DNA from: a virus
Reading direction: 5' to 3' (one strand)
DNA: 64,000 nucleotides
IMG/VR virus record: IMGVR_UViG_3300037483_000793
Coordinates: 32,001-96,000 of that record
Positions within the stretch are counted from its first letter, which is position 1. Every line of letters starts with the position of its first letter. Shown here piece after piece: positions 1 through 64,000 of this stretch. The position numbers and the translations under genes are program-made. Under the pieces are notes generated by a model that searched no databases, was not told the origin of the DNA, and was given only the letters and a program-made list of their open reading frames with translations.

Positions 1-189
1 ATGACCGCCGCACAGCGGACATTGCGGTGTGACTGCGTCGACGATGTCTTCATCGAACGCGACGAGCCGATCGTCGTACAGCGCTTCGAGGACTTCGGGC
101 GTCGCCGTCGGATGCAGTTTGCGAAAGTCTTCGAGTGTCATGACTTCGAGCGCGTTACGTTCGGCACGTGTCTTCGGCTTGCACGTCAC
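1..189 (-). CDS. hypothetical protein, partial (runs off window), CxxC near edge
   Basis: GTG at 189 overlaps upstream stop (GTGA); open to position 1: MTCKPKTRAERNALEVMTLEDFRKLHP...CPLCGGH. Confidence 0.6.
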   Translation of the reverse strand, partial: MTCKPKTRAERNALEVMTLEDFRKLHPTATPEVLEALYDDRLVAFDEDIVDAVTPQCPLCGGH

Positions 190-746
190 GACGGAAACTC
201 CACGCTGAACAGGTTGAGCCCGTTCCGTGCACAGAACTTATCCGCGAGCTTAACGACCAGCTCGGGGTCCTTGCGCATCTCACGGCCGTTGAGCAGCAAC
301 ATGTCACGTCCATCGGCGCCGATACTGTAGACGTTGACCGTGTACCGGTCGCCCTTGCGGCGCGTGCCGTAGCTGACGTCCGACGGATCACGGTGCCGCA
401 CGACACGCGCCGTGACCCGAAGCGCTTCGACGTCGGTCAGCGGATCGACCTCGGTCCCGAACACGTGAGCTTCCGAGAACCGGCCGTTCTGTTTCACGAA
501 CCACTCGGGCGGCGCGAGCGGCTTGACGAGGAGCCCAAGGAACCCATGCTCGGTGAAGTAGCCGACGACGCGCGACGCGCGCAGTCGGTTGATCCGGACA
601 TTGACGATGTCACCGATCGCGGGAACGTCGAACGTCAGATTCGACCACTTGATGCCGGTCGGGATTTCGTCGCGCGGCGTGTCCTGCTTTGCCAGGTAGC
701 GGATGTGTGCGGGGACGGTCGATAGTTGGCGGTAGGCGGTGGTCAT
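186..746 (-). CDS. phage hypothetical protein
   Basis: ATGA overlap with upstream gene; typical codon usage. Confidence 0.75.
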   Translation of the reverse strand: MTTAYRQLSTVPAHIRYLAKQDTPRDEIPTGIKWSNLTFDVPAIGDIVNVRINRLRASRVVGYFTEHGFLGLLVKPLAPPEWFVKQNGRFSEAHVFGTEVDPLTDVEALRVTARVVRHRDPSDVSYGTRRKGDRYTVNVYSIGADGRDMLLLNGREMRKDPELVVKLADKFCARNGLNLFSVEFPS

Positions 747-1066
747 GGCTTCTCCTTGATGGCAGGCAGGTCAGAGGCATCGAACGCGTAGGTCCGAACG
801 ACGTACTTGGTGACGTAGCGCTCCGTGGCGCCGCCGGACAGGTACACGAACTCGTTGTCGGAGATCTCGTAGAGCACCGCGGTGCGGCCGTCGGTCTCGA
901 TGAACTGCCGCAGGAGTGCCACGTCGATCGCGTTCGCGGCTCTGTGGTCGTTGGTGACGTTGTCGATTTCGATTCTGCGAATCGTCGTCGCAGCGTCGAG
1001 GATTGCTGCGATCCACGCACGTCCGGCCTTGGTGCGGGCCCTGTACTCGAACGGGGCCATCCTCAC
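743..1066 (-). CDS. hypothetical protein
   Basis: GTG 1066 overlaps upstream stop; alternative ATG 1060. Confidence 0.65.
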   Translation of the reverse strand: MRMAPFEYRARTKAGRAWIAAILDAATTIRRIEIDNVTNDHRAANAIDVALLRQFIETDGRTAVLYEISDNEFVYLSGGATERYVTKYVVRTYAFDASDLPAIKEKP

Positions 1067-1866
1067 GACGCCGCCCCAGCGAGCGCGAGTGCGCGCTGTG
1101 CGACCGCGAGACCCGCACGGCGACACGCTGCGTGGTGCGCCCGCGCGGCGAATGCACGCACCGTGTTGTCGCAGTAGCCCTGCCAGTGCGCGAGCAGTCG
1201 CTCGGCGCTGGTGATCGTCTCGTCGGCAGCGATGCTGTGCTCACCGAACGGCCCACCCTTGAACACGAAATAGCTGTCGACGAGCCAGCAACCGAGCCGG
1301 AACCGCTCAGGCATGCTTTCGGGGCCGTCCATGTCGAAGAAGCCGAGCGCGCGGCCGTCGACAGCGACGCCCGAGTGACCAAAGTTGCGGGTGACGGTGA
1401 TGCGTGCAGCGAGCTTGGGTGCCTTCATGACGACGATCTCCTTCTTGGTGGTGACGGGAACGAGCACGAGAGCGCGAACAGCGACCGCGCGAAGAGTGCG
1501 GCGCAGCGACTGACGAACGAGGCGCGCGACCTTGCGCGCCGCGGAAACGGCCTGCGCCTTGCGCAGTGCAGCTTGCGTCGCGAGCGCACGAGCAACCGCG
1601 CGACCGATCGACGCGAGGGCGGCGAAGCCCGCACGGGCGAGGTTTCGGGCCGTGCGGGGCGCCGCAGCGACGGGCAGCGGCAGACCCGCGCGAGCAGCCT
1701 GCAGGCGACGGAGCGCGCGCTCCGAGGCCTTTGCACGGCGCCAGGCGACAGCCTCGGTCTCCGCGGCCTCTTCGGCACGAATCGTCGCGTCCCACTCACG
1801 CTCCATCTGACGCACGAGGCACATGTTGATCCGAGCGGCCGGGGCGAGCTGCGAAATCTTCATCAT
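1063..1866 (-). CDS. hypothetical protein with Ala/Arg-rich N-terminal half
   Basis: First gene of leftward unit; conserved promoter-like motif directly upstream. Confidence 0.7.
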   Translation of the reverse strand: MMKISQLAPAARINMCLVRQMEREWDATIRAEEAAETEAVAWRRAKASERALRRLQAARAGLPLPVAAAPRTARNLARAGFAALASIGRAVARALATQAALRKAQAVSAARKVARLVRQSLRRTLRAVAVRALVLVPVTTKKEIVVMKAPKLAARITVTRNFGHSGVAVDGRALGFFDMDGPESMPERFRLGCWLVDSYFVFKGGPFGEHSIAADETITSAERLLAHWQGYCDNTVRAFAARAHHAACRRAGLAVAQRALALAGAAS

Positions 1867-1896
1867 GGTGAACGACAGACGATCGACCGGCGCGGC

Positions 1897-1920
1897 TATT
1901 CAACAAAGCAAGAGTAAGTT
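1897..1920 (-). promoter_or_regulatory. motif A copy (AACTTACTCTTGCTTTGTTGAATAG)
   Basis: Reverse complement of the motif at 2074, 39034, 42744, 49850; points at gene 1866. Confidence 0.7.
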
Positions 1921-1926
1921 GAGAAC

Positions 1927-1942
1927 GATCCCGGAAGCGATC
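1927..1942. promoter_or_regulatory. motif B near-copy (GATC-N8-GATC)
   Basis: Minus strand GATCGCTTCCGGGATC, nearly identical to 43757 and likewise just upstream of motif A. Confidence 0.45.
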
Positions 1943-2073
1943 TTTCCCTTATAAGGTGGGTTTCCTCGGAAAGGCCCCTAGAAACGTCCCATGCAGGACG
2001 TCCCGGCGAGCAGATCCCGAGCCAGGACCCACGGGACGTCCCTGGAAAGACCCTGGATTTACCCATACTTAGC

Positions 2074-2111
2074 AACTTACTCTTGCTTTGTGAATAGACC
2101 GGACGCTACAA
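2074..2111 (+). promoter_or_regulatory. motif A copy, sigma70-like promoter (TTGCTT-18-TACAAC)
   Basis: AACTTACTCTTGCTTTGTGAATAG upstream of helicase ATG. Confidence 0.7.
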
Positions 2112-2126
2112 CGTCTCAAAGGCACC

Positions 2127-4100
2127 ATGCGCAACAACTACCCCGGAAGCTGCCAGGTCTGCAAAACCCGCGTCGCGGCCCAGGCCGGTGAGGCCCTCAA
2201 GATCGACGGTCGCTGGGCGGTCCTCTGCTCGGCCCACACGGGCGGCACCACGGCCGCCGCAGCGGTCATGGCCCTGGTGATCCGGATCTGGGTCGCGGCG
2301 GGCCGCGTGCTGTGCGCGCCGGTCAGCCGTCTGAACGGCTCGTTCGACAAGTACCTCGCGGCGTCCCGCGCGGTGGGCTTCACCTACAGCAAGGCTGACA
2401 ACGCGCAGGTCGGTAGCCTCGACCGCGCGCACGAACTGACGGCCACGCTCCGTGCCGCGGGCTTCACCTGCGATGTCGCGCCCGAGTTGATTGCCTCACT
2501 GCAGGCACGCAGCGCTCGCGCGCACGGCGAAGTCGCAGCAGCCAACAGCCGCGCCGCTGAGATCGACGCGTTGCTGCGCCAGACCGGCAAGTCGCTGTTC
2601 CCGTTCCAAGGCACAGGCATCAACTGGATTGCGCCACGTACCAAGGCCGTGCTCGGTGACGACATGGGGCTCGGCAAGACGGTGCAGGCGCTGTGCGCTG
2701 CGCCGGTTGGCGCCCCGATCGTCGTGGTCTGTCCCGCTGTCGCCAAGGGCGTGTGGGTCCGCGAGGCGAAGCGTTTCCGCCCCGATCTGACGCCGGTCGC
2801 ACTCGACGGTCGCGGTTCGTTTCGCTGGGCACAGCCAGGCGAGATGATCATCGTCAACTACGACATTCTTCCCGGCGAGAAGGCCGCGCGTAAGGGCTTC
2901 CCCGCGACACTGCCCGCTGACCTCGTGGTCGCGCCGAAGGGCACCGTGCTGATCGCGGACGAGGCACACGCACTCAAGACCAGCGACACGCACCGCACCA
3001 GCCAGTTCCGCGCGCTGCGCCAGTCGACGCTCGCCGCTGACGGTCGCGTGTGGCTGCTGACGGCGACGCCGCTGCTCAACCGTCCGCAGGAGCTGTGGGC
3101 TGTCATGCAGGCGATGGACGCGGGCCGCGAAGTGTTCGGCAGCTACGACAACTACAAGCGCATGTGGAACGCTGAGACGGGCGCGTACGGCCAGACGATC
3201 TGGGGTCGCCCGTCGCCCGAAGTCGCGAAGTGCGTGCAGTCCATCATGCTTCGCCGCATCAAGGCGGAAGTCCTCACCGAGCTGCCGGAGAAGATCGTCC
3301 GCGACGTCGAGGTCAACGGCCTGTCGGCATCGACCAAGAAGCTGTGCGACGCAGCGCTCAATGCGCTCGACGCGGCGGGCATCGACCTCGACGCGGCGCT
3401 CAAGCTCGCGATGGATACGGCTGAGGCACGGCTCGCGTTCGAGCAGCTGTCCAAGGCGCGCGCCGCGCTCGCCGCCGTCAAGCTCAACGCCGCAATCGAG
3501 ATGGTCGAGGCGTTCGAAGACGCCGAGGAGCCCGTGGTCGTGTTCAGCGCACACCGCGCCGCGATCGACGTGCTGGCGACCCGCGAGGGCTGGGCCACCA
3601 TCACGGGTGACACCGCTGCTCACAAGCGCACCGAGATCGAGGATGCGTTCCAGGCGGGCAAGCTCAAGGGTGTCGCCTGCACCATCAAGGCGGGCGGCGT
3701 TGCCATCACGCTGACCAAGGCCTGCAACGAGATCTTCATCGACGAAGAGTGGACACCCGCCCTCAACGCGCAGGCGCAGGATCGCTGCTACCGCATCGGC
3801 CAGTCGCGCGGCGTCGTCGTCACCCGCCTGGTGGCCGCACACGCACTCGACCGCCGTATCGCAGCACTGCTTGCCGTCAAGACCGAGATGATCAGCAGCT
3901 CGATCGACGCAGCACGCCGCGGTGCGACCGAGGTCGTCACCACCGACATCCCGGCGGTCGATGCTGTGGCGCTCGCGGCCGACGCCACGCGCATCCAGAC
4001 CGCGCGTGACACGCTCGCGGCTGCGACGGCCCCGCTCGCGGCGATGCTGCAGCCCGCTGCAGACATCGAGATCGCAGTCAGCACGGAGTGCCCGTTTTGA
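2127..4100 (+). CDS. SNF2/HARP-like superfamily 2 helicase with N-terminal Cys/His domain
   Basis: LGDDMGLGKT Walker A, LIADEAH, LLTATPLLNRPQEL, MLRRIK, C-terminal QAQDRCYRIGQ. Confidence 0.93.
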   Translation: MRNNYPGSCQVCKTRVAAQAGEALKIDGRWAVLCSAHTGGTTAAAAVMALVIRIWVAAGRVLCAPVSRLNGSFDKYLAASRAVGFTYSKADNAQVGSLDRAHELTATLRAAGFTCDVAPELIASLQARSARAHGEVAAANSRAAEIDALLRQTGKSLFPFQGTGINWIAPRTKAVLGDDMGLGKTVQALCAAPVGAPIVVVCPAVAKGVWVREAKRFRPDLTPVALDGRGSFRWAQPGEMIIVNYDILPGEKAARKGFPATLPADLVVAPKGTVLIADEAHALKTSDTHRTSQFRALRQSTLAADGRVWLLTATPLLNRPQELWAVMQAMDAGREVFGSYDNYKRMWNAETGAYGQTIWGRPSPEVAKCVQSIMLRRIKAEVLTELPEKIVRDVEVNGLSASTKKLCDAALNALDAAGIDLDAALKLAMDTAEARLAFEQLSKARAALAAVKLNAAIEMVEAFEDAEEPVVVFSAHRAAIDVLATREGWATITGDTAAHKRTEIEDAFQAGKLKGVACTIKAGGVAITLTKACNEIFIDEEWTPALNAQAQDRCYRIGQSRGVVVTRLVAAHALDRRIAALLAVKTEMISSSIDAARRGATEVVTTDIPAVDAVALAADATRIQTARDTLAAATAPLAAMLQPAADIEIAVSTECPF

Positions 4101-4321
4101 TGGCACCCGGCGACGGATTCGACGCTGAGCTGCTGCAGCGTCCGCTCGCGCAGAAGATCATTCGCGCGCTCAGCGACTTGGAAAGCTCGTTGATCTACGC
4201 CAAGAGCTACTGCCCCGTCGAGCAAGCAAAGCAACACGAAGCGCGCGAGACACTCCGTCACCTGCGCGAGACCTGTCCGACCGTTTACAGAGCCGTCATG
4301 CGACGGCTCGGAAAGAGCTAA
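4100..4321 (+). CDS. hypothetical protein
   Basis: TGATG overlap with helicase stop. Confidence 0.65.
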   Translation: MAPGDGFDAELLQRPLAQKIIRALSDLESSLIYAKSYCPVEQAKQHEARETLRHLRETCPTVYRAVMRRLGKS

Positions 4322-4323
4322 CG

Positions 4324-4677
4324 ATGCGTGAACGTGAAGTAGGCGGATACGAGCCCGACGACAAAGAGCAGCACGAGCTGTTCAAGTTGTGGCACATGTC
4401 GCGGACGGCGATTGCGTTGCCCGGCCCCGAGCGTCAAGCGCTGTTCGACAAGCACGGCGGTGAGCGCGGCGCACGCATCGCGTGGATTGTCGACGAGTTC
4501 CTGAAGGCGCACGCGGGCGAGCCCAACGTCGCGCGCAAGTGGATCTACGTCTGGTGCGAAGCCGTGCTCGGCCGTCCCATCGAAGCGCGTACAGTGACGA
4601 TGACAGACGCGTGGGGACACAAGCGTGTCGTCGGCGGATTCGGCGACGTCGGGATCGCCAAACCGCGCCGCAAGTAA
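4324..4677 (+). CDS. hypothetical protein
   Basis: ORF fills gap; typical codon usage. Confidence 0.7.
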   Translation: MREREVGGYEPDDKEQHELFKLWHMSRTAIALPGPERQALFDKHGGERGARIAWIVDEFLKAHAGEPNVARKWIYVWCEAVLGRPIEARTVTMTDAWGHKRVVGGFGDVGIAKPRRK

Positions 4678-4710
4678 CTCTTGCTTTGTGAATATGGACC
4701 ACGCTACAAG
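4675..4710 (+). promoter_or_regulatory. motif A copy (TTGCTT-18-TACAAG)
   Basis: TAACTCTTGCTTTGTGAATATGGACCACGCTACAAG, close match to 2074 copy. Confidence 0.65.
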
Positions 4711-4729
4711 CGTCTACTCGGTGAACACC

Positions 4730-5152
4730 ATGTCCGACAAGATTGTCATCGTCAGAAACACGTTCAGCTCGCTGCCAAGCGCGCTCGCGGTCATCGAAGA
4801 CCCGAAGCTGCCGCCGCACGTGATGATCTTGCGTAGCGAGGACTGGGAAGTCCTCGTCGATGCCAAGAACGGCAAACTCACCAAGCGCAAGCGCGTCAAG
4901 TTCGAGTCGGTGCCCGACTACGGCACGCTCATGACGTGGGCCGACTTCATCGAAGGTGTCGCGGCCGGTGGCCTCGATGACGACGACGGCGAAGGCGACT
5001 TCGCGACCGCCACCGAGGTCTCGAACATCCTCGTTCCTACTTCTGACATCTACGCCAAGCTGCACCACGGCAACGAGGACGCAGACATCGTCGCGCAGAA
5101 GCTCAAGCCACCGTATGCGTGGGCGACGCACGTCCACTGGTGCAACAAGTAG
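4730..5152 (+). CDS. phage hypothetical protein
   Basis: ATG downstream of promoter; ends ...WATHVHWCNK. Confidence 0.7.
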   Translation: MSDKIVIVRNTFSSLPSALAVIEDPKLPPHVMILRSEDWEVLVDAKNGKLTKRKRVKFESVPDYGTLMTWADFIEGVAAGGLDDDDGEGDFATATEVSNILVPTSDIYAKLHHGNEDADIVAQKLKPPYAWATHVHWCNK

Positions 5153-5163
5153 AGAGGTTCATC

Positions 5164-5385
5164 ATGAGCGCTATCACTCCACGTTCGTATCCGAAGCAGA
5201 AGCCGTTCATCGTCACGCACAAGCCGGTCGGCGTTGGCTGTCCAGCGTGCCACAAGGCCAAGCGTCTGCACGGCGTGATGTTCCGTCTCACGCTCTCGCG
5301 CCTCGAAGAGGGCCTCGGTCACGAGGGCTTCGAGTGCGACAAGTGCGGCGAGCGGATCAAGTACGTGCCCAAGGAGATTAGGTAG
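5164..5385 (+). CDS. small zinc-ribbon protein
   Basis: CPAC...CDKC; RBS GAGAGG. Confidence 0.7.
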   Translation: MSAITPRSYPKQKPFIVTHKPVGVGCPACHKAKRLHGVMFRLTLSRLEEGLGHEGFECDKCGERIKYVPKEIR

Positions 5386-5387
5386 CC

Positions 5388-5693
5388 GTGGGCTTTCCCC
5401 ATCTGCAGCGCTGTGCGAAGCGTGACCACAACTGGAAGCCGATGAAGCGCGGCGGTGCACATGAACAGTGCACAAAGTGCGGTGACGTATTTCCGTGCCG
5501 CAGCGCGTGTGAACATCTCGATTGCATGGTTGCGACCGGCCGAACACTGCCCGACTACGTTGCAAACCACGATCAAGCGCGCGATGCGCTTCTCTCCGAG
5601 CTGGAGATCATCGCGCCGACCGTCTTTGCCGCGGTCGGTACGCCCAAGCGCAAACGCAAACGCAAGCTGGTAGCACTACCGGAGGCCGCATGA
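5388..5693 (+). CDS. Cys-rich hypothetical protein with basic tail
   Basis: CTKCGDVFPCRSACEHLDC; PKRKRKRK. Confidence 0.65.
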   Translation: MGFPHLQRCAKRDHNWKPMKRGGAHEQCTKCGDVFPCRSACEHLDCMVATGRTLPDYVANHDQARDALLSELEIIAPTVFAAVGTPKRKRKRKLVALPEAA

Positions 5694-6511
5694 AGGCAGC
5701 AAAACCGAAGAGTCGTGTGCCAGGCGGGATGGCTGAGCTGTCTGACGATCGCGTCTATGGAGACAACATGACGATGAAGGGTGTACCGGCGTCCAAGCCG
5801 CAGAAGATTCTGCCGAAGGCTGTCGACATCACGTACGAAGCCGTGCGCGCGCAGCTCATCAAGTACGCTGAGCAGCACAGCGGCAAGTACTGGTTGTCGA
5901 CGAACCGAATCATCGATCTGATGAACGGTTGGGACGGCGTAGATACGTACAACAGCAAGTCACTCGAACGTGCCCGCAAGAAGCTGCAGCAGGCATCGGG
6001 CTGGGACAGGCACGAGAAGCCGACATCGGCACAGGCAACAGCGCTGCGTAAGCAGCTCGACAAGCTCGTCGAGGAAAAGCTCGTCGAGAAGGCACGCGGT
6101 CATACCGACGGTAACAACAGCTGGGGCTATCGCTGGATCACCGATGGACTGAAAGCACAGCAGGCCACGCGCCAAGACAACGGCACGAAGGCAAAGGACA
6201 TCGCCCGACGGCTCTCACTTGCGCTTGGCGGCGACGGCGAGTCTGGTGTGAAGCCGTTCCTGACACCCGACGACGGCATCGGCATCCGTGTGAATCTCTA
6301 CGGCGCAACCGCCGAACGCTTGCTCGAAGCAATCAAGGCCTCAAGACTGAGCCCAGACTTCTTCACCGGCAAGCACTGGGAGATTCTCGCTACGCGTGAC
6401 GGTGCAGTTCAGGGTTGTACAGCTGATCGCGAGGACGCGCGTGAAGAGGGCACGATGTTCCACGAAGTCGAAATCGAAAAGTGTCGCAGTTGCCGGGGCG
6501 AGAACGTATGA
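5690..6511 (+). CDS. hypothetical protein (possible winged-helix region)
   Basis: ATGA overlap, GGAGG RBS. Confidence 0.75.
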   Translation: MKAAKPKSRVPGGMAELSDDRVYGDNMTMKGVPASKPQKILPKAVDITYEAVRAQLIKYAEQHSGKYWLSTNRIIDLMNGWDGVDTYNSKSLERARKKLQQASGWDRHEKPTSAQATALRKQLDKLVEEKLVEKARGHTDGNNSWGYRWITDGLKAQQATRQDNGTKAKDIARRLSLALGGDGESGVKPFLTPDDGIGIRVNLYGATAERLLEAIKASRLSPDFFTGKHWEILATRDGAVQGCTADREDAREEGTMFHEVEIEKCRSCRGENV

Positions 6512-6774
6512 ACATCAGCATCGGCAACAACCGCTGGGTCAAGTTCGCACGACGTCCCGATGGTGTGTGGGGCGGACGCGGGCACGGCTACCGATTCCAG
6601 GTCGAGCGCGTGCTGGGCAGTAGACAGTTCAGCGAGCAGTGGCGCTGCCGCGTCTGGCGTGACAAGGGCGGTCCGGTTATCGCAGGCTGCCTGTTCTCCA
6701 AGATGAAGTCGGCGATTCAGGAAGGCGCACGTCGTGCTGACGTCGCAACGACGGAGGCACCGTGCCCTACATAG
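6508..6774 (+). CDS. hypothetical protein
   Basis: ATGA overlap. Confidence 0.65.
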   Translation: MNISIGNNRWVKFARRPDGVWGGRGHGYRFQVERVLGSRQFSEQWRCRVWRDKGGPVIAGCLFSKMKSAIQEGARRADVATTEAPCPT

Positions 6775-7085
6775 AGATCAGCTCACGCGACGGCGCGTTC
6801 GACGTTCGCGCCATGACCGACGCCAGCGCCGATTCACTGCGCATGCAGGGCGGCGATCCTATCCATGTCGAGGATGACGTCTACGAGGCATGGCTCGCGC
6901 ACCTCCGCGAACACCGCGCGTACAACACCATCTGGCGTTCACTCTCGAACGAGCACGGACTGCAGCTGCGTATGCGCGAGCTGACCGACAACGTGGTGCG
7001 CCTGCGCGGCATCGTTGAGCTGGCACGCAGAGTCGCAGAGGCAGACGACGCGAAGAAGACGCAGACCAAGAAGAAGAAGTCATGA
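6762..7085 (+). CDS. hypothetical protein
   Basis: GGAGG RBS before GTG. Confidence 0.65.
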   Translation: MPYIEISSRDGAFDVRAMTDASADSLRMQGGDPIHVEDDVYEAWLAHLREHRAYNTIWRSLSNEHGLQLRMRELTDNVVRLRGIVELARRVAEADDAKKTQTKKKKS

Positions 7086-7528
7086 GCACCAAATGCAAAT
7101 CACCCATCGACAACACGATCAACCAGAGCCCGACGACGCGTATCGCAAAGATGCTGTACGACCTCGTGCTTGCACTGCCGGGCCATCCACCGACAGCGCG
7201 GGCGCACGCCGTAATCGCGCGCGGGATCGCGCTGCTTGCGCAGCAAGCCAAGTTGACGCCGAAGGCATTCGATTGCGCCAACGGCGCCGACGCGCTTGCC
7301 GCGATCGCGCATACCGTGTCGCGCGACGAGCTGGTGCATCTCGGCAACAGCTCAGCACAGGTACTGAGCGCTCGCTGGTCAGCGGCGATCTATCTCATCG
7401 GGACAAAGCTGCACCCGTCGCTGTCGCTGGCCGATGTGCGGCGCTTCGCCGACACGTCAACAGATCCCGTCGACCGTCCCGCTGATGATTCTTGGCCACC
7501 CAAGTTGTTCGGAAAGTTCATGTCATGA
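7082..7528 (+). CDS. hypothetical protein
   Basis: ATGA overlaps at both ends. Confidence 0.65.
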   Translation: MSTKCKSPIDNTINQSPTTRIAKMLYDLVLALPGHPPTARAHAVIARGIALLAQQAKLTPKAFDCANGADALAAIAHTVSRDELVHLGNSSAQVLSARWSAAIYLIGTKLHPSLSLADVRRFADTSTDPVDRPADDSWPPKLFGKFMS

Positions 7529-9327
7529 CGCAAACAAAAGAACACGCAGCGCACTTCCGGATCAGCGGCGCGGACTTCACACGCATCGCGCGTGAGCGTC
7601 TACTCGAAGACGCGCCAGGTCATGCGTGGCGCATCGCAACTTGCCTCGGCAACGACAGTGGCGAAGATCGTGACAGCGGCGTTGCGGACATCGCACTCGG
7701 GATTCTGAACGGCACCAAGAAGCTCGTCGGTGACGAACGTGACATGCGCGTCGTCAAGGAACACGCCAAGGTCACCGCGAAGCACGTGAAGGACGTGGAC
7801 TTCATCTACGCTGGCCGAATCCGCATCGGTGACAAGTGGTACCGCCCGATCGCGTACGTCAGCGACATGGGCGCACGCGACATGCGCAACGATCACGGTA
7901 AGCCGGTCATGCGGATCGGCAGCGGTATGCGAACCGGCTACGGCAACCGCGCCTGGCACTACTGCGGCAGGGACGAAATCGTCGTCGATAACGCCACCTA
8001 CAAGGACCCGCACAGCCACGGCATGGCGCGCGAGGTCATCTTCCGAACCTGTGGCGAGCGTCCGCACTGGATGGACGTCCCGCGCGATGGCCAAGCCGCA
8101 CTCGACGAGTTTCTCGCACTCGGGCACAGTCTCGAAGAACGTAGCCACAGCAAGTGGTACGGCACGACGTCCGAGGAGATCTGGGCCGACGACGCCAATG
8201 AGCGCACTCCGCTGGAAATGAACGACGGGCCTGAACAACCTGCACGTGTTGCACGCGGTATTTACACGAACGCCGAACGCAACAGACGAGAGCGCGCCGC
8301 ACTCGAAAAGGGCGACGTCGGATTGATGAACGCACGCATCAATGCCGAACTGGAACTCGCGAACGAACTCGATGAAGACGACCGGCCTGAGATCCAAGCA
8401 CTCCGCGACGACCCGCAGCGCGGCGAAATGATCAAGCGTGCGTACAAGAAAGGTCTCGGCGTTGGCGTGATAGCCGAGATGCTCGACGAGATGGACCCGA
8501 CCGCGCTCGCCAAGCTCAAGCCCGAAACGGCACACGAGATCGAAGCCGAGCGGCTCCGCGAGGACTACCGTCTCGCGCAAGAGATCACCGACGAGGCCGC
8601 GCGCGAGGAAGCCGAAGACCAGATCGATGCTGAGCGCGAGGCTCTGCGCCTGCGACGTTTGGCTGACCTACGCGTCGTGATTCTGAAGCAAGCGGGCGAC
8701 GATCTGCTCGATCTCAGCTGGAACGTGGTCATGAACCACGACAACACCGAGGTTCGTGTACCGGCCGGTTCTGCGAAAGTTCCACGCGCGCCGTTCCTGC
8801 ACTGGGCATTCGCGCGCATGAAGATGTTCGAGGAGCAACTGCCGCCGTGGCAGACAGTTTGCCCGCCGGGCATGAAGATGATGAACGACGATCCGTACCA
8901 CACCGACTGGGTGGTCGGCGCCGGGCTCGATCCGGACGATCGATCGCTGCTCTACTATCCCGGACCGGTCGCTGACGCAGCGATGCAACTCGCGCACGAG
9001 CTGCAGGACAAGTTCGACAAGCCGTCGCCGGTTCACGTCCTCGTCGACGGCCCGCACGCAATCGGTCCAGTCCATCACGGCAAGCGCAAGAAGCCGTGCC
9101 CCGCGGGCGCAATCGTCGTGCTGCCGAACCTGCACCCGGATTACGTGATCACGATCGAAGACGCGGTCGGCGTCATCACCGAAGAGGGTGGCGCCGTCGC
9201 GCATCTGGCTCAAGTCGGGCGCGAGCGGAACCTGCCGATCGTTCGCATCGAGAACGCGCTCAAGCGATTCGCACCCGACGAGCAAATCGTGATCGACACG
9301 GCATCACGCTCGGTGACGGGGTTGTGA
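7525..9327 (+). CDS. large protein with C-terminal PEP-utilising enzyme mobile (phosphohistidine swivel) domain
   Basis: GAIVVLPNLHPDY...GVITEEGGAVAHLAQVGRERNLPIV resembles GGxTSHAAIVAR...PxV. Confidence 0.8.
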   Translation: MTQTKEHAAHFRISGADFTRIARERLLEDAPGHAWRIATCLGNDSGEDRDSGVADIALGILNGTKKLVGDERDMRVVKEHAKVTAKHVKDVDFIYAGRIRIGDKWYRPIAYVSDMGARDMRNDHGKPVMRIGSGMRTGYGNRAWHYCGRDEIVVDNATYKDPHSHGMAREVIFRTCGERPHWMDVPRDGQAALDEFLALGHSLEERSHSKWYGTTSEEIWADDANERTPLEMNDGPEQPARVARGIYTNAERNRRERAALEKGDVGLMNARINAELELANELDEDDRPEIQALRDDPQRGEMIKRAYKKGLGVGVIAEMLDEMDPTALAKLKPETAHEIEAERLREDYRLAQEITDEAAREEAEDQIDAEREALRLRRLADLRVVILKQAGDDLLDLSWNVVMNHDNTEVRVPAGSAKVPRAPFLHWAFARMKMFEEQLPPWQTVCPPGMKMMNDDPYHTDWVVGAGLDPDDRSLLYYPGPVADAAMQLAHELQDKFDKPSPVHVLVDGPHAIGPVHHGKRKKPCPAGAIVVLPNLHPDYVITIEDAVGVITEEGGAVAHLAQVGRERNLPIVRIENALKRFAPDEQIVIDTASRSVTGL

Positions 9328-9479
9328 TGAGCTGGATCGAGATCATCTGCTGGCGTCAGACCTACGACCCACGCGAGTTCATGTCAGTTCTTCAGTGCAT
9401 GATCGTTGAATCGGCGCTGATGCGCGGCGACACCAAGACGGCGAAGCAGCACATGATCGACTGGAAGATCATCCGATGA
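9327..9479 (+). CDS. small hypothetical protein
   Basis: TGATG and ATGA overlaps; 50 aa. Confidence 0.55.
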   Translation: MSWIEIICWRQTYDPREFMSVLQCMIVESALMRGDTKTAKQHMIDWKIIR

Positions 9480-9736
9480 AGTCACTATCACTGTTCGAAG
9501 CACTCCGTGAACGTGCCGTTGAGAACGTCGATCAGCGTCACGGCTATACGATGGAATTCGCGCCGTCGCCGGTTCAGCACAAGCTCGAATACGACGAGGA
9601 AGAGCAGAAACTACGTAAGCAAGCTGCCGACGATCCGGGCCTGGTTATGTGCGGACACGCAGATCGCATTCACTATCTCGGTGGCGGTTTACGTGTCTGC
9701 TTCGAGTGTTGGGCACGGATGTTGGGACGGTCGTGA
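9476..9736 (+). CDS. hypothetical protein
   Basis: ATGA overlap; CGH...CFEC. Confidence 0.6.
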   Translation: MKSLSLFEALRERAVENVDQRHGYTMEFAPSPVQHKLEYDEEEQKLRKQAADDPGLVMCGHADRIHYLGGGLRVCFECWARMLGRS

Positions 9737-10023
9737 TGACGCTCAGCGACATGATGCAGCTCTACATGCGCGTCATGGGCATCAACTCGTGGAGCACTGA
9801 CGATCGCTTCACCGTGCGCGTATGGGACGGCATGGACGGCTGCTGGTGCGACGTCATTGCAGGTGTCGATCTCGGCTTCGCACTGCGTGCGTGGTGTGAG
9901 AAGACCGAGAACGGGACAGTCAAGACGAGCTTCAGAGACATCGATTACTACCGGATCTTTCCAGCTGACGCGAAGCTGTTGTACAGCGGCGGGCACACAA
10001 TGTTTCGGGACGAAGACGAATGA
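9736..10023 (+). CDS. phage hypothetical protein
   Basis: TGATG overlap. Confidence 0.7.
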   Translation: MTLSDMMQLYMRVMGINSWSTDDRFTVRVWDGMDGCWCDVIAGVDLGFALRAWCEKTENGTVKTSFRDIDYYRIFPADAKLLYSGGHTMFRDEDE

Positions 10024-10868
10024 AGATTCTTCGAGGCAGGGTCAACTGGATGGAGGGTCGCGAGAACCGCCCGAACCTCTACTTGCTCGTCGACAACATT
10101 CCAGCGCTCGACGAGCTGCGCTTCACGCTGCACGACAACGGTGGCACGATGGATGGCGGGTTCTATTTCGCTGAGCGTGACGGCTATTGCCGGTTCTTTC
10201 GGCACTACGGCAAGGGCAATGCGGGTGGATACAGTGGCGCGAAATTCGACATCACGATGATCGATGGTTCGCCGAAAATGTTGCACGGTCCTTGGTCGTC
10301 GAACACAGGCGAAATGAACGAACGCGGCTTCGGGCCGTGCACGGAAGCGTGGGTGACTGCAGATCCAGCGGTGTTCACGCGCGGGCACGGATTCACTACA
10401 GGCGCCGTACTGCTGTCGAAGCTGCGTGAAGCTGCAGACTGTATCGACGTCGGCACTAGCTACACGTGGCGTCCCGGCGCTGCGTACGCTGCAGAAACGA
10501 TGTTTCCGAAGGGTTCGCGTTTCGCGCTCGCGTGCAACGGACACGTCGTGACGTACACACGAACGCGAGATCGCGAAGAGAAATTCGTCGCGCGGCCAGA
10601 AGTTTTCCCAGATGGCGTGCAAATCGAGACCATCCGTGCAGCGATCGGTGCAGCGCTTGCACTCGACGGCAACACGAATCGTTCGGCGTGGGTCGCGAAC
10701 ACACCAGCCGCGCGATCAATCGGTCACGAGCTAGCCTACGAGATCGGTCAGCGCTACCAGCGGCACCTGCCCTACGACCCGATCGACACACTGCTCGCGC
10801 TGTCAAGCTACGAAGCCGCAGTTCAGTTTCCCGACGGTGAATACTGGGTCAAACCAGCGACGATCTGA
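10020..10868 (+). CDS. phage hypothetical protein
   Basis: ATGA overlap; FYFAERDGYCRFF...LHGPWSSN motif typical of phage accessory proteins. Confidence 0.75.
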   Translation: MKILRGRVNWMEGRENRPNLYLLVDNIPALDELRFTLHDNGGTMDGGFYFAERDGYCRFFRHYGKGNAGGYSGAKFDITMIDGSPKMLHGPWSSNTGEMNERGFGPCTEAWVTADPAVFTRGHGFTTGAVLLSKLREAADCIDVGTSYTWRPGAAYAAETMFPKGSRFALACNGHVVTYTRTRDREEKFVARPEVFPDGVQIETIRAAIGAALALDGNTNRSAWVANTPAARSIGHELAYEIGQRYQRHLPYDPIDTLLALSSYEAAVQFPDGEYWVKPATI

Positions 10869-10873
10869 ACGAC

Positions 10874-10924
10874 GATCGCTCTTGCGATAATACTCTTGAC
10901 AAGTCCCAGCAGCGATCATACAAA
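10874..10924 (+). promoter_or_regulatory. sigma70-like promoter TTGACA-17-TACAAA preceded by a motif B near-copy
   Basis: TTGACA 10896-10901, TACAAA 10919-10924; GATCGCTCTTGCGATA at 10874; second near-copy at 10935-10950. Confidence 0.7.
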
Positions 10925-10976
10925 CGGTGTACACAGTCGCTCACGCGATCGAGCAAGGAACTAGGGAAACAAGACC

Positions 10977-12059
10977 ATGGCACTGTCATTCGCCCAAGCA
11001 AAGCAAGCCCTCCTCGCATGCGTCGAGGCTAAGATCACTCCACTTGTCGTCGGACCGCCCGGTGTCGGAAAGACGGCGCTGATGCGCGCGGTCGCGGCCG
11101 AGGCTGGTATGCCCTGCCATGAGCTGCTCGCGAGCAACTGCGACGCGGTTGACATTGCTGGGCTGCCCTACGTGGTTGACGGCGTGCTCAAGCGCGCCCT
11201 GATCACGCAGATCAAGGCCTGCGTCGAGGCGCCGGGCTTGCTGTTCTTGGACGAGCTGACCAGCGTGCCACCGAGCGTGCAGGCGCCACTGATGCGCCTC
11301 CTGCTGGAGCATGTTGCGGGTAACGAGCGGCTTCACCTGGACAGCTGCGTCGTCGGCGCCGCGAACCGTCCCGAGGAGTGTCCCGGCGGTATCGAGATGT
11401 CCGCCGCGAGCATCAACCGCGTCATCAAGTTCGTCGACTACATGCCCACGCTCGACGAGCTGCGCAACTTCTACGAGACGATCGGCGCGTCGGGCACGCG
11501 CGTGCACGAGGAGTTCCTCGACTTCTCCGCGACACTCACCGTCAACAGCGACTTGCTCGACATGACACCGCCGCGCGCGTCGATCGATGCCGGTGCGCCG
11601 TTCGGTTCGCCGCGTGCTTGGGAGCGCGGTCTGCGCGCGTACGCTTCGTACTGCGACAAGGCAGGCGTCGGCTTCAACGTCGGCAAGGACGACGACGACA
11701 TCGGCTATGCGATTCTTTCGGGCGCTGTTGGTGAAGCCAAGGCAGTCGCGTTTCTCGGCATCCGCAAGATGCGCAAGCACCTGCCCTCGATCGAAGAGAT
11801 CCTGGCCGATCCCGTCAAGGCCAAGATCCCCGAGCAGAAGGATCGCCAGATCGCGGCCGTCGGCCTGCTCTCGCGCGTCGCCGAGAAGGATCTCTGGTGC
11901 GCGTGGCTCTACACCGAGCGCCTGCTGCCCGAGATCAGCGCTGCCTGTGCGCGCGTTCTCATGACGCGACAGGGCACGGCAGGTACGAGCAAGTGGTTCC
12001 AGCAGGGCAAGAAGGCCCAGATCGACGCTCTCGCGAAGGTCCGCCGCGCGATGCAGTAG
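10977..12059 (+). CDS. MoxR-like AAA+ ATPase
   Basis: Walker A GPPGVGKT, Walker B LLFLDE, GAANRPE sensor, SAASINR, SPRAWER. Confidence 0.9.
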   Translation: MALSFAQAKQALLACVEAKITPLVVGPPGVGKTALMRAVAAEAGMPCHELLASNCDAVDIAGLPYVVDGVLKRALITQIKACVEAPGLLFLDELTSVPPSVQAPLMRLLLEHVAGNERLHLDSCVVGAANRPEECPGGIEMSAASINRVIKFVDYMPTLDELRNFYETIGASGTRVHEEFLDFSATLTVNSDLLDMTPPRASIDAGAPFGSPRAWERGLRAYASYCDKAGVGFNVGKDDDDIGYAILSGAVGEAKAVAFLGIRKMRKHLPSIEEILADPVKAKIPEQKDRQIAAVGLLSRVAEKDLWCAWLYTERLLPEISAACARVLMTRQGTAGTSKWFQQGKKAQIDALAKVRRAMQ

Positions 12060-12077
12060 CATCGAAGGACAACTACC

Positions 12078-13349
12078 ATGGCACGCCAAAACACTAACGA
12101 AGCACAAAAGAACGGGCACACGCGCATCGACCCTGATGCCGCTGCCGCGCTCGTCAAGCGCTGCAAGGCGCAAGCGATGTCGCTCGGCTGGAAGTCGCCG
12201 TTCTTCCTGCCGTCGATTGCACGCATCGAGTTCCTCGCGACGAACTTCCCGGACACGGCATGCGTGGATCTGCGTGGTCGCATTCGCGTCAACCCGACGT
12301 TCGCAGCAACGCTCAAGGACAGCGAGCTGCAGTTCGTGATTGCACACGAGCTGATGCACCTACTGATGCTTCACCATGACCGTCGCGGTCACCGCGAGCC
12401 CGTGCGTTGGAACATCGCCACCGACCTGATCATCAACCGCACGCTCAAGAACGTCTCGACGGCGATGGGTGCGGGCTCGTTCACGATGCCGTCGGTGGGG
12501 ATCATCGCGGACGAGGATCAGGCCGAGATGACGGCCGAGCAGCTCTACAGCGAGTTGCCCGAGCCATCAGCACAGCAGATGGCAGCGCACGCGGCCGGTA
12601 CGGTGCCGGTCGGTGCAGGTTGCGGTCCAACGCCAGGCAACGGTACGGACGACGGCGACGATCCGCAGGATCAAGCAACCGAGGATCAGCTCAAGCGCCA
12701 GTGGCGCGAGTGCGCGGCGCAGAGTCAACTCTCAGGCCGTCAGGCCGGTACACAGGAAGGCAACCTGCTCGCCGACCTGCTCGACATTCCACCGCCCAAG
12801 GTCCGCTGGTCCGAGGTTCTGCGCGGTGCGTTGTACCGCGCGATCGCCGAAGCAGGCCGCGATGACGTCTCGTGGAGCCGTCGCTCGCGCCGCAGCAACA
12901 CCGAGATCATCCTGCCCGGTGGTATCACCTACCGCTGCAAGGCCGCTGTCGTCATCGACACGTCAGGCTCGATGTCCGACGAAGATCTCAGCCGCTGCGT
13001 CGCCGAGACCACAGCGATCGTCAACAACTGCCGCGTGCCAGTGTTTCTCGTCGTGCACGACCATGCCGTACAGGAAGCCTGCTGGATCCGTCCCGGCGCG
13101 AAGTCGACGGTTCACAGCAACATCAAGAAGCGGATGAAGGGTCGCGGCGGTACGAGCTTCGAGGAAGCCTACGACCGCGTCGAGAAGGAACCCGGCAAGT
13201 TCAACTGCATGGTTCACCTGACGGACGGTGAAGTCTATGACTGGCCGCAGCGGCCTGCCAGCGTCCGTCGGCTCGTCGTAGCGCTCGTCGGCTCGTCGAA
13301 CCGTGAATCTTGTCCCGACGATGCACGTATCATCGAAGTCGAGCTGTGA
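12078..13349 (+). CDS. HExxH metallopeptidase plus VWA domain protein (DUF2201-like)
   Basis: IAHELMHLLMLH, WNIATDLIIN, MIDAS VIDTSGSMS, GRGGTSF, LTDGE. Confidence 0.88.
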   Translation: MARQNTNEAQKNGHTRIDPDAAAALVKRCKAQAMSLGWKSPFFLPSIARIEFLATNFPDTACVDLRGRIRVNPTFAATLKDSELQFVIAHELMHLLMLHHDRRGHREPVRWNIATDLIINRTLKNVSTAMGAGSFTMPSVGIIADEDQAEMTAEQLYSELPEPSAQQMAAHAAGTVPVGAGCGPTPGNGTDDGDDPQDQATEDQLKRQWRECAAQSQLSGRQAGTQEGNLLADLLDIPPPKVRWSEVLRGALYRAIAEAGRDDVSWSRRSRRSNTEIILPGGITYRCKAAVVIDTSGSMSDEDLSRCVAETTAIVNNCRVPVFLVVHDHAVQEACWIRPGAKSTVHSNIKKRMKGRGGTSFEEAYDRVEKEPGKFNCMVHLTDGEVYDWPQRPASVRRLVVALVGSSNRESCPDDARIIEVEL

Positions 13350-13393
13350 CCCTGGCGCTTGATCGCGTCAGTGACTACTAGGGAGAAAGAGCT

Positions 13394-14221
13394 ATGAGCA
13401 AGAACAAGCGCACCAGCACCATCAAGAGCGAAGGCGTCTTTCACTTCCGTCCGGGGTGGATGATGGTCGACTGCTCGTCGGCGAGCGGCGGTATCCGGTA
13501 CGACCGCGAGCTGCTGAAGGAGAAGTCGATCAACAAGGGCAACGGCCTGCAGGCCGACCACAAGACGCGCAAGACCGTCGACAACGTCGAGTTCTGTGCA
13601 GCGGTCGACGCCGTCGTCAAGAAGGTCGACTACGTGCTGCGCAAGCACTGTGCGCGCACGGACATGGGCTGGTTCGCCGACGACAGCGTACTCCACAAGG
13701 TCAAGGCCGAGGTCGCCGAGATCGAGCGCGAGGCGAACGAGCTGAACACGATCGCGGCCAAGAAGGCCAAGAGCGCGCGCCGCGCGAAGATCCGTGTCGT
13801 GCCGCTCAAGCTCGACCTCGCCAAGCCAGAAGCCGTTCAGGAGATCGCCGCGACGATCCGCAGCGTGCTGACCGAGCTTCGTGACGCGCTCAGAGCCGGT
13901 GACCTCGCCAGCCTGCACAAGCTCCGTATCCGTTCCAAGAACCTGGAGCGCCTCGCGACGGGCTTCCAGAGCGATGCCATCCGGTTCGCGCTGGAGCGCG
14001 TCCCGGCCGCAGCGACCGAGATCCGTGAGACGGTCAAGAACGCTGTTCGTGCTGCCAAGAACGACGGCGAGGATGCGGACAAGGTCACCGAGGTCGGTGA
14101 GCAGGCTGCAAAGCGTGCCGGTGCGAAGGTCGATGTCGAGTCGATCGAAGCTGCAATTGCACACTTCGAGGACTCGACGCTCGGAGCCGCTGTTGACGAC
14201 GACGTCAACGACGCCGCATAG
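13394..14221 (+). CDS. helical protein, possibly DUF3150-like partner of the AAA/VWA pair
   Basis: Position after AAA-VWA; RBS GGGAG; family call is inference. Confidence 0.7.
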   Translation: MSKNKRTSTIKSEGVFHFRPGWMMVDCSSASGGIRYDRELLKEKSINKGNGLQADHKTRKTVDNVEFCAAVDAVVKKVDYVLRKHCARTDMGWFADDSVLHKVKAEVAEIEREANELNTIAAKKAKSARRAKIRVVPLKLDLAKPEAVQEIAATIRSVLTELRDALRAGDLASLHKLRIRSKNLERLATGFQSDAIRFALERVPAAATEIRETVKNAVRAAKNDGEDADKVTEVGEQAAKRAGAKVDVESIEAAIAHFEDSTLGAAVDDDVNDAA

Positions 14222-14352
14222 GACACCGACGCTCGCGCGCACGCGCGAGCGGCTGGGACGCTAAGCCAGGCGCGGTCCTGTTGTCAGCGGGTGCACACCG
14301 CGGGCGGGGATTAGAGAGGCAACCGTCCGGGTGGTACGGCGACGCGCCGCGA
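14222..14352 (+). ncRNA. candidate structured RNA or leader
   Basis: Series of hairpins in a 167 nt intergenic gap, partial likeness to GEMM and T-box motifs; unassigned. Confidence 0.3.
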
Positions 14353-14374
14353 GCCAGTACCCCACTTTTTCTTT
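14329..14374 (+). terminator. putative intrinsic terminator
   Basis: Imperfect GTGGTAC...GTACCCCAC stem followed by TTTTTCTTT. Confidence 0.45.
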
Positions 14375-14388
14375 CGTAGGAGGCTGAC

Positions 14389-14730
14389 GTGAGCGACGAA
14401 GAGAACACCAAGGACGCGTGGCTACAGGAAGCCATCAAGCGGGCCAAGCAGAGCGCGCTGCCGATCCTGCTCCGCGAGTTCGGCTTTGGTGATCCCGACG
14501 ACCCGACCGACGCTGACTCGCTCTGTGACGCGGTCGAGCTGGCGCTACTCGCTGTGACCGGCGAGGTCACGGAAGCTAAACTACGCGACGCACTTCGGTC
14601 GATCGCCGAGATGTATGCACAGACGATCGACGCGAAGTGGGAGAGCGTCGCGGACGCGATCATCAGCACACTGGAGTGGTTGCCGCCGGACAAGAAGACG
14701 CACGTGCTCGACTCGTGGGGTGGCCGGTGA
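14389..14730 (+). CDS. hypothetical protein
   Basis: AGGAGG RBS before GTG. Confidence 0.75.
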   Translation: MSDEENTKDAWLQEAIKRAKQSALPILLREFGFGDPDDPTDADSLCDAVELALLAVTGEVTEAKLRDALRSIAEMYAQTIDAKWESVADAIISTLEWLPPDKKTHVLDSWGGR

Positions 14731-15008
14731 CGGGCATCCAACACGAGCTACACGAGGTTCAGGTCACGCTCTCGTACTTCGAGCACTGGTTGTCGGCGGG
14801 ACGATTCGCATACGTCGACGAGCTGTTGCAGACCTTCCCTGTCGACGGTGAAATCGCATGCGCCGCCTTCCTCACCGTTCTAACGATCACCTTCAACGCG
14901 AAGGACAAGCTGAAACACCGCGAAGCATTTCTCGCTCGCGTTGAGGTGCTGCTACGCGAAGCACTCGGCAGCGAACGCGCTGAGAAACTGTTGGAGTACC
15001 GACGATGA
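14727..15008 (+). CDS. hypothetical protein
   Basis: GTGA overlap. Confidence 0.65.
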   Translation: MTGIQHELHEVQVTLSYFEHWLSAGRFAYVDELLQTFPVDGEIACAAFLTVLTITFNAKDKLKHREAFLARVEVLLREALGSERAEKLLEYRR

Positions 15009-15427
15009 TGACCAAGCGCCGACTCTGTAAGATTCTCGCTGACATTCAGATCTTCGATCGGTTGTTCGAAGTCACGGGACCTGTAACCGTCCAGGACGAC
15101 GAAGGTGTGACCAACGGCTGGCACGTCCAGGTCTGCTACTACGAGCCGGACGTTCTCAAACCGAACGGGAACATGGAGCTACAGAAGTCGCGGACCTGGT
15201 TCATCTGGGAAGGCGCCAGTGAATCCGAGGTCGTCGATACCGCGTTTGCGGCCGTGATGCGCAGCTATGATCACGTGGTGCAAGAGCACTTCACGTACAA
15301 GGGCAAGCGCATCTTCTCGCCGCACTTCACCGTCGGTCAGCGTCTGTCGATGGCGACGGACTGTCCCGTGTGCAACGGGCCGCATGACGACAACACGCAT
15401 CGCCAAGCGCGCGCCAACGGTCAGTGA
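15005..15427 (+). CDS. conserved phage hypothetical protein with C-terminal CxxC tail
   Basis: SEVVDTAFAAVMRSYDHVVQEHFTYKGKRIFSPHF, a recurring phage motif. Confidence 0.75.
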   Translation: MMTKRRLCKILADIQIFDRLFEVTGPVTVQDDEGVTNGWHVQVCYYEPDVLKPNGNMELQKSRTWFIWEGASESEVVDTAFAAVMRSYDHVVQEHFTYKGKRIFSPHFTVGQRLSMATDCPVCNGPHDDNTHRQARANGQ

Positions 15428-15609
15428 TGAGCTTCCGTAGCCAGGTAGCGGCACTATTCCCGCTTGCGCGTTCGCTGACGCTGCTGTCGTTCGCGATCTT
15501 GTTTCTCAGCTACTACAACGACCCGAATCCCGTCGTTGGCGCGTGCACACTCGTATTCGGCGCGATGGCGATCGTCGCTATCATAATCACACCAACGGAG
15601 AAGTCGTGA
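15424..15609 (+). CDS. small membrane protein
   Basis: Two hydrophobic stretches. Confidence 0.6.
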   Translation: MMSFRSQVAALFPLARSLTLLSFAILFLSYYNDPNPVVGACTLVFGAMAIVAIIITPTEKS

Positions 15610-15830
15610 CGCGCGTACGGAAACCTCGCCCGTTATCGCGAACGCAGCTGCGCATGCTCAAGAACGTGCGTGACGGCCGCGACGCCTTCGCGCACTGCAA
15701 AGGCATGTCCGAGTACGGTGGTGCCGATGGCACCTGGCGATCGCTCGTACGACGCGGCTTGCTCGCGTGGGACAAGCGAGATCTCGTGATCACGGCAGCA
15801 GGTCGCGCTGCGCTCGCAGGAAACTCTTGA
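15606..15830 (+). CDS. small winged-helix-like protein
   Basis: LSRTQLRML...TWRSLVRRGLL...ITAAGRAAL. Confidence 0.65.
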   Translation: MTRVRKPRPLSRTQLRMLKNVRDGRDAFAHCKGMSEYGGADGTWRSLVRRGLLAWDKRDLVITAAGRAALAGNS

Positions 15831-15856
15831 CTTGTCACAAGCAACCACGATAAGCC
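15823..15856 (+). promoter_or_regulatory. motif A variant, sigma70-like promoter
   Basis: ACTCTTGACTTGT core; RBS GGAG and ATG 15868 follow. Confidence 0.5.
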
Positions 15857-15867
15857 GGAGAACGAAC

Positions 15868-16137
15868 ATGCCTCAGATCGCCACGAACACACCGATGCCA
15901 CCGTTCGGCGTCGCTGAAGCGCTCGCGCCGATCGATCTCGTTGGCAGCGCCGACCTGTTCCAGTTCTGGCTGCAAACACACGCCGAACTGCTCGGCGCAA
16001 AGTTCTGGCGCACTGCTGTGATGCGCGAGTGCCTGCCCGACCCCGATGGCGAGCTGCTGTTTGTTTCACTGTCGCCGTTGGTTCAGATCGCGCCACGTAC
16101 TGCGCTCGTGCGTGTTGCTCTCGGAGGCGTGCAGTGA
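15868..16137 (+). CDS. hypothetical protein
   Basis: GGAG RBS. Confidence 0.6.
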   Translation: MPQIATNTPMPPFGVAEALAPIDLVGSADLFQFWLQTHAELLGAKFWRTAVMRECLPDPDGELLFVSLSPLVQIAPRTALVRVALGGVQ

Positions 16138-16424
16138 CGCTCGATCGGCGTAAACGTGTTGCTGAACTGCTAACTAAGATCGTCGCAACACTATCGCCGA
16201 CCTGGGCGCCGCGGACCATCCTTCGACATCGCTTGCGCGTGCTCTGCGGCTACGCGCAACAGATGCAGTTGCAACCCGAGGACGTGCTCACGCCTACAGG
16301 CCACGATGCATTTGTAGCGATCGCGGACACGATCTTGTGGACGCGCCACGCTGGCGAACCTCACATGAAACCGTATCGGCCACTCGCGGCTGAGTGGCAA
16401 ACCGTTATCCAACTAGCAGCATGA
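16134..16424 (+). CDS. hypothetical protein
   Basis: GTGA overlap. Confidence 0.6.
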   Translation: MTLDRRKRVAELLTKIVATLSPTWAPRTILRHRLRVLCGYAQQMQLQPEDVLTPTGHDAFVAIADTILWTRHAGEPHMKPYRPLAAEWQTVIQLAA

Positions 16425-17152
16425 CGCTCGAACGCGACACACGAACGAGTATCTTCGGCGTCCACTGGTGGAAGCTGGACCTCGGCACCGACAGGGAACA
16501 GCGCCATCGACATCGACAGCTGATTCTAGAACCGTACGCGCCGTTGTCAGCCAGTGGGGTCGTCCAGCTCAACGCATGGGTCGAAGAGGAGAAAGCCTGC
16601 TACACGTACACCGTCGATCGGCCTGACGCGAAACCCAAAGGACCACCGACGTTTCAAACAGTGTGGGAGCGTATCGAGACATCGATGCGGCGCGACTGTC
16701 CCGGCGTTCCGGGCTTGGGGCAAACGATCATCAAGGCGCTGTCGCGCTACGAACTGTGTGGCGAGTCGGCACAAGAAGGTGTGCACGGATTGTTCTGGGC
16801 TACGTTCGTCGACAACTGCGACGGCCTTGACTACCTGTGTCGTTGGGCGACAGCGGACATCAGCAGCTTCTACGCGCGGACAAGCATGAATGCCGCCTTC
16901 AGCAAACTCGCTCGCGCGACCCGTACAACTTCCGAACGCTTCATCGACGACGTCGCGCAGCTGCTTTACGACATCGGCAGCGAGCACGAGACGCCGCTGT
17001 GTCTTCGCGCGTGGCAGCGCGCCATGGTCGACGACGTGTTCTACGACGCACTTCACGCGCTCGCGACAGCTGGTTCTGGTCCCGCTGAGCGCGCACAATC
17101 GGCACTCGCGTTTCTCCGTACGCACGAATCCAAGAGGTCTCATGCCACCTGA
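16421..17152 (+). CDS. hypothetical protein
   Basis: ATGA overlap. Confidence 0.7.
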   Translation: MTLERDTRTSIFGVHWWKLDLGTDREQRHRHRQLILEPYAPLSASGVVQLNAWVEEEKACYTYTVDRPDAKPKGPPTFQTVWERIETSMRRDCPGVPGLGQTIIKALSRYELCGESAQEGVHGLFWATFVDNCDGLDYLCRWATADISSFYARTSMNAAFSKLARATRTTSERFIDDVAQLLYDIGSEHETPLCLRAWQRAMVDDVFYDALHALATAGSGPAERAQSALAFLRTHESKRSHAT

Positions 17153-17384
17153 TCCGCTTCTTGTCCGTATGCAGCAGCCCGAAGTCAAACCGATCGAGCC
17201 ACGGCTCGATGAATTTCAAGTGCCGTGGTGTGACGCGAAGTGTCCGCACTTCGCAGGAACGCGCTGCGAGCTGACGGATAGCGCGCCAGAGACGCTCTGC
17301 ATTCCTGGTGTCCGCATGCTTGTCCAGATGGCGAACCAGTTCGTGCAGCTGCAACACAACACCTACGGAGGGCGCAGGTCATGA
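17142..17384 (+). CDS. Cys-rich hypothetical protein
   Basis: WCDAKCPHF...CEL...LCIPGVR. Confidence 0.65.
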   Translation: MPPDPLLVRMQQPEVKPIEPRLDEFQVPWCDAKCPHFAGTRCELTDSAPETLCIPGVRMLVQMANQFVQLQHNTYGGRRS

Positions 17385-17752
17385 CACGTGAACCGCACCA
17401 ACCGACGTTCGCTGTCGTCGTCGAGGGTACGTACCACGACGGTACCGTCGACGATTTACAGTTGACGATCCCGTACGCGATCCGTCTCGATCGTGTGGGG
17501 CCTGGCGCGATCGAATTTACGTTGACGATCAACAACAAGATCTGCGGCCAGCTGCCGTTCGACAACTTGGTGAAAGCTGCGACACGCATCGATCCCGACA
17601 ACGCTGTCGGGCCCGAGAAACAGATCCAGAAGCTGCGCAAGGAAACCGCCGAGGCGCGTGCCGAGATGTACGACTGGCAAGCCAAAGCGCTGCAGCTCGA
17701 AGAGCGCCTCAAGCAGTACGAAGCCGCAGAAGCCGTTCCCAATGCCGACTGA
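17381..17752 (+). CDS. hypothetical protein with C-terminal coiled coil
   Basis: ATGA overlap. Confidence 0.7.
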   Translation: MTREPHQPTFAVVVEGTYHDGTVDDLQLTIPYAIRLDRVGPGAIEFTLTINNKICGQLPFDNLVKAATRIDPDNAVGPEKQIQKLRKETAEARAEMYDWQAKALQLEERLKQYEAAEAVPNAD

Positions 17753-18407
17753 CCCCACACCAATCGAAGATCCGCGCAACGCAGTTGGGCTGCTAACTGA
17801 CGTGCTAGATCTCGTTTTGGCGCAGCCGGTGTACCAGCTGTTCGAAACGGACGCGATCAAGGCCGACGTCTACGTCGCTGGGATTCCCGCGGCGCGTGAC
17901 CTCGGGCGCATGTTCACGCGCGGACCACGCAAGGTGTTCAACGGCTACCGCCGACGCGGCACCTCCGAGCTGTACCAGCAACTCAAGACCGTTCAAGAGA
18001 CGCCGCCCGACGCCGATTGGCGCATCCGCGACAACCGTCGCCGCGAACTGGCCACAGCTTCGTGGAGCATGGCTTCGCGCATCCTCAAGATCGCGATCGA
18101 CGTGATGGAAGACGCGCGTCGCTGGGAGAAGTACAACAAAGCGATCGTCGAACCCGCGACACCGTACACGCCGATGCGTGCGTATCCGGCGCCGTGGGCC
18201 AAAGACTGGGAAGACCACATCCGTTATGCGCGAGACTACTTCGGTGTCGACGTCGGCGCGATCGCGATGGCCGAATGTAGCTGGCGCTTCCGTGACCTCA
18301 CCGAACGCAGTCACCGCGGACTCAACACGCGCGCCGCATTCGAGGCAGCGTGGCTGGCTGGGCAGTACGACTTCGCGAAGCGCCTCATCACGGAGCCGTT
18401 CCAGTGA
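17742..18407 (+). CDS. hypothetical protein ending in an AAWLAG helical module
   Basis: C-terminus RAAFEAAWLAGQYDFAKRLI. Confidence 0.7.
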   Translation: MPTDPTPIEDPRNAVGLLTDVLDLVLAQPVYQLFETDAIKADVYVAGIPAARDLGRMFTRGPRKVFNGYRRRGTSELYQQLKTVQETPPDADWRIRDNRRRELATASWSMASRILKIAIDVMEDARRWEKYNKAIVEPATPYTPMRAYPAPWAKDWEDHIRYARDYFGVDVGAIAMAECSWRFRDLTERSHRGLNTRAAFEAAWLAGQYDFAKRLITEPFQ

Positions 18408-18871
18408 ACCCGCGCGTCAAATCACCGTGGCAGAAGTACGTCGAGAAGCGTGCACACCAGAACATGCGACTGATCCGCATGGCGACGTCGCGGCTTCAAC
18501 GCGACTACCAGGCACCGTCCGAGATGCCGCCGCAAGCACAGCTCGGCATCCACCTTGGGCTCATCACACTCGTGAACTGCTCGGACAAGCTCATCGACAT
18601 ACGTGCTCGCGCGCGTTGGCTCTTGCACTGGATGCTCGGCTACTTGATCGTGCAAGGATTCACTGTCGAAGATGCCTCGACGGACAACGCACTCGACGCA
18701 CTCGAAGCGATTGTGATCGCTGCTGCGCAAGCGAAAGAGAAGCAACCCGGCCAGCTCCAGTGGCGCAACGGCGTGCTGATGCACGATGACGGTACGCCGG
18801 TCCCCAATACGTGGACCAGCGTCTACAACACCGCGTGGAAGTTCATCGGCGCACTGCAAGGGCGCGCATGA
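18404..18871 (+). CDS. hypothetical protein
   Basis: GTGA overlap. Confidence 0.7.
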   Translation: MNPRVKSPWQKYVEKRAHQNMRLIRMATSRLQRDYQAPSEMPPQAQLGIHLGLITLVNCSDKLIDIRARARWLLHWMLGYLIVQGFTVEDASTDNALDALEAIVIAAAQAKEKQPGQLQWRNGVLMHDDGTPVPNTWTSVYNTAWKFIGALQGRA

Positions 18872-19092
18872 TCGTCAAAGTCCAGATCAGCCAGAACACG
18901 AACGCGGCCGAGCGCCAGGTGCTCGTCTACGACCTGGAGTACCAGTACTACGCAGAGCTGCCGTTGTCGGCGTGTCCCGGCCTGCGAGAAACCATGCTCG
19001 ACACCGCGCCTGTGTGGCGTGCGTTCTTCGAGGCCGAGATCGTCGATACCAAGTTGAGCCTCGGGCGACGCCTGCCCGACCAAGAGTGGTGA
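18868..19092 (+). CDS. phage hypothetical protein
   Basis: ATGA overlap; MIVKVQIS...LPDQEW. Confidence 0.7.
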   Translation: MIVKVQISQNTNAAERQVLVYDLEYQYYAELPLSACPGLRETMLDTAPVWRAFFEAEIVDTKLSLGRRLPDQEW

Positions 19093-19325
19093 CCGTGCCC
19101 AAATCCAAGCTCGAATACCATCTGTTCGCGCGGTTCTCGTCGAACGGCGGCGCCGTCCGCATCGGCGTGTTCCTCAGCGAACGCAAGGTACGGGAAATCG
19201 GCAACGCGATGCACGAGTTTGCCGACGACGTCTGGTACCGCACCAAGGTCCGACGTCCGGACACCAAACCGTATCGCAAGCCGCTACGCCGACCAGCGAT
19301 CGCACCTTGGCGATCGACACTCTAA
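19089..19325 (+). CDS. hypothetical protein
   Basis: GTGA overlap. Confidence 0.6.
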   Translation: MTVPKSKLEYHLFARFSSNGGAVRIGVFLSERKVREIGNAMHEFADDVWYRTKVRRPDTKPYRKPLRRPAIAPWRSTL

Positions 19326-19331
19326 CGGGGA

Positions 19332-20105
19332 ATGAACAATGCGAATGATTGTGCCAGTGCCAGACAAAGATCCACGACGACAGCTCGGAGCCGTCGAAGC
19401 ACTGAGACAGCTCATGCAGACCATCGGAGTACCGTGATGGGTATGGCGCATCAAGCACCCGTCTCGCGCTACAAGCGTCGCTACACGATCAGCACGCACG
19501 CCGTCGATCGCTTCCGCGAGCGTGTTGACCAAGACACCAAGTGCCGACCGCACCACGATCTCGCGAATCTGCTCGACGAGAAAGTGCAGCAGTCCAAGAG
19601 CCAGTACACAGTCCGCGACCCGCGCGCACCGGAGTCGACGACGCAGCTGTTCGCAATCGAGATGCGCGGCGGCACATACTTCGCCGTCGTTCGTGACGAG
19701 ACTGTAATCACCGTGCTCGACGAATCGATGGTCAAGACCAACTACGAAGTGAACTGGAAGCCAGTGCTCAACGCGCCGTTCGCTGACAAGCTCAAGGACG
19801 TGCAGATCGCGAAGCCGCCCGAGAAGTTGGATCAGACACCGAAACAGATCGTCAAGACGCCGATCGATCAAGCGATCCTCGTCGGCGCGTTGCCACTGCC
19901 GGTGAATTCGCCGCCGCTACCAAACCCGCTCGACACCGCAGGCGCGGACTACGCGCGAGCGCTCAAGCGCAAGCGCGATGCGCAACTCGCTGTCGATGCA
20001 GCGAAACAAGCCGTCACGACAGTCGAACAGGCCTTTTTCGACGCCGAGGTCGAGTGCGAGCAGGCACGTCTCGCCCTGTTCACGCTCGCGGAGGGTGCTG
20101 AATGA
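19332..20105 (+). CDS. protein with HAxxRFxER (RelE/DUF4258-like) domain and coiled-coil tail
   Basis: ISTHAVDRFRERV...FAVVRDETVITVL; start may be ATG 19437. Confidence 0.7.
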   Translation: MNNANDCASARQRSTTTARSRRSTETAHADHRSTVMGMAHQAPVSRYKRRYTISTHAVDRFRERVDQDTKCRPHHDLANLLDEKVQQSKSQYTVRDPRAPESTTQLFAIEMRGGTYFAVVRDETVITVLDESMVKTNYEVNWKPVLNAPFADKLKDVQIAKPPEKLDQTPKQIVKTPIDQAILVGALPLPVNSPPLPNPLDTAGADYARALKRKRDAQLAVDAAKQAVTTVEQAFFDAEVECEQARLALFTLAEGAE

Positions 20106-20545
20106 CGATCCCGACGACCAAAGGCGAGTGGATCACCAACGAAGAACAGCTGCAGCGCTGGGTACGCGGTGAATCCGTGCATCGGCAGTTCAAGATGGAG
20201 TTCGTCGACCGTGACGGCGTTACGGTCGTGCGAACGCAGAACATGGACGAGTGCACGCCCGACTTCTCGTGCTGTCGCCCTCAACTGCGCGCGGTGCGCG
20301 CGATTCGTGAAGCGTTTGCAGCCGCGTCCGAGCGTGAACGTCACAAGTTTCTCGGGACGTTCCTGCAAGCCATGCTCGCGGACGCCAGTCTCGCAGAGCA
20401 GGTAAAGGTCGTTGTTGCCGACGTCGTGCGTGAGCGTTTCGTCACCGAGATGATCGCGTTGTCCGGCGAAGACAGCTGTCAGGCGTGTGGTGCACGCTGG
20501 GAAGTTCACGGGCAAACGTGTGCCGGATCGAAGGGACAAGCATGA
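20102..20545 (+). CDS. phage hypothetical protein
   Basis: ATGA overlap; ECTPDFSCC. Confidence 0.7.
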   Translation: MTIPTTKGEWITNEEQLQRWVRGESVHRQFKMEFVDRDGVTVVRTQNMDECTPDFSCCRPQLRAVRAIREAFAAASERERHKFLGTFLQAMLADASLAEQVKVVVADVVRERFVTEMIALSGEDSCQACGARWEVHGQTCAGSKGQA

Positions 20546-20778
20546 GCGACGACAACAACGATCCGAAGTGCGGTGTCTGCGGCGAGCGCCGTAGCGTGCA
20601 CGTTCCGAGCGAGAGCGGCCCACTCACGCACCCGCGCGAAGCGCGCGGCGAGGGTATGTACCGGCTCGTGAGCCCCGGCTGGACGATGTCTGGCGCGATG
20701 GATTCATCGGCGCGCGGGTGGCGTGACGACATCGAGATCCCACCGAGCTACGAGTTCGTGCCGAAGACAGTTGGATGA
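20542..20778 (+). CDS. small Cys/His protein
   Basis: CGVCGERRSVH. Confidence 0.65.
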   Translation: MSDDNNDPKCGVCGERRSVHVPSESGPLTHPREARGEGMYRLVSPGWTMSGAMDSSARGWRDDIEIPPSYEFVPKTVG

Positions 20779-21140
20779 TCTACACCAACTACATCACCGT
20801 CACAGATCGTGTCGCAGCGCAGCTTGTAAAGGTGACCGTCGAACGGATAGGCGGCATCGACATACGTCTTGCCACCGCGAACGGGACGCAGGTCATCGCT
20901 GTACGCATCGCACGCCAAGCAGCGCGACAGGGACTTCTGCCCGCCGATCTCGATCAAGAAGTGGGTGAGGACGTACTGCACGCGATCGCAGCTACGATTC
21001 CCGGACGTTCACTACTCTCCTACGTGAAGTCGACCGATCCATGGACCGGTTATCTACGGCTGCTTCCTGATGAGTGGAAGCACGTGGTCAACGCCGCCGA
21101 ACGACAGCTGGTCGATCAGTGGTCAAGGATCCGACGGTGA
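20775..21140 (+). CDS. hypothetical protein
   Basis: ATGA overlap. Confidence 0.65.
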   Translation: MIYTNYITVTDRVAAQLVKVTVERIGGIDIRLATANGTQVIAVRIARQAARQGLLPADLDQEVGEDVLHAIAATIPGRSLLSYVKSTDPWTGYLRLLPDEWKHVVNAAERQLVDQWSRIRR

Positions 21141-21643
21141 AAGAAGTGCGCCGTTACTCCGACAAGACCATCACAATCGCTGCCAAGTGCATTCGGCGCG
21201 CGTTGCGATTCATTCCGGGGCACGAGCTTTCGGTGCAAGTGCGCGTCGATCGATTGATCGAGTACCTCGTGCGCAACGGCTTTCAGCCTGTCGACCTCGC
21301 GCGCCCTACGGGCGCCGCGGCGCTCGTGGCTATCGCGTCTGCGCTGCCGACGACGACACACAGGCACATCAACATCGACAGCGAAGGGTCGCCGATCCTG
21401 AACACGCCGTACGTGCGCACGAAGCCCGCAATCATGATCGATAGCTTCACCAACGACCTCGCGACGCTGCAGGCGTTGCACGAGACGAAGACGACAAATC
21501 GAGGCCTAGGCTGGGCAGGCATCAACTACAGCGCACTTGAACTTCAAATCGCGGCGCAGCTCGCGCTGACCACGCCTGTGAAGCTCTCGAAGACGTGGCA
21601 GCGCGTCATCGACCGCGTGATGCGAATGCCGGGACTCACGTGA
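21137..21643 (+). CDS. hypothetical protein
   Basis: GTGA overlap. Confidence 0.65.
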   Translation: MKEVRRYSDKTITIAAKCIRRALRFIPGHELSVQVRVDRLIEYLVRNGFQPVDLARPTGAAALVAIASALPTTTHRHINIDSEGSPILNTPYVRTKPAIMIDSFTNDLATLQALHETKTTNRGLGWAGINYSALELQIAAQLALTTPVKLSKTWQRVIDRVMRMPGLT

Positions 21644-22062
21644 ACTTCGAGAACCTGCCGACACTGGAGCAGTTGCGATCGGCCACAGCGACCGATGTCC
21701 AGTGGCGCATCGCGGACATGTGCAACAACGCGATTTGGCCGTACCTGTTACCGCAGAACATGCCGCAACGGATGCCGAAGTGGCTCGGCGAAGGGCGCGT
21801 CGACTTTCAGTTCGTCGCGCGGTTGTGTGCGCAGCTGTCACAGCAAGGACTCGAACCCGCCGATCTCGACAACCCGAACGGGCAAGCGGCCATACAAGCG
21901 ATCACAGCAGCGATCATGGCGTCGGATGACAATCGCTTCGTAATCATGATTCATGACGAGATCTTGATCGAGACGCCGAGCGGCGAGTGGCCCGCCGTCA
22001 TCTTGGCTGCACAGCACCTGCTTCACCGACAACCTCGTCGCTACGCAGTCGATCACGGGTAG
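21640..22062 (+). CDS. hypothetical protein with a DNA polymerase A motif C-like segment
   Basis: FVIMIHDEILIETP. Confidence 0.6.
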   Translation: MNFENLPTLEQLRSATATDVQWRIADMCNNAIWPYLLPQNMPQRMPKWLGEGRVDFQFVARLCAQLSQQGLEPADLDNPNGQAAIQAITAAIMASDDNRFVIMIHDEILIETPSGEWPAVILAAQHLLHRQPRRYAVDHG

Positions 22063-22071
22063 ACTACAGGC

Positions 22072-22236
22072 ATGGCACCTTACATCCTGCTTCTCGCAAT
22101 GCTCACTGGCCTCCTCATGTACCTCCTCGCGTCCAATTCCAAGGCGCAGGACATCGGTCGCATGTTGCTGATCGCGAGCTTTATCGGGCTCATGGTCGCG
22201 CTCGCGCCGTTCACCGTCGCGAAGTTCTTTCACTGA
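22072..22236 (+). CDS. 54 aa two-helix membrane protein (not in ORF track)
   Basis: MAPYILLLAMLTGLLMYLLASNSKAQDIGRMLLIASFIGLMVALAPFTVAKFFH. Confidence 0.7.
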   Translation: MAPYILLLAMLTGLLMYLLASNSKAQDIGRMLLIASFIGLMVALAPFTVAKFFH

Positions 22237-22814
22237 TGGGCATTCTGACGTGGGAGCGCACGGGCGATCTCGTACAGGATTTGAAACTGTATATGGCACA
22301 CCAAGAAGAGATGGCGATTTGGGGGCTCCCTAACTACGTACGTTACCTGCGTGCGATCATCATCAAACTAACGCCGCAGCTTCATCACTGCACCGAGGCC
22401 GTTCTCGACGCCGCTGCTGTCGTGCTCGCAGCGAACGAACCAGCACTGCTGCAGCGGTTCATGACGACGCCGCCGCACGTGCATCCAAAGACGCGTGCGC
22501 TCGTCTCGCGTGAAGCAGCCAATGCAATCTGCGAGGTCATCGGCTGCTGGGCTGGTTGGGACGCACACGCTACCGCCAAGCTCCGTGACAATGATGCAGT
22601 GAACGAACGCGCCAAGGGCGCAGTGCGGCGCATTGAGGGTGACGCGCTCGCTGTTGGGTTGACCCTGAACGATCTCATGGATTGTGCCGTCGATGCGTTC
22701 ACCGACAAAGACATCGACGCAAACCGCCGCGATGCTGCCGTTGCTGCAATGTCTGCTGGGCACTTCAAGCTCGGTAGCCAAATCATCGCCGAAGCGCCCA
22801 GCGACGAGAGCTGA
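22236..22814 (+). CDS. hypothetical protein ending in an AAxxAG helical module
   Basis: TGATG overlap; RRDAAVAAMSAGHFKLGSQII. Confidence 0.65.
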   Translation: MGILTWERTGDLVQDLKLYMAHQEEMAIWGLPNYVRYLRAIIIKLTPQLHHCTEAVLDAAAVVLAANEPALLQRFMTTPPHVHPKTRALVSREAANAICEVIGCWAGWDAHATAKLRDNDAVNERAKGAVRRIEGDALAVGLTLNDLMDCAVDAFTDKDIDANRRDAAVAAMSAGHFKLGSQIIAEAPSDES

Positions 22815-22884
22815 TCGCCGCCGCGATCGTCGAGATCACACCCGCAACACGCTCTTGACAAGTCCCAGCCAAACCGGCTACACG
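22813..22884 (+). promoter_or_regulatory. motif B copy plus sigma70-like promoter TTGACA-18-TACACG
   Basis: GATCGCCGCCGCGATC 22813-22828; CTCTTGACAAGTCCCAGC identical to the 10893 promoter. Confidence 0.65.
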
Positions 22885-22890
22885 CGATAG

Positions 22891-23091
22891 ATGGGCAAGT
22901 TCGAGATTCGCAAGGGACGGACGGGCGCGTTTCGTTTTGTGTTGATCGCCAAGAACGGTGAAGTACTCGCGACCAGCGAGAACTACACGACCAAGGCGAA
23001 GTGTCACAAAGGCATCAACGCCGTGATCGATCTCTTGCTAGGGCTGCCGACGGCATTACCGCCGATCGTCGACACGACGATCAAGAAGTAG
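22891..23091 (+). CDS. YegP/DUF1508 family protein (single domain)
   Basis: KFEIRKGRTGAFRFVLIAKNGEVLATSENYTTKAKCHKGINAV. Confidence 0.88.
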   Translation: MGKFEIRKGRTGAFRFVLIAKNGEVLATSENYTTKAKCHKGINAVIDLLLGLPTALPPIVDTTIKK

Positions 23092-23240
23092 CAACGAGAC
23101 CAAGGAGAACGTCGAGCCTCGGGATAAAGCAACGGCGAAACCGCCCACGGAGTCGACGCCGTGTAGGCACCTCGCTCGCGCAAACAGGTTGATTGGTCGA
23201 CGCCCGAAACCAGACGTGACAGCTTGGAGAGACAGCACTT
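23092..23240 (+). ncRNA. candidate structured intergenic RNA
   Basis: 149 nt gap with CGTCGA/TCGACG stem and GAAA-containing hairpins. Confidence 0.2.
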
Positions 23241-23870
23241 ATGAACATGAGCGACGCCACCGAGTGGCTGAAGATGGCCGTGCAGGACGAAGACGCTGAT
23301 GTCTGGCCACGTATCCGCTGGAAGAACGTCGAGCGTCCTGGCTACTTCGGCAAGCGTCGTGACCTGTCCCATGCACGCTACGATCAGCGGCACGGGCGCC
23401 ACCGCTGGCGTCTCCGCTGGCTGGTCGTGACAACCCCAAGCGCGCAGCCGCTCACGCTCAGCTTCGAGCAAGCGTGCAAGCTGATCTACGAAGAGAGCTA
23501 CTTCCGCTACCTACAGGATCGGCCCGACGATCTCGACTTTATCTGCGAGTTCACGGACTGCATCGACAACGCGCCGACGAACATCCACTCGGGACTCGAC
23601 TACACGGCACAGGAAGCTAGCTCAACACACATTCAGGACATCGCAGTGCGCAACGTGCTCGCGCGGCTCGGTCGTACGTTCACGGGCAATCGCACCGAGC
23701 TTCTCGTGATCCGATCGGCTGACTCGAACGGTTACCGTTTCGGGCCGGGCAACGTACCGCTGTTCGCACCGGATCTCGTCATGCAGCCGTCGCTCGCACC
23801 GTCGTGGGCGAACCCGGGCACCGTCGAGGACTTCTGGCAGTCGAACAAGTGGTTGCAGGTTCACCGATAG
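23241..23870 (+). CDS. hypothetical protein
   Basis: GGAGAG RBS; 209 aa ORF. Confidence 0.7.
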   Translation: MNMSDATEWLKMAVQDEDADVWPRIRWKNVERPGYFGKRRDLSHARYDQRHGRHRWRLRWLVVTTPSAQPLTLSFEQACKLIYEESYFRYLQDRPDDLDFICEFTDCIDNAPTNIHSGLDYTAQEASSTHIQDIAVRNVLARLGRTFTGNRTELLVIRSADSNGYRFGPGNVPLFAPDLVMQPSLAPSWANPGTVEDFWQSNKWLQVHR

Positions 23871-23889
23871 ATCGTGCTAGCCTCGCCGG
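23870..23889 (+). promoter_or_regulatory. -10-like TAGCCT 6 nt before the RF ATG (leaderless-type start)
   Basis: GATC-GTGC-TAGCCT-CGCCGG-ATG, no SD; matches the 3' half of motif B promoters. Confidence 0.4.
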
Positions 23890-24562
23890 ATGCGCAACGC
23901 GGTGATCATCGAGATCCGCGCCGCCGAAGGTGGCGCCGATGCCAAGCTCTTGGTGGAAGAGCAGACGAAGATCTACATCCGGCTGGCAGGCCGGAGGTCA
24001 CTTTGACGTCGAACTCGTAGAGGAACGCAGCGGCCTCACAGTGCTGCGCGTGACCGGCAAGCACGCTGTCGAGACGTTCCAGCACGAGCCCGGCGGCCAT
24101 CGGTGGCAGAGAATTCCACCCACCGAGAAGCGTGGTCGCGTTCAGACGTCGACGATCACGGTAGCTGTCCTGCCTGAGCCTACAGAAGCGCAGATCGTAC
24201 TGCGCGACGGTGATCTCGACTACAAGTTCTGTCGCGGTTCAGGCGCTGGCGGACAGCACAGGAACGTCACGGACAGTGCCGTGGTGCTGACGCACAAACC
24301 GACTGGCGTCGTCGTTCGTTGCGAGAGCGAACGGTCACAGAACGCGAACAAGGAAACGGCACTCGCCGTTCTGCGCGCGCGGATCTGGGAAGTCACGCAG
24401 CTCGCGCTCGACGGCAAGCGTGCCCATCAACGTCGGCAACAGGTCGGCAGCGGCATGCGCGGCGACAAGATCCGGACGATTCGTGTCCGTGACGACGTCG
24501 TGAACGACCACGTGACGGGCCGCCAGTGGAAGTTTCGCGACTACGAACGCGGCAACTGGTAG
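23890..24562 (+). CDS. short class I peptide chain release factor (RF1-type PxT, GGQ, no domain 1), expressed via +1 programmed frameshift; about 223 aa
   Basis: Frame 0 ATG 23890 gives MRNAVIIEIRAAEGGADAKLL...GRRSL then TGA 24004; +1 frame continues DVELVEE...HRWQRIPPTEKRGRVQTST...GSGAGGQHRNVTDSAV...RCESERSQ...GSGMRGDKIRT. Confidence 0.92.
23993..24007 (+). other. prfB/RF2-type +1 ribosomal frameshift cassette
   Basis: GGAGG TCA CTT TGA C: internal SD, 3 nt spacer, slippery CUU-U and weak UGA-C stop, same layout as bacterial prfB (AGGGGG TAT CTT TGA C). Confidence 0.92.
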
Positions 24563-24571
24563 TGTCGACGC

Positions 24572-24799
24572 ATGACGCCGATGCACGGCACCGATCTGGA
24601 AGCGATCGTGACGCTGCTCGAACTCGGTGCGATTGAGCTGACGCCGGACCCGTCGGCGCGCTTCACGTTCGAGCAGCTGCTCGCGGAGGCGCGGCGTTAC
24701 GGCGGCGACGAGATCACGCTCGACGAGCGCGACGTTCGCATCGTGCTCGCGGACATGAAGTCGATCAAGCACGAGCGCGGTCTGTACAAGCTCGTCTAA
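24572..24799 (+). CDS. small hypothetical protein (winged-helix-like)
   Basis: Follows RF; 75 aa. Confidence 0.7.
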   Translation: MTPMHGTDLEAIVTLLELGAIELTPDPSARFTFEQLLAEARRYGGDEITLDERDVRIVLADMKSIKHERGLYKLV

Positions 24800-24870
24800 T
24801 TATGCACGCGTGTAGTCAGCGATAGCGTCGAGCATTTCACGTACCGTCGACGCGCGACGAGCCGGTTATG

Positions 24871-24884
24871 CGGGACTAGTCCCG
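24871..24884. repeat. perfect 14 bp palindrome between convergent genes
   Basis: CGGGACTAGTCCCG. Confidence 0.6.
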
Positions 24885-24885
24885 A

Positions 24886-26145
24886 CTAGACCGGGATCTG
24901 CGCAGCGAGCATCGGATTGAACGCGACGGCTTCGCCAGGCCCACCGGCAGTTCCAGCAGGAGTTGGAATTCCATCGCCAGCGCCGCCTGCGCCGCCACTC
25001 ACGTCGGTCAACCCGAGAAGCGTCATGTTCTCGGTGACAATGAGGATCGAGCCACCCGTACCGCCACCACCACCGCCACCGGGCTCGTTCTCAACCGTAT
25101 CGGCAGCGCCGCCAGCACCGCCGATCGCCCGGATCGATCCGGCGGGCGCGACGATCGTCTTGGCGAAGATCACGAGTGTTCCAGCGCCACCGCCACCACT
25201 GCCGCTACTGCCGCTCACGCCGTTGCCACCACTACCACCGCCGTTGCCGCCACCAATCGCTGTCAACAGTGAGCTGATCGTGATCGCCTGCGACAGCGTG
25301 TATGGCCACGACGGATCAGCCAAGTCGATGCCACCAGCGCCACCCGGTTGCGTCAGGCCGATGGCGCCCGCACCGCCCGTGCCACCCACCCTGGTCGCCG
25401 ACGATTGCGCGGGGCGGTCTGTGCCTCCGATACCAACGTTCCCGGGTCCTGACCCGAAAGGTGGATTGCCTGTCCCGCCGTCGCCGCCGTTGGATGATCC
25501 GATGATCGCGTTCCGGCCGAGTCCCGGCGCAGCCCCCGTGCCACCAGCGCCACCGTTGACGTTGATGTTGCTGCCCGCACCGATCGTGAGCGTGTCCCTG
25601 ACGAAGATCACGACTGCCCGTTGCGTCGCCTGATCCGTGAGACCGCCCACGGTGACACTGTCGCCGGGGCTGATCGTTAGGTTGTCGAAGAACGCGAACG
25701 GTAGCGCCGAACCGACGGGGACTACGGGCGCGCCAGGTGCGCCTGCGAGCGACGTCCATGTTTCGTCACCAGCCGTCACGTAGTCGCCGTACGCACCGTC
25801 GCCATAGATGCTCAGCAGCTGCGACGCCGCGCCGCTACCACCACTGCCGCCCGCGAAGAACAGCGGCGTCAGGCCAATCAACTGCCCCGGCGGTGGGATG
25901 AGCGGCGTGACCGACTCCAGCGTGTGCCAGTATTCGACGTAGACGTTGACGTCCGGATCCGCGCCTGCCAGGCGCGTCGCCGTAACATCGACCGTATCGG
26001 CTGTGATCGTGAAACCGCCTGCGTCGCCGCCGCCGATCTTGGGCATGACCGGCCGACCGTTGACGTTCAGTCGGTGCGGAAGCGATGTGGGCACGCCGAT
26101 AACGAGCCCCGTGAACTGGACGATGTTTTTCAGGATCGTGCCCAT
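24886..26145 (-). CDS. glycine-rich putative virion fibre/surface protein
   Basis: GGxGG repeats alternating with beta-strand motifs (VVIFV, LVIFA, ILIVT); N-domain paralogous to 26460-27080; ATG 26145 follows a TATATT box. Confidence 0.75.
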   Translation of the reverse strand: MGTILKNIVQFTGLVIGVPTSLPHRLNVNGRPVMPKIGGGDAGGFTITADTVDVTATRLAGADPDVNVYVEYWHTLESVTPLIPPPGQLIGLTPLFFAGGSGGSGAASQLLSIYGDGAYGDYVTAGDETWTSLAGAPGAPVVPVGSALPFAFFDNLTISPGDSVTVGGLTDQATQRAVVIFVRDTLTIGAGSNINVNGGAGGTGAAPGLGRNAIIGSSNGGDGGTGNPPFGSGPGNVGIGGTDRPAQSSATRVGGTGGAGAIGLTQPGGAGGIDLADPSWPYTLSQAITISSLLTAIGGGNGGGSGGNGVSGSSGSGGGGAGTLVIFAKTIVAPAGSIRAIGGAGGAADTVENEPGGGGGGGTGGSILIVTENMTLLGLTDVSGGAGGAGDGIPTPAGTAGGPGEAVAFNPMLAAQIPV

Positions 26146-26151
26146 CGGTGT

Positions 26152-26185
26152 AATATACCCCAAAACAGCGATCGCTCACGCGATC
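26152..26185 (-). promoter_or_regulatory. motif B copy plus TATATT -10
   Basis: GATCGCTCACGCGATC 26170-26185; TATATT 6 nt before ATG. Confidence 0.55.
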
Positions 26186-26274
26186 GACGCACGCCAACGT
26201 CATGTCTACACACCCGTTTCCATGCCTCAGCCCCACTACCGCGCGGGTATCGCCCGCGCCTCGTGGAGGCCAAC

Positions 26275-26463
26275 ATGTGGAACAGCAAGCCCAAGAAGTC
26301 AGGATGCGACTGCCGCGGTCGCGCACACGGTAACCCAAAGACGGGCCACGGCCCATGCTACGGCTACAACGACCAGCGTCCCGCCGTCGTACAACGTATC
26401 GCCGGAAAGAAGCTCGTGAAGCGCTGGCTAGTAGCGTGTCGGCTCGATGACGTCGACGACTAG
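26275..26463 (+). CDS. small Cys/His basic protein
   Basis: GGAGG RBS; MWNSKPKKSGCDCRGRAHG... Confidence 0.6.
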   Translation: MWNSKPKKSGCDCRGRAHGNPKTGHGPCYGYNDQRPAVVQRIAGKKLVKRWLVACRLDDVDD

Positions 26464-27080
26464 AAGTTCCTGAACGTCAGGCTGGCGCCGACGCTGAACG
26501 CGAAATCGGTCGGGGCACCCGCTGCGCTGAACGTCCGCACGAGGAGCTGCGAAGTGCTCGCCCACTCGTACGTGATCATGCCCGGCGTCACACCCGTGTT
26601 GAGACCGGGCGCGACGACGACGTTGTCAGTACCGCCGGGGGCAGGCAACGGCACGGTGAGGTTGATCGTGTAGAGACCGGATGCAGGTACGTGCACGATA
26701 CTCGCGACGTTGTACTGTCCAAGCGGCGAACCTGCAGCATCAACATTCGCCTCCATGAACGGAAAGCGATCGCTGCTCGACGCAGGGACGAACGGTCGCG
26801 GAGAGAGGCCTGCAAACGGGTTACCGAAGGCTCGACCGATCTGCCGCGGGATCGAGTGCTTGTGCTCGACCCAGACGTTCGATTGCGTGATCAGCCCGCC
26901 CGTGTTGTTGGTGAACTCGACGATGGTCTCGGTCGCGGACAACCGGATGCCTGCCTGATCAGCCATGAGCAGATCAGGGACCTCGGGCGTACCGTTGATG
27001 TTGATGTTGTGCGGCAGCTGGACGGTCGCGCCGGGTGCCACGTTCGTGAACTGGAGAATCTGAAGAAGCTGCTGCGCCAT
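26460..27080 (-). CDS. putative virion protein, two beta-rich domains
   Basis: N-domain shared with 24886-26145; C-domain with YNVASIVHV...GLYTINL...VRTFS...DFAFSV. Confidence 0.75.
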   Translation of the reverse strand: MAQQLLQILQFTNVAPGATVQLPHNININGTPEVPDLLMADQAGIRLSATETIVEFTNNTGGLITQSNVWVEHKHSIPRQIGRAFGNPFAGLSPRPFVPASSSDRFPFMEANVDAAGSPLGQYNVASIVHVPASGLYTINLTVPLPAPGGTDNVVVAPGLNTGVTPGMITYEWASTSQLLVRTFSAAGAPTDFAFSVGASLTFRNF

Positions 27081-27086
27081 GCCCCG

Positions 27087-27121
27087 AATGTACGCCTTTG
27101 TGGCCGATCGCGCGAGCGATC
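27087..27121 (-). promoter_or_regulatory. motif B copy plus TACATT -10
   Basis: GATCGCGCGAGCGATC 27106-27121; TACATT 6 nt before ATG 27080. Confidence 0.55.
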
Positions 27122-27123
27122 AC

Positions 27124-27354
27124 CTACCAACCGTCGAGCCGGACGAACAGATGAAACGTGCACGGCGGGAACGGACATACGTACGACGGCGAGACCGTAC
27201 CGTCGTCGGCGACCATGTGATTGCGCCCAACCATCGAGACCTTGCCGCAGTTCGGGCACACGCACTCGGCCCAGAACCGCTGCGTCGGCGTCTTCAGGTG
27301 GTATCGCCGCCAGATCTCTGTGATGCGTCGATAGGTACCCGGCTCGGTCGGCAT
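27124..27354 (-). CDS. small zinc-finger protein
   Basis: CPNCG...NHMVADDGTVSPSYVCPFPPCTFHLFVRLDGW. Confidence 0.7.
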   Translation of the reverse strand: MPTEPGTYRRITEIWRRYHLKTPTQRFWAECVCPNCGKVSMVGRNHMVADDGTVSPSYVCPFPPCTFHLFVRLDGW

Positions 27355-27427
27355 CGCACGCGAATCGGCACGACGAAACACGTACACGATCTTCGTGTAC
27401 GCTCGAAGCGTGTTGCAGCGCAAGGAC

Positions 27428-28156
27428 ATGTACGAGTTGTCCGATCCGCTCAGCCCGCTTGCGCGCGCTGAGGAGCGACAGATCATGCTCGATCTACTCG
27501 ATGTGCAACCGCACCACGTCGTCGTCGACGTCCCAGCGTGGACTGGCTATCTCGCCGAGGGCATCACGAACATCGTCGACCCCAAACAGATCATGTGCGT
27601 CGAAGCGTCGCCGCGCTTCGCCGCAGGTATCTCACCGCGGTTCGATGCGCGCTGCACGTCGCAGATAACCATCCCGATGGCCAATGCGCACGCCGATCGC
27701 CTCGGCAGTCTCGTCGGCATGCATCACTTGCCCGACAAGCTCGCGTTCATCCGCGAGTGCACGCGCGTCGTGAAGCCCGGCGGTCGGCTCGCATTCAGTG
27801 AAGTCGTCGTCGACTCACCCGTCGCCGAGTTCTTGAACGGCCCCGTGCATCGCTACACGACCAACGGTCACAAGGGCGCGTTCGTCAAACCGGGCGAGCT
27901 GTACGACCTCTTGTGGGCTGCAGGCTGCAACAGCATCACCGAGCGCGTCTGCCACCTGTTCTGGGTGTTCTCGTCGCTCGACGAGCTTGCGCGCTTCGCG
28001 CGCGGCTTGCTTGGCTTAGCACGAGCGACCGAGGCACAGACACTGACGGCGATCCGCGAGTACTTCGAGCTGGCCATCACGGTGCAGCCCGATGGAACGA
28101 TCACACAGGTGAAGTTGCCGTGGTCGCTCGCGTACGTCGTCGGAGTGCGATCGTGA
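27428..28156 (+). CDS. class I SAM-dependent methyltransferase
   Basis: VVVDVPAWTGYL, ADRLGSLVGMHH, RECTRVVKPGGRLAF. Confidence 0.85.
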   Translation: MYELSDPLSPLARAEERQIMLDLLDVQPHHVVVDVPAWTGYLAEGITNIVDPKQIMCVEASPRFAAGISPRFDARCTSQITIPMANAHADRLGSLVGMHHLPDKLAFIRECTRVVKPGGRLAFSEVVVDSPVAEFLNGPVHRYTTNGHKGAFVKPGELYDLLWAAGCNSITERVCHLFWVFSSLDELARFARGLLGLARATEAQTLTAIREYFELAITVQPDGTITQVKLPWSLAYVVGVRS

Positions 28157-28464
28157 CCGTCGCAGACGGACGCTGCTTCCCGTGGGCGTACGAGAACCTG
28201 CCCGACGCGAGCAACGCGCGCCTCGTGCACGCGACTGTCCACGATCCGTGGTCCGGCAAGCCGTACCTGCACGCGTGGATCGAACGTGTCGGCCGCGTCT
28301 ACGACTGGCAGTCGGTCGAGCGGGGCATGGGACCGGGCGCCCGTGGCTGGGGCAAGAAGAAGTTCTACGCCGCGTACAGGCCCGTCGATGTCAAGGTGTA
28401 CGACTACGAAGCGGCGCAGGAACGCCCGTGGCTGAGCCACGGACCGGGAAAACTCGTTCGCTGA
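28153..28464 (+). CDS. phage hypothetical protein with Cys...His...HAW (papain/transglutaminase-like signature)
   Basis: GRCFPWAY...LVHATV...HAWIE; GTGA overlap. Confidence 0.7.
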   Translation: MTVADGRCFPWAYENLPDASNARLVHATVHDPWSGKPYLHAWIERVGRVYDWQSVERGMGPGARGWGKKKFYAAYRPVDVKVYDYEAAQERPWLSHGPGKLVR

Positions 28465-28504
28465 CGATTTCCTGCAACAAACAGCTCGCTCGCGCACATA
28501 GAGA

Positions 28505-28607
28505 AGTGACGGCGAGGAGCGGGCGTTGCACACCGGAGTAGCTACTCGGTGTTCGGCGAACGTGGGGTCAACGAACGGGAAAGCCTAGCCCTGACCTCGC
28601 CGTCACT
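28505..28607. ncRNA. candidate structured RNA between convergent genes
   Basis: Perfect 13 bp outer stem AGTGACGGCGAGG/CCTCGCCGTCACT enclosing further hairpins. Confidence 0.45.
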
Positions 28608-28636
28608 GCACGTAAGCCAGAGCGCGGAGCGCCGAG

Positions 28637-29014
28637 CTACAGCTTCTTCGCGCAGTCGACGCAGAGATCCGGCGCAGTCTTCGCGGGACCGTCGATTTGA
28701 TTGACGAAGCGCCAACCTTGCGCCAGCAGTTGAAACCAAGCCGCTCCGCGGCTCTGGCCTATGACAGTGCTGCTTGCGCCGCAGCGATCACACGTGATCG
28801 TCAGCTCGACGTGATCAGCCATCTTGAACTTCGTCGGCCTGTCATCGTGGTCATGGCACAGGAACGGCCCGTCGGGCAGGCGCGGATCGTCTTTCGCAAC
28901 GAAGAACGACATCCGGCAGTCGCCGCGTGAACAGTCCACGGTCACGTGGGGTGCGTTCGGATCGGGCGGGCCTTCGAGCGGTGAGAGGTATCGATTGTCG
29001 TCGTCGTTCGGCAT
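28637..29014 (-). CDS. Cys-rich hypothetical protein
   Basis: CDRC...CVDC; ATG abuts upstream TAG. Confidence 0.7.
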   Translation of the reverse strand: MPNDDDNRYLSPLEGPPDPNAPHVTVDCSRGDCRMSFFVAKDDPRLPDGPFLCHDHDDRPTKFKMADHVELTITCDRCGASSTVIGQSRGAAWFQLLAQGWRFVNQIDGPAKTAPDLCVDCAKKL

Positions 29015-29278
29015 CTACTTCCCTTGGTCGTCCGGGTCCACCGGCAGTCCCGGCAGCTTCTCACGACACTTCGGGCACGTCATCGTCAACGTCGTTTTCG
29101 CGATGCGGCCACCCGAGTACAGCCAGCCGGACAGTGTCAGCCAGCGCATCACGAACGCTTTGGGGTCGGTGACGTGTCGGCCGAAGCCGAATGCTCCGTT
29201 CGCGTGCAGCTCGTGCTGTGCGTACGTCGCCGAGATGCGCACCGAGTTGCTGCAGTAACCGCAGTCGACGCGAAACAC
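29015..29278 (-). CDS. zinc-ribbon protein
   Basis: TAGTG overlap; CGYC...CPKC. Confidence 0.6.
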   Translation of the reverse strand: MFRVDCGYCSNSVRISATYAQHELHANGAFGFGRHVTDPKAFVMRWLTLSGWLYSGGRIAKTTLTMTCPKCREKLPGLPVDPDDQGK

Positions 29279-29532
29279 TACGTGCTGACCGTACCGATGT
29301 GCGTGCGTGCGAGCTTGCGGCCCGTCAACTTGAAGTACTTGACGTCGTCGCGCCGCGGCCACGTGAAGCCGCACATGCGCGGGTTCGGGTAGTCGCCGAT
29401 CATGCCGTGGCAGTGGCCCGTGCCGCTCTGTGGATCGTCGAGCGCGCCCATGTCGAGCGACGTTCCAAACTCCAAGCCGCCGCAGCGCGGGCATTTGAAC
29501 TGCGTCTCGGCGATCAGGGCGTCGTTCGGCAT
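29278..29532 (-). CDS. zinc-ribbon protein
   Basis: CPRCGG...CHG...CGFTWPRRDD. Confidence 0.65.
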   Translation of the reverse strand: MPNDALIAETQFKCPRCGGLEFGTSLDMGALDDPQSGTGHCHGMIGDYPNPRMCGFTWPRRDDVKYFKLTGRKLARTHIGTVST

Positions 29533-29634
29533 CTAGTGACGATAGCGCCAAGCGTCGAAGCGGTCACGTGCCGCTATGTAGATCCCGATGGGGATCCCGA
29601 ACACGATGAACAGTGACCAGTCACGCAGTCGCAC
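29533..29634 (-). CDS. 33 aa single-helix membrane peptide
   Basis: MRLRDWSLFIVFGIPIGIYIAARDRFDAWRYRH; TAG abuts next ATG. Confidence 0.4.
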   Translation of the reverse strand: MRLRDWSLFIVFGIPIGIYIAARDRFDAWRYRH

Positions 29635-29673
29635 GCGCCCGCCTTCGATGCCGAACAGTACGGTCTTTGCCCA

Positions 29674-29961
29674 TCACGCCACCACGAACCTGAATGTATC
29701 AATGACTTGCCCGTTGCGGACGATCGCTAGGCCGCGGCTGCCCGCGCGTGCAGTCCACGGACCGTTCCAGTAATAGAGCTGATCGCCGAGCTGCATCGTA
29801 GCTGCGATTGTTTGGCGCGTCGTCGTGCCGTAGATCTTCGGGTTGTGCATGTCCTCTGCGAGCGTCGTCTTTGGCATGCTTGGATGTGGCGGGAACTTCC
29901 ACGGCTGCAGCCGTTCCTCGACGGACGTCACGAGCCACAGCGTCTTGCCGTCGTAGGACAT
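29674..29961 (-). CDS. phage hypothetical protein
   Basis: ATG 29961; LYYWNGPW...LAGRAGLAIVR-like motif; motif B promoter upstream. Confidence 0.65.
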   Translation of the reverse strand: MSYDGKTLWLVTSVEERLQPWKFPPHPSMPKTTLAEDMHNPKIYGTTTRQTIAATMQLGDQLYYWNGPWTARAGSRGLAIVRNGQVIDTFRFVVA

Positions 29962-29981
29962 GCTCGGCGGCGGCACGCACC

Positions 29982-30007
29982 ATCCTACCTCGATCGCTCG
30001 CGCGATC
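29982..30007 (-). promoter_or_regulatory. motif B copy plus TAGGAT -10
   Basis: GATCGCTCGCGCGATC 29992-30007, identical to 36758. Confidence 0.55.
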
Positions 30008-30647
30008 AGCGCGGTGCACGAGCCGCCTTCGGCGGCGACTTCGGGCCCGGCTTTCGAGCGCCGCGCCGCGCGGGCGGCAGGCTTGCGGCGAGCGGCCGGA
30101 CCCGCAGGTTGCGTGGGTCGCAGTTCCACGGGTCGCCGTCGATCAGCTCGACAGCTTCGCCGCGGGTCAGCGGACGGCCGAGCTGGAGACTGGCGACGAG
30201 CCGGTGAATCGACACGTAACCGCGGCGGTCGGCGAGAACGTACTCCGGCCAGCGCACCGACGGGGCGGCGCCGCGCAGAACGACCTCTCGCGTGATCCCG
30301 TCGGGACACGTGAAAACCTGCCCGGAAGACGGCTTACGGCCGCCTTTGTACGGACGACGATTTGCGGCCTGTTCGAGCCATGTCGCCCAGCGGCAGTTGT
30401 CCGGCGCGTAGTCCCCGTTGTTGTCGGGATACCGATCGAGCGTGTGCTTGGGGCTCGGACGCGGTCCGAGGTCCGCGTAGAAGGCCTCGAAATCCCGCCA
30501 GCGATCGCAGACGCGGATCCCCCGGCCGCCGTAGTGCTTGAAGGCTTTGTTCCCAGGGTTGGTGCAGCGATTCAACATCCCACGCCAGACGCTGTACTCG
30601 GGGCGGTAGCTGGCTGGGGGCAAGTCGAGAAGCCGAGGGCGGGGCAT
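30006..30647 (-). CDS. HNH homing-type endonuclease with a second degenerate HNH-like domain
   Basis: YSVWRGMLNRC...YGGRGIRVCDRW...TLDRYPDNNGDYAPDNCRWAT; then IHRLVA...IDGDPWNCDPRNL. Confidence 0.85.
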   Translation of the reverse strand: MPRPRLLDLPPASYRPEYSVWRGMLNRCTNPGNKAFKHYGGRGIRVCDRWRDFEAFYADLGPRPSPKHTLDRYPDNNGDYAPDNCRWATWLEQAANRRPYKGGRKPSSGQVFTCPDGITREVVLRGAAPSVRWPEYVLADRRGYVSIHRLVASLQLGRPLTRGEAVELIDGDPWNCDPRNLRVRPLAASLPPARRGARKPGPKSPPKAARAPR

Positions 30648-30653
30648 CGAGTT

Positions 30654-30682
30654 GAGGTACGTCGTCGTCGGGCTAACGTCAA
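30654..30682 (-). promoter_or_regulatory. sigma70-like promoter for the HNH gene (TTGACG-17-TACCTC), leaderless
   Basis: -10 ends 6 nt before ATG 30647. Confidence 0.5.
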
Positions 30683-30801
30683 CGCAAAAGTAAATCATAG
30701 TGTAAATGCTTGAAATCATTAAGGAATCCAGGGATCTACCACCCGCAACACTCCCACCGGAGTGTTGCGTTTCCAGGCCCTGATGTCGTAGGGTTACGGG
30801 C

Positions 30802-31281
30802 ATGCCCGACGACGACGATCCGGAGGCCGCCGTGGAGCGTATCGAGCGGCTCTCCGACGAGGAGCTGCTGGCCGAGGCCGCCGCCGCAGGCGTCGACGTT
30901 CCAGCTGAGGCCGCGCGGGTCCGCGGGGTGCTCACCGACGCTGTTCGCCGGGCGAAAGCCGATCTCGATTGCTGGAGCCCTGCCCTACCGGCCGCGCTGG
31001 CCGTCAGTCCCGTCTGCGACCTGGTTCTGCTCTACGCCAGCCCGGCCGAGCGGAGTCGGGCTGTCCTTGAAGCGATCGCCCGTCAATCGCCGCCCGCGGC
31101 TCTCATGGTCGACCGGCCGAAGGCCGCCGAGCCCGAGCTGCCGATCGACGTGTCGATCACCGTGCCGTTCGTGGGGCGGTTCCGCGGGGACGGCTGTTCA
31201 CCGATGTGCCGCGTGCTCGACGGCCCCGACCGGCGCCGCGGGTTGCCGCTGAAGTGCATCTGCGGGCGGTACCCGTCGTGA
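30802..31281 (+). CDS. hypothetical protein
   Basis: GTGA overlap with recombinase. Confidence 0.55.
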   Translation: MPDDDDPEAAVERIERLSDEELLAEAAAAGVDVPAEAARVRGVLTDAVRRAKADLDCWSPALPAALAVSPVCDLVLLYASPAERSRAVLEAIARQSPPAALMVDRPKAAEPELPIDVSITVPFVGRFRGDGCSPMCRVLDGPDRRRGLPLKCICGRYPS

Positions 31282-32219
31282 CCGACCGCGACCTCAAGCC
31301 CGTGAAGCCGAACCTGCTCGACGAGGCGATCGCCCGCAACCTCGATCTCGGCGATCGCACGCGTGAGCTGTACCGCGAATGCCTCGCAGACTTCATCGCG
31401 TTCGCGGGGACCGATCCACAGGGCTGGAACTACGGCGCCGTCGAGGACTGGCTCGGCCGCCTGCTGGCGTCCGGTCGCACGGTCGCCTCGCGCAAGCGCG
31501 GCAAGTGCTCGACGCAAACCGTCGGCGTCTACCGCAAGGCGATTCGCTGCGCGAGCCGCCAGTACGCGCGGCGGCAGGGCCGCCAGGAACTCGACTTCGC
31601 GCGTGACATCGGAAAGATCAAGACGAAGCCGAGTGCTGCACGTGAGCCGCTGACGTACGAAGAGGCGGGCAAGCTGCTCGACACGTGCGTGGGCAACATG
31701 CCGGTCAACATCCGCGACCGCGCGCTGATCGTGCTCGCGCTGCGCTCTGGCTTACGTCGCGGCGGGCTGCACGCGCTCAAGATCGAGAACATCCGACCGC
31801 CGAAGATCACGACGCGCAACAAGGGTGGCGATCCGATCACGTTCGAAGCTGACGACGAAACGTTTGCTGTCGTCGGCGAGTGGCTGCAACTGCTCGCGGT
31901 CGCTGGTCACAAGACCGGTTCCGTGTTTCGTGATACGTGGGCTGCGAACGACGGCACGACGCAGATCGGCGAGCCGCTCACACCGTATCAGCTGTGGCGC
32001 GTGTTCAAGAGTCGCGCGAAGCGCGCCGGGATACGTCACGTGTTCCCGCACCTCGCACGGCACAGCACGGTCACGTGGCTGCGTGAAGAAGGTAAGAGCG
32101 CCGCCGAGGTCAGCAAGCTGACCGGGCAGACCGAACGAACGATCGAAAACATCTACACGCATGTGCGTACGCGCGGCGCCGTCAGTGCGGCGTTGCCGTC
32201 GCTGGTGAAGAAGCCATGA
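31278..32219 (+). CDS. tyrosine recombinase/integrase (XerC/D-like)
   Basis: RDRALIVLALRSGLRRGGL, NKGG, FPHLARHS, LTGQ, NIYTH; SAM-like N-domain. Confidence 0.9.
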   Translation: MTDRDLKPVKPNLLDEAIARNLDLGDRTRELYRECLADFIAFAGTDPQGWNYGAVEDWLGRLLASGRTVASRKRGKCSTQTVGVYRKAIRCASRQYARRQGRQELDFARDIGKIKTKPSAAREPLTYEEAGKLLDTCVGNMPVNIRDRALIVLALRSGLRRGGLHALKIENIRPPKITTRNKGGDPITFEADDETFAVVGEWLQLLAVAGHKTGSVFRDTWAANDGTTQIGEPLTPYQLWRVFKSRAKRAGIRHVFPHLARHSTVTWLREEGKSAAEVSKLTGQTERTIENIYTHVRTRGAVSAALPSLVKKP

Positions 32220-32617
32220 AACACGGACCCGGAGAACCGCGGATCAATCCGCAGTGCGGCTCGCAAGGCCTCGATACCGACGGTCACTGCGGGCGCTGCG
32301 GCCTGATTCCGATCATGGGCGAACACTGCCCGCCAGGCTTCCTCGATCCGACTGTCGAGATGATCACGCGCGCGGCGATCCGCTACGAAAGCACGGTCTA
32401 TTCGACGACGCCACCGGGACGGCACCACAACGTGATCTGGCAGATGTGTGAAGCAGGTTTGCCAAGCGAAGCATGTGCGATGCAGAACCAGGGCTTCGTG
32501 ACGAGCGCGGGTCGTTTCGTCGATCGCTACGAGGGCTTTCGGATCGCAAAGGCGGCGGGCCAGCTGTGGCGCTCGCCGACGCCACCGAACATGCTGACGT
32601 CCGAGGATGTGTGGTGA
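32216..32617 (+). CDS. conserved phage hypothetical protein
   Basis: GRHHNV...QGFVTSAGRFVDRYEG...AGQL...LTSEDVW. Confidence 0.75.
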   Translation: MKHGPGEPRINPQCGSQGLDTDGHCGRCGLIPIMGEHCPPGFLDPTVEMITRAAIRYESTVYSTTPPGRHHNVIWQMCEAGLPSEACAMQNQGFVTSAGRFVDRYEGFRIAKAAGQLWRSPTPPNMLTSEDVW

Positions 32618-32784
32618 CACGCGCACGTAGGCCACAATCGGTGCCGCGCGAAGCGCACCGAGCGTGGCTCGAACAGAAGCTGCTCACGGATCCGTGTCCG
32701 TGTTCGCGTCGTCACGCTGCGCGCGAGCTAGGCAAGGTCTGGGCGGAAGAGACACTTGAAAAGATCCAGAAGGCACTCGCGTGA
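32614..32784 (+). CDS. small hypothetical protein
   Basis: GTGA overlaps at both ends. Confidence 0.5.
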   Translation: MTRARRPQSVPREAHRAWLEQKLLTDPCPCSRRHAARELGKVWAEETLEKIQKALA

Positions 32785-33119
32785 ACCTGAATGATCCAAG
32801 TCTTGCAATCGACGTGCGGCAGTGGCGCGACGCGAACCTGCGCTTCGACGGTGCTGCCTACGTGTTCCCCGACGGTACCGACTTCGAGCGTGTACGCGCT
32901 GCGATTCAAGTCGCATGGCTTGCGCAGAACTACTTCTTCGCGCTCGACCTCGCGTGTCGCTACGGTATCGACAGCGTGCTGTGCCTGCGCTGTGTGCAGC
33001 GTCACGTGCATCCAACGAACATGACGCTCATCGCGCCGACGCAAGCGACGGGAATTCCTCGCGCAGCGTGGCATTCGCTGTGCGACCACTGTTGCCTCGA
33101 TCTCATGGGTGTTCGGTGA
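32781..33119 (+). CDS. AIQ-CxxC paralogue 1
   Basis: AAIQVAWLA...RYGIDSVLCLRC...LCDHC. Confidence 0.75.
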   Translation: MNLNDPSLAIDVRQWRDANLRFDGAAYVFPDGTDFERVRAAIQVAWLAQNYFFALDLACRYGIDSVLCLRCVQRHVHPTNMTLIAPTQATGIPRAAWHSLCDHCCLDLMGVR

Positions 33120-33367
33120 TTGCCATCCCGGATCCGTTGCCCGATGGAACACCGCTCGCTGATCTGCAGGCGGCGATTCAAGCTGCGTGGATGGCAGGCG
33201 GTCACGCGACGGTCGCGGAGCTGCTGCGACAGTACAAACTGTTCGATTGGATGTGCCCGTGCTGTGCGCGCTTGCGGTCAACACGGTTCACGAGCGCGAA
33301 TGCAGCACATCGCGACGCGCTCCTGGTCCGCCTGTGCGCATCATGCAAGAACACAGGCAAGCCGTGA
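33116..33367 (+). CDS. AIQ-CxxC paralogue 2
   Basis: AAIQAAWMAG...QYKLFDWMCPCC...LCASC. Confidence 0.75.
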   Translation: MIAIPDPLPDGTPLADLQAAIQAAWMAGGHATVAELLRQYKLFDWMCPCCARLRSTRFTSANAAHRDALLVRLCASCKNTGKP

Positions 33368-33564
33368 GCACCGAGCCCAACCTCGACGACATCGTAGCAG
33401 CGATTCAAGCTGCCGCTGCCGTTGACGATAGTCGCCTCGCACGTGAAATCATGGAGCGCTATGGGCTCCGTCTTTGCGTGAGGTGTACCGTGCCGTTGAA
33501 GCATCAACGCGACTGGTGGTTGTGCGGTGAGTGCACGCATACGTGGCCGTGGGTACTGCCGTGA
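33364..33564 (+). CDS. AIQ-CxxC paralogue 3
   Basis: AAIQAAAAV...RYGLRLCVRC...LCGEC. Confidence 0.75.
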   Translation: MSTEPNLDDIVAAIQAAAAVDDSRLAREIMERYGLRLCVRCTVPLKHQRDWWLCGECTHTWPWVLP

Positions 33565-33845
33565 AGGCCGACAGCGATCACTTCGGTGCCGCACTCTGGC
33601 CGACGGAGTTTCCCGACGGCGCAAGCAAAGAAAACATCCAGTCGGCGATTCAACTCGCGTGGCTTGCGGGCGATGTGAAGCTCGGCCGCGAGATCGCTGA
33701 GCGCTACGGCGTGTTCGGTCGCGTTTGTCTTCGCTGCGCGACCGGCGGCTTGTCGATCTTGCCGCCCAACAAGAAACGTCCCGACCGGATTCTGTATCAC
33801 CTCTGTGATCACTGTGGACACGACGAGATGCACGGACCTGTGTGA
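33561..33845 (+). CDS. AIQ-CxxC paralogue 4
   Basis: SAIQLAWLAGD...RYGVFGRVCLRC...LCDHC. Confidence 0.75.
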   Translation: MKADSDHFGAALWPTEFPDGASKENIQSAIQLAWLAGDVKLGREIAERYGVFGRVCLRCATGGLSILPPNKKRPDRILYHLCDHCGHDEMHGPV

Positions 33846-34258
33846 TCCAGCGCTACAAGGAACCGGTGTTCGCTGATGACTTGATCATCGATGACAGCGC
33901 GATCGCTGACATCCAAGCGGCGATTCAAGCCGCGTGGCGTGCCGATCCTGCGTACGCTGTGCAGCTCGCGCAGCGCTATGGGCTCTACGACAAGATTTGC
34001 TTGCGCTGCGTCGAGCGCGGGCTCACTGCACTCGAACCGTCATCAATCGTGAAGAGCGCGCTGGGTGCGCTCGCCTATCAGCTCTGCATCAACTGCGTCG
34101 CCTTGGAAGCACGCGAACGCCGCCGACCAGGCAAGCCCGTCAACTTCGGCGTGCCGTGTGTTCAGTGCGCCCAACCGGCAACGCAGCGCGTAGGGGCCTT
34201 CGGCGACCACTTCCACTTTTGCGATCCCTGCTTCGACCGCAAGGTTCGTGGTGGGTGA
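33842..34258 (+). CDS. AIQ-CxxC paralogue 5 with extra zinc finger
   Basis: AAIQAAWRAD...RYGLYDKICLRC...LCINC...CVQC...CDPC. Confidence 0.75.
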   Translation: MIQRYKEPVFADDLIIDDSAIADIQAAIQAAWRADPAYAVQLAQRYGLYDKICLRCVERGLTALEPSSIVKSALGALAYQLCINCVALEARERRRPGKPVNFGVPCVQCAQPATQRVGAFGDHFHFCDPCFDRKVRGG

Positions 34259-34304
34259 ATCCTCTTTTCTGTGCCCCAGGACTGCGATACAAGCAGCGAG
34301 CAAC

Positions 34305-34553
34305 ATGACACCCGAAGTCGAAGTACCTGTACCTGATCACTTGACGCCAACGGAAGAGGCTACGGCCAACGCCGTCGAGGCGGAATTCGAAGCGCTGTTT
34401 GATCGCTGGGGCGAGCGTGGGTTTCCGCGCTCGGTCGTCGTGCCGATGGCGCTGATTGTCGCCGTCGACGCAGCCAAGAAGTCCGGCGTTTCGTTCGAGA
34501 GTGCGGTCGAGACGCTCAAGATGATCTGGCACGGCGCCAACGAGCCGAGCTGA
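34305..34553 (+). CDS. hypothetical protein
   Basis: Acidic helical 82 aa ORF. Confidence 0.65.
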   Translation: MTPEVEVPVPDHLTPTEEATANAVEAEFEALFDRWGERGFPRSVVVPMALIVAVDAAKKSGVSFESAVETLKMIWHGANEPS

Positions 34554-34559
34554 GGCGTC

Positions 34560-35090
34560 GTGTCTACCAAGCTGATTCAGAAGTGCGACTGCTGCGGCAC
34601 CGAACACAGCTACGACAACGAGAACGGTATCGCCGGTATCACGAGCGTTCCACAGTGGGGCAGCTTGTCGACGATGAGCACGACGATGGGTCCTGCAACC
34701 TTCGATCTCTGCGACGTCTGCACAAAGCGCGTGACGGACCTGCTCGAATTGGCGCCACCGGAACCGCACACGATCAGCCGTCGACTCGGCGGCTACCACG
34801 CGATCCCGATGGTCGGTCAGGTCGGGCGGGTACAGCGTCTTCCTCTCGGTGGACCTGTGCAGTCGATTGGTGGGCTCATGCAGTCGTCGTATCCGCTGCC
34901 ACCACTGCCACCGGGCATGCTGAGCGAGCTGGAAGGCGAGTACGTGTTCGATCCACCAATCGCACCCGGCGTCGACACCAGCACAGGCCTGTTCACGTGC
35001 CCGAAGTGCAGTGCGCAGCGCAACTGCCAGAGCTTCAACCCCGTGTGCATTGCGTGCGGATACCAGGATCCGGATCCGAAGTACCGGTGA
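34560..35090 (+). CDS. multi zinc-finger hypothetical protein
   Basis: CDCCG...DLCDVC...CPKC...CIACG. Confidence 0.7.
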   Translation: MSTKLIQKCDCCGTEHSYDNENGIAGITSVPQWGSLSTMSTTMGPATFDLCDVCTKRVTDLLELAPPEPHTISRRLGGYHAIPMVGQVGRVQRLPLGGPVQSIGGLMQSSYPLPPLPPGMLSELEGEYVFDPPIAPGVDTSTGLFTCPKCSAQRNCQSFNPVCIACGYQDPDPKYR

Positions 35091-35293
35091 GCGACTGGCG
35101 CCAGAACATGGCTGACGCACTCGCTGCGGGTGGCTGCAAATCGCAGACAGAGTGGGTCGCGAAGTTCCCGGGCGTGCATTGTTGGTTTGAATTTCGCGGC
35201 TTCGACTCGTGCGCCAGCTGTGGCGTATGCCGACCGTACGACGACAACAAGTGCAAGCCGTGTCGCGGTATCGTCAAGATCGAGCTGCGATGA
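35087..35293 (+). CDS. small Cys-rich protein
   Basis: HCWF...SCASCGVCRPYDDNKCKPCRG. Confidence 0.65.
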   Translation: MSDWRQNMADALAAGGCKSQTEWVAKFPGVHCWFEFRGFDSCASCGVCRPYDDNKCKPCRGIVKIELR

Positions 35294-35451
35294 AGCACGC
35301 GACCGTCAGCGCCGGGCACGCCACGTACGACGACGCCTTCGCTGTCGCTGTTGGGATCGTCCACACGGCGCGCAAAGAGTCATGGCGGGGCCGTGTACGC
35401 ATCAAGTACCGCAAGCGCACGCAGACCTTCGACGTGCAGGTCCCGGCATGA
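35290..35451 (+). CDS. small hypothetical protein
   Basis: ATGA overlaps. Confidence 0.55.
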   Translation: MKHATVSAGHATYDDAFAVAVGIVHTARKESWRGRVRIKYRKRTQTFDVQVPA

Positions 35452-35642
35452 AGTTCCCCAAGCGGCCCACCGGGCGCCTGCGGCGCGTTGGCTTACGTAC
35501 CAATGCCGGTTGGTGCGTGCCCGTCGACGTCGACGCCAAGGGCTGGGTCTGGACGTCGAGCCCGCGCGAGGTCATGCACCCGTACCGCGTCGAGGCTGCC
35601 CAACGGTGTCCGTTGCCACGTCGATCGCGCACGCGATCGTGA
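35448..35642 (+). CDS. small hypothetical protein
   Basis: ATGA overlap. Confidence 0.5.
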   Translation: MKFPKRPTGRLRRVGLRTNAGWCVPVDVDAKGWVWTSSPREVMHPYRVEAAQRCPLPRRSRTRS

Positions 35643-35648
35643 TACGCT
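35623..35648 (+). promoter_or_regulatory. motif B copy plus TACGCT -10
   Basis: GATCGCGCACGCGATC-GTGA-TACGCT before ATG 35658. Confidence 0.55.
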
Positions 35649-35657
35649 GAGGCCACC

Positions 35658-36098
35658 ATGGCGCGGTTTCGAGGCACAAAAATCACCGGCAACTGGTGGG
35701 ACAAGCACAAGGATCGCGGCGACGGCAAACGTTGCGAGATCACAGGCGGCGGCGGTGAGCACGGGACGCCCGGCGCGAAGATCGGTATCCACGACGTGAA
35801 GCAGTGTGCGGATACCTGCAAGAGCCACTTCTTCGAGCCCGCCACGATGCGGTTCTTCAGTTCGCGTGTCGCCGATACGGCGTACCAGGATGGCCGTGGC
35901 GGTGCGTTCTTCACGACCAGTGAAAAGGGCCCCAACGGTGTCCGTGCCTACTCGGTGCGGCACTACGACCCCGAGCGCTGCGGCGTCGACACCGTCGGCA
36001 AGTTCCAGAGCTACCACTCGATGGCGGCTGCACAGACGGCCGCGAAACGCGCCGCGAGCAAGGGCGCGCTTGGTCGTCGTCGTCGCAAGCGTCGCTAG
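35658..36098 (+). CDS. phage protein with basic C-terminal tail
   Basis: HFFEPATMRFFSSRV...FFTTSEK...YSVR; ends ALGRRRRKRR. Confidence 0.8.
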   Translation: MARFRGTKITGNWWDKHKDRGDGKRCEITGGGGEHGTPGAKIGIHDVKQCADTCKSHFFEPATMRFFSSRVADTAYQDGRGGAFFTTSEKGPNGVRAYSVRHYDPERCGVDTVGKFQSYHSMAAAQTAAKRAASKGALGRRRRKRR

Positions 36099-36365
36099 CT
36101 AGGCGCTCTCGGCGTTCTGCGCGCGCTGGATCTCGTCGAGCTTACGCATGATGATCTCGGCGAGCGGCTTGAGCATCTCGAAGAGGTCCGGGCCCGCGCT
36201 TTCGACCTTGCTCGACGACGGCGGTACGTGACTGGAGTCGTACTTGGTCGTGATCGTGATCTTGAGCGGGCCGTGGATCTCGAACGTCCGGGTCTCGGTC
36301 GATGTGTACGGACCGGGCTCGGGGGGCGTTTCGGCGGCAGCCGCGCCGGGCAGGAGATCGGGCAT
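36099..36365 (-). CDS. hypothetical protein
   Basis: Fills gap; start uncertain (GTG 36389 or ATG 36365). Confidence 0.5.
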   Translation of the reverse strand: MPDLLPGAAAAETPPEPGPYTSTETRTFEIHGPLKITITTKYDSSHVPPSSSKVESAGPDLFEMLKPLAEIIMRKLDEIQRAQNAESA

Positions 36366-36431
36366 GCGTGCCAGGTAAGGCTGAGGCACGTACTGTCAAG
36401 GCCAGAACGTGCGCCGCCGCAGGCGGCCCGG

Positions 36432-36743
36432 TTACTTGTCGTACGCCGAACGGCGCATGCACGGACCCGAACCGAAGCTCGTGACCGCGTCGTGGATCTT
36501 CTGCCCAACGTCGATCATCGACTTCGGGACGCCGTGCTCACCTTGGGATGTCGACACCACATGTTCGTAAGCACGCGCGTAGTTCTGACTCGCGCGATTG
36601 AGCCGACCGTACACAGCGAGACAACTTTCGGTGTCCTTCGCGCTTGCGAGATCGAGCTTGGCGCGGCGCAGATAGTCGCGTGCGAGCTGCTCGTGGGTGC
36701 GGTCCGTGGAGCCGAGGGCTTTGCGTTTACGCTTCCGTGCCAT
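36432..36743 (-). CDS. protein with basic N-terminal tail
   Basis: MARKRKRKALGS; motif B promoter upstream. Confidence 0.75.
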   Translation of the reverse strand: MARKRKRKALGSTDRTHEQLARDYLRRAKLDLASAKDTESCLAVYGRLNRASQNYARAYEHVVSTSQGEHGVPKSMIDVGQKIHDAVTSFGSGPCMRRSAYDK

Positions 36744-36748
36744 GCCCG

Positions 36749-36773
36749 ATGATAGCCGATCGCTCGCGCGATC
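36749..36773 (-). promoter_or_regulatory. motif B copy plus TATCAT -10
   Basis: GATCGCGCGAGCGATC-GGC-TATCAT-CGGGC-ATG on minus strand. Confidence 0.6.
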
Positions 36774-36775
36774 CG

Positions 36776-37045
36776 CTACCGCCGCGGTGGCGTGACGTAC
36801 CGAGCGCAGGTCTGGAAGTCCTCAACGAAGCCTTCGCTGCCACTGGCTTTGAGATCGGGGATGAGGGTTCCGCGAAGGAAACGTACGAACTTCGCGTCGG
36901 TCTTGCCCGCTGAAATCAGCCGCGCACACTTCTGGAGATCCTGTGCGGTATGTGTACGCCCCGACGCTTTGGTATCGGGGATGATCGTGTGCCGCAGATA
37001 GTTCAGATACGCGCGCCGTTGCTTCGATAGTTTGCGTCTGGGCAT
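36776..37045 (-). CDS. basic protein with internal duplication
   Basis: MPRRKLSK; YLRHTIIPDTKASG and FLRGTLIPDLKASG repeats. Confidence 0.75.
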   Translation of the reverse strand: MPRRKLSKQRRAYLNYLRHTIIPDTKASGRTHTAQDLQKCARLISAGKTDAKFVRFLRGTLIPDLKASGSEGFVEDFQTCARYVTPPRR

Positions 37046-37052
37046 GTCCATG

Positions 37053-37086
37053 ATGGTACCGGATCGCGGACACGATCTGGTAGGCT
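37053..37086. promoter_or_regulatory. bidirectional motif B promoter
   Basis: GATCGCGGACACGATC 37062-37077 with TACCAT (minus) and TAGGCT (plus) each 3 nt away, then ATGs. Confidence 0.65.
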
Positions 37087-37092
37087 CCCAGG

Positions 37093-37326
37093 ATGGCGAA
37101 GCGCAGACGCAAACGAGCACAGATGGCCGGTGACCGCCCACTTGTGGATGCGATTCGTGCCGGTTGTCGCGTGACGATCGTTGATCGATTCGGCAAGCAA
37201 CGCACTGGGCGCGCGGTCATGAAGGGCCCTGCAGGTTGGGTCTTGAACATGGGCGGTCGTTACGGCACGCCGGGCATCGCGAGCGATGACAACGTCACCA
37301 ACGTTCGCTGCACGAAGAGGAAATGA
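37093..37326 (+). CDS. protein with basic N-terminal tail
   Basis: MAKRRRKRAQMAG; VTIVDRFG...GRAVM..P.GWVLNMGGRYGTPG. Confidence 0.75.
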   Translation: MAKRRRKRAQMAGDRPLVDAIRAGCRVTIVDRFGKQRTGRAVMKGPAGWVLNMGGRYGTPGIASDDNVTNVRCTKRK

Positions 37327-37601
37327 CCGTGGCCATCAAGAAGATTCACGAGACGCCTGTCGGTGCGAAGTGCGCCGTGCGTATCTATCGCAACTACGAG
37401 TACGACGAGTACATCGTGAAGTCGGTCGTCAACGGAAAGGTTCAAGGCGGTAAGGACGGCGGCTACTTCACGTCTGACAAGGCCGACGCGCACGGCACGG
37501 CTGCCTTTGAAGTGAAGCGGTTGCAGGCACGTCCGGCTTGTCAGGTGTCGCTCGCAGCTCGTCCGCGTCGTCGCCGTAAGAAGCAGAAGCGTCGTGGGTG
37601 A
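37323..37601 (+). CDS. protein with basic C-terminal tail
   Basis: ATGA overlap; ends LAARPRRRRKKQKRRG. Confidence 0.75.
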   Translation: MTVAIKKIHETPVGAKCAVRIYRNYEYDEYIVKSVVNGKVQGGKDGGYFTSDKADAHGTAAFEVKRLQARPACQVSLAARPRRRRKKQKRRG

Positions 37602-37866
37602 CAGTGACATCGGCAACTGCTTTATCTGCGGCGAAAAGGCGCAGTACGCGCACTTCTACGACATCAGCGTCGGTCACTTCGTCAGTGGCGGCGAACCGCG
37701 GACGTGTGCGGCGTGCAGTGACAAACTGCACGAGATGACCGACGAACAACGCCGCAAGCTCTTCGAGATCTTCGAGACGCTGCCCGAAGCGCCAAACGAG
37801 AGCGGCGACCTCCTCGGTGACACGCTCGCGCGCAGCGAAGAATTCAAAAATCGCGGGCGCGCGTGA
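37594..37866 (+). CDS. zinc-finger hypothetical protein
   Basis: CFICG...TCAAC. Confidence 0.6.
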   Translation: MGDSDIGNCFICGEKAQYAHFYDISVGHFVSGGEPRTCAACSDKLHEMTDEQRRKLFEIFETLPEAPNESGDLLGDTLARSEEFKNRGRA

Positions 37867-38068
37867 AGCGGAAGCAGAGCACCTAACTCCACTTCCGCTT
37901 ACGACCTCCTTACGGGCATACAGCTCCTCACTTTCTGGTTCGTCGTCGAGAAAAAGGGTCCGTGGGCGGGATCGGCCCCCACGGTTGAACACACCACCGA
38001 TCTGGCGCCGCGAGCATCCCTGCAATGCTTCGCTCGCGGTCGACTTGCCTGCTTCTGCAGGAGGGCAA
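37866..38068 (-). ncRNA. candidate structured RNA / terminator region
   Basis: Four hairpins (37866-37900, 37960-37984, 38008-38039, 38045-38068), U-tract after one on the minus strand. Confidence 0.35.
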
Positions 38069-38485
38069 CTACTTCGACAGTGCGTGCACTGTCCAAAACG
38101 TCCGACTTGCGGACACGTCCTTGCAACCGGGATCATCCGGTTCCTGCGGCGCGAGTGGGCCGCCGTACATCGTAAAAACGATGCACGTATGCTCGTCGTG
38201 CGGTCCGGCGATCACTGTCACCGTACGCATCTGCTGCAGCGGCCGATCGACGAGGCGCGAGTTCCAGGCGCGCGTTCCGCGCTTGGCATACGTGACCTCG
38301 CTCTCCTCGACGGGCGCCCCACCGGTCAACGGGCCGTGTAGTCCACACGGGACAGTTCCCAGTGCTTCCGGCAGCTCGACCGTCTCGATGAAGAACGCGT
38401 CGCGATCTGCGAAGCGCTTCATCATGAAATCGATCTGCTCGGCCGACAGGCCGTGGTCGAAGTGACTTTCTTTGTGTTTCTTCAT
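38069..38485 (-). CDS. conserved phage hypothetical protein
   Basis: AAGGAGGT RBS; CGLHGP...TVIAGPH...GGPLAPQEP...FWTVHAL. Confidence 0.8.
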   Translation of the reverse strand: MKKHKESHFDHGLSAEQIDFMMKRFADRDAFFIETVELPEALGTVPCGLHGPLTGGAPVEESEVTYAKRGTRAWNSRLVDRPLQQMRTVTVIAGPHDEHTCIVFTMYGGPLAPQEPDDPGCKDVSASRTFWTVHALSK

Positions 38486-38510
38486 GTTTCACCTCCTTTC
38501 TATTTCGTAG

Positions 38511-38527
38511 ACGCCGCTCAGCGGCGT
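38511..38527. terminator. short GC hairpin between minus-strand genes
   Basis: ACGCCGC-TCA-GCGGCGT. Confidence 0.35.
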
Positions 38528-38536
38528 TTCTGACAG

Positions 38537-38875
38537 TCAAACGTTCTTCGTCGTCCGGATCTGAGAGCTGAGATCACGTCGCGCGGTTGCGAGCGCCTCA
38601 GTCCATGCCTTGCGGTTCTGCGCGTCACACGGGCCCACGAGTGCAAGTTCGGCCTTCGCGATGAACACTTCGATCGCGCGCTGCCGTGACGTGAAGTAGT
38701 AGCCGAGCGGGTGCGAACCCTGTGTGTCGAGTTCAGCGACGCGCAAGATCATCCCTGCAATGCCCTTGTAGATCACGATCTCCGTCGGGATTCGGTGCTC
38801 GACGGGATACGTCTGCAACCCCAACAGCGGCTGGTACGTAAACACGCGCTTGATCTTCTTGAACCGCATCTTCAT
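38537..38875 (-). CDS. hypothetical protein
   Basis: 112 aa ORF filling gap. Confidence 0.6.
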   Translation of the reverse strand: MKMRFKKIKRVFTYQPLLGLQTYPVEHRIPTEIVIYKGIAGMILRVAELDTQGSHPLGYYFTSRQRAIEVFIAKAELALVGPCDAQNRKAWTEALATARRDLSSQIRTTKNV

Positions 38876-39033
38876 GTCCTATGACGGTGACCGGGTGCTG
38901 CTTCTGACAGCGAAAACGCACGACCCGATCTTTTTCTGAGAGTTGCCGACCACAATTCATAGGACGCACCGAATGCCTCGAATCGGACAGCCGAACGTGA
39001 AAAACTTTTCGTGAGCGGGGATCGCTAGTTAAC

Positions 39034-39058
39034 AACTTACTCTTGCTTTGTAGAATAA
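39034..39058 (+). promoter_or_regulatory. motif A copy
   Basis: AACTTACTCTTGCTTTGTAGAATAA upstream of ATG 39087. Confidence 0.7.
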
Positions 39059-39086
39059 CCGCAGGCATCATGATGTCTACAAAGCC

Positions 39087-39911
39087 ATGAACGTCCTCGA
39101 ACGCATCAAGAAGTTGCTCCGGCTCGCGCAGAACGCGGGCAGCGAGCACGAGGCCGCGAACGCTGCGCGTCGTGCCGCACAGTTGATGGCGCTGCACCAG
39201 ATCCACGAGGCGTCGGTCAACCTCGACGGCCCCGACGAGGTCCGTGCCGTCGAAGAGATCGCGCAGTGCCACGAGGTCACGTACACCAAGAAGCGCGTCG
39301 CATGGCACATCCGGATCGCGTCGGCTGTCGCTGCGAGCTACGGCGCCGAGATGTACACGATGGGTGGTTACAGCGAGGAGCGCGAGAACGGAATTCGGTT
39401 CTTCGGGCGGCTCAGCGCGGTGCAGGCAGCGGCGTACACGACGCAGTACCTGATCCGCGAGGTCGAGACGATCACTGACAAGCAGGCACCCCAGAGTTTG
39501 TACGCGCGCCGCTACCGCAACGCGTTCCGGCTCGGGTGCGCGTCGCGCATCGGCGCGCGCATCAATGAAGAGACGCAGGCCGAGAAGCAGAAGCTCAGCA
39601 AGCGCCGCAAGCAGGCTGAACGGTTCGAGGACACGCACGATGTCTCGGATGAGAGCGGCGACGAGCGGCCCGATCTCGACAATGTCCCGACGCCTCCGGC
39701 GAGTGCGGGCGTGCTCGCGCGCGTCGAGAAGGACCGCGAGGAAGTCACGCAGGCCTACAAGAACTACTCCAAGAAGTGGGGTCGCTCGACCGGTGTCGGT
39801 ACCGTGTCGTCGGGCAGCGGTTACACGGCCGGGAAAGCGGCCGGTGATCGCGTGAAGCTCGGCAACCGTGCGCGTGGTGGGCTGCCCAAGGGTCAGGACG
39901 TGCTGCGGTGA
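39087..39911 (+). CDS. DUF2786-domain protein
   Basis: LERIKKLLRLA...EHEAANAARRAAQLMALHQI; RNAFRLG; SGYTAGKAAG. Confidence 0.85.
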   Translation: MNVLERIKKLLRLAQNAGSEHEAANAARRAAQLMALHQIHEASVNLDGPDEVRAVEEIAQCHEVTYTKKRVAWHIRIASAVAASYGAEMYTMGGYSEERENGIRFFGRLSAVQAAAYTTQYLIREVETITDKQAPQSLYARRYRNAFRLGCASRIGARINEETQAEKQKLSKRRKQAERFEDTHDVSDESGDERPDLDNVPTPPASAGVLARVEKDREEVTQAYKNYSKKWGRSTGVGTVSSGSGYTAGKAAGDRVKLGNRARGGLPKGQDVLR

Positions 39912-40201
39912 GCAAGCTGTTTCAGACCCGCTGCGCGTGCGGCCGTCGCTGGATCGACTGCAACGGACAACACACCGAGTGCAAGCAGCCGATGTTGTCG
40001 GCTACGGATCGCGCGACGGGTCGCACCTACTTCGACAGTCGTACGACGTCGTATGGGATGCTGGTCGGCTCGCTCGCGTGCGAACACTGCGACGGCGAGC
40101 GCCAGCGCCTCGTGCGCAATGATCACCTGCGCGGCTGGGTTTGCCCGCCGTGCGACAGCTCGCTCGACGAGATGCTCCAGGAAGGAGCGTGCGTGCCATG
40201 A
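39908..40201 (+). CDS. zinc-finger hypothetical protein
   Basis: CACG, CEHC, CPPC. Confidence 0.65.
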   Translation: MSKLFQTRCACGRRWIDCNGQHTECKQPMLSATDRATGRTYFDSRTTSYGMLVGSLACEHCDGERQRLVRNDHLRGWVCPPCDSSLDEMLQEGACVP

Positions 40202-40653
40202 ACCCGTACTACAACATCCGGCCGCGTTACACGCCGGGCTCGCCCGCGATGGTCTACGACAACCCGACAGCTTCGCGTGTCGCGAAGTCGGAGAAGGCGT
40301 TCTACGAGGATGCGCTCACCGGCATCCTGGGTGCCGCGCTGAAGGAGCGCGCCGAGCGCGAAGGGCTCAAGGGTATCGTCGAGCGCGTGCTGCGCGAGCG
40401 CCGCGAGAACCGTGTGAACGGCTTCGTCGTGTACGACCTGATCACGTGCGAGGAGTACTGGCGTCCGCAGCGGATGCGCGACGACAGCGACGCCGAGCCG
40501 GACTGCCTCTACGAAGAGGACCATCAGGTTGATCATATGACGCTGCACTTTCAGACGGGTGAGAACAACACGGTGTTGATCGGCGCGAAGTGCAAGCTCT
40601 GTGGTCGCGTCGGTCGCACGCAGCCGCTCGGCCTTACGTTCGGAGAATCGTGA
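40198..40653 (+). CDS. hypothetical protein
   Basis: ATGA overlap; CKLCG. Confidence 0.65.
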   Translation: MNPYYNIRPRYTPGSPAMVYDNPTASRVAKSEKAFYEDALTGILGAALKERAEREGLKGIVERVLRERRENRVNGFVVYDLITCEEYWRPQRMRDDSDAEPDCLYEEDHQVDHMTLHFQTGENNTVLIGAKCKLCGRVGRTQPLGLTFGES

Positions 40654-41072
40654 TGAAGCAGCAGGACGTCATCGAACACTGGGCCGAGCGTTGGCGTAGC
40701 TTGGCGGCGTGGCGTGCGGTGATCCCGATGCGGATCACATGCAAGACGCGCAAGACGAAACGGCGCGCAGGCACCGCATGGAGCCACGAGGGTCGCGCAG
40801 TCGTGTACATGACGAACGATCTCGCGTACGACCTCGCGACGGTACTGCACGAGCTGGCGCACCTCGCCGCACCCAACAGCGAACACCACGGCGAGCACTG
40901 GCGCAAGCTGTTTGTCGCCGCTGCAGTCGAGGCGCTCGGTGGCCCGGACGACTACGAGACCGACGACGTCAGCTACGGCGAGTTGGATGCGCAGGTCGAG
41001 GACGCGGTCCGTGCATGGCTCAAGCGCACCGGCCAAGAGGTTGTCCTGCGCGCAATCGGAGTCGCACCGTGA
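40653..41072 (+). CDS. SprT-like HExxH metallopeptidase
   Basis: VLHELAHL...HHGEHWRKLF. Confidence 0.8.
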   Translation: MKQQDVIEHWAERWRSLAAWRAVIPMRITCKTRKTKRRAGTAWSHEGRAVVYMTNDLAYDLATVLHELAHLAAPNSEHHGEHWRKLFVAAAVEALGGPDDYETDDVSYGELDAQVEDAVRAWLKRTGQEVVLRAIGVAP

Positions 41073-41215
41073 AGCGCCGAGGACGGCACACGCCGCAGCA
41101 CGAACAAGCCGTGCAGGAGCAAGCGCAGGCCGAGCGCATTGTCGCGACGCTCGATCGCGTCGAGCACTTCTTGATGCTCAAGAAGAAGTTCGGACCGCGG
41201 AAGGTGACGTCGTGA
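41069..41215 (+). CDS. small hypothetical protein
   Basis: GTGA overlaps. Confidence 0.45.
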   Translation: MKRRGRHTPQHEQAVQEQAQAERIVATLDRVEHFLMLKKKFGPRKVTS

Positions 41216-41919
41216 ACAAGATTTGGCGTTGTCCCAAGTGCGAGAGCGGCATCCGCGCGCCCGAGCGGTTGCGGCACATCGACGTGCGCCGCTACTGTTT
41301 CGAGTGCAGCACGAAGACCGGCCTGCTCGTCGAGCGCACGATCCCGAGCCGAGATGCCGAACGTGCACGCGCCAAACTCCTGCGCCGCGAGCACGAGGCC
41401 AAGGCGCGCGAGCGCGACGCAGCAAAGCGGACGGCGCACGTGCAGTCCGAGCGCGGGCAGCTCGAAGCGTTTGCGCGGGCCGCGCTCAAGCTCGACGCGT
41501 ACATCGGGCTCGGCTGGCAGATTCTCGACTTCAAGATCCGGCTCGCACGTACGACGCCGCTCAAGACCGAACCGCGCACGCGGATCATCGATGGGCAGGA
41601 AGTCCACGACACGATCACGTACGGCGGTTATCGACAGGAACAGTCGAGCGGTCACGCGTACGGTAACAACCGGTTCGTGATCACGGCGGGTTCGGATCCC
41701 GCAGACGCACGCGCAACGATCCTGCACGAGATCGCGCACTGCGCTGCGGGCTACAACGGCGGCGCCCACAACGACAAGTGGCGCTCGATCTTTACGAGCG
41801 CGACCGTCGAGCTGACTGGCGAGACGCCGCAAGCCACAGGCTCGTCGTATCACGATCTACACACTGCAATTGCTGGGTGCGTCCAGCGCTGGCTCGAACG
41901 AGGAGAAACGTTGCCATGA
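41212..41919 (+). CDS. zinc ribbon plus SprT-like HExxH metallopeptidase
   Basis: CPKC...CFEC; TILHEIAHC...HNDKWRSIF. Confidence 0.8.
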   Translation: MNKIWRCPKCESGIRAPERLRHIDVRRYCFECSTKTGLLVERTIPSRDAERARAKLLRREHEAKARERDAAKRTAHVQSERGQLEAFARAALKLDAYIGLGWQILDFKIRLARTTPLKTEPRTRIIDGQEVHDTITYGGYRQEQSSGHAYGNNRFVITAGSDPADARATILHEIAHCAAGYNGGAHNDKWRSIFTSATVELTGETPQATGSSYHDLHTAIAGCVQRWLERGETLP

Positions 41920-42386
41920 CCGAGATCGCCGACAATCAGAAGTACCGCGTGAACCTGATCTGCCAATGCCAAGACGATGCCGCGTTCGGATACGGCGCGA
42001 CACCGGACGTTGCACGACGGAACGCCGAAGGATTCTTCCGCGAGCATCACGGCGCGAAGGGTCAGTATCGGCAAATCGTTGTCGAGCACGCAGTCGCGCA
42101 CACGGACGGTTCGCACTACGAAGTGTTCGCTGCGGGTATGCGCTACGAGTTCACGCGCGGACTCGGTGCTGCGTTGTACCCGCTGGAACGCTTCGGCAAC
42201 GATCTCTTCAAGCGTGATCACGCGTCGCGCCCGTACGTCTTCGAAACGCACAGCTACCAGTGCGCGAAATCGTTGCGCGAAACGCTGCAGCACATTGCAG
42301 ACGACAAGCGCAAGAACCAGAAGATGCGCGACGCGGCAAAACGCGCACACGACGAGATCACGAAGATTTCGCGAGCTGTGTGGTGA
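41916..42386 (+). CDS. hypothetical protein
   Basis: AGGAG RBS, ATGA overlap. Confidence 0.7.
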   Translation: MTEIADNQKYRVNLICQCQDDAAFGYGATPDVARRNAEGFFREHHGAKGQYRQIVVEHAVAHTDGSHYEVFAAGMRYEFTRGLGAALYPLERFGNDLFKRDHASRPYVFETHSYQCAKSLRETLQHIADDKRKNQKMRDAAKRAHDEITKISRAVW

Positions 42387-42742
42387 GCACCGGCATGTGC
42401 CCTGCGCTGTTGCACGGCCTCGACTTCGACGGTCAGGCGTGTGACTTCTGCGCCGAGATGGTCAAGCAGGCAGGTCGACTGCAGTACCAGATGACGCAGT
42501 ACAAACCGTTCACCGAGCGGGCATACTGCGTCGCGTGCCCCGAGTGCAACGCACATCCACTGGAAGGTTGTTGTGCCTACGGTGGACGCTCGTGCAAGCT
42601 GCACAGCAAGCGTGAGGCGCGCGCGAACGGGCTCCGGGCGACCCCGCGGCGCGGTTTCTTTCAGCGACCGAAGACCCCGATCCAGTTCAACGAGGCCGAA
42701 CGTCAGGCCTTCCAGCTACTTGGCCTTCCGATCCCCAAATAG
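42383..42742 (+). CDS. Cys-rich hypothetical protein
   Basis: CDFC; VACPECNAHPLEGC...LHSKR. Confidence 0.65.
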   Translation: MSTGMCPALLHGLDFDGQACDFCAEMVKQAGRLQYQMTQYKPFTERAYCVACPECNAHPLEGCCAYGGRSCKLHSKREARANGLRATPRRGFFQRPKTPIQFNEAERQAFQLLGLPIPK

Positions 42743-42743
42743 C

Positions 42744-42781
42744 AACTCACTCTTGCTTTGTTTGAATAGGCTCGGTACAAC
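42744..42781 (+). promoter_or_regulatory. motif A copy (TTGCTT-17-TACAAC)
   Basis: AACTCACTCTTGCTTTGTTTGAATAG. Confidence 0.7.
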
Positions 42782-42796
42782 CGACGTCAGGTCACC

Positions 42797-43084
42797 ATGA
42801 TGAACAACGCGAACAAGCCCGCCACGCCTCAGATCGAAGCGCTGCCCGGCATGACGCCGCTGGGTTTCACGCCGCCGCGCAAGGATGCGCGCCCCGACGA
42901 CATCGCGCTCGATGCTTCGAAGGCCAGCGACCGTGGCGATCACCGCGACGCCGAGCGGCTGTATCTGCTCGCTGCGGCGCGCGCCTCGACCTACACGAAG
43001 GCACCGACGATGCGCAAGAACATGCAGCACTGGGACAAGTGTGCGTCGCGCGAGCGGCGCTTGGCCGAGCTGACCAAGAAGTAG
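42797..43084 (+). CDS. hypothetical protein
   Basis: First gene after promoter. Confidence 0.7.
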   Translation: MMNNANKPATPQIEALPGMTPLGFTPPRKDARPDDIALDASKASDRGDHRDAERLYLLAAARASTYTKAPTMRKNMQHWDKCASRERRLAELTKK

Positions 43085-43091
43085 GCGTGTC

Positions 43092-43286
43092 GTGGCAAAG
43101 AGACCCGCTACCCATCTCCGCATCACGACTTCGTGGGGCAACCACAAGCGAATCTCGCTCTGGTGCGCAGAACGCACTGCAGTAACTGCCTCACGCAACT
43201 TCGACACGACGGAAGATCCCACGAAGGTCAACTGCCGCAAGTGCATCAAGGCGGGCGGCCGCGGCCCAGGATGGAAGTCGTCGTGA
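43092..43286 (+). CDS. small Cys/His protein
   Basis: TH...WC...VNCRKC. Confidence 0.6.
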   Translation: MAKRPATHLRITTSWGNHKRISLWCAERTAVTASRNFDTTEDPTKVNCRKCIKAGGRGPGWKSS

Positions 43287-43741
43287 ACATCAACCGCCTA
43301 CGCCCGACGGGCGTTGAGGATCTCGCCCTCTGGCTGTCGGGTGTCGTCAACGACGCGATCCGCGACGTACGCGAGGCCGGGCTCGACGAAACGTCCATCT
43401 ATCTCCTGCTGAAGAAGTACGCCGAGACCAACCACCCGTACGGGTATCGCAACAAGGATTTTCCAGTGGCACATACACAGCCCGCAACGCTGTTCGAGAT
43501 CCGGGCGCTCGACAACAAGTCCAAGGGCACGCTCTTGATCGCCGACTTCAACGAGACGCGCGGCAAGCCTGCCGAGTACATGGCGACGCTTGCGACCCCG
43601 CCGCTCGTGGCGACGGGTTTCGCGCCCCCGAACGAGTACCGCACGCAGAGCGCAGCCGTCCGGGCGGTCGCTGATCAGGTCAAGAGCATTCTCGACCAGC
43701 TGGGCGAAATTGCCCGCACCCTCGAAGCGAACGGCAAGTAG
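43283..43741 (+). CDS. hypothetical protein
   Basis: GTGA overlap. Confidence 0.65.
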   Translation: MNINRLRPTGVEDLALWLSGVVNDAIRDVREAGLDETSIYLLLKKYAETNHPYGYRNKDFPVAHTQPATLFEIRALDNKSKGTLLIADFNETRGKPAEYMATLATPPLVATGFAPPNEYRTQSAAVRAVADQVKSILDQLGEIARTLEANGK

Positions 43742-43756
43742 ACGCTTTCCCGGCCC

Positions 43757-43806
43757 GATCGCTGCCGGGATCACTTTTTCCAACTTACTCTCGACTTGTT
43801 TGAATA
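43757..43806 (+). promoter_or_regulatory. motif B near-copy followed by motif A variant
   Basis: GATCGCTGCCGGGATC then AACTTACTCTCGACTTGTTTGAATAG, same order as at 1897-1942. Confidence 0.6.
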
Positions 43807-43871
43807 GCTCCGGGGCCCGCCCGTCTCACCTACGAACCCGAGACGCTAACCCCGACGAAAGGCCCGCGACC

Positions 43872-45317
43872 ATGTCCAAGCTCGAACTCTCGATCAACGT
43901 GCAGTACCTGCCCTCCTGGGGCGCCTGGGAAGGCATCCGTGAGCTGATCCAGAACGGCAAGGACGCCGAGACCGAGTTTTCGGCTCCGCTCAAGGTCGAC
44001 TGGCGCGGCGGTCAGGCTATGGCGTGTTCGAGCTGCAAGCGCGTCTCGGCGAGCGCTGCTGCAAATTCGCTTTGTGACGTACCGCAGCCTGATGGGGATA
44101 ACTGCACTGGACATTTCCGTGCGAGCGGCACGCTGCGCATCGAGAACGAGGGTGCGGAGCTGACGCGCGAGGCGCTTCTGTTCGGCACGTCCAGCAAGGC
44201 CGACCGCAGCGACATGATCGGCAAGTTCGGCGAAGGCTTGAAGCTCGGGATCCTGGCGCTCGTGCGCGCCGGTCACCCGGTCAAGATCCGGACGGGCGCT
44301 GAAGTCTGGACGGCCGGTATCGCGCGCAGCGAGCGCTACGACGCGGACGTGCTGTGCTTCGACTGCGTCGGTGGCCGCGAGGCCAAGAAGCGCGTGCGCG
44401 TCGAGATCGAGAACGTGACCGCATTGGAGTGGGAACGGCTCAAGGAGCGGTTCCTGTTCCTGGTCAAGCGTACGGTCAAGGACGCCGAGTCGATGGTTGC
44501 GACGTCGCGCGGCGACCTTTTGCTCGGCGAGAAGTACGTCGGTCAGATCTTCGTCAAGGGCATCTACGTCTCGATGGACGCACGTCTGTCGGCGGGCTAC
44601 AACTTCCGCAACGTAGACCTCGATCGCGACCGCAAGATGGTCTCGTCGTGGGACCTGCAGTGGACCTGCAGCCAGATCTGGACCGAAGCAGCAGCGAGTC
44701 GCCCGGACCTGCTCGGTCAGCTGTTCAGTCACGCACTCGACGGCAAGGCTGACGTCGCAGGCTTGGAGCACAACGCGTCGTACGCACCCGACGCGGTCAA
44801 GGAGTGCATGGCGGCGACGTTCGCGGCGAAGTTCGGCGAGCGCGCGGTGCCGGTCGCGAACCTCGCTGAATCGGCCGAAGTCGAGCACCTGGGACGGCGC
44901 GGTGTCGTTGTCTCCAAGTCGCTCGGCGCGTTGCTCGCGACCACGCTCGGCACCAAGGAACAGATGCACGCCAAGCTCAAGAGCGAAGTCGTGCGCACGC
45001 TGTCGTGGGGCGACATGACCGACACGCAGAAGGCCGACCTGCTCGATGCAGTCAAGCTCGTCGCTGCGGTGCGCTCCGAGTGCACGCTCGATCTGATCGA
45101 CGTCGTCGAGTTCAACTCGGTGGGAACGCTCGGCCAGTTCAAGGACGGTCGCATCCTGCTCGCAGCGCGCATGCTCGACGACCGCGACGAGCTGCTCGCG
45201 ACGATCGTGCACGAGTTTTCGCATCGCTGTGGCGGCGACGGCGAGAAAGATCACGTGATGGCGATCGAGGACATGTGGCGCGACATCGTGAAGCACCTCC
45301 GCAACGGCGGCGTGTGA
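43872..45317 (+). CDS. GHKL (Hsp90/MORC-like) ATPase with C-terminal HExxH peptidase motif
   Basis: IRELIQNGKDA, IENEG, GTSSK, IGKFGEGLKLG; TIVHEFSH...H. Confidence 0.88.
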   Translation: MSKLELSINVQYLPSWGAWEGIRELIQNGKDAETEFSAPLKVDWRGGQAMACSSCKRVSASAAANSLCDVPQPDGDNCTGHFRASGTLRIENEGAELTREALLFGTSSKADRSDMIGKFGEGLKLGILALVRAGHPVKIRTGAEVWTAGIARSERYDADVLCFDCVGGREAKKRVRVEIENVTALEWERLKERFLFLVKRTVKDAESMVATSRGDLLLGEKYVGQIFVKGIYVSMDARLSAGYNFRNVDLDRDRKMVSSWDLQWTCSQIWTEAAASRPDLLGQLFSHALDGKADVAGLEHNASYAPDAVKECMAATFAAKFGERAVPVANLAESAEVEHLGRRGVVVSKSLGALLATTLGTKEQMHAKLKSEVVRTLSWGDMTDTQKADLLDAVKLVAAVRSECTLDLIDVVEFNSVGTLGQFKDGRILLAARMLDDRDELLATIVHEFSHRCGGDGEKDHVMAIEDMWRDIVKHLRNGGV

Positions 45318-45781
45318 TGGACAAGGTCATCACAGACCGCGAGATCCAGATCGCGCGTCAACGTGCCCGCGAGGGTGGGCGTACGGTCTCCGGCGACGGT
45401 GGTGACGTTGCGCTCGTCGAGATGTTGCAGCAGTTGCTCGACTACCGGCGCATCTCGCGTGAGGTCGTCACCAAGCACGATTACCGCGCACACCACAACA
45501 AGTCGATGTCGTACCTCGATTCGCTTGTCGGGCAGAGCGGCTGCCAGTGGTTTCAGTGTACGGCAGAAGCGAAGACGCACCGAATGCGCAACGAGGCACA
45601 CAGCCGCGGTGAGGCTTCTTGTGTGTGCTGCAAGCATGCAGACGAAGGCGAAGAGAAGGGTCTTTGGGACATGCAGCACCCGATGAGTATCGAGTGGAAG
45701 CAGTCGGACATGTCCATGCGCGAGTGGGCACGCAAGCGCGACGAAGAACGCGCACGCGAGGAGGTAAGCCATGGCGCGTAG
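45317..45781 (+). CDS. Cys/His-rich hypothetical protein
   Basis: TGATG overlap. Confidence 0.65.
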   Translation: MDKVITDREIQIARQRAREGGRTVSGDGGDVALVEMLQQLLDYRRISREVVTKHDYRAHHNKSMSYLDSLVGQSGCQWFQCTAEAKTHRMRNEAHSRGEASCVCCKHADEGEEKGLWDMQHPMSIEWKQSDMSMREWARKRDEERAREEVSHGA

Positions 45782-46007
45782 CGCCCGCAAGACGACGGTG
45801 GCCGACCTCGACAAGCAGCTGGCGAAGCTGCTGGAAGAGAAGCGTCACCAGTTGCGTGACGCTGTGCTCGAAGCGATCGAGGATGGTGTCGAGCAGCTGG
45901 ACGTGGAGCAGGCCCGCACGTGGCTCGCCGACCTGCGCGAGGATTTCGACCTCAAGCTCGCAGCGCTCGACGAACAGATTCAGTGGGCAAAGGAGCACGG
46001 ACAATGA
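45771..46007 (+). CDS. small coiled-coil protein
   Basis: GAGGAGG RBS. Confidence 0.75.
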   Translation: MARSARKTTVADLDKQLAKLLEEKRHQLRDAVLEAIEDGVEQLDVEQARTWLADLREDFDLKLAALDEQIQWAKEHGQ

Positions 46008-46492
46008 AAAAGTTTGAGCTAGGTCCCAAGGACAAGCACCCCGCGCCACACGGCTTCGGCAGCGACTTTCGGCATACCGAGCCGCAGCGCCGCGTGCCGT
46101 GCATCGTCGGCGACATGCTCGCGCCAGCGAGCGCGGACGACATCCCGCCGATCCCAGAGTCGGCAGCCTACAGCGTGCGCAAAGCGTTCGAGCTGCTCGC
46201 GCAGCTCGTCGGTGACCGCGACCACAACCTGTTCCTTGGCAATGCAGATCACGACGGCAAGGCTACGCGCGAAGCCGAGGCGATCTCGCGGGCGTGTGAC
46301 GGCGTGCTGGCGATCTTGCGCGTCGGGGTGACACCGGAGTTTCTGTACTTCGATCTGATCAACGCGTTGAACATGCTGTCTGCTGATCACAGTCTCCGCG
46401 TCGCTGAGGCCGGTGACGCAGCGCCAGACGTCTGCGGCGGCCCGGTCGCGGACGTCGTGTTTGCGTATCGTCGGTTCAAGGAGAAGCTGTGA
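46004..46492 (+). CDS. hypothetical protein
   Basis: ATGA overlap, AGGAG RBS. Confidence 0.7.
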   Translation: MKKFELGPKDKHPAPHGFGSDFRHTEPQRRVPCIVGDMLAPASADDIPPIPESAAYSVRKAFELLAQLVGDRDHNLFLGNADHDGKATREAEAISRACDGVLAILRVGVTPEFLYFDLINALNMLSADHSLRVAEAGDAAPDVCGGPVADVVFAYRRFKEKL

Positions 46493-46914
46493 GCGTCCAA
46501 AAAAAGAAGCGCAAGTGCTCGCTGTGTCCGTCGACAACGCACCGCGCCGACTTCCACGGCTCGAAGCGTGATCGCGAACTGGCGAAGTACAAGATGCCCG
46601 AGCTGCCGAACGACATCGCGATGCGGACGATGATCGATCCGTTCTACGCGGTTTGGCTCGTCACCGAGGGCAACGTCGGCGAAGCGCTGGCGAATGCGAC
46701 ACGCAAGACCCACGAGGCACGCAAGATCGGCTTCAACGTCAGCGATACGTTGCTGCAGGCACTTGCTGAGCTGGAGTTGCGTGCACGCGACCTTGATCCC
46801 CAACTGCTCAAGCAGGCTCGCGAACTGCGTCACCTGATGGACCTTGCGGTGGTCAAGTACCGGACGGTCGAGATCCAGATCACCGACCTGCTCGGCTATC
46901 CGAGGAAGAGCTAG
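46489..46914 (+). CDS. hypothetical protein with N-terminal CxxC...H
   Basis: CSLCPSTTHRADFH. Confidence 0.7.
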   Translation: MSVQKKKRKCSLCPSTTHRADFHGSKRDRELAKYKMPELPNDIAMRTMIDPFYAVWLVTEGNVGEALANATRKTHEARKIGFNVSDTLLQALAELELRARDLDPQLLKQARELRHLMDLAVVKYRTVEIQITDLLGYPRKS

Positions 46915-46916
46915 CC

Positions 46917-47099
46917 ATGGCGAAGTCACAAACGATCATGTTCGCGTTCGTGATCGATTCAGCGCACGTCGACAAACGTGACGCGTTGGTGCGCAAGATC
47001 GACGCTACGCTGATGCTGCAACAGTTCCGCGTCCTAGGCGGCGAATACATCGTCACGATCAAACGCAAGCCGCGTTTGAAGGTGAAGGGAGCGCGGTAG
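46917..47099 (+). CDS. small hypothetical protein
   Basis: GAGG RBS. Confidence 0.55.
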   Translation: MAKSQTIMFAFVIDSAHVDKRDALVRKIDATLMLQQFRVLGGEYIVTIKRKPRLKVKGAR

Positions 47100-47101
47100 T
47101 C

Positions 47102-47488
47102 ATGGCGACCACGACCGCGTCTGACATCTTGGAAATGATCGAACGGTTGCGTCACGATGAAAGTCTCAGCGCACGCGAGGCGCTCAGTGCTTTGTCGACG
47201 GACCTGCAGAAGCGCTTCGACGACGGTTACCTCGGTGTGCAGTACCGTACCGATTACGTCGTCGAAGGCGAAGAGGACTTTCCGTTCGACATGCTGCGCT
47301 ACACGCAGTCGTGGCCGACAAAGGAAGAGGAAATTCGATTCGTCGAACGTCCGCTCGACGGCTACCCAAAGCGTCGCGTGACGCTGTCGAAGTTTCACCG
47401 CGACCCCAAGCCGAACCTCGCCGAGGATCGTTGGGAACGCAAGTTCGGGTGGAAGGTCGTTGAGATTCTCGACACGGTAGCGGACTAG
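47102..47488 (+). CDS. phage hypothetical protein
   Basis: YVVEGEEDFPFDMLRY motif. Confidence 0.7.
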   Translation: MATTTASDILEMIERLRHDESLSAREALSALSTDLQKRFDDGYLGVQYRTDYVVEGEEDFPFDMLRYTQSWPTKEEEIRFVERPLDGYPKRRVTLSKFHRDPKPNLAEDRWERKFGWKVVEILDTVAD

Positions 47489-47490
47489 CT

Positions 47491-47748
47491 ATGGCTGAGA
47501 AACCCCAAGATGTGAAGGTCGTCGAAGACAGCGGCTGGACGCACAACGCGCACACGTCGATCCCGCGCCGCGGCATCAACGACTATGAACGCACGATGAC
47601 GTTCGCCGCCAAACTTACTGACGATCAGCTGAAGGCCTGGTGCCGTTGGTTGGAGAGCGACAATTGCCCCGGCTGGACCGGCGTACGCGGCTACGTGCAA
47701 ATGAACAACGCGTACAAGTTCACCACCACCTACGATTCGAGCGATTGA
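47491..47748 (+). CDS. phage hypothetical protein
   Basis: CPGWTGV...YKFTTTYDSSD. Confidence 0.7.
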   Translation: MAEKPQDVKVVEDSGWTHNAHTSIPRRGINDYERTMTFAAKLTDDQLKAWCRWLESDNCPGWTGVRGYVQMNNAYKFTTTYDSSD

Positions 47749-47750
47749 TC

Positions 47751-48089
47751 ATGCACCTCACAGTCACAACGCCCTCGGGTATCAGTCTGGCCATCGACGC
47801 GTGGCCGACGGGGAACATCGATCTCTGCGCCGACGGTTTTACCGTTGCAGCAGTCGAAGTCAGTTTCTTCGCCGCGTGTGTGCGCCTCCAGGGCGACGGG
47901 CTGCACGAGATCAAAGGCCCGAGCTTGTTCTCGCCGCGCGCCGAGAAGGCGCTGTGGGTCAAGCCTGAGGATCTGTCGGCCGATGGCGTACCGTTCAAGC
48001 ACGAGGAGCTGATCGCTGAGGCTGCTCGTGTGCGTGAGCTGGTACGTGAACGTGCGCAGCATGGCTGGTTGGGACCGAACTGGCCATGA
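47751..48089 (+). CDS. hypothetical protein
   Basis: Fills gap; ATGA overlap downstream. Confidence 0.65.
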   Translation: MHLTVTTPSGISLAIDAWPTGNIDLCADGFTVAAVEVSFFAACVRLQGDGLHEIKGPSLFSPRAEKALWVKPEDLSADGVPFKHEELIAEAARVRELVRERAQHGWLGPNWP

Positions 48090-48718
48090 TGCCCGCGATC
48101 GAGATCAAGATCGTCAAGCCGCGCCCGGTAGCTGCCGCCAAAGGCCAAGTCGACTACGAGGAACGCGACTTCCGCGAGTGGGCCGTGTACGCGATTCGAC
48201 ACCAGGGATGGCGGCAGCACTGTGAGGTCGGCGAGACACGCTTCGGCCCGAATGTCGAATCGGTCGTGATTATCGCAGCACCCGATGGTCGTGTCGCGGT
48301 CTGGTACGGCCGCACGACACTCCTGCGCCACACCGAAAATCGTCCGCGCCGCGGACGCAAGGACGACACCGCCAATCCGCTCGACGGTGCCATCGCAGCG
48401 TTGCAGCCGTACGGTGACGTCGGGCGGGCCGCTGCCGCGTACTGGGACAAGAAGCGCACGCGAGGTGGCGACCGAGACGTAAGCCAACTTGCGGCCGCGG
48501 CGTGCCGCGTTCTGCACGCAGACGCGTACGGCTACTCGTCGTCGCTCCGCGACCGGCTGTTGGCTGAATTCACGCTGCTCGAAGGCGATCGACCGCCGAC
48601 ACCGCACCTACTGCGCGCGACCGACAATGAACTGCTGGCTGCGAGCGCGCTGCTTGCGGCACGTGAGAACAACGGAGCGCGATCGCTGCTCGCGCGGAAG
48701 GGTGCTGTCGGGGCATGA
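48086..48718 (+). CDS. hypothetical protein
   Basis: ATGA overlaps. Confidence 0.7.
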   Translation: MMPAIEIKIVKPRPVAAAKGQVDYEERDFREWAVYAIRHQGWRQHCEVGETRFGPNVESVVIIAAPDGRVAVWYGRTTLLRHTENRPRRGRKDDTANPLDGAIAALQPYGDVGRAAAAYWDKKRTRGGDRDVSQLAAAACRVLHADAYGYSSSLRDRLLAEFTLLEGDRPPTPHLLRATDNELLAASALLAARENNGARSLLARKGAVGA

Positions 48719-48915
48719 TCACGAACGAACGAAAACTGGAATTGCGGAAAGCCGCTGCCGCACTGGCACGTGTCGCTGTCGAACGTGCAGCCGTTGTTAC
48801 GGTGCGCCCGGCAGCAGCTGCAACGCCCGAAGAGGATCGCTACGCACGCAAGTACCTGGCGTGCCTGGCCAAGAAGATCACCTACAGCGTGTTCATCGAC
48901 GAGGCCGACCTGTGA
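48715..48915 (+). CDS. small hypothetical protein
   Basis: ATGA overlap. Confidence 0.6.
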   Translation: MITNERKLELRKAAAALARVAVERAAVVTVRPAAAATPEEDRYARKYLACLAKKITYSVFIDEADL

Positions 48916-49268
48916 AACACCACGAGCGCACGAACATGACGCCGCTGGAGCTAGCAGTTTGGGCAGCAGCGTACGTCAACGGCGGCCCAACAATAGAACG
49001 CCAAAGCTATCCCGTCGAGCACGCAGACCAAACTGTCATGAAGCTGCGTGAGCGCCTCGAAGCGAAGCGGCAACAGGAGTTGCTGGACGCGGCGAAGGCA
49101 GCACACCGGCTTCAGATCGTGACGTCGAAGCGTTCCGGGGTCGGTGTACCGGGAACGATGCGCTGCTCGTGTGGCTACGAACCACCCATCACGGACGCGA
49201 CCGACGGCGAGGAGCTGATGGTGCTGCACATGGCGCACGTGCGGGCCGTCGCGCCGACGGAGCACTAA
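48912..49268 (+). CDS. hypothetical protein with C-terminal CxC...H
   Basis: GTGA overlap. Confidence 0.65.
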   Translation: MKHHERTNMTPLELAVWAAAYVNGGPTIERQSYPVEHADQTVMKLRERLEAKRQQELLDAAKAAHRLQIVTSKRSGVGVPGTMRCSCGYEPPITDATDGEELMVLHMAHVRAVAPTEH

Positions 49269-49269
49269 C

Positions 49270-49848
49270 GTGACATCGCACCGCGTTCGACTAGATCGTC
49301 TTGGACTGGAAGTCGGTGATCACACGAGCGGCAGCACGATGCTCATCGCCAAGCACGACAACCGCGAGCTGAACTGGGGAAACGCAAGTCACCGCGGCGG
49401 GACATCCCAGATCGTCGTGCTCAAGTTCGGTGAGCTGGTTGAAATCACCGTCGACGAGGACATCGCGCATAGACCGCTGATGCAAGCACTTCACGACAAG
49501 TTCTACGGACGGCAACGCGACAAGAAGAAAGACGACGCGGTTGTCGAGCGTGTCGCAGACGCGCGGAAACGTCGTGAAGCGGCCGAGGCGGCGCTGCTCG
49601 CGAAGGACTACAAGCTCGGGGCCGAAATCGATTACACGCTCCTGTTCGATACGATCGCGGATGCGATCATCGAGCATTACGCCAAGTACATGGGCAGCGG
49701 CGGTCTTTTGGCGTTGCTCGGCAGCATTCAAAAGACCGTCGATAACGAAACCAAGTACGCATTCGATCGCGGACGTGAAGACGCGAAGGGCGAGCTACGC
49801 GGCTGGCTAGGCGCGGGATCGGGTTGTCGGTTTTTTCGTAACCCTTGA
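49270..49848 (+). CDS. hypothetical protein
   Basis: 192 aa ORF. Confidence 0.65.
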   Translation: MTSHRVRLDRLGLEVGDHTSGSTMLIAKHDNRELNWGNASHRGGTSQIVVLKFGELVEITVDEDIAHRPLMQALHDKFYGRQRDKKKDDAVVERVADARKRREAAEAALLAKDYKLGAEIDYTLLFDTIADAIIEHYAKYMGSGGLLALLGSIQKTVDNETKYAFDRGREDAKGELRGWLGAGSGCRFFRNP

Positions 49849-49874
49849 CAACTTACTCTTGCTTTGAATAGTCT
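49845..49874 (+). promoter_or_regulatory. motif A copy inside TTGACA-18-TAGTCT promoter
   Basis: TTGACAACTTACTCTTGCTTTGAATAGTCT. Confidence 0.7.
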
Positions 49875-49880
49875 GGGTCT

Positions 49881-50087
49881 GTGAGACGTCAAGGGTTCAA
49901 CATGTTGGTGGAAATCATCGAGAGCATTCTGCAAGGCGCGCTGGATCATCAGCCGATGAAGGCGTCGGACCCGCCGGAGATTCAAGCACGGAAGTGGGCA
50001 GCGCAGGAGCGTGCGTACGTCGATGACCTGGGCGGTGCGACGTTCAGCTACCGCGCTGTGCCGGTCGATCCGAAGGACTGGCCGTGA
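49881..50087 (+). CDS. small hypothetical protein
   Basis: After promoter; start may be ATG 49902. Confidence 0.55.
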   Translation: MRRQGFNMLVEIIESILQGALDHQPMKASDPPEIQARKWAAQERAYVDDLGGATFSYRAVPVDPKDWP

Positions 50088-50506
50088 AGGTTCGACTCGA
50101 AAGTGGTGAGCGGCTCGTCGTCGAAGTGCCGGTCCGGTTAGCTACTTGTGCAGCTGTATCCATCCAAGCTGAGTCGCTCCCACCCGGCTTCGCTTCGCAG
50201 CTTACTACGCATTTCTCGCAGCACCTCGTCGACGTCACGATCGAGGACGGTTTGATCGACACAGTCAACGAGCGCGTCATTCGCCGTCACGCGGAAGCGC
50301 TGCGCACCGAGGATCGCCTTGTGCTGTGGGGGCACATTATCTCGCAGCACGCGTCGTGTGTTGGGCTCGACATGACGCTCGAAGAGCTGATCAAGCTACA
50401 CGAACACGAGCACGATGGCCCGGGGACGATCCGGAATCATCCACGTACGTCGCGCGAGTACAGCCTCCACAAGATCGGTCAAGTCCTGATCGAGTCGGAT
50501 CGCTGA
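50084..50506 (+). CDS. hypothetical protein
   Basis: GTGA overlap; HEHEHDGPG. Confidence 0.6.
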   Translation: MKVRLESGERLVVEVPVRLATCAAVSIQAESLPPGFASQLTTHFSQHLVDVTIEDGLIDTVNERVIRRHAEALRTEDRLVLWGHIISQHASCVGLDMTLEELIKLHEHEHDGPGTIRNHPRTSREYSLHKIGQVLIESDR

Positions 50507-50709
50507 TGTCCCGGCCGATCCGCGTTCAGCTCGACCTCGACACGTTGCCGACGATAATTCGCGAGTCCGTGCAGCAGTGCTTTGCTGTGCACCGTGTGCA
50601 GCTCGCAATCGACGGCCGCGTACTCTCGCCCGAAGAGACTGCGCGCTACATGCGCGAGATGGGTAACAACACCGCTGGAGTGATCGCGCTCCAAGAAGTC
50701 ACGTCATGA
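50506..50709 (+). CDS. small hypothetical protein
   Basis: TGATG overlap. Confidence 0.6.
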   Translation: MSRPIRVQLDLDTLPTIIRESVQQCFAVHRVQLAIDGRVLSPEETARYMREMGNNTAGVIALQEVTS

Positions 50710-51428
50710 GCAACCTGAAGAACCCACCCAAGCCCGAGCAGCACGAACACCCGTCGTACGGGATGCTGACGATTGGTCGCAGCATGAGCACGCACGCGAA
50801 GCGACTGTTCGGCAGCTCGCTGAAGTCACACCACGGAACCATCACCTTGACGGTGAATCCGGGTTACATGAAGCACGAGCTGAACCACGATTGGTACCAC
50901 TCGACGGCGGCAACAATCTTCGAGATCGAGTTGTCAGCAGCACAGTTCGCCGAAGCGATCACATCGATCAACTCCGGTCATACGCCGTGCACCATCCGAT
51001 TCAACAACGGCTGGATCGAAGATCCGCCCAACATCGAAACCGAAGTCGAGCGCGTCAAGAACCGCTTCGGGGCTGACCTCAAAGACATGATCAAGGTCAT
51101 GAAGGAACGCCGCGCCGAGATTGAGAAGCTGACCGCTAAGCTGTCCGACAAGGCCAAGCAGCAGCTCAAGATCGAGCTGGACGTGATGATCCAACAGATG
51201 ACGTCGAACGCACCGTACGTGCTGGAGCAGTTCGATGCGGCAACGGAAAAGGTCGTTACGTCGGCGAAGACCGAGATCGAGAGCTTCGCGATGCACGTGC
51301 TGCACGCTGCCGGTCTCGAAGCAATCGCCGACGGCAGGTTGCCCAAGATGCTCGCCGCGAGCGCCGAGCCCCGCGTCGCCACCGACGATCAGAACGTCAT
51401 CGACCAGCGAGATAAGGAGAAATCGTGA
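50706..51428 (+). CDS. conserved phage hypothetical protein
   Basis: HPSYGML...LFGSSLKSH...EIELSAAQFAEAITSIN.G..PCTI. Confidence 0.8.
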   Translation: MSNLKNPPKPEQHEHPSYGMLTIGRSMSTHAKRLFGSSLKSHHGTITLTVNPGYMKHELNHDWYHSTAATIFEIELSAAQFAEAITSINSGHTPCTIRFNNGWIEDPPNIETEVERVKNRFGADLKDMIKVMKERRAEIEKLTAKLSDKAKQQLKIELDVMIQQMTSNAPYVLEQFDAATEKVVTSAKTEIESFAMHVLHAAGLEAIADGRLPKMLAASAEPRVATDDQNVIDQRDKEKS

Positions 51429-51495
51429 GCCGTACCAAGAAAAGTGTAAAACAGAAGACCGCACCGGCACCGGACGCCGTCACGAAGGACAAGTA

Positions 51496-51699
51496 ATGCC
51501 ACAAGACAGCACAGGCAAATCCATCAAGGTCGGCGACCGTGTGATGTGGCGCGGGCAGCGCTATACCATCAAAGCATTCGGTGAGCGTGTCGGACGTTTC
51601 GACACGTACTGCATCGAGTTCGAAGAACCGTTGCACTGTCAGGAAGTGCCTGACGAGGTCGCGGTGGATCTTATCGTGGACCTCGTCGGCGGTCGGTGA
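51496..51699 (+). CDS. small SH3-like protein
   Basis: DSTGKSIKVGDRVMWRG. Confidence 0.65.
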   Translation: MPQDSTGKSIKVGDRVMWRGQRYTIKAFGERVGRFDTYCIEFEEPLHCQEVPDEVAVDLIVDLVGGR

Positions 51700-51702
51700 A
51701 AC

Positions 51703-52215
51703 ATGGCAACGAACGTCGAACCGCAGATCGTCGAGGTCAAGAGTGCGTGCCCCAAGCCGTGCAGCTCGTGCCCGTGGCGCCTCGCGAACCAGGGCAGCAA
51801 GCCCGACCCGCACAAGTTCTACACCAAGGCGAATCTCGCGCGCCTCTGGCGCGGCTTGCGTTCTGGCGCACGTATGTCGTGCCACCCGACGGACCCGCGC
51901 ATGGCCGAGTTCGCAGGCTACGAGGCACTCGCTGATCGCGAGGTCACGCACGAGTGCGCAGGTGCGCTCGTGATCACGCAACGCGAGATGATGCGGTTCC
52001 AGGGCCTCACCGAAGCGAATCCCGGCGGTGCCGCGCTCAAGAACTACAAGCGGCAGCATCCCAAGGGTCTGACACGTGATGGGCTCGTGTCGCTCGTAGA
52101 ACGTTCGGTGTTCGGCGGCACGGGCCTGGATCGCGTCAAGATGGCGCTGCCCGACCTGAACGACACCGAGATCGGCTACGACGTGCTCGGTGCGTGGATC
52201 GTGAAGCAACCGTGA
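51703..52215 (+). CDS. Cys-rich protein (DUF6283-like)
   Basis: KPCSSCPWR...MSCH...ECAGAL. Confidence 0.7.
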   Translation: MATNVEPQIVEVKSACPKPCSSCPWRLANQGSKPDPHKFYTKANLARLWRGLRSGARMSCHPTDPRMAEFAGYEALADREVTHECAGALVITQREMMRFQGLTEANPGGAALKNYKRQHPKGLTRDGLVSLVERSVFGGTGLDRVKMALPDLNDTEIGYDVLGAWIVKQP

Positions 52216-52685
52216 ACCTCGTGCACGAAAGCTGGTGCAACGTCAATGCATCCGATGACGCACGCGGTTCGATGTCCGTCGATCGGACAACGTGCGACTG
52301 CGGCGCCGAGCGTCGTCACGACGGTCTCTGGCAGCCACATCGCGATGCTGCGACGGAGGTTGGCGCAGGCTTCAAGAAGTTCCTCGAACGGCTGAAGCTC
52401 GACACGTTCACCGACTCGGTGCACCACACATTCTTCATTCGGGGGCAGGATGGTTGGGCGTTCGGTGCAGCGGTGCGGTTCCAGTCCATCGCGCACAGCC
52501 TTGCGAACGGCAACGAACAGTACTACTGGTCGGGGTATCACCTGCTCGCGCTGATCATCGAACGTGCTCGCAAGGATCTCGTGCTCCTTGAAGCGATCGA
52601 AGCCTTGGCGATCGCGCACGTTCACGGCAATCTGTCCGAGAGCAATGCAGGCACGCAGCTGAAGCAGATGGGAGTGTGGCCGTGA
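52212..52685 (+). CDS. hypothetical protein
   Basis: GTGA overlap; HESWC...CDCG. Confidence 0.65.
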   Translation: MNLVHESWCNVNASDDARGSMSVDRTTCDCGAERRHDGLWQPHRDAATEVGAGFKKFLERLKLDTFTDSVHHTFFIRGQDGWAFGAAVRFQSIAHSLANGNEQYYWSGYHLLALIIERARKDLVLLEAIEALAIAHVHGNLSESNAGTQLKQMGVWP

Positions 52686-52921
52686 GTGACGAGAAGAACC
52701 CGAAGATCATCGGAGCCGAGATCGAACTGACCGCGTGCGATCGCGGTGGGATGCACGTAACCAACATCCGTCCGATCACGGATGCGGCACTCATCTACGA
52801 CGCACCGGACGCTGACCGCGTTTTGGCCTCGTCCAAGACGTTCGGTTGGACCAGCGCACGCACTTGGAACAAGAACTGGGACACGACGTTCGGTGACACA
52901 CCAGAGCCCGAGCTGAACTAG
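52682..52921 (+). CDS. small hypothetical protein
   Basis: GTGA overlap. Confidence 0.65.
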   Translation: MSDEKNPKIIGAEIELTACDRGGMHVTNIRPITDAALIYDAPDADRVLASSKTFGWTSARTWNKNWDTTFGDTPEPELN

Positions 52922-53104
52922 ATGCCGAAGAAACGCCTCAGCGACAAGGTGCGGCAGCAACTCACGCGCGAGCTGTTGGCCGTCAAGGAACGGCTGCGCA
53001 AGCACGCTAGGCAAGTCACGTACGAACGTTACGCACGCTCGCTGAGCGAACACATTGCAGACATCAAACGGCGCGACGAAATCGAAAAGCTACTGACCCA
53101 ATGA
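52922..53104 (+). CDS. small helical protein
   Basis: ATG abuts upstream TAG. Confidence 0.6.
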   Translation: MPKKRLSDKVRQQLTRELLAVKERLRKHARQVTYERYARSLSEHIADIKRRDEIEKLLTQ

Positions 53105-53517
53105 AGACGTTCGTGTTCGATACGGGTGCACTGCCGCGCGTGTTGAACACGAAGCAGATCTATTGGATCGAGGATGGCAAGACGACGTCGAAGGTCTTGC
53201 TCGTTTCGACACCCGCGCCGATCGGTGCGACTCTCACCGAGATCGACGACGGCACAGAAGAGCGCGAGATCCGCGAAGCGATTCAAGCCGCGGCGCTCGC
53301 ATGCGACTGGGCACTCGCGTACGAGATCGTCACGCGCTACGGCTTGTCGGCGTGCCTGCGTTGCGGTGAAGACGTCTCGCAGCGTCCGACGTGGCGACTG
53401 CAAAACTTCAGTCGAATGATGTGCGCGATGAAGTACACGTTCCAGACGCCTGAGGTTGCAGGCTGGGGTGAAATTTGTGGCGGGTGTGCAGCGAAAATGC
53501 TCAAGGAAGGCGCGTGA
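53101..53517 (+). CDS. AIQ-CxxC paralogue 6 (dispersed)
   Basis: EAIQAAALACD...RYGLSACLRC...ICGGC. Confidence 0.75.
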   Translation: MKTFVFDTGALPRVLNTKQIYWIEDGKTTSKVLLVSTPAPIGATLTEIDDGTEEREIREAIQAAALACDWALAYEIVTRYGLSACLRCGEDVSQRPTWRLQNFSRMMCAMKYTFQTPEVAGWGEICGGCAAKMLKEGA

Positions 53518-53687
53518 TGGAGCGGCCCTACAATCACGAATCGTGGTGCGCGTACGAGTACGTCGAATGCGAGTTGTGCACGTGCGATCTCGAAGAGCGT
53601 CAAGCACGCTGGGATTGTGAGAATCGCGCGTCGAACGCTGCTGAATTACCACGCGCCATCACACGTCAGCGTCAACGGAGAGCGTGA
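53517..53687 (+). CDS. small Cys/His protein
   Basis: HESWC...CELCTCD. Confidence 0.55.
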   Translation: MERPYNHESWCAYEYVECELCTCDLEERQARWDCENRASNAAELPRAITRQRQRRA

Positions 53688-54073
53688 TGGAGAAAGCGAA
53701 GCGTCAGAAACTTGAAGCTGCTGGGTGGCGTGTTGGGTCCGCGAAGGCGTTCCTCGCGACGAAAGAGAAACAGCCGCCAAAGCCGCCGATGCGGTACGGC
53801 AAGCATGCGCTGGAACGTTTCATCGAGCGCTGGGGACCGATGCCCAACGCCGAACAAGTGCTCAAGGTCGCTGTCAGCTGCAGCGCCTACCACGTCGAGA
53901 ATGTCCCCGATGAGAATCAAAGCATCTGGGGTTTCGTCGTGCACTACGGTCCGCGCAAGGGCGAGGTCGCGCTTATGGTTGTCGCCGCCGACGGGACGGT
54001 TCGTACTGTTCTACCGTCGGGCTCGCGGCGGCCCGCGAAACGCCGCCCGACGCAACGTCGGAGATCCAAGTGA
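53684..54073 (+). CDS. protein with antitoxin-like N-peptide and HAxxRFxER domain
   Basis: MEKAKRQKLEAAGWRVGSAKAFL; KHALERFIERW...TVRTVL. Confidence 0.7.
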   Translation: MMEKAKRQKLEAAGWRVGSAKAFLATKEKQPPKPPMRYGKHALERFIERWGPMPNAEQVLKVAVSCSAYHVENVPDENQSIWGFVVHYGPRKGEVALMVVAADGTVRTVLPSGSRRPAKRRPTQRRRSK

Positions 54074-54831
54074 AGATCCCGACGCTGGCCGAATGCGAAA
54101 AGGCGATCGGCGAGCCTGCAAGTTCGTGGACCGCGCGCTGCTACGAGATCTCGTGCAAGATCGTCAAGGCAGGTCTCGTGTCGCGCAAGCGCGGGCTCGG
54201 CGGCGAGGCCGTCTACGGCCACTGGCTTGGGCCCGTGTCGCCGCGTAGCCACTTCGCAGATCGCAAACGCACGTTGCCGTTCATCCCGCACGGCTGGATC
54301 TGGGTCGAGTCGCATTCCATGGTCATCGACCCGACACGGTGGGTGTTCGAGGCGCACACGCCGTACCTGTTCGCGGACTACGAGACCGACGAGACAACCG
54401 TCCGCTGCAAGCACTGCCAGATGCTGCAGTGCGAGCATGACTTCCTGGGCGCGAACGACGAATGCATCCTGTTCGAGCCCGAACGCTGGCCGTACGACGA
54501 AGGCGGCAACGCATGGCGTGCAGCAATACACATCCACCGACCGGCACCCGAGCCGAAGGCAAAGGACAAGCGATTCAAGCTCAAGCTCAGCAAGGACGTG
54601 GCGATCCTCGTCGGTGGGCTGCTCGGTCAACGAGACAGTACCAAGGCGACGGCCGAGCAGATCTTCTGGCTGTCGAACCTGCCCTACCAGCAGATCGCTG
54701 GTGGAATCGGTCCGCGCGCTGTCAAGGAGGTCTACGACGCGATCTGCGATGCAGGAAGTTACTACATCGAGTTCATTCCGTTGGATAACAGGGTGAAGGC
54801 GAAGCGCGAGGCCGGTTTCTCGCGCACGTAG
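54070..54831 (+). CDS. phage protein with Cys...His...HGW signature and Cys-rich insert
   Basis: RCYEIS...VYGHWLG...HGWI...VIDPTRWVF...YDEGGN. Confidence 0.75.
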   Translation: MKIPTLAECEKAIGEPASSWTARCYEISCKIVKAGLVSRKRGLGGEAVYGHWLGPVSPRSHFADRKRTLPFIPHGWIWVESHSMVIDPTRWVFEAHTPYLFADYETDETTVRCKHCQMLQCEHDFLGANDECILFEPERWPYDEGGNAWRAAIHIHRPAPEPKAKDKRFKLKLSKDVAILVGGLLGQRDSTKATAEQIFWLSNLPYQQIAGGIGPRAVKEVYDAICDAGSYYIEFIPLDNRVKAKREAGFSRT

Positions 54832-54834
54832 GAG

Positions 54835-55062
54835 TTGGGAATGAACACGTTCGATAGCCTGAAAGTTTTCTCCGCGTCGCTGTACCGTGACCGCGAAGTA
54901 CTCGGCGAGCGGATCACCGATTGGATCGCAGCGAACGACGTCGAGATCTCGCGCTTCGAGGTCCGGCAGTCGTCCGATCGCGCTTTTCATTGCTTGACGA
55001 TCATCGTGTTCTATCGACAGGCCAGTAAGCCAAACGCTGCCGCCGGAGGCGTTCGTGGCTAG
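54835..55062 (+). CDS. small protein resembling a conserved myxobacterial hypothetical
   Basis: FDSLKVFSASLYRDREVLGERITDWI...QSSDRAFHCLTIIVFY; AGGAG RBS. Confidence 0.75.
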   Translation: MGMNTFDSLKVFSASLYRDREVLGERITDWIAANDVEISRFEVRQSSDRAFHCLTIIVFYRQASKPNAAAGGVRG

Positions 55063-55420
55063 AGAGCGGCACGGGCGCAAGATCGAGCCGTATGTTCCGT
55101 CGCCCGGTGCCCTGCCGTTGCACGAGGTCGTGCGTGAACTGTTCGAGAGCGCCCGCACGTTGGATCAGCTCGACGACGAAATCGGGCGGCTTTTGCGCGA
55201 GACGCAGGAACTGTTCTATACGCGTCGGCCGACAGGCTACCCTGTCGATGTTCCGTTCCCGCCGTGGGGCAAGCTCGCGTGGAGCGGTCGGCGCGGTCGG
55301 TGGCGTCTCGTTGTACTCGAAGACGAAGATTGCACGGACCTGTTCGACATGCCACGTGAGTGTCGCGCCGACGCGTGCCACTTGCTGGCCAAGCTCGCTG
55401 AAAGGATGAATCTGCTGTGA
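55055..55420 (+). CDS. hypothetical protein
   Basis: GGAGG RBS. Confidence 0.65.
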   Translation: MARERHGRKIEPYVPSPGALPLHEVVRELFESARTLDQLDDEIGRLLRETQELFYTRRPTGYPVDVPFPPWGKLAWSGRRGRWRLVVLEDEDCTDLFDMPRECRADACHLLAKLAERMNLL

Positions 55421-55848
55421 GGAGCTATGCGTCCCGTAACATCTTCCACGAGACCGCGATGGCGGTCTGGGCCGACGCTGTCGATTTGGTCGATCGCGTG
55501 AGCGATCGGCACCTCGATGAAGTGCGCTGCCACGAGCTGGCGCGTGCTGCATGGGCAGCACTCATGGATCTCAACCTGTACAAGCTCGTCAAGGCGAACG
55601 CGACCCTCGTACTCGTTGACGGTCAGCTCGGTGCGATCGAGCACAGCTGGCTCATGTACCGCTGGCATGATCCGATCGCGCCGAAGCGGTTTATCCTCGA
55701 CGTGTACTGTCCGGGACGGATACCGCAGGTGCAGTTGATCGACACGCACATCTTCATCGCGCGCAACTACGAGCAAGGTCCCGCGCGCACGGACATCTCG
55801 AACGAGATGACGTCGATGCTACTCGCGGAGATGCAACGTGGCCGATAA
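55417..55848 (+). CDS. phage hypothetical protein
   Basis: RCHELARA...VDG..GAIEHSWL...ILDVY. Confidence 0.7.
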   Translation: MRSYASRNIFHETAMAVWADAVDLVDRVSDRHLDEVRCHELARAAWAALMDLNLYKLVKANATLVLVDGQLGAIEHSWLMYRWHDPIAPKRFILDVYCPGRIPQVQLIDTHIFIARNYEQGPARTDISNEMTSMLLAEMQRGR

Positions 55849-56791
55849 CCTTCCAGCTGGCATGTTCGTCGTTACCGACAACGACATCTCGACGAAGACG
55901 CAGCTTGTCGCTGCGTTGCGGAAGTTTCTCGTGACAGGCAAGACGACGGTGCCGCCCGATAACGGCCGTGACTATCACGCGAGTCCTGGTGAGCTGGTGC
56001 TCGTACACGCGATCGCGGACTACTACGAGTACAACGATGCGATCCCGGACAAAGTCCTCGGCATCGGTGTTTTCCACGATCTGCGCAAGCATCTTGCTGA
56101 AGCGTTCCACGCGTTCCGTACCGAGCCCAAGTACGACGTCGTACGCGAGGCATACAAGCGCGAAACCGGCGAGAGCGACGAGATTCCAGACCTGTTCGAT
56201 GCACGCGGTCGCTGGACGCGACACCGTGTGGTCTACGATTTGTGTCGGCTCATGCCGCTGATCGCGGGTCGCATGGGTGGCGTATGGCTGGAGCGTGACC
56301 TCGAAGGTTACTTCGAATGTCAGGTGCACGTCGTCGAAGCAGCATGGCGTGAGTTCGTGCGGCGGTGCTACCGCGAGATCGCTCCTGTGATCAAAGCAAG
56401 CGGTTCGACTTCGCGCCGCGGGTTGTTCGGACGGACGTATCTGAACGCCGATGCGATGGCAGGCCGCGTCCAGTACACATTCGAGCGCATGACATCGGAG
56501 CCCGACCTAAAGATTCTCGATCAGTTGACGGCCCTGGCCGAGAATCGCGACGCCACCGTCGAGAACAAGTACGCCGCGATCGAGGCGTTGCTGATGACAC
56601 GCCGAGCACCGAAAGAGACGTGGGGGCGCTACGAGATCTCGTTTGCTGCTGACGAGAGCGACCTGCTCGGGATGCGCTCGGGCATGAACTTCCCGGGCTC
56701 AAGTATCACGGACTACAAGTCCTGCGTCGACATGATCGAAGACGTCGTGGCGCACTGGGATCTGTCGAAGCTCGTCGAAGGCCGCTATTGA
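55838..56791 (+). CDS. two-part hypothetical protein with an NKYAAI module
   Basis: GGAG RBS; ILDQLTALAENRDATVENKYAAIEALLMTRRAP. Confidence 0.7.
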   Translation: MADNLPAGMFVVTDNDISTKTQLVAALRKFLVTGKTTVPPDNGRDYHASPGELVLVHAIADYYEYNDAIPDKVLGIGVFHDLRKHLAEAFHAFRTEPKYDVVREAYKRETGESDEIPDLFDARGRWTRHRVVYDLCRLMPLIAGRMGGVWLERDLEGYFECQVHVVEAAWREFVRRCYREIAPVIKASGSTSRRGLFGRTYLNADAMAGRVQYTFERMTSEPDLKILDQLTALAENRDATVENKYAAIEALLMTRRAPKETWGRYEISFAADESDLLGMRSGMNFPGSSITDYKSCVDMIEDVVAHWDLSKLVEGRY

Positions 56792-56796
56792 GACGA

Positions 56797-56830
56797 TACT
56801 CTTGACTTGTCGTAGATCGCGCGCTAGCGT
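56797..56830 (+). promoter_or_regulatory. sigma70-like promoter TTGACT-17-TAGCGT (motif A variant)
   Basis: TACTCTTGACTTGT core. Confidence 0.65.
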
Positions 56831-56850
56831 GGGGTAGGTAGGTAGATCGC

Positions 56851-58212
56851 ATGAGCGACAGCAAGAAGATCCACATCATCTCGGGTGGTACGATCAGTCA
56901 CATCACGCCGCATCTCGGGCTCACGGCCCGCGCCTACGGCAACACGGGTCGTGCGCTTGCGCGGCTGTGCGCCGAACAGATGCCGACTCTCGATGCGTTG
57001 CTGCACCGCACGCGGATGGCAGGCGGTAACAAGCTCGAAACCAACGACGACGTCGAGCAGCTGATCAACAAGCTCAAGGCGGATGCGTCGACGAAGATCA
57101 TCTTCATGCCGGTCGCGCTGTGCGACTTCGATGTCGTCGAAGCGACGCGTACTGTCGAAGAGATGCGCGACGACATGCCGTACATTCGACACGTCAAGCA
57201 CGCACTCGGCAAGGATGCGCCGCGGCTGAAGACGTCCGAGCATGAGCGTCTACCGCTCGGCGAGTATGACTCGGCCGATACGCTCGGTGAGCCATCGCTG
57301 CATCTGGCACTCGTTCCTGCCAAGAAGATCATCCCGATGGGTCGTGACGGTCGCAAGGACATCTTCCTCGTCGGGTTCAAGACGACGAGTGGCGCGACCG
57401 AAGACGAGCAGTACATCGCCGGTCTGAACCTGCTCAAGGGCGCGAGCTGCAACCTCGTGCTCGCAAACGACCTCAAGACGCGCGTCAACATGATCATCAC
57501 GCCCGAGGAGGCGCGCTACCACGTCACGCGCGATCGCGAGACGGTATTGCGTGAGCTGGTCGACATGACAAAACTGCGTTCGCACCTGACGTTCACGCGC
57601 AGTACTGTGATTGCGGGCGAGCCTGTGTCGTGGACGAGCAATTTGGTCCCCGCGTCGCTGCGTCGCATCGTCAACCACTGCATCGAGAAGAACGCGTACA
57701 AGCCGTTCCGCGGTGCGACGGTTGGCCACTTCGCGGTCAAGATCTCCGACAACGAGTTCCTGACGTCGCAGCGCAAGACCAACTTCAACGACCTGCACAA
57801 GCTCGGCCTCGTCCGGATCAAGACCGACGGTCCCGACACCGTGCTCGCGTACGGCGCAAAACCGAGCGTAGGCGGTCAGAGCCAGCGCATCGTGTTCTCG
57901 GAGCACCCCGAGTACGACTGTATCGTGCACTTCCACTGTCCACTGCGTCAGACGTGGGATCTCCCATCACTTAGTGACATCCCCGTCGTCTCGCAACGCG
58001 AATACGAGTGCGGTTCGCACCAATGCGGCCAGAACACGTCGCGCGGCCTCAAGAAGTTCGGCAATCTCAGCTGCGTGATGCTCGATCAGCACGGCCCGAA
58101 CATCGTGTTCAATCACAGCATCGATCCCGACGAGGTCATCAACTTCATCGATGCGAATTTCGATCTGAACGCCAAAACAGGCGGCTACGTGACGCTGGGA
58201 GCGCAGTCGTGA
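56851..58212 (+). CDS. CoaB-like (phosphopantothenate-cysteine ligase/DFP) domain fused to class II aldolase/adducin-like domain
   Basis: IHIISGGTISHI...GNTGRALA, MPVALCDF, FLVGFKTT, CNLVLANDL; then GHFAVKI..NEFLTS, HPEYDCIVHFH, YECGS, LDQHG. Confidence 0.82.
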   Translation: MSDSKKIHIISGGTISHITPHLGLTARAYGNTGRALARLCAEQMPTLDALLHRTRMAGGNKLETNDDVEQLINKLKADASTKIIFMPVALCDFDVVEATRTVEEMRDDMPYIRHVKHALGKDAPRLKTSEHERLPLGEYDSADTLGEPSLHLALVPAKKIIPMGRDGRKDIFLVGFKTTSGATEDEQYIAGLNLLKGASCNLVLANDLKTRVNMIITPEEARYHVTRDRETVLRELVDMTKLRSHLTFTRSTVIAGEPVSWTSNLVPASLRRIVNHCIEKNAYKPFRGATVGHFAVKISDNEFLTSQRKTNFNDLHKLGLVRIKTDGPDTVLAYGAKPSVGGQSQRIVFSEHPEYDCIVHFHCPLRQTWDLPSLSDIPVVSQREYECGSHQCGQNTSRGLKKFGNLSCVMLDQHGPNIVFNHSIDPDEVINFIDANFDLNAKTGGYVTLGAQS

Positions 58213-58649
58213 GCGGCAAAATTGTGATGAGCAAAGACGTTCTGCTCCAGACGCGTGTGCCCGCTGGCGCAGCGCGCGAAGTCAAACGTCGCGCTCGCAA
58301 CAACGGCGACTCCGACGCAGCGTGGTTGCGGCGTCTGTTGCTGGACGTGACCGGCGAAGCAGAAATCGTTCAACCGCGATCGCAATCCGCCGACGAGTTC
58401 TTCGACCTCGGGCAGCTGTTCATTCGCAAGTCGATGATCGTTGCGATGGACTGGATCGACCCGAACAAAGGCTCGTGCGCGTCCGGATCGAAACCGTGGG
58501 AGTTGCGCGTGCAGTTGCGCGACGGTAGCAGTCTGATGCTGTCGACGACACCGGCCAAGATCGTTCTGAAAGCGTTCGGCTTGCCGCACGCGAATCCGTA
58601 TCCGGCGGGCACTGAAGCGGCGCGGAAAGCAGAAAGGAACGCACGATGA
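58209..58649 (+). CDS. ribbon-helix-helix-like N-terminus plus unknown domain
   Basis: VLLQTRVPAGAAREVKRRA...SDAAWLRRLL. Confidence 0.65.
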   Translation: MSGKIVMSKDVLLQTRVPAGAAREVKRRARNNGDSDAAWLRRLLLDVTGEAEIVQPRSQSADEFFDLGQLFIRKSMIVAMDWIDPNKGSCASGSKPWELRVQLRDGSSLMLSTTPAKIVLKAFGLPHANPYPAGTEAARKAERNAR

Positions 58650-59050
58650 CGGGCGACCTGACCATCCTCGACAAGCTCGCAGCGATCATCGCGAATTCCG
58701 ATGCCAGCGACGAGAACAAGTATGCAGCAATCCAGGTAGTGATGCTGACACGGCGCCCGCCGTCGTCGATGCTGACACTCAGTGCTTACGATCAAGAACT
58801 CGCCAAGAGCGCAGGCAATCCACTGCCTGTTGACGCTCTCGCACTCGTATTCGGTGACGGCCGCGCGTGCGTATGCGTTCGCATCTACGGATCCAGCGCT
58901 TGGCGCGAAATTATGTCCGCGCCGGGCACCACTGAGGATGGTCTGGCGTGTGGCGTCAGTTTGCGTTCGCCGGATGCGTTCGCGTGTGCGCCGTTTGCGA
59001 TCGCTGGAGGGCCAGACGACTTACACGTACCGCTGGCAGTGGCACCGTGA
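58646..59050 (+). CDS. hypothetical protein with an NKYAAI module
   Basis: ILDKLAAIIANSDASDENKYAAIQVVMLTRRPP. Confidence 0.7.
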   Translation: MTGDLTILDKLAAIIANSDASDENKYAAIQVVMLTRRPPSSMLTLSAYDQELAKSAGNPLPVDALALVFGDGRACVCVRIYGSSAWREIMSAPGTTEDGLACGVSLRSPDAFACAPFAIAGGPDDLHVPLAVAP

Positions 59051-59280
59051 GCGTCAACTGGTCCAAGAAAGAGTTCGCGTCGAAGCTGGTACAGCACGTT
59101 CGGTTTGCATCGGAGCTTCAAATCGGTGACATCGTGTTCGAGGACGGCAACCCGATCGGTGTCGCGAAGGTCGTCGTGGGCAGCCGCGTCCAGATCTACG
59201 ATTGCGACGACAACGGCTGGGAGTACGCGAGCGAAAAGTTGGTCTTCATCGTGCCGCGTGAAATGCTGAGGACTACATGA
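59047..59280 (+). CDS. small hypothetical protein
   Basis: GTGA overlap. Confidence 0.65.
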   Translation: MSVNWSKKEFASKLVQHVRFASELQIGDIVFEDGNPIGVAKVVVGSRVQIYDCDDNGWEYASEKLVFIVPREMLRTT

Positions 59281-59708
59281 ACACGACACCACAGTTCAGT
59301 TACAACCGTCTCCTGAGCGGCAAAGCGATCGTCACGTGCACGTGCGGTTGGCGTGACCCGCTTGGGCCAATGCCGGTTAGTCCGTTCGATCCTCGCGAAG
59401 CGCTTGCAGCTGCAGCTGCTGAGCACCTGAAGTGCGACCCGCAGCCGCAGCCTATCACCGAGCTGACGACGCTCGGTGAACTAGCTGTACAGCGCAAGAT
59501 GCTTGGCATCACGAGCATGACGCTGTTCATCGACCCAGACGGTCCCCGACGTACGGTCGTCATTTTCAACCACGAGCAAGGTGCGTTGACCGGCGACGGT
59601 GAAACCGAAGCAGCAGCAATCGAAGCTGCATTCTCGGCGCTGCGACGTGCAATGTTGCCGCCGGAGCTGCGTGCGCTGCTCAACGCCCCAGCGCCTGCGA
59701 AGCCGTGA
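59277..59708 (+). CDS. hypothetical protein
   Basis: CTCGW...HLK. Confidence 0.65.
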   Translation: MNTTPQFSYNRLLSGKAIVTCTCGWRDPLGPMPVSPFDPREALAAAAAEHLKCDPQPQPITELTTLGELAVQRKMLGITSMTLFIDPDGPRRTVVIFNHEQGALTGDGETEAAAIEAAFSALRRAMLPPELRALLNAPAPAKP

Positions 59709-60700
59709 CCGCCCCGATCGTCACACCGTATCCGAACACCGAGTTCGAGAACCGTCTGCATCGCTACCAACGTCAGCGCGATCTCGCGCTACGTGGCTAC
59801 GAAAGGAATCGAATGTCGCTTGCACTGGCCGAAGCACTCCGCAACGAAATCCGTGCCGCCCTCGAAGCAGACGGCAAACCGTTCGACATCAACGTCGCGC
59901 GCCACGTCTACGACCTCGCGATCGCCGCCAAGGACATGTGCGCCGCAGCGACGGCAGCGACAGGCGGCGTCGGTGACACGGTCAAGTTGATCGCCGACAA
60001 CAACGGTCCCATCGAGTCGCTCGGCGAGCTGGAGCCCGATGCACCTGCGGTACAAGCGCAGGCGTCTGAGACGTTCGGTGCACGTATCCTGCGCGAGCTG
60101 ATGGCGACGCTCAAGCCGCCACAGTCACTGCCGGTCGAGGACCCGAAGGCGCTCGTGCATGCGCTCGCCGAGGCACGCCGCAACGGCATGACGGACGTTG
60201 CTACCGAGCTGGAGATCAAGCTGTTCGGTCGCGAGCTGCTCAGCAACAAGCCGATCGCGCACGCGATCGATGTTCCGCATGGCAGCTTCGATCACGGCTA
60301 CGCCGACGGCAAGGTCGATCGCCCGCCGGAGTACGGCGATGAGAACAGCGACTACCATCTCGGTTTCCTGCGCGGCACTGAAGCGCGGTTCCTCGAACCG
60401 GTCGGTGGTCGTGCAGGCGCTATCGAGAAGAAACTTGTCGACGACCCGCCGCTCTGCGCGGCGTGCATCAAAGACCCTGATCCGCGCGGCGGCTCAGCGT
60501 GCTTCCGGTGCCGTAAGATCCGGCGGGCCGCTGACCGCGGCTCGGCGCATCCGTTCGTCACGCGCGTTACCGACCGCTTTGCGGGTCCGCCGTCTGAGAC
60601 CTGCGAGGTATGTGGCACTGATCCACGCAACGTGATGCACGAGAACCACGAACAGGCACTGCGCGATGCGCACAGCTCGAACGGAGTCACGATCGTATGA
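59705..60700 (+). CDS. modular hypothetical protein with C-terminal zinc fingers
   Basis: GTGA overlap; CAAC...CFRC...CEVC. Confidence 0.7.
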   Translation: MTAPIVTPYPNTEFENRLHRYQRQRDLALRGYERNRMSLALAEALRNEIRAALEADGKPFDINVARHVYDLAIAAKDMCAAATAATGGVGDTVKLIADNNGPIESLGELEPDAPAVQAQASETFGARILRELMATLKPPQSLPVEDPKALVHALAEARRNGMTDVATELEIKLFGRELLSNKPIAHAIDVPHGSFDHGYADGKVDRPPEYGDENSDYHLGFLRGTEARFLEPVGGRAGAIEKKLVDDPPLCAACIKDPDPRGGSACFRCRKIRRAADRGSAHPFVTRVTDRFAGPPSETCEVCGTDPRNVMHENHEQALRDAHSSNGVTIV

Positions 60701-61557
60701 AAACCTGGTTCATTCCGAGCTGGAACGGCGACTTTCGACTCGTCGCAGGCGACGACGCGAACACGTCGAAGTTGCTCGTCATGGAGCCGACACCGCACGA
60801 GAAGCAACTGCTCGCCGTGTTCATGAAGCAAGCGCGCAAGAAGGGTTGGACCGCCGAGCCGTTCGCGGCCGATGACATCATCGATACGCGGACGATCGAG
60901 TTGAAGACGCCGCTGACCAAGGCCGGTCCCGCGCTCGTCAAGATCGTCAAGCCCAAAGACCGCACGCTAACGGCGGTCAGCTTCAAGAACGGCAAGCTCG
61001 AAGTCGCCGAGGCTGACGGGCTCACAACGCTCGTCGCGAAGGCCGAGAACGACAAAGAGGCCAAGGCTGTCAGCGTGTCGCGTCCGACGCCGTGCTGTCC
61101 GCGCTGTGAGCCAGGTGCAATCGCGCCCGCGCGCGACGTGCTGCTGGCCTTCCTCAACGAGCAGGAACACGCTGACTGGGCCGAGCACCGCGCGATCAGC
61201 GTGACGGGTGGGATGTCAGGTCACCGCTATCTGCTCGCGCACCGCAACAGTCCGACCGCCGGACGGCTCGGTAAGATCTGCTACGACATGGACGAGCGGT
61301 TCGTGTTGCACTTCCACGCGACAGATCTGCCACCTGAGGAAGAAATCCTCGCCGCGAAGCTGATCCTCGAACACCGTGAGCCCTGGCTGCGCAACGAGGC
61401 TACGGTCGTGCAGCAACGCGCTGACGGTACGTGGACGGACCTCGGTTTCATGCGCTACAAGAACCCGTTCGGCGACATCCAAGACGGTCGTGTCGACGCA
61501 GCGATCACAGGCGCGATCGGCGGGTTTGTGGAAATGATGTTGGACGTGAAACCGTGA
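60697..61557 (+). CDS. conserved hypothetical protein
   Basis: PTPCCPRC...VTGGMSGHRY...LPPEEEILAAKLILE. Confidence 0.8.
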   Translation: MKTWFIPSWNGDFRLVAGDDANTSKLLVMEPTPHEKQLLAVFMKQARKKGWTAEPFAADDIIDTRTIELKTPLTKAGPALVKIVKPKDRTLTAVSFKNGKLEVAEADGLTTLVAKAENDKEAKAVSVSRPTPCCPRCEPGAIAPARDVLLAFLNEQEHADWAEHRAISVTGGMSGHRYLLAHRNSPTAGRLGKICYDMDERFVLHFHATDLPPEEEILAAKLILEHREPWLRNEATVVQQRADGTWTDLGFMRYKNPFGDIQDGRVDAAITGAIGGFVEMMLDVKP

Positions 61558-61964
61558 AGGACGCCAACGGCCTGGAGATCGGCCCCGAGAAGCCGTGCCT
61601 GATCTGCGGCGAGCCTGCCTCGACACGTCCTGACGGCTCGGTACGCGCGCACTCGCGCTGGAAGGCTGAAGGCGTCCCACGGCTTGGTGTCGAGTCATGT
61701 CCAGGCGGGCACAAGCCGTCAACGACGTGTCCCGAGTGCGGCGTCGAGGACAGTGTCACGTGGCGGCGTGAAGAAGAGAAGTTCCCGTACGGCGCGCCGG
61801 TCGGCTACGGGGCCATCTACGGCGTCGAGCCCGAGATCGTCGAGCTGACCGCGATCGTCGATATGGGCCGCTGCGCCGTTTGCAAGTTCGAGTTCACCGA
61901 TTGGCGTGCTGAAATTGCGCGCGACGCAGCGGTGCAAGTGCACCTGAACGGAGCTGCGAAGTGA
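61554..61964 (+). CDS. zinc-finger protein with a MqsA/YgiT-type ribbon, no HTH
   Basis: CPECG...FPYG...ELTAIV..GRCAVCKFEFTDWRAEIARDAAV. Confidence 0.65.
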   Translation: MKDANGLEIGPEKPCLICGEPASTRPDGSVRAHSRWKAEGVPRLGVESCPGGHKPSTTCPECGVEDSVTWRREEEKFPYGAPVGYGAIYGVEPEIVELTAIVDMGRCAVCKFEFTDWRAEIARDAAVQVHLNGAAK

Positions 61965-62284
61965 GCAACAAGTGCACCTGCGGTCAGCTCGGGCCGCTGT
62001 CACTGCGCAGCGGTGACATCTGCCTCTTCTGTGAACGGCAAGAAATCGAGAACAACTCGACCATCGGTGCGGGTGTTTCATCGAAGTCATACACGCGCGA
62101 CGTGGCGATCGCGACCATCGAGATGCAGCAGGCCCGAGGCGCGACCAGTCGTTGCCTGAAGTGTCGGCATGTGAGCGGCGACAACTGGGAGCAGTGTGAA
62201 GGCACCTGTCCGATGCCGGGCTCGCCGCACTACGACGATCTCACGGCGCACGCGTTTCAGCGAATCCCGTTGCCTCGTGAATAA
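61961..62284 (+). CDS. Cys-rich hypothetical protein
   Basis: CTCG, CLFC, CLKC, CEGTCPMPGSPH. Confidence 0.65.
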   Translation: MSNKCTCGQLGPLSLRSGDICLFCERQEIENNSTIGAGVSSKSYTRDVAIATIEMQQARGATSRCLKCRHVSGDNWEQCEGTCPMPGSPHYDDLTAHAFQRIPLPRE

Positions 62285-62298
62285 GTCGAGAGTAACAT
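62270..62298 (+). promoter_or_regulatory. sigma70-like promoter TTGCCT-17-TAACAT containing an inverted motif A core
   Basis: TTGCCTCGTGAATA resembles TTGCTTTGTGAATA; AAGTCGAGAGTAA is the reverse complement of TTACTCTCGACTT at 43785. Confidence 0.55.
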
Positions 62299-62319
62299 GT
62301 GTCGTACAAGGGCAACGCT

Positions 62320-62979
62320 ATGAAGTGGCTCAAGTACCAGCACAAGTTCTCGTCGGGGCGCAGCGCATGGCAGTGGAAGCGGCTTCCTGACAACGCGACT
62401 GAAAAATACGTTTGCGAAGAAGGCGTTCTCAGCGAGCTGACCGAGGAGTACAGCTTCTCCGACAAGTACAGCGGCATCGACTACGAGGTTGTTGACAAGG
62501 CCCCGCGCTGGGTAATCGAGGAGAAGATGCGCGCTGCCGCTTCACGTCGAGCTGACGCCGACGCCGATTTTCGCGAGTACGCGAACTTGATCGATGGCGC
62601 TCAATACATCACCTGTCGTCAGTGCGAAGCCGCGACGGTCGCGACCGACGAACACTACCGCACGTACTCGCACGACGGTTCGATCAAGCCGTGCCCAACC
62701 TGTGGACGCAAGGTGATCGCGGACACGATCAAGTTCTGGCTCATGCCAGATGACGAAGACGCCGTCAAACTTCTCGGCTCGCTAGTCGAGCAGGGTGCAC
62801 GCAGCGTCAAGAGCAAGAAGTTTCGTTGGCCCGTCGAAGACAAAGACGAAGAGGAGGCGTACCAGCGCCTCGGCAAGCTCGGTCTTGTCGCCGGTTCGAG
62901 CTACCAGAACGTTCACGAGATCCACGCGACGAGATCCGGCGAAGCCGAGTGGCGCAAACACAAAGGAACTGCAAAGTGA
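62320..62979 (+). CDS. modular hypothetical protein with zinc ribbon and winged-helix-like tail
   Basis: CRQC...CPTCG; YQRLGKLGLV...ATRSG. Confidence 0.7.
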   Translation: MKWLKYQHKFSSGRSAWQWKRLPDNATEKYVCEEGVLSELTEEYSFSDKYSGIDYEVVDKAPRWVIEEKMRAAASRRADADADFREYANLIDGAQYITCRQCEAATVATDEHYRTYSHDGSIKPCPTCGRKVIADTIKFWLMPDDEDAVKLLGSLVEQGARSVKSKKFRWPVEDKDEEEAYQRLGKLGLVAGSSYQNVHEIHATRSGEAEWRKHKGTAK

Positions 62980-63176
62980 ATGACAAGCTCGAACAGCTGC
63001 TCAAGCATCGCCCGTTCCGGATCTCGTTCCTGATCTCGTTCCTCGTCTGCTTCCTCGGTGTGATGAACGGCTTCGAGCGCGCGATTGTCAGCGTGCTCGT
63101 CGTCGCGCTCGGCACGCTGATCGGCTACGGTGGCGCGATGCGGTTCCGGCGCTGGCGTGGAGATTTCGACAAGTGA
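62976..63176 (+). CDS. small membrane protein
   Basis: Two hydrophobic helices. Confidence 0.7.
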   Translation: MNDKLEQLLKHRPFRISFLISFLVCFLGVMNGFERAIVSVLVVALGTLIGYGGAMRFRRWRGDFDK

Positions 63177-63793
63177 AGAACGCCGAGATCGTCAAGGCGC
63201 TACCGAACCTCAAGTCGCTTCAGTACGAACACGAGGCATTGAAGCGTCAGATCCAAAACCTGACGAAGCAGGAGCAGCAGCTGCAGCGCGAGATCGGCGT
63301 GCTCGGTCGCGTGACTGAAATCTTCGAAGGTGTCGCGCTGACCGTCAACGAGAAAGCCTACGCCAACGGTCCTGCACTTGACGTGCACGCTGCGGACTTC
63401 AGTCTCGCTCGGTGGGCTGACGTCTACCCGAACGCGCACAACGGCGGCAAGGACTGGGGCCTCAATATGCGCGACACCAGCGGTGCGGGCCCGGCGAGGC
63501 GCGAGAAGTGGGGTGGTACTGGCTGGCCGTTTGCCGAGGCGTGTGCCGCTGCGCGAGCGTACGTGGCTCACGGTACCGAGCCCACTGAGGCGTATATAGA
63601 AATGATCAAGCTGCGACACGCACTCGACCCCGAGCGCAAAGCGCCGAAGCGTCGCCGTGACGCGTTCGAGGCCGCGTACACAGCCGGACACGTCGAGCTG
63701 GCGAAGGAGTTGCTCGTTGGCCGTGCGAAGCTATCCGCCTTCAAGAAGACCGAACGAGAGGATGCGAGTGATGGACAACTACAAGACCAGTGA
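63173..63793 (+). CDS. hypothetical protein ending in an AAYxAG helical module
   Basis: N-terminal coiled coil; RRDAFEAAYTAGHVELAKELL. Confidence 0.7.
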   Translation: MKNAEIVKALPNLKSLQYEHEALKRQIQNLTKQEQQLQREIGVLGRVTEIFEGVALTVNEKAYANGPALDVHAADFSLARWADVYPNAHNGGKDWGLNMRDTSGAGPARREKWGGTGWPFAEACAAARAYVAHGTEPTEAYIEMIKLRHALDPERKAPKRRRDAFEAAYTAGHVELAKELLVGRAKLSAFKKTEREDASDGQLQDQ

Positions 63794-64000
63794 CTACTGC
63801 GCGGTTTGCAACGAGTCACCCGAGTCAGGTACGCACCTGATGGGTCCGCGGCACCATGATTACGTACCGCCGACTGCTGATGACATCTGCACGTGCGGTC
63901 GGCCGCGTGGATCACAGGTACACGCATTCGATGCACCGCAAGGACACAAGTGGATGCCGGAGACGACTGTGCCTGTACCGCTCGAAGCTGCGCTGCGTGC
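63771..64000 (+). CDS. Cys/His-rich protein, partial
   Basis: GAGG RBS; MDNYKTSDYCAVCNE...CTCG; open to window end. Confidence 0.6.
   Translation, partial: MDNYKTSDYCAVCNESPESGTHLMGPRHHDYVPPTADDICTCGRPRGSQVHAFDAPQGHKWMPETTVPVPLEAALR

Follow-up and report, generated by a model that had tools for sequence, protein, structure and literature searches.

A prfB-type frameshift signal in an RF1-type release factor gene of large phages

Background

The +1 frameshift of prfB, the gene for release factor 2 (RF2), is the textbook example of autoregulatory recoding and has been described as a peculiarity of RF2. While UGA occupies the A site, the ribosome may either terminate or let the P-site tRNA-Leu slip from CUU to UUU, the slip being aided by pairing of a Shine-Dalgarno (SD) sequence with 16S rRNA; in a bacterium with the standard code only RF2 terminates at UGA. 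What, then, is the same signal doing in a viral gene whose product resembles RF1, and what would such a gate sense? The question is raised by a gene at positions 23890-24562 of a 64-kb stretch of DNA (the window, positions 32,001 to 96,000 of IMG/VR record IMGVR_UViG_3300037483_000793). An earlier note on this DNA had read the locus as a cross-wired switch by which a shortage of host RF2 induces a viral RF1-like or ribosome-rescue factor; it had called for homologues to be collected and searched for SD-N3-CTTTGAC, and had considered that the frameshift might be a random one absent from homologues, or that phylogeny might place the protein in RF2.

Layout of the gene and its recoding site

The release factor gene lies on the + strand and is divided between two reading frames. 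Its frame-0 part (23890-24003, from the ATG at 23890) comprises codons 1-38 including the slip codon, encodes the first strand and helix alpha-5 of release factor domain 2 (EIRAAEGG motif), and matches the C-terminal part of Pfam PCRF and RF1 from about residue 105-113. An internal SD-like GGAGG (23993-23997) lies 3 nt (a TCA spacer) to the 5' side of the slip codon CTT (24001-24003, Leu38), whose P-site tRNA would re-pair on TTT after a +1 shift. The gate stop TGA (24004-24006) is followed by C at +4 (24007), a weak termination context. The +1-frame part (24005-24562) opens with GAC at 24005, comprises codons 39-223 and ends at its own stop, TAG (24560-24562). According to Pfam, alignment to solved RF1 structures and a fold search, it holds the remainder of domain 2/4 and the GGQ domain 3, with a decoding tripeptide PPT of the RF1 PxT type (residues 76-78, 24116-24124), which aligns with PVT of Thermotoga RF1, and the GGQ catalytic motif (residues 120-122, 24248-24256), which is invariant in the family alignment. 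With CTT-T read as one step, the two parts give a fused product of 223 aa with no further stop. Every element of this layout, as first described in the earlier note, was found in its place when the sequence and ORFs were read again.

The sequence features of a prfB-type cassette are found here: an SD at 3 nt, CUU-U followed by a stop codon and a weak +4 base, and a +1 frame that continues the same protein, the signal being conserved among homologues. In the 64-kb window the 15-nt pattern GGAGGNNNCTTTGAC has a single occurrence as against 0.00 expected (100 shuffles), and the same cassette search pattern finds E. coli prfB. CTT accounts for only 6.5% of leucine codons in long ORFs of the 196-kb phage. 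Stimulatory RNA structure was sought as well, but there are no consensus pairs across 17 diverse sites and the z-score at the window's site is -0.45; a conserved RNA structure is thus no more to be found at the phage sites than in bacterial prfB. Internal initiation from the GGAGG, considered as an alternative to slippage, is unlikely, as the first start in the body frame lies about 45 nt downstream and its use would remove helix alpha-5. Both the layout and the relatives described below support the claim that the gene needs a prfB-type +1 slip at SD-N3-CTT-TGA-C.

Identity of the 223-residue product

Pfam recognizes in the fused product the C-terminal half of PCRF (residues 3-91) and the RF-1 (GGQ) domain (residues 100-207). 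Among NCBI curated profiles, RF1 scores highest with 214 and 209 bits (TIGR00019 and NF001859, cut-offs 423 and 400), followed by RF2 with 143 (TIGR00020, cut-off 370), PrfH with 82 (TIGR03072, cut-off 166.65) and ArfB with 39 (NF006718, cut-off 100), all of them below the cut-offs. The RF1 match spans only positions 105-325, and the product does not qualify as a full-length RF1 with domain 1; because the match begins only at about RF1 position 105-113, domain 1 must be absent from the phage product, and for the same reason the RF1 scores fall to about half of the curated cut-offs. Domain 1 has been reported as non-essential for release function (PMC1586002).

Structural and phylogenetic comparisons agree with the profiles. 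Sequence matches to solved structures are best for Thermotoga RF1 (159 bits), then for Thermus and E. coli RF1 (about 141), RF2 (about 98) and PrfH (about 46). A tree was built from 103 rows, namely unique phage relatives, 26 bacterial RF1, six RF2 and E. coli PrfH. In it RF2 is set apart from RF1 and the phage family together with 100% SH-aLRT support, and the phage family is united in a clade of 67 rows with 96% support; PrfH is on a very long branch, and its placement there carries no meaning. In an AlphaFold model of the fused product built from 18 relatives (mean pLDDT 81), ten-residue blocks around the junction average 88-95, and the junction is a turn between a helix of residues 16-35 (pLDDT 89-95) and a strand of residues 39-46. 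A fold search with this model returns RF1 chains as the best matches (E about 1e-21 to 1e-19), RF2 next, and PrfH with 1.5e-12.

Bacterial RF1 (prfA) is therefore the closest known relative by profile, sequence and fold, and the phage product shares with it the PxT tripeptide, GGQ, and the Gln and Thr that flank the decoding loop. It differs from bacterial RF1 in lacking domain 1, in belonging to a separate clade found almost only in phages, and in having Asp in place of the conserved Glu of helix alpha-5, a departure common to the family; this copy and many relatives also have Gln instead of His before Thr-Ser. Given such departures at conserved decoding positions, the RF1-like stop specificity of the phage factor is an assumption.

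Two other identities were weighed. The gene is not an ordinary prfB, to judge from an RF2 score (142.6 bits against 370) far below the cut-off, a tripeptide that is PPT and not SPF, and a tree that excludes the protein from the RF2 clade with 100% support. The ribosome-rescue role allowed for in the earlier note also finds little to recommend it. A stop-independent factor like PrfH or ArfB would release ribosomes that host defence nucleases have stalled or damaged, its gate reporting translational distress, and such a role would suit the absence of domain 1, as in PrfH (PMC1586002), and the loss or shortening of the PxT loop in a few relatives. PrfH, which is defined by a missing domain 1, an SxY tripeptide and linkage to RtcB (PMC1586002), resembles the phage product also in retaining a decoding-type domain and GGQ and in its length of about 200-220 aa. 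However, the phage product scores only 81.7 bits against 166.65 with the PrfH profile, has PPT and not SxY, matches the solved PrfH far more weakly than RF1, and is encoded in a genome of 195,792 bp with no match to RtcB anywhere; the ArfB profile (39.2 bits against 100) matches over the GGQ stretch only, and a complete decoding domain is present. Moreover, no gene is a conserved neighbour over the 70 loci compared, and the family alignment shows almost no variation in the stop-decoding elements. We regard a rescue function as very improbable.

Profiles, tree and model together mark the predicted product as an RF1-derived minimal class-I release factor without domain 1, to the exclusion of RF2, PrfH and ArfB. 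The RF1-type assignment made earlier (PxT, no SPF, domain 1 absent) is borne out by profiles, tree and fold search.

Conservation of the gate among relatives

Thousands of matches were obtained by a protein search over 5.8 billion proteins. The best 120, which were examined, consist of 46 single ORFs of about 222 aa and 74 fragments that start at or past the junction, 59 of the latter opening with the +1-frame reading of the cassette itself. No gap opens at the junction when uninterrupted relatives of 72-73% identity are aligned, so that the slip would restore the family sequence letter for letter. The database representative of the gene at 23890-24562 is a fragment of 173 aa, and the family is systematically mis-annotated in viral databases because gene callers cut the genes.

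Two scans of IMG/VR yielded 160 loci, mostly on contigs of 100-460 kb; after the window, a megaphage record and a MAG contig had been added and duplicates removed, 114 unique genes were classified according to which frames hold the N-terminal motif and GGQ. A +1 slip is needed in 67 of the 114, 40 have an in-frame stop, six are plain, and one is a misclassified duplicate. The slip codon is CTT in all 67 frameshifted genes. The gate stop varies among them (TGA in 51, TAG in 14 and TAA in two), the +4 base after it is C in 49, and upstream of CTT there is GGAGG or GGGGG at exactly 3 nt in 46, another SD-like run in 12 and none in nine. The closest relatives (83-88% identity) share the cassette, and the plain relative L299 (73% identity) has CTC at the site, one base fewer (the extra T is missing) and a degraded SD.

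These relatives bear directly on whether the arrangement is an artefact, the extra T being an assembly error or the gene a pseudogene. The gene does come from a single contig derived from a metagenome, and gene callers do split it, but the extra base is found again, in the same codon context, in 67 unique genes that come from independent samples, and both frames are open and conserved there. Because the cassette is common to the closest relatives and conserved throughout the family, assembly error and gene decay are excluded as its source; we give practically no weight to an artefact, to decay or to the ordinary prfB dismissed above. The random frameshift that the earlier note had envisaged is likewise not what the homologues reveal. 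As far as comparison of genes can tell, the full-length product requires a programmed +1 frameshift at SD-N3-CUU-UGA-C that would rebuild the complete domain 2, and the pattern of conservation indicates strong purifying selection on the cassette in a large family that is nearly confined to phages. Nearly all relatives from viral contigs carry a stop-codon gate, only six of 114 being plain; yet 46 of the 120 closest protein relatives are plain single ORFs, by which the gate appears to be dispensable.

Other gate positions and in-frame stops

Across the family the cassette is seen at three different places in the gene. In L045 (3975-4003) and L060 (3970-4003), a leader ORF of 6-8 codons ends in SD-N3-CTT-TGA-C and the whole factor is in the +1 frame; L199, a relative of 77% identity, is without the cassette. 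In L162, from a Hydrogenophilales MAG contig, the cassette lies about 10 codons downstream of the usual site.

Another solution is an early stop codon with the body of the gene in the same frame. In 29 unique genes (56-100% mutual identity) the frame is interrupted by a single TGA (context GGC-TGA-A/G) a codon ahead of the usual slip site, at the position that corresponds to Trp in RF1 and to the CTT codon of the gene at 23890-24562. Each of the 29 has exactly one TGA, and 2-3 TGG codons elsewhere. Other relatives with in-frame stops have TGA or TAG a few codons away from the usual site, and L238 (IMGVR_UViG_3300031787_000018) has two, TGA and TAG, both no more than 10 codons from the usual gate region, which could be double gating or decay.

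A genome-wide reassignment of TGA to Trp was considered as the origin of the in-frame TGA forms and was rejected for the one whole genome checked, a complete genome of 364 kb containing L075: ORFs cover 83% of it under the standard code, and none of its 45 tRNAs has a UCA anticodon. DnaB-type helicase frames are open in the L075 phage and in three other gated phages; a first, crude comparison of ORF coverage on 8-kb loci was uninformative on the question of the code. The array of 45 tRNA genes in the L075 genome (G007:C1:225695-240882) begins about 4 kb from the gated release factor gene and one of its members is tRNA-like, with an anticodon loop of 8 nt (tttc; 227532-227606).

Genome, neighbours and distribution

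The window is part of a single viral contig of 195,792 bp with 62% GC, estimated by the collection to be about 90% complete, which reads well under the standard code and contains two tRNA genes but no second release factor gene. The two tRNA genes are adjacent and lie outside the window (G000:C1:165980-166157); one is tRNA-Met(CAT), and its companion is an unusual tRNA-like gene whose anticodon loop has 6 nt (GA/GAA) and whose acceptor stem contains two mismatches.

No related DNA was found among GenBank phage records, and no relative above 50% identity among 50,697 of them; the only match of this kind, at 47% identity, is in the metagenomic megaphage LR745208.1, which has the same cassette. 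Among the best 80 matches in bacterial species representatives, 25 that were examined are full-length RF1 of about 360 aa, and one further match is the frameshifted L162. One of 151 Myxococcota genomes contains a member of the family (L284, G124:C61), which has CTT-TGA-C at the usual site and lacks an SD-like run upstream.

No partner gene is conserved, the largest cluster of neighbours occurring in nine of 70 loci. The neighbours that do recur beside the release factor gene in related loci are homing endonucleases of the HNH and GIY-YIG types, for example at L019:6707-7651 and L060:387-1819, in unrelated phages, and they may help the gene to move between genomes. In the window itself the neighbours belong to no informative family: the upstream gene (23241-23870, 209 aa) and the downstream gene (24572-24799, 75 aa) have no Pfam or PHROG match. 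Two genes upstream of the release factor gene is a small DUF1508 (YegP-like) protein (window 22891-23091).

By crude gene calls, about 50% of the phage's genes end in TGA, 30-35% in TAG and about 15% in TAA, with mild clustering of those that end in TAG (runs test, p about 0.04). The stretch surrounding the release factor gene (window 22368-29532) has 10 genes out of 13 ending in TAG, also by crude gene calls. The notion that a supplementary RF1-type factor would serve TAG-ending genes is suggestive only.

What the gate may sense

If the cassette works as in prfB, slow termination at the UGA gate would yield more of the full-length factor, and fast termination would leave only a peptide of 38 residues. 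The factor would be expected to read UAA and UAG as RF1 does and to work without recycling by RF3, and it may supplement termination in a phage about a third of whose genes end in TAG. The gate would tie synthesis of the factor to the termination efficiency of the infected cell, which in this copy it would read out through RF2.

The cross-wiring from RF2 to RF1 proposed in the earlier note thus fits this copy mechanically, its UGA gate being readable only by host RF2 and its predicted product being of RF1 type, and in this copy the regulatory logic of the gate appears to differ from that of prfB. As a general design it is not supported. The gate stops of relatives are swapped among TGA, TAG and TAA: on the tree, TAG gates are scattered among TGA gates with 11 changes for 12 TAG rows, which is no better than shuffled labels. 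The gate stop shows no association with the decoding tripeptide (PPT is the commonest in every gate class, with fewer PPN, SPT or shortened loops) or with the GC content of the gene. This scatter, together with the independence from the decoding loop, argues against tuning to one particular release factor, and with 40 in-frame stops and nine of 67 cassettes without an SD, dedicated RF2 sensing finds no support as the design of the family. Because relatives use TGA, TAG, TAA or an in-frame stop interchangeably, the gate is better seen as a general link to termination efficiency; we read the conserved principle as a gate at any early stop that would open when termination is slow, and not as an RF2-specific circuit. 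On the genes and their comparison, we consider it probable that this is a working phage gene for a minimal RF1-type factor, in which a stop-codon gate couples synthesis to the termination efficiency of the infected cell.

The main rival to this reading is that the gate merely holds a potentially harmful factor at a low and roughly constant fraction of initiations, any sensing of release factors being an unselected side effect. Overproduced release factors are known to reduce fitness, strongly in the case of RF2 and modestly in that of RF1 (PMC12421855), and a fixed limiter would account for the interchange of gate stops among close relatives, for the nine cassettes without an SD and for the existence of plain forms; the 40 in-frame-stop forms, too, would probably let only a small fraction of ribosomes pass. 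Yet each independent solution, whether at one of three frameshift positions or at one of several in-frame positions, puts a stop codon in the A site, and no member of the family uses a slip site on a sense codon or a -1 heptamer. Output would be limited more cheaply by a weak promoter or ribosome-binding site, and by the established prfB mechanism the yield of the cassette must depend on the rate of termination. A constant limiter is therefore, in our estimation, rather unlikely.

The second rival is true autoregulation, the counterpart of prfB, in which the phage factor would terminate at its own gate stop, UGA included, through an altered decoding that makes it omnipotent or shifts its specificity. 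The only well-described use of the cassette is release factor autoregulation (PMC12421855; PMC5009743), all three stops serve as gates, and the family has conserved departures that might be relevant, namely Asp for Glu at the tip of helix alpha-5, His/Gln variation and PPT, PPN or SPT as tripeptides. Work on the tripeptide anticodon has established that Pro as the first residue excludes G at the second position of the stop codon. The phage tripeptide does begin with Pro, as in RF1, and it is not associated with the gate stop; the family groups with RF1 and not with RF2, and TGA dominates among the gates although an RF1-type factor should not read it. We consider true autoregulation a poor prospect, less probable than the constant limiter.

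The coupling of synthesis to termination efficiency, which remains our preferred reading, might be taken a step further, tentatively: the release factor of huge phages would be a termination homeostat that reads whichever host release factor is limiting, the several gate forms suggest more than one origin, and in some lineages the gate would close an amber (RF1) autoregulatory loop. Such a loop, to our knowledge, has long been said not to exist.

Comparison with known systems

The phage site matches bacterial prfB in every part of the signal: an SD-like GGAGG separated by 3 nt from a P-site CUU, an A-site stop codon with C at +4, and a functional gene body in the +1 frame. It differs in that the gene is of RF1 and not RF2 type; in its location in domain 2, aligned with an RF1 Trp, whereas the prfB site is at codon 26 in domain 1 (PMC5009743); in the use of TAG as the gate in 14 of 67 family members, as against none of 8,164 prfB motifs (PMC12421855); and in that the product of this copy would not be expected to read its own gate codon. 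The survey of more than 12,000 genomes from which the last count is taken (2025) reported no programmed frameshift in bacterial prfA (PMC12421855). According to a review of 2016, no release factor gene (RF2) is known to have an early in-frame stop and a body that continues in the same frame, and a UAG/RF1 counterpart is not known either (PMC5009743).

Viral release factor genes have been described in two other settings. A giant amoeba-virus release factor gene expressed by way of readthrough and frameshifting is mentioned in that review (PMC5009743, its reference 349); going by this mention, it too is a viral termination factor whose synthesis needs stop-codon recoding, but its host is eukaryotic. 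RF1 and RF2 genes have been reported in the huge and stop-codon-recoded phages Lak, Agate and Jade (PMC7162821; bioRxiv 10.1101/2021.08.26.457843), which are likewise class-I release factors borne by very large phage genomes. They are discussed there within a genome-wide change of code, whereas the present phage and one related whole genome use the standard code, and neither report mentions truncation or recoding of the release factor gene itself. The full texts that were searched contain no description of a gated RF1-type phage gene of this sort, in agreement with the earlier note, which had known of none.

Significance

The site is, on the strength of its layout and conservation, best regarded as a genuine site of programmed recoding in an RF1-type gene of a phage, and as a new use of a known prfB-type signal. 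The phage family combines in an RF1-type gene both the frameshift gate and the in-frame early stop, with UGA, UAG and UAA versions side by side, and so supplies a set of natural variants with which to ask what the cassette actually senses. It also provides a class of minimal release factors for which domain 1 and RF3 may be unnecessary, and the gate may represent a new way for large phages to take control of host translation.
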